A stretch of 63,424 nucleotides of DNA, the filler included, from Reticulomyxa filosa (lineage: Eukaryota > Protista > Foraminifera), in assembly GCA_000512085.1 (NCBI GenBank). It is 17 parts of 17 records of this genome, joined end to end, with 100 filler letters (N's around TTAATTAATTAA, not from the genome) between each part and the next. Parts side by side here need not be neighbours in the genome. Positions count along the whole stretch, not along the records: positions 42,931 to 45,272 come from ASPP01026273.1; 16 more parts are not named here. One strand, written 5' to 3'. Under the pieces are notes generated by a model. It did no database searches. It was not told where the DNA came from and was given only the letters and a program-made list of their open reading frames with translations. Below are positions 1-63,424 of the stretch, piece after piece. Position numbers and translations under genes: made by a program. The stretch's first letter is position 1, and every line of letters starts with the position of its first letter.

Positions 1-34
<34 letters not shown>

Positions 35-63
35 AAACTTTTTTAAAAAATAAAAATAAAAAG

Positions 64-1649
64 GTATGCCATCAAACGCAAGAGGAAATGGAAGCGTCAC
101 GAAAAACTTTTCGAACAGACAATCCCGTCCCCTCGCCGTACCGTAATCGCTCGATAGAGGAAAATCTGAACCTGTTTGAACTGATGCGCAAAGGGTACTT
201 TGCTGAAGGCGAGGCCTGCCTGCGCATGAAAGGGGACTATTGCAGCAATAATCCCAACATGTGGGATCATGTTGCCTATCGCATCATCTACAAACCGCAT
301 CCCCATGTCGGCGATAAGTGGTGCATTTATCCGACCTATGATTACACTCATTGCATTATCGATTCCTTGGAATGGGTCACCGCTTCGTGCTGCACCTTGG
401 AATTTGAAAATCGTCGTGAGTCTTACTTTTGGCTTTTGGACGTCCTGCAACTCTACAAGCCTGTCGTTTGGGAATACTCACGTCTTAATTTGACCTACAA
501 TGTATTGAGCAAACGAAAATTGCTAAAATTGGTTCAAGGTATTATTTATATACACATATTATATGTGCATATATAAATATATATTATATTCAAATTGTCA
601 ATGTGCTGTTACATATGCATACTGTCTTTTTCAATCGTAGGCGGCTATGTGCGAGGATGGGATGATCCTCGAATGCTAACCATCAACGGACTTCGAAGAC
701 GAGGATATACCGCGGAAATTTTGCGATACTTTTGCGACAAAATCGGAGTAACACGCAAAAATAACTTTATTAGTCCGAAATTGTTGGAGGCGTGTGCTCG
801 TGAGTTGCTGAATGAACAATCCCCAAGAGCATTTGGCGTGCTTTCACCTTTGAAAATCACCTTAACCAATTTTAACAAATCTGAACTGATCGAGTGTCCT
901 GATTTTCCTCAAAAAAAAGATACTACCAAACACTCTGTACCCTTCGAACGCGTGATCTATATTGATTCCTCTGATTTCAGAGAACATGCTGATCAAGTTT
1001 ATATATGCATATACATATATACACGTTGTTACACAAAACTTATTCAATAATTGTATTCTTAGAAATTCTATGGATTGGCTCCAGGCCGAACGGTGAGATT
1101 GAAATATGCATATAATATAACGTGCAAAAAAGTATAAAAGACAACAAAGGAAATGTAGTTGAATTGGAGTGTGAATACGATCCAGCCAGCAGACATGATC
1201 TAAAAGGTGTAAAACAAGGACACTTGTCTTGGGTATCAAATGGAGTTAGTGTGGAATTCCGATTATATTCACACTTATTCCGAACTGAATTCCCTGAGTC
1301 AGACAACTTCTTGAACGAATTAGAGTTTAGTTTCAAAAAAAAAAACTATCTGATGTTGAGTGTCAACGAGTGTGGTTGTGTTGTTGATAACTTTCAACAG
1401 TGGAGATTCTGAAATTATTACACATGGCTATGTGGATCAATCAGTGGTCAAATCAAAACATGAAAGATTTCAATTTGAAAGAGTTGGATTCTTTGTTCGA
1501 GACAATATTGACTGCAAAGACAACAAACCAGGTATTTTGTTTGTTTATCTCACTAGAAATAAAAGCAAATGTTTTTTTTTGGACATTTTATAGTATTCAA
1601 CCGAATTGTGCCATTGAAAGAATCTTCTGAGAAGCGCAGTTTGGCCTAA
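64..1649 (+). CDS. QARS: Glutaminyl-tRNA synthetase, 3' part (5' truncated, spliced)
   Basis: Exons ~64-538, 641-996, 1063-1324, 1401-1531, 1594-1649 with GT..AG introns. Motifs [21 protein letters not shown] (KMSKS equivalent), [21 protein letters not shown]. One-base deficit at ~1126-1134. Confidence 0.95.
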
Positions 1650-1943
1650 TCCAAAAATCTTTCAGTTTGCAAATGCAAAAAGTCAATTCTTTTTCAAAAA
1701 AACAAAATTTGGGAGTCCATAATTTACTATTCGTCTTTGAATTGACTTAAGAATTATTTTCTTTTTGAGAAAAACTTTGTTTTTGAAACCCAGATCAAGT
1801 GATGTATTAAAAGAAAATAATAAAAAATTTTCATTACATTTTTTTTTCTATTCCTGGTTGAAGAGAATCAGCAAGTCTAGCATGAGGACAATCCGGATAG
1901 TAGAATGCACTCAAAGGCAAGTACACTTCTAAACACTGCCATT

Positions 1944-2480
1944 TCACCTATAACAATTCAGAGTACTTTGTAACCATTTGTCCTTTTTTAAATTCCAATT
2001 TAGCTTAACTGATTCTTGGGTTGGCAAACCAAACCATTGAACTTTGCAAATTGTTGAATTCCACTTGACTGGTTCACCAACGTATCCGATGAAGTGTTTT
2101 GCTTTACCTTCAGCCAAGTCAGGATTGACGCGAACTAAAATACGCCCATCTTTCTGTAATACACAAATATATATGTATGTGTATATGTATATAGCGATAC
2201 AGGCGGATGTAATATAGAAAGCAATATAGAGATGTTGAAACTGAACTTGCACATCCCACTCTTTGATTTTGCCGCCAACGTACTCAACATAAGCCTCTTC
2301 GGAAGTAAAGTCTTTTCGAGTTTTCAATCGAGCCAATTTGGGTCGAATTTCGTCAATTCTTTTGGTGGTCTCTTGAACGTCATGTTGAATTTGTTTTTCA
2401 AATATTTCCAAACGTTGCGACAGAGTTTGAATGTGGTCATGCATTTGTTGATTCATTTGAGATAAGTTGTCAGCAGTGGA
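1944..2480 (-). CDS. Hypothetical coiled-coil protein, 3' part
   Basis: Open frame with heptad-like N-terminal part. Probable in-frame intron 2154-2251 (GTGCAA...TTACAG). No family recognised. Confidence 0.5.
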   Translation of the reverse strand, partial: STADNLSQMNQQMHDHIQTLSQRLEIFEKQIQHDVQETTKRIDEIRPKLARLKTRKDFTSEEAYVEYVGGKIKEWDVQVQFQHLYIAFYITSACIAIYIYTYIYICVLQKDGRILVRVNPDLAEGKAKHFIGYVGEPVKWNSTICKVQWFGLPTQESVKLNWNLKKDKWLQSTLNCYR

Positions 2481-2579
2481 TTGATCTGTGATATCCGCCT
2501 TTTGATTTTTTTTTCAATTAAAAAAAAAAAAAAAAGAAACGAAATGAAAGCAATAATGCGACCCCTTCAAAAAGAACAA

Positions 2580-2679
2580 NNNNNNNNNNNNNNNNNNNNN
2601 NNNNNNNNNNNNNNNNNNNNNNNTTAATTAATTAANNNNNNNNNNNNNNNNNNNNNNNNNNNNNNNNNNNNNNNNNNNN
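2580..2679. other. Artificial contig-joining linker N44-TTAATTAATTAA-N44 (first of 16)
   Basis: Identical 100-nt spacer with stops in all six frames. Also at 14941-15040, 20180-20279, 23044-23143, 26511-26610, 27747-27846, 33498-33597, 36324-36423, 40457-40556, 41578-41677, 42831-42930, 45273-45372, 53926-54025, 56975-57074, 58157-58256, 60485-60584. Confidence 0.99.
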
Positions 2680-2722
<43 letters not shown>

Positions 2723-2764
2723 GCGCAAGCCAAAACAAAAACAAACGCGTATAAATGGAAATAG

Positions 2765-4417
2765 GTATTGGACAAATTCATCCGACAAAATCCGGACCAC
2801 TGGATTTTGGTGACGGATGAACTGGGCTACAATATGAGTGGATTTATGATCTGTGCCTACTTGGTCGAATGCCACGACTTGTGTGTAGATGACGCATTGT
2901 ACTTCTTCAGCGAAGCACAAAAGCCGGGTTTGTTTGACATATTGTTAGTCAACCTGCTTCGAGAGAGATATTGTTCCGAAGAAGAACGGCAAGAAATGGA
3001 ACAATTGTCGTCGTGGCCCAAGCAATTAGCAAAGCCGAATTGGTACCACGGGAACGGAGCAACAACGACAACGACGACAATGGCTCCTTCTACACTTGAC
3101 GATGAAGACTCTTGTGTTGACAATGACGATGACGTTCCACCCTTATCCAAACCCAATTCCACTATTGGGGACAAACCTTTGGAGCCCATGCCAACAGGCC
3201 GAAAACGAAATTTGGTGACTGCTCGAAACAGTGATGTGATGAAAGACACCACCATTACTCCTTCTCATGACCAATTGATTACTGATGTATCCCTTCCTTC
3301 TTCTTCTTCCTCCTCTTTTTCGAATGTTAGTTCATTTGGCAAGTCGAGTGCATTTGATGAGGACGACATTGAAGATCATGAAAGTACTTCACGTGCCCCG
3401 CCTTCACTTGGAAGCGCTTCCACCAATAACAGCGCATTTGACGACGGGGATGACGTAATGATCGAGGAACCCACATTGTCGTCTTCTCACTCCAACGACA
3501 ACCAAGACAAACCCAAACCCGACAATATGAAACTCGGTGGTGGGGATAGTGGACACAGAACCACTGTCTGTGAAATGCCTTTGCCCTTAAAGGAAGCTCA
3601 TCCCTATCTGCAAATGGTTGACACTGCCAAAGACATTACACGCTTGACCACATTTGCATTGCAATTGAGCAAGAAGATGGACTATTTTCAGAGCATTCAC
3701 AACAGACCATTGACCATTAATGCAAACACTTTGATGAATGTTGCAACCACTCATCGCATTACGTGGCTGTCACGGGGTATCGCTTTTGGCTCATGATCAT
3801 CAAAGAAGGGGTCTTTTTTATCGATCCTTTGTACGTCAAGTCAACCATGCTCGGTGGAGTCTATCATGTCCCCAATTGCGTGTTTCTGGGCAAGGCATCG
3901 CTTCCTGTTGATGGCACACTTTTGTGCGGAGAGTTGATCGTCGACAAAGTCAGTCCAAACCAATCCCATCCCAGGTTCTTAATCACCGATGCATTGGCTT
4001 GTCAGAGTACTTGTTTAGAAAAGTTTGCTCATGATGCTCGGCTTAAAATGGTTGAGGTATGCTGCATTTTCTTTCTCTTTCCTTGTTGAGACAAATGTCA
4101 TTTTTGATTTTATACAGAACGAGATTATGCGCCCTTCAAAGGACTCATTAAGAGGACGTTATGCCTTTTTTGTTTGTTTGTTTTTTTTTGAAACACGAGT
4201 AGACAATTAACAAAATATATAATTTGCAATGCCTCTACCTTCATAATACATTAGATGCACTGCACTTTCGCGTCAAAGACATGTATGGGGTGAAAGAAGG
4301 TGTCTGTGAAAAACTGACAAAAATGATCAAAACCAGTTGACACATGAGTGTGATGGCCTAGGATTATTTCCTGTCAAACCACCGTTTGGCCAAAGACTGT
4401 TGAGAATTGCACTGTAG
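2765..4417 (+). CDS. mRNA capping enzyme (RNA triphosphatase + guanylyltransferase) homologue, catalytically degenerate, 5' truncated
   Basis: WILVTDELGYNMSGFMICAYLVE..QKPGL matches the RNGTT triphosphatase segment [55 protein letters not shown], FRVKD and HECDGL match the GTase motif series (I, III, IIIa, IV). Two introns and two one-base deficits (~3774-3777, ~4329-4332). Confidence 0.8.
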
Positions 4418-5906
4418 TAAGGTCGCAATTTTAATTTTTTTTCGTTGCATCAAATAATTTTGTGAGTTTCTAAGTCATGAACAACAAAATGACACAACAA
4501 TGTTTTCTCATACTGAACACTAAGCATTTTTTTTTACCTAATCCATACTCGAAGTTAAAAATGTTTTGGCAATTTTTTACGCAAGTGGTAAATTGTAAAA
4601 TGGTCCTTATTTCCGGTAGATGGCTCCTTTTTCCTGTTTTCTGTTTACTTTCAATGCCAGATTATTTTTTAGTCACTTAATGAGCTGTTTAAATGGTTAC
4701 GATCCCTAAGATGGAACGAAATAATACCCAGCTATGGATGATAACAAACGAACAAAAAAAACTGAGTGAAAGACAACGTAGCAACAGATGAGTTGTTGGT
4801 ATCGATCTTGTATACTACAAAAATGCCCGAGAAATTAACAAAGCATGACTAAAAGACGCAATAAAAAGAACAAGGGTTAATTGGTTACAAAAACGAACCC
4901 CCAATATTTATCCAAAGTATCAATATCCAAACGCTTGATTAATAAAATTCAGCGCTTAAACAACGGTTTATATCTGGTGATAACATTTGTTTTATTGATG
5001 GCAACTTTTTTTAAAACTTACTTTTTACAAATTTTATTTATGTAGTTCTTGCACGTTATCCAAATAAAAAATGAACGGCAAAGAAAAGAACAACTGTGCG
5101 TGGCCGAATTTTTATTTTCTCAATTTTTTTGATTTTTGTTTATTTTTTAATCCAATCAAAATCACAAAATTGAATGAGAACGGAAAGTAGTGTACAACAA
5201 ATATATATGGAAACTCTAATTTCATAGGCGAAAAATGAAGTGCATAAAACATTTTGTTGCTTTGATATTTATGCTAGCGTGTTGTTGCGTTAATTGATAT
5301 TCGTTTTTTGTTAAGATTGATTTTGCGTCGTGATAATACAACATCGCAAATTCTTCTTTTTACTAACCATTTGTTTTTGTTACGTATTATTTGTGTTGCT
5401 GCGTTCACACGAATTGATAAAACGATATTGATTTAATCAAGTTGCATGCTCTATGATTGAAACTCTTTAAAATTTCGAAAACACTTTGAAAGTATGTTGG
5501 AATTTTTGTGATATTCCAAGTAATTAGGTCTTTTGTTTCTTTTACATTTCGTTGCGATTTTTCTTCACCAATGTGCACTGTTCATTTTCCTTGATCACTA
5601 ATTGTTTTCGCTACCAACTTGGAAATTGGAATACCATTTCTTCATGCAAGTGAACACGTATTAATATTTTTTACACTGTTTGCTTCTTTGCTCAAGTGCT
5701 CATTTTTTTAAATCAGCCAATCAAATCTCTACGATAGATTAAATAAAACAAAACTAATTTGTCAAATTATTGTGTCATTGAAGTAAACGATAATGTTCTT
5801 TTTTTATGTGTACGTTAAATTTATTTGCAAAAGAAAATCTAGTAACTTCCCCACATTTTCCCTTTCGGTTGACGCAATATAAAAAAAGAAACGAGTAAAA
5901 GCAAAT

Positions 5907-7305
5907 TTAATGGGACAACAAGAATTCAATAAGCTGTGAAATATTTGCTGTCCTATACCATTGCTTTTGAGAAATGTCACTCGTTCGCAAAAACCAGTTA
6001 TTTGTGATAACTGGCACCACCGAGTGTGTGGACGGCAAAATTTCACTCCTAAGAATCTTATCTACGTTATCTGTGAGAAAATTCCAAGGCCCAATATCAG
6101 GAAGAAATACTCTCCCATAAAGATTTGCCAGTGCGGCATGTAAACAAAAAGTTGACGTACCACAGACTAAATTTGGTGCATACATCATTAATGCGAAATC
6201 ATTGACGATATCATTGTTTACCAATTCAAAATACAATTGATTCGAGCGGTTTACATAGTGCTCACGTAATTTATTTTGAAAGGCGCTGACTAGTCGATAA
6301 CAATTTGCCATATTTGCATTTTCTACTTTTCTATGAATCCCTTTTGCAGAAATCTGAGAGATAATGTATACGTTTTGCTGCTTGGCACTGCTATTTACCT
6401 GTTCAAAAATACGATCAAACACGTAAATGTAATACTTCAGCGTCATCAGGTGATATAGTTCATGTCCAAATAAAATATCTCCACATCTGAAATGAATTAC
6501 AATATCGTCGCTGTATTGATGTTGTTTTTTTTAGGTCATTTACCAATAATCAAAATTAGCGGTCTCCCTTTCTTTCTCTTTGCACTTGAGTTATTTTTTC
6601 CAAGTTTTTCCAAAAGGGGTACCAACAAAGAAAGGAAATGAACCAGAAAAAGGCGCAAGCAGAAAAAGGACCGAAAAAAAAGAATACAGGAAAAGGGATC
6701 GAAAAAAAAAAGAACCTCAATAAATTTTGATAGAAAGGTGTAGCCGCAGGATCTTTTTGAAAATAATGCACAATGGCCTCATGGGTGTTTTTATGCAAGA
6801 TTGGGAGAAAGTGTCGATTATAAAATGCAAAGAGCTGCGAAAAGGAATGAGGATATCGCATTTTAGGTGTTAAGTCCAAAGCAATTTCAATACTATTCAA
6901 TTTCTTTTTAAACTCTAGCATTTCTTTGCTAGAGGAGTTTATGCTGGTTCCATTAGACGGTGAGTATTGGACTTTTCTTGGTAGATATGGCAAAAATGTT
7001 TCTCGGTAGTGTCCGATTAAATTAACCCATAAAGATTTTGATAATTCAAAGTGTTGCTCTTTCCAATAAAAAATAGAGCGTCCATACCAATACATAGACA
7101 AACGATTGCCAAAACCTGTCGTCTTATGCATTGGCACCATTTTGAATATGCTACTCATCTTATTCTGATTCTTTGGAATAAGTGGAATGTTCATCACATA
7201 ATCGTTTTGTTGTACATAAGACGGTTGTGTAGAAAGAATCAAAATTGTCATCAAACCAATACTTACAAACACCAAAATGAAAGGCTGGAAGATTGCCCGT
7301 AGCAT
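5907..7305 (-). CDS. Type II membrane fucosyltransferase-like glycosyltransferase (GT11/GT23-like, GT-B)
   Basis: N-terminal TM helix and GFGNRL. After removing intron 6511-6715: DIVIHFRCGD (cf. xHxRRGD) and DFALMMYAPNLVCGTSTF (cf. D..L....I...STF). Confidence 0.75.
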
Positions 7306-7803
7306 TATGTTCCTGATAAATAACAAAATTGGAGAAAATACCTGGCTCAGTTGTCATTAGGGAGATGAAGGAAGTTACAAAAAGTCTTCCTCTTTTGTGT
7401 AGCTGAAACGATAAAACTTAAAAATTTAGCAGGATTATAAAGAGTATAAAATTGAAACTATTCCAAGCAAACAATATAAAAATAGGAACGATTTAACGAA
7501 AACATTGAGTGTAGTGCAATCTCTTAACATTGAAAATCAAAACAACTTTTGGGAGATGAAATAAAAAATTTTATTTTATAATGACTTGGACATTGCACAC
7601 TGTTATGCAATAAGTTTGATCAAATTAAAAAAATTACACAAGACTCAAAACCCGAACAAAAGAGACCACATGGACGTGAGCAAAATGTGATAATAGAGAG
7701 AGAAAGGTTTAGGATACAAAAAAGACAAAGTAGTGAAAGCAACCTCAGTTAGTCCCGTGCGAGAACAGCTAAGGAAGACAATCGAATCTTAAACCCGGCG
7801 TAT

Positions 7804-10800
7804 TTAACTTTTTTCTTCATCAGTTTTATCAGAACTGTTTGCAAGTTGATTCGATTTACTCTTTAAAAGATTACTATTTTTATCTTTTGCGTTTTCTTCT
7901 TCATACAATAACCAAATCTCTTTGACAACCTCTAGTTTTCGCATAAGTGCTCTAAGTGGAGCTATAGATGTGGCCTGCCAATTCTCAAGGCCGCTGATAC
8001 ACGCTCGTTGTTGGTATGTATCCAAAATCGAGAACCACTCACTCGTGGGTGATTCGATACATTTGATAACAGCACTCAAAGGCATTCCAGAGCCAAGCAG
8101 ATCAGCACAAATTTCAATCAACTCTGGAGCCCTTGCGAGCCAATCAAACAACGAATACTTCATTAAATCTTTGTTTGATTGCGGTTGTTCTAATCCTTCA
8201 AAGTCGTATTCTAGGATCAATTCTCTTGTTCTAAATTATTATCATTATTATTTTTGATTGGTATAAATACGTAATACACATAGCAACAACAACAAAACTT
8301 TTGTCTTAATAAAGAGCAAGCATTCATTCCACTGATGGGAACCAATCGATGAACGCGACACTTGAGAGGACATTTGAAATCAAAGCTTTCAATTTCTTTG
8401 CAAATATTAACGCGACAGAGCAGCAATATGCGCACACTTCTTAATTCCGTCAAAAGGCGGTCCATGACATTCCAAAACCGTTGCAATTGTTCTTGAGAGA
8501 AAGTCAAGTGATCAAAGATGAACAACGTGACACCCTGGCATTTTTCTCGGATTTGAGAAAGAATGGCCTTTTCCCCATGGAACAAAAGACAATTCTCCGC
8601 GACTCAACTTTGCCCGTTTCTGAGTCTTGCCAAACCTCTTTGGGAAAATCGTTGGGCATAATTTTGAACCACGTTTGTGCTTGTTTGAAAATTTCCAGCG
8701 GCAGCTTGGCTTTCAAAGTTAGATGATGATTCTTATGTTCGCGAAACAAAATGAATCGACTTTGGTCTTTGTCATCTACGTATACAATGACTTTGGGTGT
8801 GTCCGAGTGTTGTTCCTGACAGATTTGCTGATGAATATTCTGCGGATAATCGACCATCTCTTTGGTTTGGCTGTCACGTGATTGAAACTTCCCCGAGTCA
8901 ATTTCCATGCAATCTGCCATGAACTCAAGCAATCCGTCCGGATCCGATTGCAACTTGCTCAGATCGATCCACCACACCCCGCCTGGGAATAATGGAATGT
9001 ACCACGGACGAGTGAAAAACTTGGCCACGCTTTTCGCAACTGTGGTGCATCCCACGAATGGGAGACCGCTCAACACCGTCACGTCGTGCATTTGCCGCGT
9101 TTGCGGGTGCAGCAGTTGAACCAAGATGTTAATGTCCTCATACCTCCCCAGCACTTTCCGCCCGTCCTCGCGCCAGCCGTGCGCGCAGTTCGATGGAAAC
9201 CTGTACAGCAACACCTGCAGTTGCTTCTTTTGCGTTTTCGTGCTTTCATCCGCCAACACTTGTTGCTTATGGTCGCTGCTTCCCAGCAATAGAAACTTTT
9301 TGCTGTGTTCATGCGGGATGTCGGGCTGGCAACAATCCATCTTTTTAAATCCCGTACACTGCTCCGAGTGATGCTGTTGACAGCAGCGAACAGTATTGCA
9401 ATAAGGACATACACATTCTTGTAGATGTCCCTCATGGCGGCAACAGCAATCAACTTTCCCTAGTAAGGTTATCCCTATTTTATTTTATTATTATTATTTT
9501 TAAACAATGAATTGTATAGTTGACAACATCATAACAAAATTTAAAAAAAATATCTTTTGTATAGAGTGCTTTAGATAAGTAGTCAAATAAATAACAATAA
9601 TAATAATAATGATAACAATAATAATAAAATACTACTGAACGTAACATTTAACCTGCTCGAGCATTTTTAAATGACTCCACAACTGTTTTTTTTTGCCCTA
9701 ACAAATTTTGATAAAAGTTGAGCGCAAATTCCATGGCGGTTTTATTATTAATTTGCACTAACGAGTGCACGGCCACCACATTGGGCACGCCCACTTCGAC
9801 GAATGCTTTTGCCACTTGTTCGCTGAAACACGTGGAGACGAATACCAACACCAGCTGCGACGACGTCTCTTCCAACGCTTGACGGATGACATTGGCGCTG
9901 ATCGTGTTCATCCCTCCCCAATGGTCTTGCACTTGCAACGTCTGCGCGTTGGAGCCATGACCACTGATGTGTAATATCTTGGCACCCCTTTGAATGCATG
10001 AAATCAACGACTGCTCTGTTAACACTCCAAAGAACACTCCCAGAGGCTGTTCGCATCGTCCAAACATTGTCTCCAATGAATGTCGCTCTTCTTCCAAGTC
10101 CAAGAACGCGTCACCCGCGTCGAGCGGACTCGAATGCAATACCGCTATGTCAAGTTGCTGCTTGAAAAACGACTCGTTCTTTGGTTGGTAAGCTTCCAAT
10201 AGGATATGTTCGAGCAATAGAAAATTGTCAAACACAAACAAATTAACAAAAATAAAATATATATATGTATATACATACATATATTATAATATACATATGT
10301 GTACATATATGTATATTATAATATATGTATGTATATTATAATATATGTATGTATATACATATATATGTTTATTTATTTTTGTTTGTTTGTGTTATGTAAT
10401 GAGATTGGTGTTGAATGAGAAACGAAACTTAGCAATTGCTCGCGACTCTTGTCGCTGTACTGTTCGTAGTTGTCAGTTTTGACGTCAGTGACAGGCTGCG
10501 ATTTTGTAACATGCAGTTTGGGCAATGGAACAGGCTTGATTTCGTGGTTGTCACTAAAGTATTCGCGAAAGGAAGGGTTGACAGGAGGCAACAGCGGAGC
10601 GAGATGAACACTGATGCGCGGATCTTTGGGGTAAGTGATGGAAGGGAGTGGGACATTTGGGATTTTGGGAGAAGTTGGTGGCGAAAAGTCAAAGGGCAAG
10701 CTTGGCACATGTTTCAAGTCAATGTCACTTTCGATTGACATTTGTTCGAACAAGTCTTTTTGTTCAGGTAAGTCCTCTGTTTTTTCAGACAATGGAAGAG

Positions 10801-11054
10801 AAGGGACAGGAGGAAGAGGAGGAGGAAACACTGCAATGCGCGGTTTGGACAACCGCGGATAATTGTCGTGTGACGGATAGCCGACGAGTTTCTCCAGCGA
10901 CGGTTCTTCCTGTAGGATATCCATTAATATGGGAATGAGTTTCGTTTGTCATTGGCCTCTTCAACCTTGCCTGCTTTGCACAGTCGCCAAATTACGACGG
11001 ATAGTATTTGCGATGGTATCGACATCTCACTGCAGACAATTTGATACATTTCAC

Positions 11055-11091
<37 letters not shown>

Positions 11092-11280
11092 CAAAGAATA
11101 ATCCAATTTCGAACAAGCTGTTTGTTTTGAAATGCAAATTAAAAAAAACAAAAACAACAACTTAACTTAAATTTTTCAGCTTTGTATGCCTTCATTCCCA
11201 TTCCGTCCAAGAACAATCTGCAATTGTTCCTCACTAAATGGTCTTGGTCTTCACACAATTCATCATTTGTAACTTTGATC
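7804..11280 (-). CDS. CHAT (caspase-HetF) peptidase + Cys/His-rich insert + degenerate STAND/NB-ARC-like P-loop protein (spliced)
   Basis: Pro-rich exon ~10430-10924. CHAT exon ~9653-10213 with SSPL, ILHISGHG, LVFVSTC, AFVEVGVPNVVAV, FALNFY. P-loop GLPFVGCT, FPGGVWWIDL, Walker-B-like LFIFDH, RILLLCR. 5' end uncertain; one-base deficits near 10942 and 8585. Confidence 0.8.
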
Positions 11281-11889
11281 TCATATCCGAATCAAATCAA
11301 ACAAATACAACACATACACACTCTCATGTACTTACGTGTTGCAGAGAGGTTATATGCTCGTTCGATTAATCCCCACCGTGCGCAATTTTCTTGCATCGTC
11401 TCTGTTGTGTTGTTCAATTGACATCATTACCACATTCGCAACATTAATTCAAATATACATACATGTTATATACAACTTCAAATAGAACCTCAGACACGCG
11501 CAGGCAAGAAGACAGGAGAAGAAAGAGAAAGATGGAAAACAAGAGAAGGAAAAGGGGAAAAAAAGTTGAAACAGCAAAAAAAAAGATAACTAATGTCTAA
11601 CGAAGATATTTTTGCCAACAATGAAAATATGTTGGCAATAATACTGACCGCACTATCTTCAATGTTTCCACATTTGCACAGAGACTCTAAGTTCTGTCGT
11701 TTTTTGCCAAAATTTCTGTAAAATTTCTATGTTTTTTTTTTTTTGTTCATTTTTTTTTTTTTTTTTTAACATCATTGTTAACATTTTTTAAAAAAAAAAA
11801 CTGGTAAGATTATATTTCGTAATGAATACAACATGCTCAAGGTCGTGAAAAAGAGAGAACACAAACTAGGTAGGGGACCGAAACGTACC

Positions 11890-12440
11890 TTTCTTTTCTT
11901 TAAAATCGTCCTTCCATTGAAAACATACTTGATTCAATACAACCAAACATGCTTCCCATATCTCTATTTCCTATGTTACATTCCAAAAAAAAACAATCTT
12001 TCTTTTTGTTGTACCTGAAAAACTTTTCAAAATACAAAAGGAAGAAATAAAACCTGAGACTTTTCCAGAAACTGAAGCGTTACAATTAAAATATCAGCAC
12101 GAAGCAATGTCTCATGCAATTGCCTCTCTGATGACACCAATGCCAATGTTTGCAACGATCTGAGTTGCAAACCTATATCTCTTTCTTTACTTACAAATGC
12201 TATTATTCGAGGAATATGCGATTTGAATGCCAACATTTCTGTGCACATTTCCATTATCACTTTCGTTTTTTCCAACACAACAACAAGCTATACATCCCCA
12301 ATATACAAAGTACATCTTTGATCAACTGTGGTTCAGTTGTGAGCAGTACCACATCTGTGCAATCTTTAGATAATGATGGCATGCCTCAGCACCTGTCATT
12401 GCCTCGGCTGCACTTAAGAGGTTGAATTCTTTGATGGACA
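11890..12440 (-). pseudogene. Degraded ARM-repeat (importin-alpha-like) fragment
   Basis: HIPRIIAFVSKERDIGLQLRSLQTLALVSS...QKEDC resembles ARM helices. Flanked by stops and frameshifts. Confidence 0.3.
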
Positions 12441-12835
12441 TGTCTTATTGAAAGGGAAATGATTATATATGCTTTTTTCCCTCCCCCTTGTCAATCTTCT
12501 CTTAAGTTTTTTTACCAGAAGTACTTTTTATAATTCTATCACAAAAGAATTTTTTCAGTGTTTTTCAAGGGATGCATATGTTATACGGTAAAAAGTTTCA
12601 CTCAATTTCTTAGTTAGTCGTTAGAATATAAATAGAGTTTTCTTTTATTTGACGAATTTTACTATCATACCCATGACCTAGCGGAAGCATCAAAGCACTT
12701 AGAGACAAAGAAACAATATGAACGTGCGTTTTTTCATGCAAAAATTTATTGAAATATGCAGTACGATGGGGAAACAATTTCAAATATAAATCCACAGAAA
12801 TAACAAAAAAAACTTAGATAATTTGTATTAAAAGG

Positions 12836-13873
12836 TTATTGATATTGTTTTTGTGGGTTTAAGATCATTTGTTGATATTGAGCTTGCTTTTGCAAGTCAG
12901 TTTGTGTGAATTTTGGGAAAGGTTTTCCTTTGGGATATTGTAACCAGTTATCGACCGGATAATGGTACTGTCCGTCAACACAATGCATCATGAAGGCGTG
13001 CCTCGGATTTGTAGAGGTGTTTTGTTCGCTCCAGTGAATGACCTTGCCGTGTAAAATGATCAAGTCTCCACTTTTACATTCGACAGGGACTCCTTGACTT
13101 TTGTCGATACTGTTCAAGCTGATATTCTTGTCCCCTGCGGATTGATATTCGATCATTTGTGTCTGTTCGTCGGAAATGCGGACAAATCGTTGAAACAAAG
13201 GATACGTCTGATGTGACTTTGGTAAAACATAAATACAGCCATTTTCCACATTTGTCTCATCGACAGCAAGCCAAAAACCATAACAAGACATTGGTTCCGT
13301 AAATAAAAACGTAGAATCTTGATGGGGGGACACTTCACCTCCAATTCCTTTTTGTTTGAAAATGTACATGCTTTGCAATAGTATTGGATTCACCATACCC
13401 ACGTCATAACACAATGGCCCGACGTATCCGTACACATAACCTTTGAACAGATCGTCCAATGTATGCAGTGAATGTCCGACTTTGTTAATTCCCAACTCTT
13501 TGTTTGCATTTACTTCCTGCGCTTTCTCTTCCCAAAAGTAACATATCTTATCGCCACTGTTCAAAAAATACGTATCTTTGTATTGCTTCTCCGTTCGATG
13601 GCTTGAAAATACTGATTGCGATGTGGTTGAGTCCCATTCGTTTATTCTTTCCACTATCCTCTTTCTCAACCTTTTCGATACTACATCTGGCACAAAGTTT
13701 TCAATTTTTAAATATCCATTTGTACGCAGATGATCCTTTTCTGCTTCTGTCAGACGGGGGTTTGCTCGTGCTCCCGAAAACGACCAACTTGTCGTCCAAT
13801 ACAACATATCTGCCCATGATTTTAATCTTGGTGTTGTTCTTTTTGCCAAACTGTTATTCAATATTCCAAACAT
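12836..13873 (-). CDS. PHYHD1: Phytanoyl-CoA dioxygenase domain protein (PHYHD1-like, Fe/2OG)
   Basis: Intact intronless 345 aa ORF: YFLNSGDKICYFWEE, INKVGHSLH, QSMYIFKQKGIGGEVSPHQDSTFL (HxD), ENGC, HWSEQNTS..RHA, DNWLQ. Confidence 0.93.
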   Translation of the reverse strand: MFGILNNSLAKRTTPRLKSWADMLYWTTSWSFSGARANPRLTEAEKDHLRTNGYLKIENFVPDVVSKRLRKRIVERINEWDSTTSQSVFSSHRTEKQYKDTYFLNSGDKICYFWEEKAQEVNANKELGINKVGHSLHTLDDLFKGYVYGYVGPLCYDVGMVNPILLQSMYIFKQKGIGGEVSPHQDSTFLFTEPMSCYGFWLAVDETNVENGCIYVLPKSHQTYPLFQRFVRISDEQTQMIEYQSAGDKNISLNSIDKSQGVPVECKSGDLIILHGKVIHWSEQNTSTNPRHAFMMHCVDGQYHYPVDNWLQYPKGKPFPKFTQTDLQKQAQYQQMILNPQKQYQ

Positions 13874-16252
13874 TCCGAAATTATGCTCCTTGGATTAACT
13901 TTAAGTTTTATATACTTCTTTTCCTACCCCTTTTACTTTTTACCTTTATAAGACCAAAAAAATTACGATTTTTTATTATTACTGTTGTACTTTTGTTTAT
14001 CAGTTTTATGAGATTTACTGGCCATTATTTTAACAATAGATTTTTAAATTCTTCTGTGGAAAATTACAAAAGTCTTGAAAAAATTGTGTTAAATTCCAAT
14101 TTGCACGTACTAAGTTTTCTAATTTTAGTTTTAATCGACATTTGAATATTTCTGTCATTCTTGAAAAAAATACAGTATTAGGTAAAAATTTTTGAACTTT
14201 TTTTTTTTGAAAAATGCTTTACTCGTTATCTCTTCGTAATTCTATTTTATGATTGAAATTTCTTTTGGTTTTGCAAATTGATTGGTATATTCCTTGTTAT
14301 TGTTTATTAAACTCCTAAATTCCATGGAAACAAGTAATAAGAACAATTTGTACTCATTTTTAATGGTATGATAAGAGTTAGCATACATTTTCATGAAAGT
14401 TTCCACAAATGACTATTTCATCTTTGTATGCCACAAATTTATATCGGAAAAGCTACGTTGTCAAAGGGTATGATATTATTCTGATTTTTCTTCAAGAGAG
14501 CGAATGAAAAATGAGTTTTTTTGAATTTCATTTATATTCTTGATTAGAAAAAAGCTTGTCCTTTATCAAATACATTCACTTCATTTGAATGTGCTCTGAG
14601 TTAGTTGTTACCACAACAATCTACTTTTGATTTTGTTTCAACATTTTTTGTCATTGATTGCTTTCTTTAAGGCTTTCATCCAAGCTGTATCTCTCTTCAA
14701 TAAAACAATTTTCACTTTCACCTTTGAAAACCAAACACTTTTTTTAAAGTAAAGATAGTTTCTTGCCAATTCGCGATAACAAATATTGAATTAGCAATTG
14801 TAAAACCTCTGGATCATCGGGAAATTTACTCGTACACTGTCCTTGTATCTGAGAATGTACATATTCAAAGCATGTATTTGGCGTGTCAGTTCAATATCCA
14901 AATACAGTAGGTTGCAAAGAAAACTGAACGCCTAAAACGANNNNNNNNNNNNNNNNNNNNNNNNNNNNNNNNNNNNNNNNNNNNTTAATTAATTAANNNN
15001 NNNNNNNNNNNNNNNNNNNNNNNNNNNNNNNNNNNNNNNNTTTATCTATTTATCCTAATTGTTTTCAATGTGCGATGTGTGTATTTTTGCGGTTCAAATA
15101 AAACACAGTTTCTATTTGCAGCTTCAGTAGATAACCACTTTTCTTAACTCTTACTTTCCAAAGAAATTCCCATTCGCAAGTGCAAAGTCTAACAAAATAT
15201 TTACATCTCTTGGAACTGTAAACCAAACAACTAACACAGAGATAAGTGTCTGTGCAATTTCAACTTTGTACAAAATTTTTGTTATCTTTGGTGAGATATT
15301 TCAAAAAAAAAAAAGTATTTTTCGAAAAATTTAAAATAAGGTTGCTTGTGCCGCTGACAACCTAGAAATAACAATAATTTTGATTTTCAGTTGATTGTGG
15401 ATACAAATGGATTTGGCTGTTTAAAAGTCCAAGAATTAAAAGTGTATTGATAAATTAAACAATTATCAAAAGTGTGACAAAAAAAGATCGTATAAAAAAT
15501 ACGCACATTGGCCTGAGAGCCATTGTTAGTGCTCATGGCCATGCTTGTGAGCATTTGGATCAAAGATATTATTGGTGATTCAAAGATTTTTTGTGATGGT
15601 CGTGCACATCATCAATATTATATAATTCATAAAACGACAGATGCTATCACCCTTTTCTTTTTCGTTTGTTGCAAATCAACACATCTCCGAGGTTAAATTT
15701 CGTTACTCGTTGACACTTAAGCAAAGCTATCAATATGTGAACAGTAGCCCCTCATATGCCTCGGAACACCTAAACGCTCACTATTTCTTTCACTCACTTG
15801 TGTCACTTATTTTTTAATAATTTTCGTTTTGCCTTGAAATAATCTGCATTTGTTACAGCAAAAATTCTTCGCATAAACCATATTTTCTTGTTGAGTCTCT
15901 TAGGCGTTCGAGTCCAGACTAAGATCACTTCATGAGTTTACCATTAGAGGCAGCACGAGAAAAAAAGGCATTGTTTTTATTGTAAATACACTTTGTTTAC
16001 TTAATCAAACACCAAATTGAGTGTATTATATTTTTCTTTTTGTTGACTCCTTCTTTTGCTTGGCAGAGTGACCTGGACGAGTAGCAGAAAAATAAAAAAT
16101 TAAAAAGCATATTTTTTTGTTTTTCAGTATTTTCTGTATCAAATTATTTGCCAAAAGAAATATTGTCATAGTTAAACAGTTTTGTACTTTTGCTGAAAAG
16201 AGTTTTCTGGTATATTGTTAAAAACTCTGTGGTGAGACTGACGCTGCTGAGA

Positions 16253-18120
16253 ATGTTGGATCAGTTGAAAGCTGCCAACACGCCCATCAAAGTGCTAGTT
16301 TCAGGGATAATATTAAGCATAATAGGAGCAGTGACATATGGAGGTGTAAAAAGCTTAGAAAGCGTGAGTTTGAGCACTGTGCAAACATGGGTTGGCCAAT
16401 TTCCAAAAATGCCTTTTGAATGGATTGGCCAAGGATTATTTTTCACAGGGTTGGGAATATTTTTGCACTATTCCTATTCACGTGTTTTGACCAGCCATAA
16501 AGAAAAAGACGAGAAAGTGGAACTTCGAAGAGACGAGATGAGGAGCAGTACGTATCCCACGCAGTACCCAAATGGCTGGTATTTCTTGGTGTACAGTAAA
16601 GATATAAAAAAAGGCCAGGTGAAAAATGTCAGTGCCTTGGGTCAGCAATTTGTCGTGTTCCGAGGCGAAAGCGGTGCTGTCGGTGTTCTGGATGCATTTT
16701 GTCCTCATCTGGGTGCCAATCTGGGAGTAGGAGGTAAGGATGTAAGAGAGAAAGAGGGAGAAAAAAAAAATATTAAAAAAGAAAAAAAACACATATTTAT
16801 TTTTATGTAAAAAAAAACAAAACATTTGACTTACTAATAACCTCACTTTTTCAAGATCATTTTTTTAATGTGCCCACCACATGTGGGCAACAAATATTCC
16901 CCCTTTTTTTTTTTGAATTGTGGTGAAAAAAAAAAGAGAACATAAGTCTAAATTTTTTTTGCTATAAAAAAAAAAGGCAAGGTTTGTGGGGACCTGATTG
17001 AATGTCCGTTCCACAAATGGAAGTTCGCCACAAATGGCGAATGCAAAGCAATTCCTTATAGCGATAAGAGCATTCCAAGCAATGCAAACGCTGTTGCTTG
17101 GCCTTGTGTTGAATATCACGACATGATTTGTGTTTATTATCATTGCCAAAGAAAACCTCCATGTTATACCCTCCCCATTCACTCTGATATCAGCTCTGGT
17201 CGGTTGGTGTATCGAGGGTCCATGGACGCTGGCATTGTCCATATGCACATTCAAGAGTTTGCAGAAAATGCTGGTTGAGTTTTTGTGTATACGTACTTTT
17301 TTTTTTTTCCCTAAAGAGAAAAGTGGATCATGATTCATTCCGAAATTTATGTGAATTTTTTTATTTTTTTTTATAAAATTGTTTTTTTTAAATAGCGGAT
17401 TGGATGCATTTTGATCCTGTTCATAGTCGTATGATGATCCCATTTACTCGGTGTGATATTCCAATTATTTGGAGATGGCTTCAAATCCATCACTCGCCCG
17501 GAACGGTCTTGGGAAAAGAACCAGAAGCATCCAAATACGGTCCGAGCGATCCTCATTTTATGTACTTTTTGGATCAGGCGCATCTTAAATGGAAAGGAAA
17601 AGATATTCCAAACACAAAAGCTATGGCCGTGATCACGTTTTGCGGCCCTGCTGGTATTTGCTTTTTCCGTTTTAGCATTCCTGACATGGGCATATCGTCC
17701 TGTTCCATACCCATTTGCCGTCTGGAAATTGAAATTAAAGGTGAGGTTCCACTGGTATGCCGATAAAAAAATGCCAAGGGTATTAGTATGGTATGTTGTC
17801 GGGCTATGGATCTCCCAATGGACGAACGATATTGACATTTGGGAAAACAAGAGTTATATTTTTTTTTTTTTATTTTTTTTTCTTTTTGCCAAACGCATTA
17901 ATTAGGTGTCGTATATACGATTGACTTGTTTTTGCTTTTTTTTTTTCTCATAGTTCACTTTCGACGCCCTTGTATTGTGGCTGGTGATGGCCCTATTAAT
18001 CGAGTTCGTGGCTGGTACAAGCAGTTTTATAGTGATCCAGACAAAAAAGTCAACGAAGATTCCAAGAAAAATCAGAATAACGAAGAAAAATCTCAAGGTA
18101 CAGAACCCATTGAATGGTGA
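16253..18120 (+). CDS. nvd: Neverland/DAF-36-type Rieske cholesterol 7-desaturase (spliced)
   Basis: Exons 16253-16733, 16977-17273, 17396-17852, 17954-18120. N-terminal TMs, YPNGWY, Rieske CPHLGA...CPFH, mononuclear iron EFAENAADWMHFDPVH, DIDIWENK, DGPI...WYKQFYS. Two one-base deficits (~17688, ~17726). Confidence 0.9.
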
Positions 18121-18924
18121 GCTTAGATCCAAATGCTCGTAATAAAACTATATTTTTCTTTCTCTTTCTTATTTTATTTTTTTATTTTTTGAAAGGGACA
18201 AACTCGAAGGGATTTTTGTGTTTTTTCCGCTGGGTTTCTTTATTCACGTTGGAAATATACAATCTTCAAATAAACAATAACTTTGTCATGACGCCTTGAA
18301 ATTTGTTGTCATTATCTTGTCGGCTTTTTTAATGAGATTCTTCCTCTTTATTTCTTTATAGCGACTTTCTTAATATACAAAACAATTAATGATCATTATT
18401 TTTGTTTGTAATTTCGTTCTAATAACTTCGTTTAAAGGTTTTTCGTATTAAACGAGTTTTGAATTAAAATTTGATGTAATTTCAAAAGAAAAAAAATCAA
18501 TAAAACTAATTCTTTAAGCAATAATTGATAGTTTTTCTTCACCCCAAAAGACGTTATTTTTTAAGGTGCAGAAATTGTTTGAAAATTATTCAACTAAAAG
18601 ATAAACAATATAGTAAGTGCAATGTTGTTTGTCAAATTGCTTAGTATAAAAGTTAGTTATGTATTTCATAAAAAATTAACTTTGTGTTCCGAGTTATTCT
18701 TAATATAAAGCGTGCTAGAAATGCTTTGAAATGATTTTTTTAACAAAATATAAATTGAAGACGGGCTTGAAAAGAAAATTTTGTATGTTTGTATAAACAA
18801 AAGATGAAGACTATCTATTTTCTTGCTCAACAAATGATTCTACGGCAGTAAGAATCTCAAAGCTTCTTTTCAAATTTAATTTTATGAGTTGAACACAGAA
18901 TAATAAAAATGTTAACAAGCTTTT

Positions 18925-20179
18925 ATTGGGTGTTCAGGTTCATCTGAGACGAATACAGATAGTGCAGTGAGTAAATCTATACAAAAGCAATACCAAGCGC
19001 AAGCGAGAAGCACAAAAGATGAAAAGAAGTTGTTACTACTTGGGACAGGTAGAGAGGAGGGGGGAATATTGTATGAAGTTGTCTGGGCCTATTTGAAATG
19101 TGTAATCTCCCAATCAACAACAACAACAACAAAAAGCAACATAAAGAATGAATGGAAAGGGAAAGGATATGGAACAAAAAACACAGGTGCGAGTGGAAAA
19201 TCAACAATTTTCAAAAATTTGCGAAAATGGAACGAAGATACAATATGTGACCCAAAGTCAGTGATGGAAACAGCAGAATCAATTCGAAGCAACATTGTGC
19301 AATATATGGCAAAAATGTTGCTGAAATCACAAGAAATGTATGAAAGAGACATGGAAGCAAATAAAGGCTGTCAACTTCCAGACGACAGTAAGGTCATTGA
19401 ACACGCTCGTGTGGTGCTGAGTTATGCACAGCCGAATGGAGGTGATGTCACAGAAAATAAGGGTATCGATTTTGTCGAGGTGGGCAAATCGATTAGTTTC
19501 CTGTGGAAAATCTCTGCAATTCAAGAGACATTTAAACGAAGAGGTTTGGCGTTTTCCTTCCCGGATAATTTGGAATATTTTTATGATAAAAGTGAAGTAG
19601 TAATGAGCCCTGAGTACGTCCCTACTGACGAAGATATTATCAAAGCACGTGTTCGTACTACTGGTGTGTTTGTGCAAAAAGATCTTTTTTTTTTTGACCT
19701 TTTCAAAAAAAAAAATCGATTGGATTGGTTCATTTACAAATATAAATCAGGTGTTGTTAACTATTCATATACGAACAAGGACGGAACATTTCATATCACG
19801 GATGTTGGTGGTCAAAGGAGTGAACGCAAGAAATGGATTCATCAATTTGAAGATGTAGCTGCGGTCATATTTCTCATGGCTCTCAATCATTATAACGCCG
19901 TGTTATACGAGGACGAACAAAAAAATGCAATGCATGAAGCTGTTGACTTATTTGTGGAATTGGCCAATTCCAAATTTCTCAGAAACTCTGGTCTTGATTT
20001 TTTATTTGTTTGTTTGTTTAAAAAAGAAAAAATGCTTGCAAAAAACAGTCACAATATTAATCAAAACATACACGCAATGACACAGAATTAATATTATTTA
20101 TGAACAAAAAAGATTTGTTCATTGAATCATTGAAAACTGTTCCTTTGAGTGTTTGCTTTACGAAAGCTGCTGGATGGTA
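18925..20179 (+). CDS. Heterotrimeric G protein alpha subunit (3' truncated, spliced)
   Basis: Exons 18925-19048, 19187-19663, 19751-19990, 20086-end. LLLLGTGASGKST, ARVRTTG, DVGGQRSERKKW, ILFMNKKD. N-terminus (M)GCSGS begins at ATT. Confidence 0.95.
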
Positions 20180-20289
20180 NNNNNNNNNNNNNNNNNNNNN
20201 NNNNNNNNNNNNNNNNNNNNNNNTTAATTAATTAANNNNNNNNNNNNNNNNNNNNNNNNNNNNNNNNNNNNNNNNNNNNTACAGTTTGG

Positions 20290-20890
20290 TTAAATTTTTT
20301 TTTGCATTGGATACTGCTTGTGTATTTCTCTGGCATTGAACAATTTCTCTTGCCATTGTTTTATCATTGACAATTTTGGAGACTTGTTTGATGACCCATT
20401 CCAAACTTTTATTTATATTTTTTGGAATGACTTGACAAAGTATTTCTACAAAATAACTTCCATTGTTTTCTTTTCCTCCATAATGACTGGCTTTCCTGGA
20501 GTGTTTGCAAATATGGTAAATACATCTGCATCATGATTATACCATATTTTTTTTTTTATTGAGTTCATTTGATCTATTTTGATGATCAATTTTCTTTTGA
20601 TTGGGTTCTTCTTGTCCTCTGCATGCAATTTTAATAAATATTTTTGGTTTTCCAATAAAATAGTCAGTTTGAATGATAAATTGACCAACCTGGTTTTTAT
20701 GTTGATGCTCAGGACAATTGAGTTCGACTGGATTATTTGCAATTTGTTTGCAAATGAGACAAACAAATTCACTAATGTCTTCAAGCTGGTTTGGTTGCAA
20801 GACCCAGTTTTTATTGAAACATGATTGACTTAAAGAAGAGAAAATCATTCCAATTCCTTCTTGCTTTCCTTTTTCTTTGCAATCTGCCAT
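20290..20890 (-). pseudogene. Truncated RING/TRAF-like zinc finger joined to caspase-like (C14) peptidase C-terminal part
   Basis: [19 protein letters not shown] followed directly by [15 protein letters not shown] (cf. caspase GKPKLFFIQACRG) and, after a frameshift, DADVFTIFANTPG (p10-like). His-containing half missing; in-frame stop. Confidence 0.6.
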
Positions 20891-21578
20891 GTATTTCAAA
20901 ATGTATTGATATTTGAAAAATTGGTCTTTTTTTTTTTTTTTTGAGCTCCAAGGATTTAACCTCAAGTTTAAAATCCACAGTTGAATAATTAAGTATGGTT
21001 ATTGACAAATGAACGTTCATTGATTTGACATACTCCAAATATTGGAGTCATTAGCTTCTCTTTACTAATTTACCTGTTAATTTAAATAGGGAAGGAAAAA
21101 AAAATAGTGGGAGTGATTGGAATGCATATCCCCTCTTCTCTGCGATAATATTTCCTTGAACCCTGTTGTCAACAAGTTGCGCTTTTCTATACTCTGCTCC
21201 ATTGAGGCAAGAATTTGCAGCCAATTGTCAAATGGAGTCAGTAAAAACCATATTTGGTCGAGTCTTAAAAGGAAGGAAGTTGTTTAAAAGTGTATCCACT
21301 GCACGTTTCAAAAGATACTCTACTTGGAGTTGAATAATTTTTTTTTTTTTTTTTTGGCGTCTTTTTACGTCCAAATTGGAATCGTAGTACAGACAAAAAA
21401 AGAATAAGTTGAAACAACTCATAAAAAAAAGTGTCTTATCTTGTCACAACAATACAAAAGTTACTTGAACAAGACTTTGACGCACAAAAAAAAAAAAAAA
21501 ACATACAGACACAAAAACCCAGAAAGAGAGGGAAAAAAAAAAATCAATCAAAGTACATATGCACATCACACCATTTTT

Positions 21579-23000
21579 TTAGATCTGGCACTCATCCATC
21601 CTGGAGCCATACGTTTTATTGGCATTGCAATTGTAAGTAAAGTTGTAATGTTGGAAACGAGAGCGCAAATCAGGGAGAACCGTGGCCATAAAGTTCTTCA
21701 AATCATAAAGGTTGTTTTGTTGGACCAATTTGGTCAATTGCAATCGGAATTGTTTCCAATCCTCATCATTGGCAAAGTACGCTTGCAAAATAGGTTTTTT
21801 GGCATTCAAAATACGAGTGGCGTGATCCAAAATTCTTCTGCCCTTGTCTTCCGGTTTCAGAGAATAAATTGTACTTGTCGTGGCGGTCGTCAAATGGGCG
21901 TACTTGTTCAACATTTGTTCAAGTGCTTGGGTATTGTTTGTTCGAACCGCATTGTACAAAGGAACACGATCCTTTTCTTGGTCCTCTTCAATTGTTTTTT
22001 CATAGTACGTATAATCAAAACGAGCCAATAACTGAGCGGCACGTCCGCGCACTGTTTGCGAAGCGACGTCACGTGCATGCAATGTCTTTCGAATGACATC
22101 GACATTGAAAGCGCCCATCACCTTTTGACTGTTCATGCAATGCCATCCACGCCGACGTACACAGCGTCTGGAATCTGTTGCACCTCGATACCGGCACTAA
22201 TGTAGGTAATCAAGCCTTGTTCATGGGCTTTATGAACCAAAGACAGCAACTCTTCAAATGACAGCAATCCAATAATGGGATCACTTGGCACTTTGTTGCT
22301 TGCACCATCCCACGTCACCTTGTCAAAGCCACCTTCTTTTGTAATATTGATCGCCAAAAACCCGAGTGCCATTTTGTCACTCACCACTTTTCCCGTCGAC
22401 TCGATTGTAATGTCGGTAAGCAAGTTGAATGCCGCACTCAAGTATTGTCGCTCCTCGTCCCGAATGACATTGGCCGTCACTGCGCGCATAAATTGAATGC
22501 TCTGTTCATACGACATTTTTTCAATGGCAATCTTGGCATCGCAAATGCCATACGAAAACATCGCCGAGCAAGCCGACGACGTGTAGTGAGCCGTCTTCAA
22601 CAAGTCATAGTCGAACAATGGAACTTTCTTTCCTTGAAATTGTAAAGTTGAGCCAAGTCCTCCGTGTATCCCAATCCTTCAAACACTGGTCTTCCAATGT
22701 AACACACGACGTCGGTGCAAACGACCCCACATGCAGTCTGACTTGCGACGCATACACCAATGCTGGCAAGCGATACGCATCAGTCAATCGTTTGTCTTCG
22801 ACTGCGTCTCGATCAATGTATTCAATATGAACCGTGGCGCCTTTCATCAGCGAATGGATCCTTTGTGATAATTTCAAGATGTCCTGGACCAGGATCGGTC
22901 ACAAAAATATACGTTTGATCGTCCTTAAAGCCGGGCACAATCCAAGTGACCGGAGCATCCACAGGGCCGCGGATTTCGACTTTGACATTGTTACCTTCAT
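21579..23000 (-). CDS. Uncharacterised TIM-barrel protein, distantly MfnB/DUF556-like; intronless, frameshifted
   Basis: Joined frames give GGFDKVTWDGASNKVPSDPIIGLLSFEELLSLVHKAHEQGLITYISAGI...GVDGI. Several frameshifts (~22825, 22770, 22634, 22136). More GC-rich than flanks. Confidence 0.55.
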
Positions 23001-23002
23001 CC

Positions 23003-23043
23003 GAAGAAGAAGAAGAAGAAGAAGAAGAAGAAGAAGAAGAAGA
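23003..23043 (+). repeat. (GAA)n microsatellite at contig end
   Basis: Direct reading; runs into the linker. Confidence 0.95.
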
Positions 23044-23143
23044 NNNNNNNNNNNNNNNNNNNNNNNNNNNNNNNNNNNNNNNNNNNNTTAATTAATTAAN
23101 NNNNNNNNNNNNNNNNNNNNNNNNNNNNNNNNNNNNNNNNNNN

Positions 23144-24097
23144 TATTATTATTATTGCTATTACTATTAGTTGTAGTGTTCATTTCTTGATTAAAACTAC
23201 TCCTAGGACAGGGGCTGGGACTGCGACTCGCACTTCGACTTCGGCTAAAACTCGGACTAGGACTGCGGCTGTGGCTATGAATAAGGGTATAATTGTAAGT
23301 ATGGGCGACATTAGACATCGTGCTTCCATTTGTATGTACATTGCCATAATTCGACTCATTGTTGTTATAACCAGTTGTCGATGTCAATAGTTTTGGTCTT
23401 CCCCCCTTTTTCCAAACGCCACCCAAAAAAAAAAAAAAAAAAAAAATGCGTATATGATATAATACGTGTGCATAAGATTTATATTTTTTTTTTTTTTTTT
23501 TTTTTGCTTTCAAAAAAATATTTATTAAAAAAAAAAATTAAGCACATTCGGAAGGAAAAAAAAAAAAACATGCAACTTTTTTTGTTGTTATCGTCGTCAT
23601 TTGCAAGAGTACATTCACAAGAGTACATATATTTTTCTTTTTATCACTTTTTTTATTGTGTGTACTTTCTGCATTGAGAAAAAAAAAAAAAAAAGATACA
23701 AGTACGTATCCTTCTCCTCACAAGGGTACCAAACTTGACGCTCGCTGTCTGACTTTCGGTAGACAACACTTTGCTCATTAATGCCACCATTGTTCAATGA
23801 TAGTGATGGAGAGGAGGTGTTGGCCATATGAGTGTAATGCTGACGCTTGGTTGCTGATTTTGGCGATTGGAGAGTGTTATTCATATCGCCCGATTTTTGA
23901 ACGATCAAGGATGAACGGCCATAGACGCTTGAATTCACAAACTGTGGTCGCTCCATTCCTAATGTCGTTGGTTGCTCGGATATTGAATGTCTACTCTGTT
24001 GACTGTACAACTTGTTCCTATCAGATATATCAATAGTCTGCGAAGAATCGATTGTTTGCTTGCTTGGTATTTGCTGATTTGGTGAATAAATAGACAT
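23144..24097 (-). CDS. Low-complexity Ser/Asn/Arg-rich hypothetical protein, 5' part
   Basis: ATG at 24097, exon to ~23703, T/A-run intron, then exon from ~23402 encoding RSPSPSFSRSRSASRSPSP and poly-N. Confidence 0.5.
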
Positions 24098-25489
24098 CGC
24101 CAAATCAAATGAACTTTCTCACTTCGAACTTACAATTCTCCAAGTACTGATTATTAAATACATCCAATATCACCTAACACTTAATCGTGATAATTTTTGA
24201 AAATCACATTTGAAATGTGAATTGTTGTAGAATAGGTATCTTTCTCATAAAATTAAAATTGACAGATAAATTTTCTAAAATCATCACTTTTCAATTATTT
24301 CTATTTCTAGGTCGGTATATTAGTTTGGTCCTATTATAAATGGATGTGCTGTATGTCTTTCCTTAAATACTTTTGGTTCATATTAGCAGTTAATCGCACT
24401 TTTCGCAACCTTAGCAGTGCTACGTTATTTTCATGATATCATACCATTTGAGCCGATTTTATGTTTTAATCCGTTTTGTGGCAGCCACTTTTTGAAGTAA
24501 CAAGAAATGAACGTGTTTATACAAGAGTTCGTCGCACTACCCTTTTTCTGCTTTTTTCCTCAAGGAAAACTGAGAACAGACAAAATTCTTGACAAAGATG
24601 GTAGATTGTGTCGAAACACACCACCATAGAGTAAAAAAGACAAACAAAGATGAAGAATGCCCAGTGAATTTATTCATAAAAAGAGTTGCAGTTGGAGTCA
24701 GTGTAGATAAAACTAGTGTCCCAAATAACAGCACTAACGCTAGTTAATCTCTTAGCTGTTATGTGACTATCTGAAACAAACTAAAGAAAACATTTCTTTT
24801 TTCGGAACAAAAAAAAACAAAAGCATATGAGTCACGTAATGACTTGTGGTCGAATGACAACAACATTGGAGAAACAAAAAACTTGAAAAGGATGAAACAT
24901 TTATAACCCATTTGAATCAAATTGCGGATCGAATGAGGACCCCACACATTACTTATGCAATGCCATTGAAAAAGATAAAAAACAAATGAGTGCAAAAACG
25001 TGTCAATATTTGAACCAAACCTTTGGAATCCAAGAAGTGCGTTCCGAAAATATCTCAGAATATCTAAAAAGACTGGCTCTGAGCAACGCTCTGCCACCTA
25101 AGTGGGTGGTGTCCCCAGGGGAAGTTAGGAATTACTGTTCTTCTGTTTTAGCAAAACATTGTTGGCATCCAATCAAAAAAGAGCGAGTCATCAGAATGAT
25201 TTTTCTTTTCTTTTTGATTGGTTGTCAAAAAAAGTGTAATAAAAAAACACTTTTTAAAGTTGCGCATTTTTTGCAGCTGTTTATTGTATTTGGTGAAAAA
25301 GATAGAGAAAAGATAAAACAACAAACAAAAAACAACAACTTCACAGGAGTGGTCGAATTTTTATCCTGTTTCCAATGCTTGTTTTTGTTGGGTGCTCTGT
25401 CGTTTTACACTTTGCGTTTTACTTTTTTTCAGTCTTTTTCCTTTTTTTGCGTGTGTTCCCAACATAATGATAATGAAACTTAGTAGCGA

Positions 25490-26204
25490 GCAGTTGTAAG
25501 TTGATCCGTAGCTTTTCGTTGGGAAGCGGAAGTAGGATAGGAACAGTAGTCTTCAATCGTTTGTTGTATTTTCTGGACCAAGATATACCGCAACCTTTAT
25601 ATGTTTTGTTTTCGTCTGTCCTTAGTTTCGTGTTGGAGAAAAACAAAACCAAGCAAACAACAATTGGCTGGTACTTACAAAAATGTGTCACGTTGCCTCA
25701 AAGTGCAATTACACATTATTGCTCCGAGGGGGAAAATAACGATAATGGGGATAGGTGTTGTCATTTGCATTTTTTTTGCTGCGTCGTTCTTTGTTAGTTC
25801 CACGCAAATCAAAACATGAAAAAACGCTACGACAAAAATACGATAATGTTTGGGAAAAGATAGAATTGCTTGTCGGTGACAAAAGTCTTACCGCAATGAG
25901 ATTGCATATCCTGTTGGTGGCATTTGTGATGATAGCAATTAAATGGCTCTTTGATGAATCGTACGAAAATGTGTTGTTTGCTGCTATAGTAATGAGACCG
26001 GTGCAATATATTAATGCATTGGAACTCGCTGCGTATGTACAAGTTTTTTTTTACCTACAAAAAATAACTGAGAGTCAACTTATTTGTTGTGTTCATAGCA
26101 TTCAAATATTGGACTATCGTTTTCAAATACAAACTAAAAAAGACAAAGTACAATTTGCAATATATCAACAAGAAATTCAAACAATGGTTTCCAAAAATGT
26201 TTGA
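25490..26204 (+). pseudogene. Degraded multi-TM membrane protein fragment
   Basis: Hydrophobic helices (IMGIGVVICIFFAASFF; LHILLVAFVMIAIKWLF) in shifting frames with stops. Confidence 0.3.
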
Positions 26205-26610
26205 TTTACACTTGTTGTGTTGTCTAGATTTTGATCATGTTTAAAGCTTTATTATAGTCATATTTTTTCGGATTGATTTTCCAAGCATCAACAAAGGCGT
26301 TGATCGCAATTTATTTTTTTTTATACCTCGCTCTAATTTCTGTAGCAAGGAGAGGTGCAACATTTCGTAAAATTTTATAAGAGAATATCATTCATTTGCA
26401 AAAAAAAATACTATTAAGATCTTCTATGATACAACAAGTTTGCCAGGAATGTATATGACACTTTTAGTTGACCAATTTTTGCACATGTACCTTTTCATTT
26501 TAAAATTGCCNNNNNNNNNNNNNNNNNNNNNNNNNNNNNNNNNNNNNNNNNNNNTTAATTAATTAANNNNNNNNNNNNNNNNNNNNNNNNNNNNNNNNNN
26601 NNNNNNNNNN

Positions 26611-27176
26611 ACAACGACAATGGCCACAACCATCACAACAGCAACATCAACAACAACAATGGCCACAACAGCAGCAGCCCGACTAGCGACGACAGTACCA
26701 GCAACAACAAAGTATGGAAAAAAAATGAGAGTGATGGGTATTTGTGTGTATGTCAAATCTATGCATGTACGTATACGTACATATGAATATATTTTTTTTT
26801 TATTTATGTATGTAAATGTATAATATAGATTTGAGCGACGTCGACGACGACAATGAAAGAACAATGACGGTGAAGATGGTGGCGTTAGTGATTGAAGAAA
26901 GTTGGAAGAATAGGTGGAAAATGGGGAAGAAAGAAGAAGAAAAAAAGTAAATTTATTGTGATGAAATCACACCACCAATATGTTAACATATATATATATT
27001 TTTTAAATAAAATATTTATTTGATTATGTATGTGCATGTGTTTTTTTATTTATATAGACTGGCCACAACATCAACAGCAACAACAATTGCGACTATGGCC
27101 ACAGCAACAACAGCAGTGGCAGTCACAACAGGAATTGCTACAATGGCAACTACAAGAGCACCAGCAGCAAAGTATG
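26611..27176 (+). repeat. Diverged duplicated CAA/CAG-rich unit
   Basis: 26620-26716 and 27060-27176 share TGGCCACAAC...GCA(A/G)CAAAGTATG followed by similar TTTGTGTGT tracts. Confidence 0.6.
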
Positions 27177-30100
27177 ACATTAATTAAATTTTGTGTGTGT
27201 ATGTGTTTTTTTTATTTATCAAGAAGTGGCACCATGGTGATGGATGGTGCAGTTGCAAATAATATTTGAAATTATTTTTTATTTAATACTGATATAAGCA
27301 TCCATTTATGTTGGTTATATTGCCATAACCAACATAAACTGGTCGCCATTTTTGATAGGGGCGTTTGCCTCATAAATCCGCAACATAAGTTGCCTTTAAA
27401 ATAAAAAAAAGTAATTTAAAATATATATATTATGAGTTGTTTAGTCCCCTTACCGAAAGGTATGCGGGAGCACAAACACATACATTTAATATATATGATG
27501 TTTTTTTAAAAATAAAATATTAAATATATTTTTATTCTATTTTATTTTGTTAATATTTTAATTTGTTTAAATCTTTTTTCTATTTAACATCAACATACAA
27601 GTTTTCTACTTTTATTATATCATGTTGATTTAAATCAATTAAATCTTGTGGAATTTGTATTGCTATATATGGTACATTTTCTAATCAAATGCTTTCACAT
27701 AATAACTATTCAAAAACAACTTACTATTTTATTTATTAAAAAAAATNNNNNNNNNNNNNNNNNNNNNNNNNNNNNNNNNNNNNNNNNNNNTTAATTAATT
27801 AANNNNNNNNNNNNNNNNNNNNNNNNNNNNNNNNNNNNNNNNNNNNATCAACGAATAATCCAATATATTTCTCTCTTTGTGTTTGGCATCGTCTTCACTT
27901 TTTCCAGTTCTTTCAATGTTTGTCATTTTCATTTTTTTACTGAAATTGCTGTTGAGTCAACAGAACCAATCGAATGTAACAATTATCAATCGATTGTCCA
28001 ACCCATCATTTGATAGGTAATGTTCTTTCAGCTTCATCTTTTTCATCTTCTTTTCTGTAAGATTCTGTTTCAGACCTATTTGTTCACACATGACTGCAGT
28101 TTTTTCTTTTGATTTTTTGGGGGTTTTATTTTTTGAGTCTTTTTTTTTAAAACAAAAATAGTTGTTCAATAATTTTTATTTAGATTTCAATATTTCTGGA
28201 TTATTTGCAAAAAAAAATTTTTTGCATATTTACCACAAACTTTTTCTTATTTTTGCCTTAAAATGACTTTATTTCTCATTGAACGTCCTTCAGTTTCAGT
28301 TTGCTAAGCAGAAGTGGAAGGGACAAACTGAGAAGAAAATGTTGAGTGAAGATCTCCGTTATTCAAGAAGTAGCATGAAATCTCCGTTGGTGTTGGTGGT
28401 ACTGCTTGTATTCAATGCAGTCGTGGTGCTGCTAAATTCAACTAAGACAAACACAAGAGGGACTAACGGACAAACACACTCCAATCAGCACATCAATACA
28501 AACACAATGATAATGACACGTTATACGCCACTCAATCACTTAGCCAACTATATGTGCAAATGCCAATATCTAACATTTTACAATAACATGGCAAGAGCAT
28601 CCTCAATACAGATTTCTAGCAAAGAGTCGATGCAATCAAAAAACAACATTATACGTATTCTACAAATCACTTTTGTTAATAATGCAAAGCAGTCCAGGAA
28701 TAGTTTGTGCACAAAAATATCGCAAATGAATAATTTCAGATCCACTTCGAGTATAATACTGACAATGTATAAATTGAAAATCAAAGCAGCAATATTCAGG
28801 TACATAACATGGATGGAAAGACTAATTAAAAAAAAATGTTCATGAACAGAGGAGGTTTACGTATATCACAATAAAGTAAGGGTGATGATTTATTGTGTAT
28901 AATGGATTTTATCTTTATACAAAAAACAAAAATAACAGTGAATTGAGAAATAGCATATCGGAGGTAATGATAAGCACGCCACCATCTAATACAGTGTGCA
29001 ACATTCAAAAGCGAGTATGTATTGGAGATGCTGTCTGTAATGAATTGTTTTGTGTACAATGTTGCGACAAGCAAGAACGCAACCACCAATACCATCTTGC
29101 AGATTTTTTGTCAGCGTCTCGTTTTCTAATACAGTCCAACTTCAAGTCTAAAATCTATTGTCAAAGTTCGCCTGCTGCTTTGTCCAATACTACAATGTTA
29201 AATTCTTTTTTTTTTACTTACATTTTTTTGTCTAAGAATAAGCAAACAAAAAAAATTAGATTACGCGATACGCAGTGCCTTGATGAATGGAAAATGGAAA
29301 AGCGACGCAGATTGGAAATATTATCCAACCAGCTGGAACAAAATGTGACAGCAAGACAGTCGCTCTATCTCCATTGACCAAGCCATACATTTAATGATAG
29401 AACCGCTATTCGCGCAAATGAGGAAATTGGGCGACAACGCATCCGACAAACAAGTTGGTCGTGGTACCCATCATCATCTACGCAACTTAGCGCCATATCA
29501 ACAAAGGCGTGCTCTCACAAGGCACTTAGCCTCAACGCAAGATTGTATGCAATGGACAAACTCGCATTGCAAAATTATCTATTACATACCAAATACTTAC
29601 ATCCAACTTAGCAAATTACAATAACTTGGATATTCACTCAAATTGACTATCAACAAGACGTCGGCGATGTTATGAATTGTGCCAAGTTATTTTTATTTTG
29701 TTTTTATTTCTGTTGAATAATACATATTATCTTTTGTTTGTTACATGTGTACAGAAAATACTTATGAAGTTCAGCGATGGCAAACAATTACTATTGCGTT
29801 TTGCAATGCGAGATTTGCTGCAAAATACCAGCAGAAGGTAAGTTTTTTATTTTTCACTTATGTTCAATTTGTAACTATTGCTTGTGTTTATTTTCAATAG
29901 GATCACCAATTGTAATGAAAAATAGAAGAACCTGGGGTAGAAACCACTCCAGTCTCCGCAAGGGGAAAATCAGGTTTGTCCTATTTATTTACATTTTTTT
30001 ATATTTTCAAATATTTTATGTTTTATAATATAGGTTCCCCCGTCCTGGCAAAATTAACACTATGTTCGACTCACTCAACGTACACAAAAAAAAAATGGGG

Positions 30101-32169
30101 TTGAAATCTACTCCGTTTGTGAAAAAATAAAAAAAGGTTTGTATATGTTTTATTTATTTATATATGTACATATATCAATTTGTAAAAAATGTTTGTACTT
30201 GTTGTTGAATAGGAATTCCCCCAATGAAACATCTATATTTGTATATTTGTATGTTTGTGTATTTATTTGTTTCCAACACATCAAATAAAAAACAAAAGTG
30301 TGTTTAGTGTTTTATCATAGGAAAAAGTCATTATTGAACCATCGACTAATAACAGTTATGAATATGTTTTTATTTATTCTTTAAAAAATTATAACTTTGT
30401 TTGTGTTTGTATATAGGTATCCGGCGCAAAAAAATATATGTGTTATTTATTTGAAAAAAAATGTATAAAATAAAGTAAAGTGGAGTGGGAAAAAAAGGGT
30501 ATAATAAAAATAAAACGATAATAAATAAGAAAAAAAGTGGTGAAAAAGTAAAAATGATGGAAATGAAAAAAAATGTAATAATAAAAAAAAAGATGTAATA
30601 AAATAGTATTAGAAAAATAAATATTTTGATAAATAAAAAAGAATAAGAAAGAAAAAAATAAATGAAAATAAAATAATAATAATAAATAAGAAGAAGAAAT
30701 TGTAATTTTTATTTTTTTATATTGAAAAAATGGTTGATATCCTGCGTGAGGATAACAACGAAGTTAAGTTATATTCTTTTTCTTTGTGTGTTTGTTTTTT
30801 AAAAAAATTTGAAGCATAAGTATCATTATAGAATCAAACTGAGTATCCTACAAATCGCGCATGCGACGGCAATGGCAAGGATTGTATCAATAAGCGCAAA
30901 GATCAGGCCAATGACAATGAAACGAAGAAGAAAAGAAAATCTTGGATGTGCAGATCAATCTTTGGCGAGGAAATTTGTCAAAGTGATAATTTGGAGTTTT
31001 TGTATGCGCTCAAGGCAGGAAGAAATAAAATGAATTATTGTTGAAAAGTGATCCAAAATTGGTTCAATGACTGTTCGTCGTCCAACTTCTATTACACTAC
31101 TCCACTATTGCACCAACGTCAACACATGAAATGTATCAATGCAGAAAAAAAACATGTATTTGTCGATTTCACGTAGCTCCTGTGGATACCATAATGCCAA
31201 ATCCTACTTACATATCAAAAGCAGAAAAAGGTCAATTAGTTGAATTCAATTTGGAACAAGCAGTTACCTTTTTCTTTACTAATTTTCAATTGGCGTGTTA
31301 TTCATGTATATATGTATATAGATTTGAAATAGCACAAATCGTTGTCCAAGTGAAAGCGTTAGAGTTTCCGTAATCTTGGTATTGGCTCCTCCAATTGGTA
31401 TTTGAGAAATTGCATTGCCTGATATTAAAGTGCAACTCGTATCACGAATCACCACCGAGAATGACACAGATGATGTGCTCTATTTCAGGGTATGCATTTT
31501 ATTTTATAATGTTTTCGGTTGTTGTAATGTGTTGCAATAAAAACAATGTAAACATGGACTTTTCATTGTAGAGTGAGTTACTTCAGATTTGGAGTGAATG
31601 AGAAAGAGGAAAAGAAAAAAAGTGCCGAGCAGCACAATGGGTCAATTCAAGAAATATGTGAAGTGGTGATGAATCATGCAAGGAGAAAATGTAAATGAAG
31701 AGTGTCGATATAATCAAGTGGTAAAAGACATTGGAGTATGTTTCATCAAGAATCTGAGATGTTATGGAGATATCTCCAAGATGCAATTGGTATGACCTTC
31801 GTGTCGATTTGGTGGAAGACAATAAACTTGTGATATATTGCAATTTAATTGCAAAAGAATCATGGCTATTATCATCAAAGAAGATTGGCAGGAAATGATT
31901 AAATGGACTATTTCATTCTATGATTGGAGTGCCTTTGGAAGAGGACTGAGGTTAAAAAAACATTGATTATTTTTATCTTTCTTTCAAAGCAGCTTGCATT
32001 GATGTATTGTTTGTTTTTACAACAGCTAGAATACACTAAGTCAACTGGTGGTGGAATCTCAAATGAAGAAAAAGATGATGTACTGAATGCAGAAGCAAAC
32101 AATGCTATATTAATGAGAACGGGCGTTAGAAAAATTAAAAAAAAAATTAACATGTAGAAAGTAATAATA

Positions 32170-32830
32170 TAGTGACCCTCCCATTATAAACAGCGTCAAT
32201 AACAGCGAATAGTGTCAATGCGAAAGATACATGAAAATGTTGAACCGGGAAACAATATCGGGAGTGCCATATCCACTAAGTGAAATACAAACTGGTGGAA
32301 CTTTTCCAAGGCAACATCCGAGTCAAGAAAATATTGTATATCCTTCTCACAATGCAATATTCCCGTCTCGCAAATATATGAACAATCCTGCCATCATAAA
32401 TATAAGTACGACTAGTCACTCAGTGTTGAAACAATGCCGACCTCTTGCCTAGAGAGAAAGCAGAGACCCAATACATTAAATAATGACCAAGTCATTGTAT
32501 TAAATTTGAATAAAAATAAGACAACAAATATTGTCTTCCAATCGATTGCCATTTCTATTGGCTCCATTTTATCGCCATTGCCGTTATTACAGTAATCTAA
32601 TCTTGGGATTATAGCTGTACCAACGTACATTCTCTTCTTCACTAATTGCATTGACGGCTGCCAAAGACGTCTTTGATTGAAATACTATCGTTATCATCGA
32701 TTCCGATTTTTATTGCAAAGCGTGTGATTGCTGCGCCAGTAAAAGAAAGCAAGTACGCTTATCACGATCTCGGAGCCAACACAAAAAACGGAAATGAAGA
32801 CCAGCATTGCTACAATATATACATATACAT
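32170..32830 (-). pseudogene. Degraded Ca2+/cation antiporter (CaCA/NCKX-like) C-terminal half
   Basis: Remnants VGTAIIP (cf. GTSxPE), EMAI, SLFNVLGL (cf. GSNxFN), FIYLRDGNIAL*EGY (cf. DGxIxxxEG). Many stops and frameshifts. Confidence 0.4.
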
Positions 32831-33597
32831 ACATATTAGCAATATTGTCCGTTCGGTCCCTTTCGTGATGTAACAGACATATGTTCTTGTTGGAGTGAAG
32901 TTGTAACCGAGTATGTTTAATGTATGCCGTTCTTAGTGCGATAAGTACTCTAGGTAATTCCAAAGATCTACTGTGCCTGTACATTAACAAAGATGATGAA
33001 GGGCATCTGTCCAGAAATTTCTCGCGGTGACAAGAGATTATTCTTTTTATCCGTATCCATAGATGGCGATTGTACCACTTTGGTCTACGTATACTTGCCG
33101 ATCGAGGAAGTACTTACGCCATCCGAAAATGCACGACCGGAAGAAAGCATCGTGGAAACCCAATTAACTTGTTTGTGTTCGAGATCCATGTGTTGATATT
33201 GCAAGGATAGCTCAGTGTATTGTTGTGGAACACTACGCGATATGTAAATGTGTCCGTGTTCGTAATCCATTCAGTTAGTTTTCTATTAACAGCTCCTCGT
33301 TGTGTCGGTTTGCTAGCAATGTCAACACAGTTTTCTGTCGAACAGTTTCGTATTTGAGCAAGGATCGTTCGACGGACATGCATTCATGTCGACAGTCGTT
33401 GCCAATGTCGTCCATACAACCAAATTACTACACCACAATGACAAGATCTTGTTTATCATTTTTTTTTTTTTTTTTGTTGGCTGTTCAATAGCTGTGCNNN
33501 NNNNNNNNNNNNNNNNNNNNNNNNNNNNNNNNNNNNNNNNNTTAATTAATTAANNNNNNNNNNNNNNNNNNNNNNNNNNNNNNNNNNNNNNNNNNNN

Positions 33598-36323
33598 TTG
33601 AATTATTGTATGGATAAGTTAAATGATAAAAATAAACATCAGAATATTCGTATCAAGTGCATTCAATTTCTTAAAATAATTTCAAACCAATGTAATGAAC
33701 AACAATTGAATAAAGCTTTTAAATCTTCAATAAATATATTCAATGATGGAAATAATGATACAAATTTACGTAAGGGATGTGCAGAATTACTTGGAGCAAT
33801 TGCAGTGAATCTAAATGGAAAGCATTTCGATGATACTTTTCAATGTTTGATAAATGGATTAAGAGATAGTGATTGGAGTGTTCAATACTCATGCGTAAAA
33901 TCACTTGTAACACTTTCAAAGAAATGGAATGAAGAACAATTGGATATTACTTTTCAATGTTTGATTGATGGATTTCAAAATATAAATGGATATTGTTGTT
34001 ATACATCCAGACATTTACTTGAAGGAATTGCAATGAAATTGAATGAAACACAAATCGATTTTGTTTTCACATGTTTGAATGGATTAAAAGATGAAAATGA
34101 ATGTATTCGTGCATTATGTAAAGAATCGCTTGAAACAATTTCAACAAAATTAAATGATAGACAATTGGACAGAGTTTTCAGTGCTTTCGTTCATGGGTTT
34201 AAAGATAAATATAACTGGGTTCGTGAACCATGTGCAGAATCACTTGGTATAATTGCAACAAAAGCGAGTGAGAAACAACTGGAAAAAGTGTTCGACACTT
34301 TGATGAGTGGATTAAAAGATGAATATAAAAGTATTCGTAAATCATGTGCAAAATCCCTTGAAGTAATTTCAAAAAAATTGAATGAGAAGCAACTGAAAAA
34401 AGTTGTCAACGTTTTGATGAGTGGATTAAAAGATGAAGATAAAAATATTCGTGAATCATGTGCAAAATCCCTTGAAGTAATTTCAAAAAAATTGAATGAG
34501 AAACAACTGGGAAAAGTTGTCAAAGTTTTAATAAGTGGATTAAAAGATAAAGATAAAAATATTCGTAAATCATGTGCAAAATCACTTGGAGTGATTTCAG
34601 AGAAATTGAATGAGAAACAACTGGAAAATGCAATTAATACTTTGACCGATGGATTCAAAGATAAAGATAATTATGTTTGTATATCATGTGCACAATCACT
34701 TGGAGTAATTTCAACGAATTTGACTGATAAACAACTGGAAGGGGTTTTCAATGCTTTGCCAAAGGAGCAGGAATTTAATTACTTTTTTTCATATAAAAAA
34801 GCACTTGAAGAAATTTCAACGAAATGGAATGAAAAACAATCGGAGAAGATTTTCAACGCTTTAATATTTGTTTCCAAACATTTGATCAACACAGACAACA
34901 ACTCATCTAAAGATAGATTATTGGTGGAATTACTTGAATTAATATCAACGAAATTGAATGACAAACAATTGTATTTATTGGTGATACATTTGTTGGAAAG
35001 AGCGAAAACAAAATGTAAATGGTATGTGCGAGATGCATTGACAAAAATATCCGAAGATATGTGGAAACGTGCAACAATTTGTGGATTGAAAGAAAATATC
35101 CAATTGAAAAATGAAAATACATTGACGAACGAAGAGACTTCAAATAATCGTATTTGGAAAACAGTCAACGACACGGACATTCAATTATTGGTATTTGGTT
35201 TGATGACATTTAATCCTCGTATTCAATTGAGCCGTGATGATAGTAATACCCATTCCGATGCTTTGAATAAGTTAATCAGATATTGTGATGAACAAGCTAT
35301 TGAATGGAAATTTCCAACTCATCAATCAAAGTGGAACATTGACAGAGATATTGAACGTCCTTGTTTGAATAATGAAATTGAAGAAGTTCCTAATGATGAG
35401 AATGCATTCAAAGGATGTTACACTGTTGTTCATGAAGCAGCAAGATCAGGAGACTTGTCAAAATTCAAATTGGTATTGCAAAATCATCCTGATATTGACA
35501 TAAATGATTCATGTAATGAACATCGACAAACTCCATTGCATTTGGCAATCAATTATCAACATTGGGATATTGCTCGTTATTGCATTGAACAAGGTGCATA
35601 TATTGATATCAGAGAGGGTGCTGTCAACTCTCCCATCTTAAGGACTCCTTTTGAAAATATCATGGAGTTAATTATAAAACATAAAAATGACGAGAATGAT
35701 AAAAATGATTTAGATGCAATGGAAATGTGTAAATTGATATTAAAACAACGGACAATGTATCCAATGAAAAGAATTGAATATGCAATTGATTATGTCAAAG
35801 ATAAATTGATTGATCAAAATGGTGTAATCAAAAACATTGATGAAGAGGATTATGAAACATTATTGGAAGAAGGTGCAACATTCTTATTGGGAGTAAGTCA
35901 GAAACAATTGAAAGAAACCCTAATCAAAAATAGTGTATTGTATTGGGCTGCTAGTCGAAATGTCAAGTCCATTGATATAGAAAATTCAATTAAAAAAAAA
36001 TTTGATAAGGGATGGCATCCAATGCCATTTTTAATTTTTAGAATATTTTTGTTATTTGAAATATGTGTTCGATTAAAACGAGAAGGAAGAAGTTTCATTG
36101 GATTGCCAAGACGTATGACATTTGAGCAAGTGTACGAAAAAGGTATGAAAGAATTGCAAGTTCAATTGACAACATATTGGGATTATATCACAGTTGAAGA
36201 GTTTAAACACAAATGTCCAGAGTTGATGGATGATTGGAGTTACAATGTGGTGCATCGATTGATAAATTTGGGGCCATGTAATGAAATGAGTTTGGTGGTT
36301 GGTCATGAAGATCATTGTATTTA
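33598..36323 (+). CDS. HEAT-repeat (PBS-lyase-like) + ankyrin-repeat protein, both ends truncated
   Basis: Whole contig is one intronless open frame. 39-aa repeats GLKDE..IRxSCAKSLxVIS..LNEKQL; ankyrins TVVHEAARSG and QTPLHLAI. Confidence 0.92.
34195..34745 (+). repeat. 117-bp coding tandem repeat (HEAT units)
   Basis: GGATTAAAAGAT-type starts recur at 34309, 34426, 34543 spacing (117 bp) with high nucleotide identity. Confidence 0.9.
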
Positions 36324-37308
36324 NNNNNNNNNNNNNNNNNNNNNNNNNNNNNNNNNNNNNNNNNNNNTTAATTAATTAANNNNNNNNNNNNNNNNNNNNN
36401 NNNNNNNNNNNNNNNNNNNNNNNTTTTTTTTTAAAAATATATACAAATCTTGTAGTTTTTAAATATATTTTTTAAAAAAAATTAAGTCTAAATGTTGATT
36501 TTTCAATGAGAAAATCGATTATATTCATATAGTGTCATTTATGTATTGCAGTTTTTTTTGCAATATACTGTAGTACAAGTAACAAAATGAAAAAAAAGTC
36601 GTCAAATATGATAACGTTGAAATATTGTACTTATTTAACTACTAGTAATAACTAGTTACAAACTCACAATTGATTTAACATGAAATTATATTTAGCAATT
36701 AAACAAAGACTAATTTCGCAAAGCTACACTTTATAAATATTTAATTTGTTTATTCGTTAAAAAAAATATTATTTAGCTTTATTTTCTTCTTAAATTTGAC
36801 TTTGTACAAATTAGACAATAAGGATATAAAAAGATTGAATAAATTTGCTTGTTCATTTTTCATTAGTAATTACCGAACAACTAGTTTATTGTTAAATTAT
36901 CACCATGAATTATATCAAAACATGATTCAAAAAAATATTTTTTAGTACTTGTTGTAATTGAAAGTGTTCACTTTTCACTAATTTTTACTTGTTATCTTGA
37001 AAGTTCTTTTCTTTTTGATTGCTATATACAATAACAAAAAAATTTACGCAGCAGCATTGTATTACAAAAATTATCAATGAAGGGATGCACACTTGACTTA
37101 CAAATTAAAGAATACTTTCGTTCTCTTTGGCTCAAAAGGAAAAAAAACAAAAAAGCTTTAATATTTAGTTAATAATTAGCATACAATTACTAATTAAAGA
37201 CGCGACCAAACAAAAACTCACAAAAAACGAAAACCAGTTATTTACCCCTAAAAAAACGAGACCAACAAAGGAATCATAAACAAATATTTTGTCTTTTTCT
37301 TTAATTAC

Positions 37309-40300
37309 TTAAAACTCAGATACAGCTCCATGTTGGCTATTTAAACACACAATACAAATCAAATTTTATTTTAGAACATTTTTGCAAAGAAAAAAACTTA
37401 ACTGTGCGATTCGGACAAAAATTTGTTCCAATGTGGTTTGATTTAAGGCATAAGTTATGATGGATAGTTTTTCCTTCAAATTTTCCATTACCCGAAATAC
37501 TTGTGCTAATGTCATCGATTCTTTCTTTTCAAAAGAAAGCTCGAACGTTGCTTTATTTTGGTTGGCTTCAATAAGGTTCACCGTAAAGTGCTCCTTTAAT
37601 GCAGCTTCCGCATCTATTCTAAGTTGGGCCTTTTGCTGTTGCAATTCGCGATCAGCGAATGTAATATCCAATTGATAGCCTTTTCCAAATCGCGATTTTA
37701 AGTGCTGTGGAGTTCCTTTTTTTTTTCCCACCCAGAAAAATTACTTTGTATCTTTTTTATGCAAAAATGGAAACATAATTTTCTAGCAGAACATACCCAA
37801 ACATCGCAATTGACCATTTACCATAATACCCAAGCGGTGACATAATGCTTCGCACTCTTCCATTGAATGCGTTGTCAAAATGACACATCTACCTTCCATT
37901 GTCGTATTTATAAATTGCCACATTTGACGTCGTGAGACTGGGTCCATTCCTGTTTTGAGTATATGTTCAATTTTTTTGCAATACGATCTGTTATTTGCAA
38001 CATATGAAAGAAAAAAAAAAAAGATTGAGTATTTTCATTCGACCACGGCCCCGTTGTGTCATTTGGAAAATTAGTAAATACCTGTGCTTGGTTCATCTGT
38101 GCAATAAGTCCAAACAAGACACACAAAATCATTTTTAAAAAATGCATATACGTACACATGGAGACAAGTTACATTACCCAAGAAAACAACAGGTGGGTTT
38201 CCAATCATTGCGATAGCAGCAGACAATTTGCGTTTGTTTCCTCCACTGTAGGTTCCCGCCTTTCTGTTTCTGTATTTGGTAAGCGACAATGCCTTCAGCA
38301 AGACCTTAATTTGATCTTCCAATTCCTGTCCTTTCAATCCTTTCACGCTTCCATAGAACTTCAAGTGTTCGTAGGCCGTCAATAAATCAAAAATGGCGTC
38401 AAATTGAGGACAGTAACCAATGCGTCGTCTTGCTTCAATTTGGTTTCGGATTGAAACACCATAAATGAAGGCATGTCCAGAGCTGGGATGTGTGTCTCCA
38501 GTCAGCATTTTCAGTGTTGTCGTTTTACCAGCGCCATTCACACTGTAAACAAGAGAAAGAGAGGGAGAGATATCAAAAACACACATGATATATATATATA
38601 TATATACATGTATATACAATATAAGATACACACACGAATGGACAACACAGTACAAACTAATACATAAACGCATACTAAACCCAAGAAATCCAAAGACTTG
38701 GCCTTGAGGAATTCCAAACCATAAATCTTGAACGGCGACTTTGACCGATGGTCCTGCTTCTGGATTTGCATTGGGTTTCTTATACACCTTGCGGAGCCCA
38801 CAGATATGCACAGTATCGCGGTTCGTTGCTCCTTCTTGTAATGTGTTTTCTACCGTCAGTTCTGCACGAATTCTTTTTTGCTCTTCCAACACATCTGAGT
38901 CCAATGGCTCTTCAATCTGATGTTCCACCCCCCCCATTTGGATAATCATTAATTTAATCATTTCAAAAGATTTTTTTTTCCCTCCCTCCCCTTTGGCACA
39001 ATTTTGCAAAGTATCAGGAGATTGGTTGAATCTCACTCAACTGATTTTTCAATATTAATATTGAAACCCAATTGGGTCATCAAAGATGGGAAGCCAGAGA
39101 TGTACTCGATCGCCAGCAACAATGCAAAATACAATATTGTTTCTATTGCCATGGCCACAAAGCTTTCACCAGTCAAATCGTAATCCCAGTAGCTCTTGTT
39201 TTGGAACGCAAAGGGTTTAAACGATATCAAAATTAGTGAATACGACAGGCAATACATTGGAGAGGCACGGAAGAAATATTTAAGACTGAACCAACATTTG
39301 AAAACAACAGGGGGAAAAAAACAAACAAACAAGATTTACATTATGATCTGATAAAATCGAATCAAGTACTTGTTTTACTTTACTTAACACATCATTGACT
39401 TGTCTTGTTGTGTCGCTAATCGTCATTAAGACAAAGGTGACAATGGCCAACACCAATCCCAATAATATATACAAAGCGGCCAACGAAGCCTGGGCTTTGT
39501 CCGGCGAGTCAAAGAGAAGCGAGAGGAGGTATGTGAAAGGGAGCACTGATGTCAAAAAAAAAATGATGGACAAAATGAAAGGGGCTTCTGCGGCGCCAGT
39601 GAACGAATCGACGCCGAAAATGTGCACCATTGCTACAATTAACGCACACGTTGGAACAGCCACCAAAAAGTCGGCGACAAACTGTCCGGACCAGTAACTG
39701 ACAAAAGATACTCCGGACACCATTTGCTGATGCTTCATTTGTTGTTTTCGTTCCATCACGATCGGGAACACAAGTCCTACAGGCACAAATACTAAGGCAA
39801 TTGTCAAGGCAATAGAAGCAGTCAGGCCCACAATACTTCCAGCAAACACTTTTTCCGAATTTGTGGCGGGCAGTGGATGTGTTGATGTTATTATACTGAC
39901 TTGGGTGAGGTTCGAGAAACATCGTTTCAATACCCAATTGTCGATCATGCTATCGATTTTTAAGAGATTTGCACAAAACGTTTAAATAACTACAAAAAAA
40001 AAAAAAACACTGTTGAAAAACATACGTATACGTATACGCACACAAACCTGAACACTATTGGGAACCCATGCACGGCAGACAAGTTGAATCCACCACTAAT
40101 TTGATTTACTACTGTTGGCTTAAAGTAAATTGAGGTATAGTGCAATTTGCTTGAGTCACTTCGATGGTTTAGTAATTGGGTTTTCCACGCCACTTCCGTT
40201 GCATTTTCTTCATTGGACGTGGGTTCAACAGGATAATACACAAAGGTTCCCCATTCGCTTTGCAAATCGACTTTGTAGGTAGCATTCCATTCGGGATCAT

Positions 40301-40368
40301 TGTACAATTCATTCGAAGACTTTCCTACAAAGCTTGCATAAGGGACTTTGTATACGTCAGGCGAATAC
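37309..40368 (-). CDS. ABCA: ABC transporter subfamily A, C-terminal half (spliced, 5' truncated)
   Basis: [22 protein letters not shown]2; FGFLG|[31 protein letters not shown]|DEPSTG|[17 protein letters not shown]|[20 protein letters not shown]. Confidence 0.95.
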
Positions 40369-40569
40369 CTTTAATGTTAAAAGTGAAAGAGGGGGGGTAA
40401 AAAAAGGTTCTTTTTATAATTTCCCCTTTTTCTCAACGACTTCAACAAACAAAAAANNNNNNNNNNNNNNNNNNNNNNNNNNNNNNNNNNNNNNNNNNNN
40501 TTAATTAATTAANNNNNNNNNNNNNNNNNNNNNNNNNNNNNNNNNNNNNNNNNNNNCAAGATTGAATAA

Positions 40570-40756
40570 TTAGAAAAAGTCTTGAAGAATGAGGATATTC
40601 CTTCACCAACAACCGCTGATAATGAAATTATGCGACATTAAGGAAAAATTGTCCTATGCTGCTTTGGACTATGATAATGAATTGAAGAAAGTTGAGATTT
40701 CCAACGAATTGGGACAAAACTACGAACTAATGGCCAAGTCATCTCCGTTGGTGCTG
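40570..40756 (+). pseudogene. Actin internal fragment (pseudogene)
   Basis: E*GYSFT..., DIKEKLSYAALDYDNEL...NYEL-GQVISVG match actin residues ~195-251. Stop and frameshifts. Confidence 0.85.
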
Positions 40757-42336
40757 TACCCTATGCCGGACGGCGGCTCATCGAGAAATGGAGCTGTACA
40801 CGATTGGCGGCATCTACTATCAAGAATCATGTGCCGTTCGATCATTGCCATATACTTATCATCGCGTCGTGCAAAGACTTCACTTTGGCCCGCAAATGGT
40901 GTCAATTCGTTGACTGTTCTCTCTTATCTCCATGGCAATAACTACGATCCCTCCCTTGCGAATGCTGATGATCGTATTCGAAAAGTTTTACAGTTTAAAT
41001 ATATTTATATACATATATATATAATATGTACATATGTATACGTACACATTTATTTATACTTATTTATTGTATTTAAAAAAAGAAATGAGGATATAGAGTG
41101 CTATCAGTTAACAATATTCGAAGATAGCCAAAAAAATTAGTGAATGAGCTGTCGAACCTTGTGTGGAACACTCAGTTTGTAACTCCATTTGGCGTGGAGA
41201 ACAAAGTGACGGACGACTTTGATAACGACATTTTGGAGCTGCCTTTGAGAAGTCAAAAGAAGAGCAGTCATCATCGTTCATGACTTCCAACAGCGAATCT
41301 ACGCTTACGAAACTGACCAGCGGAGTCGCGGCTGGCATCACTGCGGTGTCGTGATGGACTCCATCGGAGGGGCTTAAAAAGATAGAGCCAAAGGTTTTTT
41401 TTTACGAGTTATTGCCACATGCTTGTCTGGCGTCGCCACAAAGCCTTTTGGATCGTGGCGTCTCACTTCAGATGCAATGCCTTTGGTGGAAGAGACCAAT
41501 GATAGTATTTCTGCATCGTCCACAAATGATAACAATAACAATAGCAATAATGTGTCAACAGTCACTTTGTCAAATGCNNNNNNNNNNNNNNNNNNNNNNN
41601 NNNNNNNNNNNNNNNNNNNNNTTAATTAATTAANNNNNNNNNNNNNNNNNNNNNNNNNNNNNNNNNNNNNNNNNNNNTAAAATTTTCGTTAGAAACACAA
41701 AAAGTTCATATTTTAGGGGTGCTAATTTTTTTTTGTCGCAACTGTAACTTATTAAAGATAGCATGTATCTCTGATACAATTTTTTTACAAAAATGGTAAT
41801 CACGTGTGTGGCGTTTCTTCTCCAAAAAAATCCTGTATTAATTGGAGTGACTCCAAAAAAGTAGTTTAGTTTTCTATGGAACAAACCCGATAAAAAGAGA
41901 CTCAAATCGCAATAATGCTTGCTCAATTATAGATTAATCTTTCATGCTGTATCGTTTTTCTATTATGTACGGTTTTGACTGTTTAATGAAAAATCATGAG
42001 AAAGCTCACAGATTATTTGTTTTTTTCCCGCAGAAGTGATTCACACTATCAATTTCTTTGGGTTAAAATTTTGAAAGTAGTAAGTTGCTTAAAATGAACA
42101 TTTTATTTCAATGGTAATTATAAATACTTAAAAAAATGGCAACAGTCAAACATGTAAACAAAGTTACTTGTGCTGATGGATTTTTGAAAAGCAAAAACTA
42201 GCAACCAAAACTTTGTTTTTGAGATAATACAGAGTTTGCAAAAAAAATCGTACAAAAAAAGGGATTTTTTAGTATTTGACTTGTATATCTTTCTTGAAAA
42301 GAGCTAACGTAAAAATAATTTTGTAGATACATAAAA

Positions 42337-42830
42337 CAAATCACAGACTATCTTTTCTCTATGCTGTATCTCTTGCATTTATTTGAAAAATTTTTTATTT
42401 TTCTTTTTCCTCAGAGGTTTGAAAAATTTAATGTTTAAAAAAACTATCTTACCAAACAAAAAAGTTTGAAATGAATTACGCTGACTAATATTAAAGTATT
42501 TAACGCACAATAAACATAAAAAAGTAAAAATCATTGTGGAGAAGCACTGTGATAAATTTACAAAGGGATGAGAGTGGTCAAGTGGTTGGTAACTGATAAG
42601 TGTGAAACTGCAAAGAACATACAAAGAGAATTGGAAAAAGCTGATACATATCATTGTATCACGCAATAGTAACTAAAAAAATTCTTTACAGTTTGATAGA
42701 GATTTAATAAAAAAAAATTTGTTAAAAAAAAGGCATACTGTAAAAGCCTAAAAAAATTGAATGTATAACCTTTCAAATAAATGCAAGAGATAAGATAGTA
42801 CAGCGTAGAAAAAAGATAGTCTGTGATTTG
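42337..42830. mobile_element. Non-coding element with ~50-60 bp imperfect terminal inverted repeats (MITE-like)
   Basis: 42337-42388 CAAATCACAGACTATCTTTT..GCTGTA..TCTCTTGCATTTATTTGAAA is the reverse complement of 42771-42830 apart from an 8-nt insertion and two substitutions. Confidence 0.6.
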
Positions 42831-43156
42831 NNNNNNNNNNNNNNNNNNNNNNNNNNNNNNNNNNNNNNNNNNNNTTAATTAATTAANNNNNNNNNNNNNN
42901 NNNNNNNNNNNNNNNNNNNNNNNNNNNNNNTTGATAAAACAATGACGTTTGAAATTTTTTCAGTCATTTTTTTCTACCTTGTTTAATTAGATAAGTAATG
43001 GTTTGATAATTTGTTGATTATTGAGTCACTTTGCACAATTGCAAAGAAAATATTCCTCCTCAATTGTTGGTGTCACAAGACTATGAGGAGGAAGTCAACG
43101 TTTCACCCTCCACAACCCTTCAAAAAAATTTATTCCCTGACCAAAACAACAACGAC

Positions 43157-45272
43157 ATGGTATCAAGCAAGCATCCAAAGACAAGCATTAGTAACGCTCT
43201 TGGCGTCACCCACAAGGCGGCCGACAACAGTCGTGATAGTTCCGTTGCCCCAAGCCACGGGGCGCAAACAACAGCTTCCAGTAGACTACGAGTTGAAAAT
43301 GGTAATAGTCCATCGCTGACCGTTGCACAGCCACGCAATTTCGGAAATGGTATCATTTCGGGCCCCCACACACCACCCCGAACTTCTCCCAATTCGCATA
43401 CCAATACGTTTGAAAAAGTTCCTCCGCAAGTAGCATCCTTCGACGCCATTCAGATATACTGTCGCATCAAGCCGCTTTCTATTTTCGACACCAAACAAAG
43501 CTATGTAAAAGTTGAGGAAAATAAAATAGTAACATCCATCGCACACACACCTAGTGGAGGCAGTTCGTACGCGTTCAATGATGTGTTCCTTCCAATCTCG
43601 TCCAACGTGCATGTAAGCAAGAAGACAATCGCACCGCTGTGCGAAAAAGCAATCTGGGTGTACAACGCGCTTTTCTTCGTTTATGGGCAAACAGGAACAG
43701 GCAAATCTTTCTCAATTCATGGAAACCCGGAAATATCTGAAAGCCAACCCAATGCCACCCTCCCATTTGCCATTAACTATATATTATCCAACACGGCTGC
43801 AGCGGGAATCATGCTTTCGTTATCAGCAGTCGAAATTTACGATACCAACCTCACCAGAACGCAATACTTCGACCTTCTACTCCCAACCAATCTCGAGGCC
43901 TCCACGTGGGAAAGTAAAATTGCCTCGTCCAATCCGGATCTCTCCAATTTAACGCCACACATTGTGGCCAAAGATTCCCCCATACAAGACATTGTGAAAT
44001 GAGTAAGAGACTCTTCACACATAGCAGCAGCGACGGGGGTTAACCAAGATTCCTCGCGTGGCCACACCATATACATACTCACATTGACCCAATCATTCAG
44101 TAAAGATGATACCAATACCAATCAATTGATAAGTAAGTTGATTATCGTTGATTTGGCCAGCAGCGAAGGCGAGAATTCCTTTCCATTCAATTTTCATTCG
44201 ACACCATCCCAAAAGAACAACATCCAGAAAATGAAAATGGAGGCCACTTGTATTAACAATACGCTCACCCAATTGCAGATGACATTCCATGAGTTGACAT
44301 GCAAAGGGAAATTGGGGCCCACTCGAGGAACCGGTTTGAGAAAATTGTTATATCCATATATTAACAAATTGACACTAATCGCGATCATGTACACAATATC
44401 CCCAAGCATTCAAGACGCCAGAGCCACCGACGCCACGTTGAAATTCGCAACAACAGCAGGCAGCATTCAATTGACCCCCCAGAGAACCAGCATCCATTCC
44501 AACCAAAAGCCCACCGTCATGAGCAATTCGCATATACATGCACCCTCACATATCCAAAGCGATCACATTGACACACATCAACGCACTGCGGAAATTGTAT
44601 CAATTCAAAGTGAACCTGTTATTGCACCATTACCGATTCAAGCAGCGGCAGCAGATACCATTCCAACCGCTCCTGCAACAGGGTACTCGACAAACATCGA
44701 AGACATCGATGAAGATGCTGTACCAACGGCCCAACACTCCGTCCCGCAAGCCCCCAGTTCATTCATTTGCCCCGTTCCGGCATGCGCAATGCATTTCACA
44801 GCAGAATGCACGTTGCATAACCACGTCAACAGGCATCTGGACAGTCACGAATCCGTCGCAATCACACAATCCTATTTTATCACGTACAACCGGAAAATTT
44901 GTACATACTGTAGGACAATATCGCATACCAGTCGCATACACAACGGCATGCACAGAGACTGCACTCTCCTACATAACAAACAGCGTACCGAAGCAGATCC
45001 ACCAACAAATCCCAAAACCCAACATCACGAGCAAATCCAGTTTGAAAACGTCGACGTCGACGTCCTTCACCGAGGCCGCACACCCTCTCGAGATCAATTA
45101 TCATCTGGCACTCAAAACGACAGCCAACCGCAATTTGTTGAAGAATCCAAATACCAGCAAGACGATCATGCAATTCCCGTGCCGTTGGAGGCGTCGCACT
45201 GGTCATGGCCATCACCGGCCGCTATTGCAACAACGCAGGCGAAGATTATTCCCAGAATCCCTCGCGCATTTC
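43157..45272 (+). mobile_element. Divergent kinesin motor domain fused in frame to C2H2/CCHC zinc fingers resembling a CRE-clade non-LTR retrotransposon N-terminus (one in-frame TGA; 3' truncated)
   Basis: Kinesin: IYCRIKP, YAFNDVF, YGQTGTGKS, VEIY, NQDSSRGH, IVDLASSE, INNTL, TISPS, TLKFA (~43445-44466). ORFs 43031 and 44084 share a frame, split only by TGA 44000-44002. Then CPVPAC..LHNHVNRH..CTYC..HRDC and WPSPAAI..IIPRIP. Confidence 0.7.
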
Positions 45273-45438
45273 NNNNNNNNNNNNNNNNNNNNNNNNNNNN
45301 NNNNNNNNNNNNNNNNTTAATTAATTAANNNNNNNNNNNNNNNNNNNNNNNNNNNNNNNNNNNNNNNNNNNNTTTGAAATGATTCCAATTTGGAATTACT
45401 TCATTTCCTTTTAATATAAAAAAAAAAAAAAAAAAAGG

Positions 45439-47155
45439 ACACGCGATTTCAAAATGGGTGATCGCGTACGGCTGACTCGGTCTCGATTGGGGAAAATCGT
45501 ATACGTGGGGGCAGTACACTTTGCTATGGATACTCATTTCGGCATTGAACTGAGTGAAGGAGAGGGGGATCATGACGGAGAGTGTGATGGCATTCGCTAC
45601 TTTTCCGCACCGTCCATGAAAGGCGTGTTGGTCCCGGAGTCACAAATTATTCGCATTACAAACCCATCCGACTCGTCTTCTTCTTTGTTGGCATCGTCGT
45701 CGTCGTCGTCATCGTCGAGTCAAGCGATTCAAAATGAAAAGAAAAGCGACGAAAAAGACAAAGAGAAAGACAAAAACAAAGACAATGGATACGAAGAGGA
45801 GGAAGAGGAAGATGAAGATAATATAGATAGCCGTTTGGAGAATGTGCACTTGACGGGGAGAATACCTCGCGTCGTTCCCGGGAGCGTGGCGCAGAAACTG
45901 ACTCACAAAAAAGTTGTGCCCAGTGGCCTGAATAATCAAGCCCAAACCAAAATTAGCAAAATGATCGGCGATGAGCCTTTGGAAGATACTATTTACCGCC
46001 AAGTCAAAGCTGACATCTTGAGTGAAGTTACCACCGAAGGTCGGTCTCGACGCAAGTTTTTGCAAGACTTCCAAAAGTATTTTAAAAATGATAACATTAT
46101 TAGTGCAGTTATTTTAAACTACAATTTTTTTTTTTATTTGCATATGTTTATGTCATTTTGTATTTTTAAAAAAAAAAAAGGTACGTGAATTCATGAACCA
46201 ACTTAAAAATTTTGCAAGACAAAGAAGAAAGGAAAAATATTTGAAAAATTTGATGAAATGTGTAAACAGCGACGGCAGTGAAAACGATAGCAAAGTCTGA
46301 ACAAAACATATACATATATATATGCATGTATTTATTTGTGTACATATTTTATTTTAGTATGACAATTCTGGTGGAAAAATAAAATAAGGAAAACAAAGAA
46401 GAGTTGGCAAACAAAGTAGATACACTGTTTAATGAACTGCTGGAATTGGCAATCGAAGAAACTGTGTTGCAACCCAAAATAGACGAATTGACAGTTATTT
46501 AAGAGAGGGGAAAAGGGAAATGGATTATACATAAAGCATGATCGTTACATTCTCTTTTTGATTAAAAAAAAAAACTGAATCAAAAAACATGATAGAGAAT
46601 TTGCGAGAATCAAACCGGCACTGAAACAGAAAAGTTGCAATTGAAGGTTATGCGCTTAACAAAGTACCCCCAATCATTTTTTGGAATTAAGACGGAATTA
46701 GAAAGTGCTGAAAATTGGGGAACTGCGGTTTATGAGCTTTCTCTCGTAAAGGGATGCGTTTTGCCATCCGAAAAGATTCGTGCTATTGTAAATACTGTCA
46801 AGGCTGTTCATATCTCATTTGAGCGAGAACAAACTGAAAAGGCCAAACAAAGAAAAGTCATAGACGAGAAAAAATCAGAAGATATTTATATTACTGGAGA
46901 TGATATTTTACCAGTTTTTCTTTTCTCTCTCTTTCTATGTTGCGATAACAAAAAAAAAAACAATTTTTGTTTTGTGAACATTAGATAGTAATTTACGTGA
47001 TAATCCAAGCATCGAGACAATCTTTGGCAATAAAACCCAGCGATTTGATGTTGATAGAAGGATTGGTTGATCCAAAATTACAAATTGGAGAATCAGGGTA
47101 TTATTTGGCAGTGTTCCATGCTGCCATACAATGGATTCAAGATTTTGTCGACTGA
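45439..47155 (+). CDS. CAP-Gly + VPS9 (Rab5-family GEF) protein (spliced, probably 5' truncated)
   Basis: CAP-Gly GKIVYVG.VHF..FGIELSEGEGDHDGECDGIRYF..GVLV. VPS9 LPSEKI, ITGDDILP|IVIYVIIQA, GESGYYLAVFHAAIQWI. Last exon 46985-47155. Confidence 0.88.
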
Positions 47156-47528
47156 TCGAGTATCGGTCATAAATGATGAAGGAAAAAAAATGATGCATAT
47201 TTGCCTTGGAAACCAAAAAACTTTTCTTCTTCTGGATGTCAACATCTCGTTTTTAATTTTGTTTTTGTGTTGGCAAAAGAATTTTGGGTTTTTGCTGTTT
47301 GTTTTTTTGCGACAAGAGTGTTATCTCAAATTGTAACACTTCACACATGAGACTTTACCTACTTAAACCTTTTTCATGAACATACTATTGAAAGGTACTT
47401 TTGGTTTAACAATAAACAAAGGCTTGTGACCGTGCAGAGTTGTTGCATTACTTATATCAAAAGTTTGCAAGAAACATTACTGTGTAAGAAAAAAAGCAAC
47501 ACAAAAGAAACATCACTTTTAGTATTTT

Positions 47529-49198
47529 CTAAAGTTTTGTATAACTTGGTTCTTCCTTTGCAGTTCTCAGAAAAGTCTTCAACTGCTGAGATGTCCTCAG
47601 TAATACATTGACAAACTCTTGACTAAAATTATGTTGTGGTCTTTGATACAAAAAATAAGAAAAAGTATGATCATACAACGCACGAATTCTTTTCAAAGAT
47701 ATTTGAAAGTCTTTACCATTGTTTGGATTGAATTGGACAAAGCAATCAATAGAATTATCAACAGTAGGATCTCCATAGATTTCGGCACAAAGTGAATAAC
47801 TGACATTTCCTTTGCCTCCCATCCAATCCATAATGGTGCCATCAGCTTCATAGTCATTATATTTCCATCCTATCCCACTGTTAATAAACCATTTATTGGA
47901 ATTCGCTTGTATCTGTTTGCCACAGACAACAACACAGATATAAATTATAAGATACATGTTCCATAAACATATATGTAACTTATACAAATATGTTTTGGTG
48001 TATATGTGTTTTGTAGTGTTTTTTTTTCTCTCTCAATAAAATACACACACGTTCTTCACACATGTTGGATCAATCGCTTTTCTTCCTCTGTTTCTGCCCT
48101 AACACGATGAGCCTTTCGTGATACGCTATCAACAAAAGGTATAAATATTTGTTGGGTGCCGCTGTGGACGTCCAAGACAATATCGTAGTGATATTGATGA
48201 GTCAAGTCCCGAATATACGCAGATTCACTTTCACAAAACGGATGTTTACCATGCCATTCTTCGGTCCCTTTTTTATGTGTACTACCATCACCGGCAAACT
48301 CCCAATCAAAGTTTCGATTGATATCGACCCCATTTCCATTCCAACGCCAACTTTGTCACATTTTTTATTTGTCCAAATTTAAAAAAAAAGCATAAATGAG
48401 TATATAAAACAAAGCAAAGAAATGAATATAACGTAACCAAAGTTGGTCTTTTTTCTCGAGTATTACTTTTCCGTCTGGATTTAGTATAGGTATAATGTGC
48501 AAGTCAAACTCATTTAAAATAGTTGACATATTTTGATCTCCACTCACAAAGTCAAATAAAATCCAATGAATCATATCAATACATGATTCTATTGTGATAA
48601 ACTCACGAGGATGTTCTCCGAATATCATCAATATTTTTCTCTTTTTTTTTAAACAAAATAATTACATTTAAAAAAATCTTTTTTATCCGTCCCTTTGAAG
48701 AAGAAGAAAAATGTTGCATAAGTGTGTAACTTTGTAGTGAAAGGATTGGAATGAAAATTTGTTATTTGCACTCGAAAAAGTGTTCTGTCTTGCATTGATT
48801 TGGATTCGTTATCATACACTTTCATTATATTTTGAAAAGGATTCATTTGTGAAAGAGACTGCAGTGATTTCAGTTCTATCATCAACTTCGCAATATCATG
48901 ATATGATTTCCATTGATTATAAACTTCACTTATTTGAGAGAGCATATGCCTAGTGGAATAATCACTTTCATTATCAATGGAGTTTCTCAATGAAAGCCAT
49001 TGCTCAAAGATAACTGGCGTATCATGATAATTGGGCCGATAAAGTTGGTATTGTCGTTTGTCTGCAAACAACCGAACACAAATAAATAAAGTAAAAACGT
49101 TTTCAAATTGTTGATAAAAAAAGCAAACTTGCTTTGACAGCCTCTAACACCAAAAAAAGTGCGAAAATCCAGATATGCAAGCGAACAACAAAAAGCAT
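47529..49198 (-). CDS. Secreted M14 zinc carboxypeptidase (spliced)
   Basis: Signal peptide MLFVVRLHIWIFALFLVLEAVKA; GEHPRE, IIPILNPDG, GVDINRNF, PFCESES, LDVHSG, GTIMDW, catalytic AEIYG. Confidence 0.92.
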
Positions 49199-50094
49199 TT
49201 CGAAATCAACAATTTGTTGTATATCTTTCTTTTTTTGAAGTTGTTGGCTTATTAATAAAATTAATAAACGTAGGTATTTTCAGGACCATCTTTTAAATTT
49301 AGATATTTGCCAATAAATCAAAAGTAATTCAAAAGTTAGCATTATTCTAATAAATAGTCAAACATCTATTTATCAATAACATATCTTTATTAAATTTTCA
49401 TAAGCGCAAATGTAACCACATATCAATATGTTGACCATTTTATGTTAATTTGAAATAATAATTCATTTTTTTAAAACAATCAATTCATTTGCATTACTCC
49501 AAACTGAAACTTGTTGAAAGAAAAAGGTATAAAACACAGATAAAACCAAAATTTGCAAAGAAAAAAAAATTATTAAATGTTATGAAATAATGTAAAAAAA
49601 GAATAAAAATGTTTGTAATTGAAAAAATTGTAAAAAATTATGTATTTTAAAACATTTGAAAATTCGAAGATACTAAAAAAATGTGAAAAATGTTGCTTTT
49701 TCACACATAAAATCGATCATCCTCATAAGGTATCATTTTGGTGTGTCAGGACTTTTATCTTTACAGTAATCTGGATTGGTACTCAATGATGCTAAGTTGG
49801 TTATAGTTTTTTGAATTAAAAAAGAGTTGTCAGATTGTAATATTGCTTAATATGCTAATCGCTTATAACAATCAATCTACAGTGATTAATGAACTGTTAT
49901 AAACAGCAACAAGAAGTGGAATTATACTTTACAAATTACTATTAAAATATATAACTCTTTGTCACATACTGTATTCCTTATACAAAAATGATTCTTCATA
50001 ACTAGTGCAAAATTTGGACCGTTAAAAGGGTTTCAATTGATTGAGTAAATAAATAGATTATTCAGCAATAGTTAAGAAAAGACAGTTAGAACGG

Positions 50095-51105
50095 ATGAGT
50101 TACGAAGAAGGAAAAGTTTTTTCCAAATCTACCTCTGATGCAATGGGCAAAGTTAGTTTCAAGTTACCTTCTTGGGTAACTAAAGACGCAAAGATACCAG
50201 ACCGCATAAAAGACCTAAAAGTGGAGCAACTCAGTTTGCCATGGTGGAAAAAATCGAAATGGGCTGTTGTGATCCGTGATGTCTACACGTGTGTATTGCC
50301 GTTTAGTTTTTTTTCAAAAAAAACAATGTGCACACGAACATGCTGTGTGTTGAAAAGAAAAGAAGAATGTGCAGATTTAGTAAAAATGGCGGAAGATGTA
50401 GGTTTTGAGGATGCTTTAGTAAACATAGGCTATGGCAAACAGCAAAAAATGGAATTAATTCGCAATAACAAACGTGTGATGATAGATTCATTCGATTTTG
50501 CGGACCATTTGTACCAAAGGATCAAAGATTTTTTACCTCCAATTTGGGATCAAAGAGAGCGAATATCTTTAAATGAAAGGTACATGTTTGTCCTTTTATG
50601 CAAAGCGGTTCCTTAGGTTATTTGTGCTTTGTAGACTACGTTTTTTGCGATATCACAAAGGAGAATACTTTGCCCCTCATTTCGATGGCGAATATCGACG
50701 CGACAATGGTGAAAGATCTTTCATCACTGTCTTGTTTTACTTGAATGAAGGGTTTGAAGGTGGCAATACCACTTTTTTGGATTTAAATGGCAAGAGAAAA
50801 TATGAAGTCAAGCTACAGACCGGGATGGTGTTGCTATTCCAACACGATATATTTCACGAAGGCAGTATTTTGGAGGGAGGGGTCAAATATTGTTTGCGAA
50901 CAGGTCTTTTTTGTTTGGAGAGGGATAAAAAGTAACAATAAACTGTCTCATTTGTCGTAATAATAATACAGATGTCATGTATTCAAAGCATCCTCTCGAT
51001 TATCAGAAAAGTGTTGCCATGGACACAAAATGGAAGAAAGAGCAAAAGGAGAAAGCTGCTACCATTACCTTTGAAGATAAGACAGACCAAAAAAGTAATG
51101 AATAA
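50095..51105 (+). CDS. 2OG-Fe(II) oxygenase (prolyl-4-hydroxylase-like; spliced)
   Basis: VYTKEEC, LNER|LRFLRY, FAPHFDG (HxD), TVLFYLN, GGNTTF, IFHEG, KYCLRT|DVMY. Three introns. Confidence 0.92.
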
Positions 51106-52447
51106 TCAGTGATCCTATTGTTTTTGTGTTTGCTTTGAATCTTTGTTGTATTTTCTACCCCCCTTTTTTTTTGCTAGAAGTTAGAATGTGCTCAATTTTT
51201 TTCGTTTTAATACTTTATTTCTCATCATATCGGTTAAAACTGTTAATTTCAAATGAACTGGCTTGCCAAACCCAATTTTCGAACCTACTTTTGTCCTCGT
51301 ACGTCTTTTAACGTCTAAAGAGCGTTTCCTTTTTGAACTCATCAAGACTTTTTTTTGATAACCTTTAATCAGGGTCCAAAAACATCCACCAAATTCAAAG
51401 CCATGAATTGCGCTCGCAGTGGAAAAAATCTTTTAAGGTGAAGAATTGTCAATTTTTTTTGTCTTTGATAGCTTTGTGACATTGATTGGCTTTTGGGTTG
51501 CTCGCTTTACAACAGACACCGACAGTTGTCGCCGTTGCTATCACACAATGCACGTTATGTCATTTAATTTTTGTATCATTTGTTTTGTGCTTTTTCATAA
51601 CTGATTACGATAAGCTGAAGGGGGAAAAAATATCGGGTGATAGAAAAAAGTGGAAAAGTGTTCAAAATTGCCCAAAGAAATGCCGCTCAACACTGGGACA
51701 TTCGTCATTGTGCAAAACAATGGCCAAGGTAAAGTTAGACCTTACTATTATTTTTTTTAATGTGGTAATATTACCCAAGCTTTCTTTTTCTCTGTTGTCT
51801 TAGTTTTTATGGAAATCAATCACTGGTTTTTCCACAGCATTAAGGTGATGTAATAAAACAACATAGATTTCCAGCATTGCGACGTGACTACATTCCTGAC
51901 GATGATGTAATATTTTCAGTGGTCGTGTTCTGGTTTTTCTTAAAAGGAAAGTTCAAAGATGAATCAGAACCCCCAAGTCCTGAATGGAACGTAAATTTAT
52001 GAGAAAAACTTTTTTTCAAATTGGGTTAATTTGAAGAATTTTCCTTGCCTTTTTTCTTCACTTTTTTGGTCCTCGCTCTCCATCTTTGAGTCAAAGTTGT
52101 ACACAAAGACATTGAACTAACCAATTGGATCGAATTTTTCGATTTGTTTAGCAAAGGTTTGATTTTTACCAATTAAACCTTTGTATCTTCAGCAGGAAAA
52201 AAAGTGATCAAAATTATTAAAAACTATTTGACAAGATTAAAAGTGCTTAATTCACATTCAAAAATTCTTGTTTTGATGTTTAACTAAAAACTCGTATTTG
52301 TTTCTGCTTGCATCAAAAAGATATCCCTCTTGTTGGGTGATATTGTTTGAAGAGAATGTATTGTGTTCAGTGAGTATCAAATAGAAATTGTTGGATAGAT
52401 GTTCCAAAAGCTCTGGTAATTTTTTTTTTGAAATTGATGAATCCACA

Positions 52448-53925
52448 ATGTTGCAAAAATTAGATCCTCAATCTTCCTCTTCGGTCTCCCCAAGCCCTAT
52501 TCGAAAGAAACCATCTGCAAGAAATCTCTTAAAGTTATATCTTACGGCTTTAAACAAAAATGCCTTGAAGAAACACTATAATTTACGGAAAAGTTGTGAA
52601 GAGCACTTGCAGAGACTGACAACCTCAAAGGCATGTACCAATGGGACACCTCTTTTTGCCTTTTGAAATTTTTATTTTTGTATTAAAACAGCAATTTTCA
52701 AGGAAAAGTATTTGTAATGATTTTTTAATGGACTTTTTAAATGTTTTCATTAAAAAAAGGAAACAATGAAAAGCGCAGATAGCTATTTCACACCATTTCG
52801 ATTGGGCTGTGAAACATATCATCACACAGTAGTAGAAGTGTCTTTAGATGCAATTCAAAAACTAGTAGCTGGAGAATATCTTACCGGAAGCACAGTGTTG
52901 TCGACAGCAAATGGAAAGCCTAGGCGATTAATAGACAATATCGTTGAAACAGTTTGTGCGTGTTGTCAGATGACTTTGCCTTCCACCCAGCTTGCAGTTT
53001 GAAAACATGGCAAAAAAATTGCATGCGCATTGTGCATATACATATATGTATATATAATTTATATGAATATAAAAATATATAAAAATGTTGATATTTTATA
53101 ATTGATAAAGAAGACGTTAAAAACAAAAACAAAAAAAATGCATGCATACAAACATCGAATGAAAGATGATCAAGGCATTATTGACAATCAGTACCTCGGG
53201 CAGTTGTGAAGTGCATAACGATTCCCTGAAGTTGTTGATAGTCACATGCTACATCGTCTATTTGAATACCAAAAATTTTGACGTGCAAACATCAGGTATT
53301 GTCTTTTGGTTTGGCGATTTAATGGAATATAACCGCTATGTGCATACGTGTTATAATGTATGTACTTGTGTAGCCATAGCGACATTAACTCAAACATTGG
53401 CAGTGCTATTTGAGAGAATCGAAACAACGGCAAGCCAATTGAAAAAAGTGCAATCGAGTGAAAAGCTAATGAGCAACTCGTCGAAGACGAAACAAGTGCA
53501 CGATTTGCAATCAAAATCGAAATCGGAATCCGAGTCGAAATCGAGATTGCAAGGGAAGTCAAGGTCGTCATTGAGCGCGGCTTGGAAAGAGATGACATTG
53601 AAACGTGACAACGAAAACAAAGAAAAGAAAGAAATGGAAAGCGAAGAATCGTCACAAGGAGTGATAGAAATCAAAGGCCATTTTGCAAATGCAAATCACG
53701 GCCATGCGGAATCGATTTTGGGAACAGTTAAAGACATTCTCGACGAAATGATTGATAACATTACCAATCGATTTGAAAAAGGAAAGACCAATGAAAGTGA
53801 AAGTGAGCAGGAATTTAATGACAATGCAAAAGAAATGATGGAAATGGCATCTGCCAAGTCAATCCATGACGTCCATGCTGTCAATAATAACAATAATAAC
53901 AATAATAATAATAATAATAATAATA
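52448..53925 (+). CDS. Large Arf-GEF (BIG/GBF/Sec7 family), N-terminal DCB domain (3' truncated)
   Basis: LRKSCE, YFTPFRLGCET, SLDAIQKLVA, LIDNIVETVC, IKALLT, VHNDSL..TCYIVYL, QTS|AIATLTQ...FERIE. Confidence 0.85.
53883..53925 (+). repeat. (AAT/AAC)n poly-Asn microsatellite
   Basis: Direct reading; the contig breaks within it. Confidence 0.9.
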
Positions 53926-54299
53926 NNNNNNNNNNNNNNNNNNNNNNNNNNNNNNNNNNNNNNNNNNNNTTAATTAATTAANNNNNNNNNNNNNNNNNNN
54001 NNNNNNNNNNNNNNNNNNNNNNNNNAACGAGAGTTAAATTCATTCAATGTCTCATGGATAGATGATGGTGATATAATCCTTATGTTATAAATGCAAGGAA
54101 ATTTTTAAAAGACAAATTAAAAATAAGTGAATATTTGAGTAATGGGACAGATAAATGAATAATTTGTTCATTTCTCATTGACAAAAGTAGGAACATCATA
54201 TTTGTGCAATATTGTTATATTGTGGAAAATCCTGTAGCGCTGAATTCAGTTATGACCAAATGGATTTTAAGCATAACATGTGGACAGCTATTTGCAAAT

Positions 54300-54640
54300 A
54301 TTGATGAAATCAAAGCAAGATATTTCATCAGTCATGTAAGTACCACTGATGTTTTACAGACATCTCAAACTAATCAACGATGCATTATACATTTTCATCC
54401 TTCCATGGAATGATCACTTGAGCAAGTTGTTGATTCAAAGAATTTGGGTATAATCAGTTGAACCCCCATTTTACATCACAAGACCATTTGATTGATAAAA
54501 TGAAGTATAATTACAATCTGGCCATTTAAAATGTCAATTGGTCAACATTTGTATTCTGTTTCGGCAGATTTAACCATTCAATTGTGGGATATTAACACAT
54601 CCAGCACCTTGCAAACTTTCAAAGGACATTCTGGGCAAGA
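54300..54640 (+). pseudogene. Degraded WD40-repeat fragment
   Basis: SVSADLTIQLWDINTSSTLQTFKGHSG at ~54555-54635; surrounded by stops. Confidence 0.6.
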
Positions 54641-55958
54641 AATCTCCTTTCTCGTTTTGAAAGTAAAACCATGAAATAAATTGAAGTGAGAAAATCAACT
54701 TTTTATCCGACCTATTTTTGTACTTTAAAAAAAATGCATGTTAGAAGACGGCTACCTTCTCTAACTTAAAAAAAAATTAAATTTGCATGACTAAAATCGA
54801 TTGGTGTTTGAATATAGACTGTGAAATTTTTTTATCACTGTCTTAGTTTTTAAATGCGAAAAGATAACAACAGCTAATTCATAAGTGAATAACGTAAAAT
54901 GGAACATCAATCACATTCTACAATAATTTAAGAATAAAATTAATTTCAAAAAGTGAGATTTATTAAAATTCCAATGCCTGACGTCATTCAGCATGAAGTC
55001 GATGCTTTTGAATAGGTGTTTATTTTCAATCTCATTGATTAATGGTTGTATCAACTTAAAAATTTTCTAAATTAACAGTAAATAACGATAATGATTATTC
55101 GTTAAAAGAAATCCAAAAAAGTGGAGGCCAGAGCAGGACAAAATTAAACATAAAGGAATATGGAAGAGGAAAAACAATCAAATATTGATACGAATATAAA
55201 AAGAAGTGATAGAAGATAGATGGAGGCCACCAAGCGCCATAGATTATCAAGAAAATGAAAATTTCAGTCGTTTGGGCAAAGTAAAAGGGGGGAACGACCA
55301 ACAAAAACATCCGGAGCAACTATCTCAACTAAAAAAAAAGCAAAAAATCGCCACTGGACAACCAAAATCCATCTTCAAAATCATCGTATGAAATTTATTT
55401 TTCATTTTTCGATTCTTTTGACTTGAGATTTCTATTTAACTATTTTTTAAAAAAAGTGCTTCGTCTGTTTTGACCAGTCGATCCAAAGAAATGGCAACTG
55501 AGAAAGAAAAAGTAAAAAATGGTTAGTGAAAAAAAAAAGCAACAAGTTTTCGCAACTTAAGGAAAAACTTCACATTTTGGGAAAAAAAAACGATGACAGA
55601 AGAAAAGAACCGTAGCTAACTTGACCTCATAAAAGGATTTACAAATTGATGGTATTTTATGTGATCTCTTTGTAGAAACACTTTTCTTTTTGTCTTTTGC
55701 AAAAAAAAAAAAATTGACGTATTTTTGCATTTTTTAAACAATGTTTTTTAGACAATCAAAGCTGGTAACAAAAAGTGACCTTGTTTTTTTAACACTAATG
55801 AATTTTTTTATGGTCCCGTTCCCTTCCTCTTCCAATTTAATATTGTTAAAAATGAAAATATTATGTGTTTGTTGTGTACATATATGCATATACACATATA
55901 TACATATATAATGTGTATGAATATATCATTGCGCGAATAACGAAAATGTATTGAAAAG

Positions 55959-56505
55959 CGACAAGACGCTCTTCTTCGTCTCGTTCGCACAGCCGAAGCA
56001 CCAAAAGTAAAAGTAAAAGCAAGCGCGACAGAAGCAAATGCAGACATCGACACAAAAATAATGGCCGAGGCAGAGGCAAGAGTAAAAGTCGATCACGCTC
56101 GTATTACCACAGAAGACACAGCCGAAGGCGACTGCACAGTCCTTCTCCAAACTACTGGCTTATTTGTCCGTTCGAAAAGATAAAGATGAAGATAAGGACA
56201 AGGACAGGGAAAAAGAAACAAAGAAAAAGAATGAGAGCGAAAAATCCAAACAAACTGAAACGGAGCGCACAAAGGACAAGATCACCAAATCAAACCAATT
56301 CAAAGAAAAATTAAAGTTGTGTCTCAAAGATGTGAGAAAAGAAGAAGCACTTTGGAAAATAACTGGCGTGGAAATGTGGGGCCAATTGTTTGCACATGAA
56401 AGTTCTTTCATTGAAAAATACGACTTGGAGGCATATTTAAAAGAATCCATGCCACCATTTCACAACCATGTCCCTAAGTTTGTCAAAGATGAAACTACGC
56501 CGTGA
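55959..56505 (+). CDS. RS/charged low-complexity protein, terminal exon
   Basis: RRSSSSRSHSRSTKSKSKSKRDRS..RSRS then, after a one-base deficit at ~56149, KDKDEDKDK and a globular tail ending at TGA 56505. Confidence 0.5.
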
Positions 56506-58405
56506 ATTTGCTGTTCCCACTCTCCCTCTTTTTTATTTTCTTTCCACCAAATTTTAATTTGAGAGAAATGAAATTTGCTGTATTCACAAGAGAAGGAACC
56601 TTGGGTGCAACAACATTTAACAAAATCAATAATTTTTTTTGTTGTTGAGAAATTCGTCCATTTCTTTACAATATTTGAAAAGCATTATGTTTTCGATGCT
56701 GTTTCATCAATTGCTTGCTTAGAAAACTTTTTCTTTACTTGTCCCTGTTAGAGAAGGCTTTTTTAATGGAAAAAAAAAGTCAGAACAAGACGAGACAGAA
56801 AAAAAAAGGGAATGAAAAGGAAACGGGGATGAATATGAACATACATTTGTTTGTGGCAATTCTTCATTTAATAAGCTTCAATATCCATTTATTCTCGAGA
56901 AGGTATTTAATGTGAAGACATGAATGATAGGAGAAGAACAAAAAAAGAATGGTAGAGCGTTGGTTTGTCTTTGGNNNNNNNNNNNNNNNNNNNNNNNNNN
57001 NNNNNNNNNNNNNNNNNNTTAATTAATTAANNNNNNNNNNNNNNNNNNNNNNNNNNNNNNNNNNNNNNNNNNNNTTGTTATTATTGCAATTATTGACACA
57101 AACGTCAACAGTGAGTTTGAGTGAAATAGCATGTGGACTTTTCTTGAAGCTGTAATGTGGTATTGATAGTAGTTGATACTTGACGAAGATGATTACTGCA
57201 TAAATTAGTTCTTAGATAGTGTCCATTGATTGCTTGACTTGTTGTTCGTACTGCAGCACTGTTTTTCTTCTCTTGACACGTTTGCAATTCTCTTTGCACT
57301 GTAACTCATTCTCTATATCAATTGCGCTCGTACTCTCTTTGTGGACCGCTTTAGCACGCAATCAATCGATGAAGTGTTCATCATTTATTTACGTCATTAA
57401 TTTGACTTTCATAATATCTTTCATTATATTCTTTACTTACATGGTTTGATTTATCATGTTTTCTCTTTTCTTTTCTGATTAGCAAACGCCACTGAAACTC
57501 ATTTTTTGTTGGTGAAACTTGATACATTACAAAAACCAACATAAAAAAAATTGAATCACATCCCCCCCATCAAACACTTTTGGAAATTTTTTTTTTTTAC
57601 AAAAAGTGGTTTTTTTATAAAAATCGGTTCAAAAATGACCCACAAATTACAAAAAATGACCCAGTTCTGAAAAACGTCTCGTACAAGTCATTTTTCATTT
57701 TAGAAAAAAAAAATAGTTGATATGTCATTTGACCGATACCGCTTTAACTAATTACTGTTTTTTTTTTAATTATTATCCAAAAATATGCAAAATAAAAAAG
57801 TGAAATCAAAAAACATCATAGTCCAACAGCAAAAAGCACACAAAATTGGACAAAATGTTATTTATTGAAAACAACATTAACAAAAATTTAAATTTCTATT
57901 TTGAAAAAAAAAATACGTACAAATCATAATTATTCAAAAACAATTTACACGTACGTATTGACATAATCAGTAAACCAAAGTTTTAGCTTCAAATTTGCGT
58001 TTTTAAAAAACCGGAACAATTTAATAGAAGCCATTGTTGAAACGTGATATAGGACAAACAATATATTGTTGATTCTTGAAATTTCAACAAATAAAAAATT
58101 CGCGGATGAAGCTAAGATTTCATAAATAGCATACATATCCACACGCTTTCAGTTTANNNNNNNNNNNNNNNNNNNNNNNNNNNNNNNNNNNNNNNNNNNN
58201 TTAATTAATTAANNNNNNNNNNNNNNNNNNNNNNNNNNNNNNNNNNNNNNNNNNNNATGTTCAAATTTAAACTTTTGAAACATTGAATGAAAAATACTTT
58301 AAAAAGACTAAAGAAAATTCACGCTTTAGAAGGACATGAACTGAGAACCTCACATAAAATTAGGTTTCAAGGTTGATCGAACCTTCATAGGAAAAAAAAA
58401 GGGTC

Positions 58406-59029
58406 TTATGATTTTTCTCCTTGAATGCGACGAGCCAAGTAAATGTCTTTAGGCATAATGGTGACTCGCTTGGCATGAATGGCACACAGGTTTGTGTCCT
58501 CAAATAACGACACAAGATATGCTTCTGTTGCCTCTTGCAATGCCGTTATTGCTGACGATTGAAATCGCAAATCTTGTTTATACTCTTGGGCAATATCACG
58601 AACAAATCGTTGAAAAGGCAATTTCCTAAAAAAAAAAAAAAAAAATACTTTAAAAAATTTTTTTTTGAAAAAAACAAAAACTGTAAAAAAAAAAAAAAGT
58701 CAAAAAAATTTGCGGTAATGCGCAAAGTTATACCTAATCAACAATTCTGTTGATTTTTGGTACTTTCGAATTTCTCTTAGGGCAACTGTTCCTGGTCGAT
58801 AGCGGTGTGGTTTTTTGATACCTCCAGCTGTTGGAGCCGATTTACGTACAGTCTTGAGTGTTTTTGTTGTTGTTTTTTTTTTTGGTGATGTGTTGATGAG
58901 ATGCTTGTGTGAAGGGGGCAAGGTTTTGTTACATTTCCAAAAAAAAATCGTTGTTACCTTTGCTGCTAAGTACTTTCTAGGAGATTTGCCCCCAGCCGAT
59001 TTTCTTGCCGTTTGTTTTGTTCGGGCCAT
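58406..59029 (-). CDS. H3: Histone H3 variant (two introns)
   Basis: Exons 59029-58958, 58852-58734, 58625-58406: [24 protein letters not shown]|[24 protein letters not shown]|[14 protein letters not shown]. Confidence 0.97.
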
Positions 59030-60048
59030 ATGTCTACAATGAAATTTTAATCCAAATTTTTTTTATTTGAAGAGAAACACTTATGCAAAACAGTCAAACA
59101 CTGCAAAAAAGATAGAGTTTTTTAGTTGAACTTTGTTTGAAAGGGTTTTTTATCCTCTAGTCTTTTTTTGGAATATGCAACAATTTTAGAAGCGTTTGTT
59201 GTTGCCATTTTTTAAAACTTTGAAATTTGTTTGAATAATTGAGAGTTGATCAAAAAATAAAAAGTTGATGAAGGAAAAGTCAATAAGTTGTACAATAAAA
59301 ATTGATAAAAGGATTAATATTTTGCGAAAAAACGGCAAAACAATAAACAATACCAAAAAAATGTTACAAACGACGGATTTGAACGTTGGCAGAGAGTAAC
59401 AAAAAGAAGCTGCGTGCAGTTTAAATAACCAAGAGAGGAAGGTTAAAAGAGTGAATATATCATATACATGTTAAAACAATGGTGGATAAAATTGTTGAAT
59501 TTTCGAAATCATGCTACGAAATATTTGAACAATAGGAACTGCAAAGTCGTGACACAACATATTATAAAATACTGTTAATATACACAATCAGAATTTCATC
59601 AAACTATTCTCCTCTGAGTTAGTTTTATATTTAAATTGTTAGATATTTTTACTTGATTTTGCTTCTTTCACAGGTTATCCACACTTTGTCTGTGTTGTAT
59701 GAACTCGAGACAAGTAGCCGTTACCACAAATGTCCGATTTGTTTTTTTTCACAACACCGTTCTTCTTTTATAAGTGTTGAACCTGTCACGCTGTGTTTCT
59801 AAAATTTCTAATGTTTTTGTCATTTTTCAAAATAGAGAATGGGGATTTATTTTGACAAAATATTTAATAAACTAAATTTAAAACTATTTTTTCTTAAATC
59901 ATCAAAGTTTTTCCATGATGAAACCACTTTTCACTGAGAAAAATTCAAAATCAAATTTATTTCCGGAATTTTTTTCGAGCAATCTCTAGAGTGTTCCGGG
60001 AATGGTACGGGTGGCGTCCAAAAAAAAATTATTAGAAGTGTGACATAG

Positions 60049-60368
60049 ATGAATTGTGGCCAAGCCATTGTTTCAACGAACAAAGAGAATATGGAAAATG
60101 AAGAGGTAAGAATCCAACAGAAAACTCGTATAGTCAGAGGCAAGAGAGGTCTTCACCAGCCTCCTGCGGACATGGAGGACCGTAACCGACTACGATTATC
60201 ACTAGACTGCGAAGACATGAAGAAGATGAGCCTGCAAGAGATTAAGCAAAACGGTCAATCAGTTATTCGGAAAAGGAAGTTTGGAGAAATGAGTACCGGT
60301 TCGTCGAAGATGGCGCAATTGTTACGAGAGTGTCCAGTATTGCGCATTCCAAACCATTCCTTATTTTA
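60049..60368 (+). CDS. Hypothetical protein, first exon
   Basis: ATG-initiated, more GC-rich open frame with KEN and RKRK motifs. Probable donor ~60369; the contig ends in the intron. Confidence 0.45.
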
Positions 60369-60749
60369 TGTACGTGTCAACGAACCCAATGTATCCAAGC
60401 ATTTGAATAATCACAAAACGCAATCAACTTTTTTCATTCCATCAAGTTATTTTTTTTTTTTTTTTAACCAATCAAATTTTTTAANNNNNNNNNNNNNNNN
60501 NNNNNNNNNNNNNNNNNNNNNNNNNNNNTTAATTAATTAANNNNNNNNNNNNNNNNNNNNNNNNNNNNNNNNNNNNNNNNNNNNTCATTGGATGAGAAAA
60601 GTATTAGCGCATACATTTTCTGGAAATTTCCGGCAAAAAGAAAATCAAGATTGTAAACAAAGAATTGTAAGGCAGCCAAGATGTAACATTTATCGTAAGA
60701 CATTTGCTGCTGACTAATCCTGAAGTGAATAGATATATCAAACTTCGAG

Positions 60750-63424
60750 GTATCAACTCGAAAGCGAGACATTGGAAGATTATGGTATCAAATACAAGAA
60801 GTTAAACGATTACATAAGATGCCAATTGTTAGAGTGCTGCTATATATGGCTGAAGACGTTGTTAAGATATTGATTGAAAGACAACGATATTCAGATTGGA
60901 TATTCAATGGTAAAAGTAGAGCAATCGACAAAGTCAAATCAAGACCAAAATCTGTGAATGCACAAAGAAGCACAAAGTATATAAGTATTGCGGACTATGA
61001 TAAGTCATTGGTATTCCAGAATAACATCAACGGATTTTATTCCAAGGCCCAAACATAAAACAAAACTGCATCAGAAGTGGTCAAATGTGTTTATTGCAAG
61101 AAGGACTCAGGTCAAAGAAGAAGGATTATAATTTCCAGTATGTCGAAGAGTTTACACTTATCATCACAATTATTCAATAATATGACTGACTCAATGTATT
61201 TGGTTATGAATCGTGTTGGGTGGAAACATCATGTCATGGTTAAAAGAAACTGTTATTGTTCTGCAGTCTATAGTGTAATCATTTCAATATTCAAGCATTT
61301 GAGCAAGAATTACAATCTGCTATGAAAATCACTAAATATATTGTCATTGCAATCCATCAGCCCAATGATGGCGCAAATGGGGACTGGAAATCGATCGATG
61401 AATGAAATCAACGTAGACAATACTGACATGACATTTAATCTATGATCAGCGGTCTATTAATATTACAGAATAATATCAACAGATTTTATTCCAATGCTCA
61501 AATATTAGAACAAAATTTGCATCAGAAGCAGCCCCATATCTATCTACCGCAAGAAAGATTCAGGTCAAAGAAGAATGATATAGACTATAATTTCCAGTAT
61601 ATATATATTCATCACTGAAGTGAAACAGGTATAGCTGGAGTATTATGTCGAAGAGATTTACATTCCATTTCACGATCATTCACTAATATCCTGATACATT
61701 CAATATATTTGGTTATGAATTGTGTTGGAACAATTTAGATTGAGATTGAAAAGAAACATCGACAATTGGATGCAATCTATTGTTCATATTGTGCTTGGCA
61801 GATCTCTTATAAAGCTTCAAATTCTTGGCATCCTTTGCTTACGAAAGCAATTCTTTGATTTCTGAACTATCTTTCGTGATCAACTTAACTATCACTCCAC
61901 CATGGTTTGTTGACTTTCCATATCGTCATGATACCAATTGTTGCCTCTCCAGCAGCATTGATGAATAAAGAAACTAATTCAATCACAAGATCAGATGCTG
62001 AAAAAGTGCTTCTATTGGCAAAACATTTGCAGAGCCACCTCAGCCTCCAAAAGATGTTGATGAAAAGCACTATGAAATGGTGGAAAATGAATTAAGTTTA
62101 AAGTGGTTATATCGAGGTCATTGGAATTGGATGATCAGTTGATATCTATCGAAGTGACATTACGAAAGAAGTTATTGAGGCATTGGACATTTGTCTCCGT
62201 ACAAAGTTCAAGATCCTGATAACATCCACAACCAAATGCTTAAGAATGGCAATGTAATAATTGATTTTGAGTTGTTATTGAGATTGACTGAGACAATCCA
62301 CAAGTCATTAGATTGCAATTCAGTCACTTATGCAGTGTTGTTGGACATCTATGCAGCATATGACAGTGTTTGGAGAAATGGATTGATAGCTTTTTATCAG
62401 ATCGACTTGGAATGGTTGTATTAAATGGAGTTCATTCAGAATGGATGGAGTCCCTCAAGGATCTGCTTTATCCCCAATATTGTTCCTATTGTACATTAAT
62501 GATTTGCCAACAATCGTCCAACAATCTATTCAATGTGGTATGTTTGCAGATGACGTGGCATTGTGAACATCAATATTCATAAATGACGTTAATGGATGAG
62601 CAACCAACTAGTGTTGTTACAACAAAGTCTGGATAAAGTATTCGGAAGATGTTATTTGCAGCTGATAAGACGCAATGCATTACATTCAGATACCATTCCT
62701 CCAATACCAGGATTTGTATATGTGCTCCCATTACAAAATATCACAATGCAATCATTGTTCAATGATACCAGAATCTCATCTGATGTAGGTTCATTGAATA
62801 TTGCAAATGGTGATTTATTGGATTTGTGGCATCATTGCGACTTGCATTGGTGGAACATTTGGGATTGCATGAGAATTTGGTTCAACTGTTGGCACTTCAG
62901 CCTCAGTTGCATGGATTAACCACAAATCTTGTATGCCAACACAAGATTATGATCATTGAATCGACCTGACCATCTGATACACTTGTGATATAACTTCACT
63001 TCTTCTTGCCTTCGTCGCCTGGTATATAATATTAACTGTCAAGGAGCAATCCAAGATACTCACGTGATGACACTACTTCAAATTGGAATGCTGCAATGCC
63101 AATTTCATCTTTGGTTGCAGGACTTGTCATTTAGGACCCAAGTATGGCAAAATGGTTGGAATTGGAATATCCAATCGCTGGTATTACGACCAATATTGGA
63201 TCAGAGATCGATGCAATGAGACTTGCATTGGAATATATTGGTAATCATTACAGATTCCATCACGGAAGAATGCTTATTCTGACATCTATAAAGTGCCAAT
63301 TATGGATTGTCAAAAGATCTTAAGATCATTTAATGAGGACAGTGTTCCAGAGATTTATTGGATTAAAGGTCATTCTGGAATTCCTGATAATGATAAAGTG
63401 GACCTTGTTGCAAACAACCAGATT
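60750..63424 (+). mobile_element. Decayed non-LTR retrotransposon (APE endonuclease, RT, RNase H)
   Basis: APE start LQNNINGF..QE (two copies), KPWW, DPDNIHNQMLK, AVLLDIYAAYDSV, GVPQGSALSPILFLLYIND, MFADD (62543-62554), RNase H SEIDAM..AL and WIKGHSGIPDNDKVD. Many stops and deletions. Confidence 0.92.

What the first reader, a model, noticed from the sequence alone, without database searches (positions are those of the whole stretch)
43157..45272. Kinesin motor fused to a CRE-type retrotransposon N-terminus: candidate motor-carrying retroelement
Seen: one intronless, visibly GC-richer frame holds a full kinesin motor (GQTGTGKS, NQDSSRGH, DLASSE). There is no obvious coiled-coil stalk; instead a Pro/Ala linker leads to CPVPAC-x9-LHNHVNRH-x21-CTYC-x13-HRDC (44768-44962), and the contig ends in WPSPAAIATTQAKIIPRIPRAF. 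Known (from memory): CRE-clade restriction-like-endonuclease retrotransposons start with this paired finger and an LPS.....T...(I/V)P motif just ahead of the RT. Inference: the element captured a kinesin, which could move its RNP along microtubules between nuclei of a giant multinucleate cell, or amplify kinesin paralogues. I know no described kinesin-bearing retroelement. The RT itself is not in the window.
Basis: partly seen in the sequence, partly recalled or inferred. Interest (0 to 1): 0.9.

Follow-up and report, generated by a model that had tools for sequence, protein, structure and literature searches.

The report
Retrotransposon family carrying a kinesin motor
This short contig from the giant amoeba-like foraminifer Reticulomyxa filosa holds the front part of a probably dead copy of a jumping gene whose single protein begins with a kinesin microtubule motor, a combination I could not find described anywhere.

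Summary
The piece (42931-45272) is one whole 2342-bp Reticulomyxa filosa contig (gene model RFI_30086). From ATG 43157 to the contig edge, one frame encodes a leader, a complete kinesin motor, a Pro/Ala/Ser linker, a C2H2 finger, a second Cys/His motif and the terminal W-x-P...AKIIPRIPRAF motif.

The finger and W-P module aligns collinearly with proteins that continue into a reverse transcriptase and a C-terminal CCHC plus restriction-like endonuclease (RLE). Three other R. filosa contigs and three copies on one metagenome contig show kinesin, finger and RT in the same order. One of them is an uninterrupted 1831-aa ORF. Poly(A) ends, a 5'-truncated copy and dN/dS of about 0.25 over the kinesin mark a mobile family that keeps the motor under selection.

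The closest solved relatives are R2 retrotransposon proteins. The "CRE clade" label was not tested. The RT of this particular copy lies beyond the contig, so it is inferred. This copy is probably defective (stop codon; switch II reads DLASSE). What the kinesin does for the element is inference only.

No description of a kinesin-bearing retroelement was found. Verdict: a new variant of a known kind, of high interest.

The parts
42931..43156 (.). AT-rich upstream flank or 5' untranslated region
   Evidence: 31.5% GC against 42-53% in the ORF. It holds 7 of the 8 stops in the coding frame. No similarity to other copies.
43157..43438 (+). N-terminal leader of 94 aa, rich in Ser, Thr and Pro
   Evidence: Translation. 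No Pfam match. Not alignable to the leaders of other copies.
43439..43999 (+). First half of the kinesin motor, including the P-loop GQTGTGKS (43685-43708)
   Evidence: Pfam PF00225 at 55.2 bits over profile 25-172, and PF16796 at 40.5 bits. Alignment with other kinesins. Coordinates.
44000..44002 (+). In-frame TGA stop inside the motor, between the P-loop and switch I
   Evidence: The NCBI model splices around it. TGA is also the terminator of the L006 ORF and is absent from the 1831-codon L005 ORF, so a reassigned codon is unlikely.
44003..44479 (+). Second half of the kinesin motor: switch I NQDSSRGH (44042-44065), switch II DLASSE (44150-44167), clade signature RGTGLRKLL (44324-44350), neck-like end SIQLTP
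   Evidence: Pfam PF00225 at 64.3 bits over profile 190-327. Alignment. Coordinates.
44480..44767 (+). Disordered linker of 96 aa, containing the conserved acidic motif DIDEDAVP (44702-44725)
   Evidence: Composition. The DID-x-DA(V/M)P motif is also present in P0034, P0029 and P0033.
44768..44836 (+). Classical C2H2 zinc finger (C-x4-C-x12-H-x3-H)
   Evidence: Both cysteines and both zinc-binding histidines are kept in every row that spans the finger (the L005 row starts after it); they are invariant in the 7-row alignment A5. The profile matches AEBP2, YY1 and TFIIIA fingers in the PDB.
44900..44962 (+). Second Cys/His motif (C-x2-C-x13-H-x2-C), part of the retroelement N-terminal module
   Evidence: R, C, C, M and H are invariant across 7 family members. 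The NCBI gene model removes this motif.
44963..45199 (+). Variable spacer, longer here than in any relative
   Evidence: Gapped in all relatives in alignment A1.
45200..45271 (+). W-x-P...AKIIPRIPRAF: the start of the conserved domain that precedes the RT in all relatives, cut off by the contig edge
   Evidence: W, A, R and P are invariant across 7 members. Relatives continue with AR..FA...NN..W.KW...LW.P.R and then the RT.

Best explanation
The piece is the 5' portion of one copy, probably defective, of a family of non-LTR retrotransposons of the restriction-like-endonuclease (RLE, R2-like) type in Reticulomyxa filosa.

The family's single long ORF is built in this order:
1. Ser/Thr/Pro-rich leader.
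2. Kinesin motor domain.
3. Disordered linker.
4. C2H2 finger plus a second Cys/His motif.
5. Conserved W-P/AKII-R-(I/V)-P helical region.
6. Reverse transcriptase (YHDD active site).
7. CCHC motif.
8. PD-(D/E)xK endonuclease.

The window holds items 1 to 4 and the first 24 residues of item 5. The contig ends about 240 codons before the point where the RT begins in relatives.

Shown here: the architecture, its recurrence on independent contigs, intact full-length ORFs in relatives, poly(A) ends, a 5'-truncated copy, and purifying selection on the kinesin part.

Inferred from R2-type elements:
- The protein binds its own RNA.
- The N-terminal fingers bind target DNA.
- The RLE nicks the target.
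- The RT copies the RNA at the nick (target-primed reverse transcription).

Inferred for the kinesin: it tethers the element's ribonucleoprotein to microtubules, or moves it along them. In this giant, multinucleate, microtubule-packed cell that would help the particle reach nuclei. The motor sits N-terminally and is followed by a neck-like I-x-x-x-P segment, as in plus-end-directed kinesins. It has no coiled-coil stalk, so it would act as a monomer or through several copies on one RNA.

This window copy has a premature TGA and a Gly-to-Ser change in switch II, so it is most likely a decaying copy.
For: **Identity of the piece.**
- It equals the only contig of R. filosa RFI_30086.
- The kinesin is real.

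**The tail belongs to a retroelement.**
- An exhaustive HMMER search of 1.8 billion proteins with the tail found only seven other proteins at E <= 0.001. Four are RT proteins or kinesin-RT contigs and one more (P0031, 168 aa) is a short fragment with the finger: P0029 (kinesin plus finger, E 1.3e-9), P0034 (finger plus RVT_1), P0033 and P0032.
- The alignments are collinear through finger, second motif and W-P motif.
- With P0029 the alignment runs from switch I through the linker to the last residue: 30% identity over 446 columns, E 8e-48.

**Relatives on DNA.**
- L005 is one open frame of 1831 aa ending in TAA, with kinesin at aa 307-614, RVT_1 at 1178-1394, and CCHC/RLE.
- L003 has an open frame of at least 1379 aa with kinesin, finger and RT.
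- L006, annotated "kinesin family member 4", has kinesin at 86 bits plus RT and RLE, and an A12 run 305 nt after the stop.
- L001 carries three copies. Copy B is 5'-truncated inside the motor and ends in a 3' UTR plus A17.

**Element type.**
- A family profile hits R2 retrotransposon proteins best (E 1.6e-28), in two stretches: RT and CCHC/RLE.
- The CCHC, RH(D/N), RP-x-D (RPGD in four of the five rows), D-x-G-x-TH, K and GGWH motifs are conserved in A4.

**Long-standing linkage of kinesin and RT.**
- The element kinesins plus four free-standing kinesins form a 100%-supported clade.
- A single origin of the element kinesins is not rejected (AU p 0.13).
- The RT and kinesin trees share the pairs (L003, L005) and (L001A, L001B).

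**Selection on the kinesin.**
- dN/dS is 0.23/0.86 for A vs C and 0.37/1.47 for B vs A.
- The RT-RLE part gives 0.15/1.11.
Against: - The RT and RLE of this particular copy are not in the window, and no reads or runs were available to extend it.
- The window copy is the most divergent member, only 24-34% identical to any relative.
- It has an in-frame stop, and its switch II reads DLASSE instead of DLAGSE.
- The two R. filosa copies with the longest intact ORFs (L003, L005) have lost the P-loop. This argues against ATP-driven motility being essential and favours, at most, microtubule binding.
- A sister lineage (L002, P0036, P0038) has no detectable kinesin in up to about 770 aa upstream of the finger, so the motor is dispensable for the basic mechanism.
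- L001 copies A and C are mosaic: 61-84% nucleotide identity over the kinesin part, 93-100% from just downstream of it. This shows module exchange and is also what repeated insertion next to different kinesin paralogues would give.
- There is no expression or biochemical evidence at all.
Confidence: 0.8

Rival explanations
1. The kinesin is a target rather than cargo. A site-specific RLE element inserts repeatedly, in frame, just downstream of the motor of a multi-copy host kinesin gene family. The kinesin-RT ORFs would then be host-element read-through fusions.
For: RLE elements are typically site-specific (PMC4640811). L001 copies A and C are 93-100% identical from A3757/C15157 onward but only 61-84% identical over the kinesin and 5' region, with a sharp boundary just after the motor. 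Free-standing kinesins of the same clade exist (P0002-P0005; L007 shows an ordinary gene context).
Against: - Copy B of L001 is truncated inside the motor and abuts unrelated sequence, as expected for 5' truncation of a mobile unit that includes the kinesin.
- One continuous ORF runs from leader to RLE in L005 (1831 aa) and covers at least 1379 aa in L003.
- The in-frame fusion is preserved across lineages whose kinesins are only 24-34% identical.
- The kinesin and RT trees share the same pairs.
- The kinesins of L003 and L005 have lost the P-loop yet stay open.
- No free-standing R. filosa paralogue appeared in the search.
Confidence: 0.08
2. This window copy is a host gene: a kinesin that acquired, or retained after domestication, only the zinc-finger N-terminal module of a retroelement, with no RT downstream.
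For: The RT is not in the window. The copy is very divergent from all RT-bearing relatives. It has its own ATG, a short leader and an AT-rich upstream flank.
Against: The conserved W-P motif at the contig edge is the start of a domain that continues into the RT in every relative that extends far enough. The in-frame TGA and the DLASSE switch II suggest decay rather than a maintained host gene. The frame is still open at the last base of the contig.
Confidence: 0.07
3. Assembly chimera: a kinesin gene and a retroelement 5' end were joined wrongly in a fragmented short-read assembly.
For: The contig is short (2342 bp), the genome is repeat-rich, and no reads could be laid on it.
Against: The same order and a collinear junction (motor, linker with the DID-x-DAVP motif, finger) occur in independent assemblies and contigs (L001, L003, L005, L006). 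The alignment with P0029 runs straight across the junction. The frame stays open across the junction.
Confidence: 0.02

Closest known systems
R2 retrotransposons (R2Bm, R2Tg; solved structures 8gh6, 9dou, 9nl3)
   Same: A single ORF with N-terminal C2H2 finger(s), a central RT, and a C-terminal CCHC plus PD-(D/E)xK restriction-like endonuclease. These are the best PDB matches to the family profile, in both the RT and CCHC/RLE stretches. The RH, PD and G-x-W motifs described for R2Bm (PMC4838377) are present.
   Different: R2 has no kinesin or any other motor. No Myb domain was detected in this family, and the fold search was uninformative. No rRNA was found in the flanks. Poly(A) tails are present here. 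Single-sequence similarity to R2 is below detection.
NeSL and Utopia RLE elements with extra N-terminal domains (Ulp1-like protease, RNase H)
   Same: They are precedents for RLE-type elements that add an accessory enzymatic domain upstream of the RT or zinc fingers within the single ORF (PMC4640811).
   Different: The accessory domain here is a cytoskeletal motor, not a protease or nuclease. Clade membership was not tested. No snRNA or spliced-leader gene was found in the flanks.
   Same: The general RLE-element layout of N-terminal finger, RT, CCHC and RLE (PMC4640811).
   Different: No CRE reference sequence was available, so neither the RT phylogeny nor the recalled LPS...T...(I/V)P motif could be compared. 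A spliced-leader target was not seen. The label remains a recollection.
Orphan kinesin clade represented by P0002-P0005 (marine and other metagenomes)
   Same: They share the clade signatures SSRGH in switch I and (R/Q)GTGLR-x-LL in place of YRDSKLT. They form a 100%-supported clade with the element kinesins.
   Different: They are free-standing genes of 476-598 aa with coiled-coil tails and canonical DLAGSE. P0002 lies beside an unrelated membrane-protein gene, with no RT nearby.
Maize Ab10 meiotic-drive kinesins KINDR and TRKIN
   Same: A selfish genetic element that supplies its own kinesin to move itself along microtubules (title and abstract of PMC7462060).
   Different: Those are kinesin-14 genes on a drive haplotype that act on DNA knobs at meiosis. 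They are not a domain of a retrotransposon polyprotein.
Telomeric head-to-tail non-LTR arrays (Giardia GilM/GilT, Drosophila HeT-A/TART); from my own knowledge, not checked here
   Same: L001 shows the poly(A) of one unit abutting the next unit. L003 has a telomere-type repeat capping the 5' side of the element.
   Different: Only one contig shows telomere-type repeats. The window piece shows none. No test was made.

Membership tests
Kinesin motor domain (Pfam PF00225) | Profile match above the gathering score across the whole motor | tested here: met
   55.2 bits (profile 25-172) and 64.3 bits (profile 190-327) against a cut-off of 29.3. The two halves are separated by the stop.
Kinesin motor domain (Pfam PF00225) | P-loop GQT-x-x-GK(S/T) | tested here: met
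   GQTGTGKS at 43685-43708.
Kinesin motor domain (Pfam PF00225) | Switch I N-x-x-SSRSH | tested here: met
   NQDSSRGH at 44042-44065. The S-to-G change is shared by the kinesins in this clade that keep a recognisable switch I, free-standing ones included; L003 and L005 have lost the motif.
Kinesin motor domain (Pfam PF00225) | Switch II DLAGSE, with the gamma-phosphate-sensing glycine | tested here: not met
   DLASSE at 44150-44167. L001B has DCAGSE and the free-standing relatives have DLAGSE. From general knowledge of P-loop motors, this predicts impaired ATP hydrolysis in this copy.
Kinesin motor domain (Pfam PF00225) | Uninterrupted coding sequence | tested here: not met
   In-frame TGA at 44000-44002.
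RLE-type (R2-like) non-LTR retrotransposon | N-terminal zinc finger(s) in the single ORF | tested here: met
   C2H2 finger at 44768-44836 and a second Cys/His motif at 44900-44962, homologous to those of RT-bearing relatives.
RLE-type (R2-like) non-LTR retrotransposon | Reverse transcriptase domain downstream in the same ORF | not testable with these tools
   The contig ends at 45272 and no runs were listed. The feature is met in relatives L002, L003, L004, L005, L006 and L001A/B.
RLE-type (R2-like) non-LTR retrotransposon | C-terminal CCHC motif and PD-(D/E)xK endonuclease | not testable with these tools
   Not in the window. Met in relatives: invariant C, C, H, C; the R-H dyad of RH(D/N); R, P and D of RP-x-D; D-x-G-x-TH; K; G-x-W-H. 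These align to the R2 RLE.
RLE-type (R2-like) non-LTR retrotransposon | Hallmarks of retrotransposition: multiple copies, poly(A) 3' end, 5'-truncated copies | tested here: met
   Shown for the family, not for this copy. There are at least 9 R. filosa proteins or contigs, A12 and A17 tails, and L001 copy B truncated within the motor.
CRE clade | RT groups with CRE1/SLACS/CZAR in a phylogeny | not tested
   No CRE reference sequences were obtainable with the tools. The only named relatives are R2 proteins in the PDB.
CRE clade | Insertion into spliced-leader genes | tested here: inconclusive
   No Rfam family matched at E <= 0.1 in 43.9 kb of family loci. Flanks are short, and a foraminiferal spliced-leader RNA may not be modelled.
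R2 clade | Insertion into 28S rDNA | tested here: not met
   No rRNA match in the flanks of L001-L006. The sequence after the poly(A) in L001 is a roughly 200-nt AT-rich repeat.
R2 clade | Myb domain after the N-terminal finger(s) | tested here: inconclusive
   No Myb Pfam hit in the L005, L006 or L003 ORFs at E <= 0.1. The AlphaFold model of the finger-to-RT region has pLDDT 55.8 and gave no Foldseek match.

The most novel reading that the evidence does not exclude
An autonomous retrotransposon lineage has carried a working microtubule-binding motor as the first domain of its polyprotein for a long evolutionary time. It uses the motor to haul or anchor its own ribonucleoprotein on the microtubule highways of a giant syncytial cell and so reach nuclei, possibly chromosome ends. 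This would be the first transposable element known to encode a cytoskeletal motor. It would also mean that part of the reported kinesin richness of Reticulomyxa is retroelement cargo.
Probability: 0.35. Interest if true: 0.9.

Novelty: new variant of a known kind. Interest (0 to 1): 0.8.

Why it matters
Retroelements and viruses are known to borrow host microtubule transport through adaptors or RNA signals (general knowledge). An element that encodes its own motor domain would be a different and direct solution. It appears in an organism famous for rapid microtubule-based transport through a huge multinucleate network.

It offers three things:
- A natural experiment on what limits retrotransposition in syncytia.
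- A compact motor-nucleic-acid-enzyme fusion to study.
- A practical warning for annotation. At least four R. filosa "kinesin" gene models (RFI_30086, RFI_32957, RFI_29435 and "kinesin family member 4") are retroelement ORFs. Kinesin counts and gene models with invented introns in this genome therefore need revision.

Tried and rejected
- **Sequencing runs.** The look-up of sequencing runs listed none, so the junction and the stop codon could not be checked in reads and read laying was not used.
- **Word-indexed search with the tail.** It found only the window's own protein.
- **Search with RFI_30086.** It found no close kinesin paralogue; the best hit was 25% identical.
- **First metagenome scan.** A narrower alignment then found nothing.
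- **Second metagenome scan.** The RLE alignment gave 48 distant relatives (22-36% identity). None had a kinesin in a six-frame HMM scan, but most contigs are 1-3 kb.
- **Rfam.** No hits on six family loci.
- **PDB.** The single-sequence search with the RT-RLE part gave no hit. Only the profile search worked.
- **ESM Atlas.** A search with the 1831-aa ORF gave only RVT_1 clusters at scores up to 0.82, and none with a kinesin.
- **Structure.** AlphaFold2 of the finger-to-RT region had mean pLDDT 55.8. Foldseek against the PDB found nothing beyond a 32-residue C2H2 match.
- **Kinesin-less lineage.** A family kinesin HMM found nothing in the N-termini of L002, P0034 and P0036, so hidden kinesins there were rejected.
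- **Codon reassignment.** TGA coding for an amino acid was rejected: TGA terminates the L006 ORF and is absent from the 1831 codons of L005.
- **Literature.** Seven searches found no kinesin-bearing retroelement. The R. filosa genome paper (Glöckner et al. 2014) is not held, so I cannot exclude that it mentions such fusions.
Full report
**1. What is in the window**

The piece 42931-45272 is a complete 2342-bp contig of Reticulomyxa filosa. The only database protein that matches it closely is RFI_30086 (P0001, 578 aa), whose longest contig is 2342 bp.

After a 226-bp AT-rich flank (31.5% GC), one frame runs from ATG 43157 to the last base of the contig at 42-53% GC. That frame has 8 stops in 780 codons, 7 of them in the flank. 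The other five frames have 25-37 stops.

Pfam finds the kinesin motor on both sides of a single in-frame TGA at 44000-44002: 55.2 bits over profile positions 25-172, and 64.3 bits over 190-327 of 327. The gathering score is 29.3.

- P-loop at 43685-43708.
- Switch I at 44042-44065.
- Switch II at 44150-44167.
- C2H2 finger at 44768-44836.
- C-x2-C-x13-H-x2-C motif at 44900-44962.
- W-x-P...AKIIPRIPRAF at 45200-45271.

The NCBI gene model hides it with an invented intron that deletes switch I. A second invented intron deletes the second Cys/His motif.

**2. What the tail is**

I searched one representative of every 50%-identity cluster of about 15 billion proteins, using the last 174 residues. 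Besides the window's own protein, seven proteins reached E <= 0.001.

| Protein | Source | Content |
|---|---|---|
| P0029 | metagenome, 638 aa | kinesin motor, then the finger |
| P0034 | R. filosa RFI_31151 | the finger, then Pfam RVT_1 |
| P0033 | R. filosa RFI_32957 | the finger |
| P0032 | R. filosa RFI_25032 | the finger |

Of the other three hits, P0031 is a 168-aa fragment carrying the finger, and P0030 and P0035 are unrelated proteins matching only the generic finger or the spacer.

Pairwise alignments are collinear through the acidic DID-x-DAVP motif, the C2H2 finger, the second motif and the W-P motif. With P0029 the alignment starts at switch I of the motor and runs across the linker to the very last residue of the window: 30% identity over 446 columns, E 8e-48.

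In a seven-member alignment the zinc ligands, W, A, R and P are invariant. All relatives continue past the point where the window is cut. On its own, the first finger is an ordinary C2H2 finger of the AEBP2/YY1/TFIIIA kind.

**3. The relatives on DNA**

*R. filosa contig L005 (ASPP01025516).* It contains one uninterrupted frame of 1831 codons ending in TAA. Its order is:
1. leader;
2. kinesin (Pfam, aa 307-614);
3. linker;
4. fingers;
5. W-P region;
6. RVT_1 (aa 1178-1394, active site YHDD);
7. C-terminal C..C..H..C, RHD, RPGD, D-x-G-x-TH module.

*Other R. filosa contigs.*
- L003 (ASPP01029371) has an open frame of at least 1379 codons with kinesin, finger and RT, running off the contig.
- L006 (ASPP01002760, annotated "kinesin family member 4, partial") has a better-preserved kinesin (86 bits), the fingers, RT and RLE. 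An A12 run lies 305 nt after the stop, at the contig end.
- L002 has an intact ORF of 1568 aa (frame open over 1587 codons from the contig edge) with finger, RT and RLE but no kinesin.

*Metagenome contig L001 (16 kb).* It carries three copies of kinesin-finger-RT(-RLE).
- One copy is truncated inside the motor.
- It ends with a T-rich 3' UTR and A17.

*Wider search.* A further search found two R. filosa proteins in which the precomputed Pfam list itself holds both PF00225 and PF00078. It also found a kinesin-less group (P0036-P0038).

**4. What kind of element**

A profile of the family's RT-to-C-terminus region finds R2 retrotransposon proteins as the best solved relatives (9nl3 at E 1.6e-28; also 9dou, 8gh6). 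The match has two separate stretches:
- the RT fingers and palm;
- the CCHC plus restriction-like endonuclease.

LINE-1 ORF2p follows, for the RT only.

The C-terminal alignment shows invariant CCHC, RH, RP-x-D, D-x-G-x-TH, K and G-x-WH motifs. These correspond to the CCHC, RH, PD-(D/E) and RG.W motifs described for R2Bm (PMC4838377).

The layout of N-terminal fingers, RT, and a C-terminal finger plus RLE is the defining layout of RLE-encoding non-LTR retrotransposons: the CRE, R2, R4, NeSL and HERO clades. Some of these carry extra N-terminal domains such as a Ulp1-like protease or RNase H (PMC4640811).

I could not obtain CRE, NeSL, R4 or HERO reference sequences.

**5. Is the kinesin part of the mobile unit?**

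Evidence that it is:
- The in-frame order is preserved in lineages whose kinesins are only 24-34% identical.
- One copy is truncated within the motor, the usual fate of the 5' end of a non-LTR element.
- The RT tree and the kinesin tree share the pairs (L003, L005) and (L001A, L001B).
- All element kinesins, with four free-standing metagenomic kinesins, form a 100%-supported clade apart from 23 other kinesins. The clade is marked by SSRGH and (R/Q)GTGLR-x-LL.
- A single origin of the element kinesins is not rejected (AU p 0.13).
- Between L001 copies the kinesin evolved with dN/dS of about 0.25-0.27 (0.23/0.86 and 0.37/1.47). The RT-RLE part gives 0.14. Selection therefore acted on the motor while the lineages were replicating.
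- Forty-eight distant RLE relatives from metagenomes show no kinesin, including those with 4-5 kb of upstream sequence. The RT tree leaves the kinesin-less R. filosa group as one of three unresolved branches. The motor was thus gained in or near this family and is absent, or was lost, in one branch.

Caveats:
- L001 copies A and C are mosaic. They are 61-84% identical over the 5' region and kinesin, and 93-100% identical from just downstream of it. The kinesin module has therefore been exchanged between lineages. The same pattern could arise if near-identical elements had landed next to different kinesin paralogues.
- L003 and L005 have lost the P-loop while keeping the ORF open. This points to microtubule binding rather than ATP-driven stepping, at least in that branch.

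**6. State of the window copy**

- It has a canonical P-loop and the clade-typical switch I.
- Switch II reads DLASSE instead of DLAGSE.
- The motor is interrupted by TGA.
- TGA is not a sense codon here. It terminates the L006 ORF and never occurs in the 1831 codons of L005.
- A sequencing error cannot be excluded without reads.

The copy is most simply read as a decaying insertion, or as a copy with one assembly error. It is also the most divergent member found, which suggests that more lineages of this family exist than the fragmented assembly shows.

**7. Mechanism**

*Shown:*
- the domain order;
- the family's mobility hallmarks;
- constraint on the kinesin.

*Inferred from R2-type elements:*
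- cis-binding of the RNA;
- DNA recognition by the N-terminal fingers;
- nicking by the RLE;
- target-primed reverse transcription.

*Inferred for the kinesin:* it attaches the ribonucleoprotein to microtubules. Where the ATPase motifs are intact, it may transport it.
- The motor is N-terminal and is followed by a short I-x-x-x-P neck-like segment, as in plus-end-directed kinesins.
- The linker has no coiled-coil character, so any processive movement would need several proteins on one RNA.

Reticulomyxa is a giant syncytium with dense microtubule arrays and rapid organelle and nuclear transport (background in PMC13371060). That makes such a function plausible, but it is untested.

**8. Novelty**

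Seven full-text searches found no retroelement with a kinesin domain. An ESM Atlas search found no large cluster combining the two domains. The R. filosa genome paper could not be read.

The nearest conceptual parallel found is the maize Ab10 drive system, which uses its own kinesin-14 genes (PMC7462060).

I rate this a new variant of a known kind: an RLE non-LTR retrotransposon with an unprecedented motor domain.
- Interest: 0.8.
- Confidence that the window is the 5' part of such an element: about 0.8.
- Confidence that the kinesin has a microtubule-related role in the element's life cycle: about 0.35-0.5.

Noticed in passing
window 43157-45271: The NCBI gene model RFI_30086 (P0001) is built with two invented introns. 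One skips the in-frame TGA and deletes switch I. The other deletes the CTYC...HRDC motif, and the model stops at ...HAIP. At least four R. filosa 'kinesin' or hypothetical models (RFI_30086, RFI_32957, RFI_29435, 'kinesin family member 4') are retroelement ORFs.
   Followed up: yes
L003:1-340: The R. filosa contig ASPP01029371 begins with a telomere-type repeat, (CCCTAAG)n, with 5 overlapping 14-mer matches. About 250 bp of AT-rich sequence follows, then the element. The 5' end of the element therefore faces the repeat, as in telomere-associated non-LTR arrays. None of the other 54 loci has the repeat.
   Followed up: partly
L003:315-3644: A 1109-codon Ser/Thr/Pro-rich open frame with no Pfam hit lies directly upstream of the kinesin-RT ORF. 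Its TGA overlaps the ATG of that ORF (ATGA at 3641-3644). It could be an ORF1 with coupled reinitiation, or one giant ORF with a frameshift.
   Followed up: partly
L001:10624-10835, 12933-13154, 5916-6137: An A17 run followed by the same roughly 200-nt AT-rich sequence occurs three times. It follows the 3' UTR of copy B and precedes full-length copies A and C. This suggests head-to-tail arrays or a specific target. No Rfam family matches it.
   Followed up: partly
L001:10836-12932: A 2.1-kb unit lies between two of those repeats. It encodes an unrelated 494-aa acidic/basic ORF (10970-12454, no Pfam hit) but ends in the same T-rich 3' UTR and poly(A) as the kinesin-RT copies. It may be a non-autonomous partner element.
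   Followed up: no
L001:2821-5338 versus 13618-16081: Copies A and C are mosaic. They are 61-84% identical over the 5' region and kinesin, then 93-100% identical from A3757/C15157 onward. This indicates exchange of the kinesin module between lineages, or gene conversion between inverted copies.
   Followed up: yes
L001:5052-5414 (-) and 13537-13938 (+): Copies A and C have a Cys-rich open frame immediately upstream of the motor, with no significant Pfam match. The window copy has no counterpart.
   Followed up: partly
L002:60-4766; P0036: A sister lineage in R. filosa has intact ORFs (1568 aa in L002; the P0036 model is 1801 aa) with the same fingers, RT and RLE. In place of the kinesin it has 540-770 aa of unassigned, partly coiled-coil-like sequence.
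   Followed up: partly
L007:503-2050: The closest free-standing kinesins form an orphan clade, with SSRGH in switch I and GTG-x-R-x-LL in place of YRDSKLT. One lies on a TARA Oceans scaffold of 30% GC, beside an unrelated Cys-rich membrane-protein gene.
   Followed up: partly
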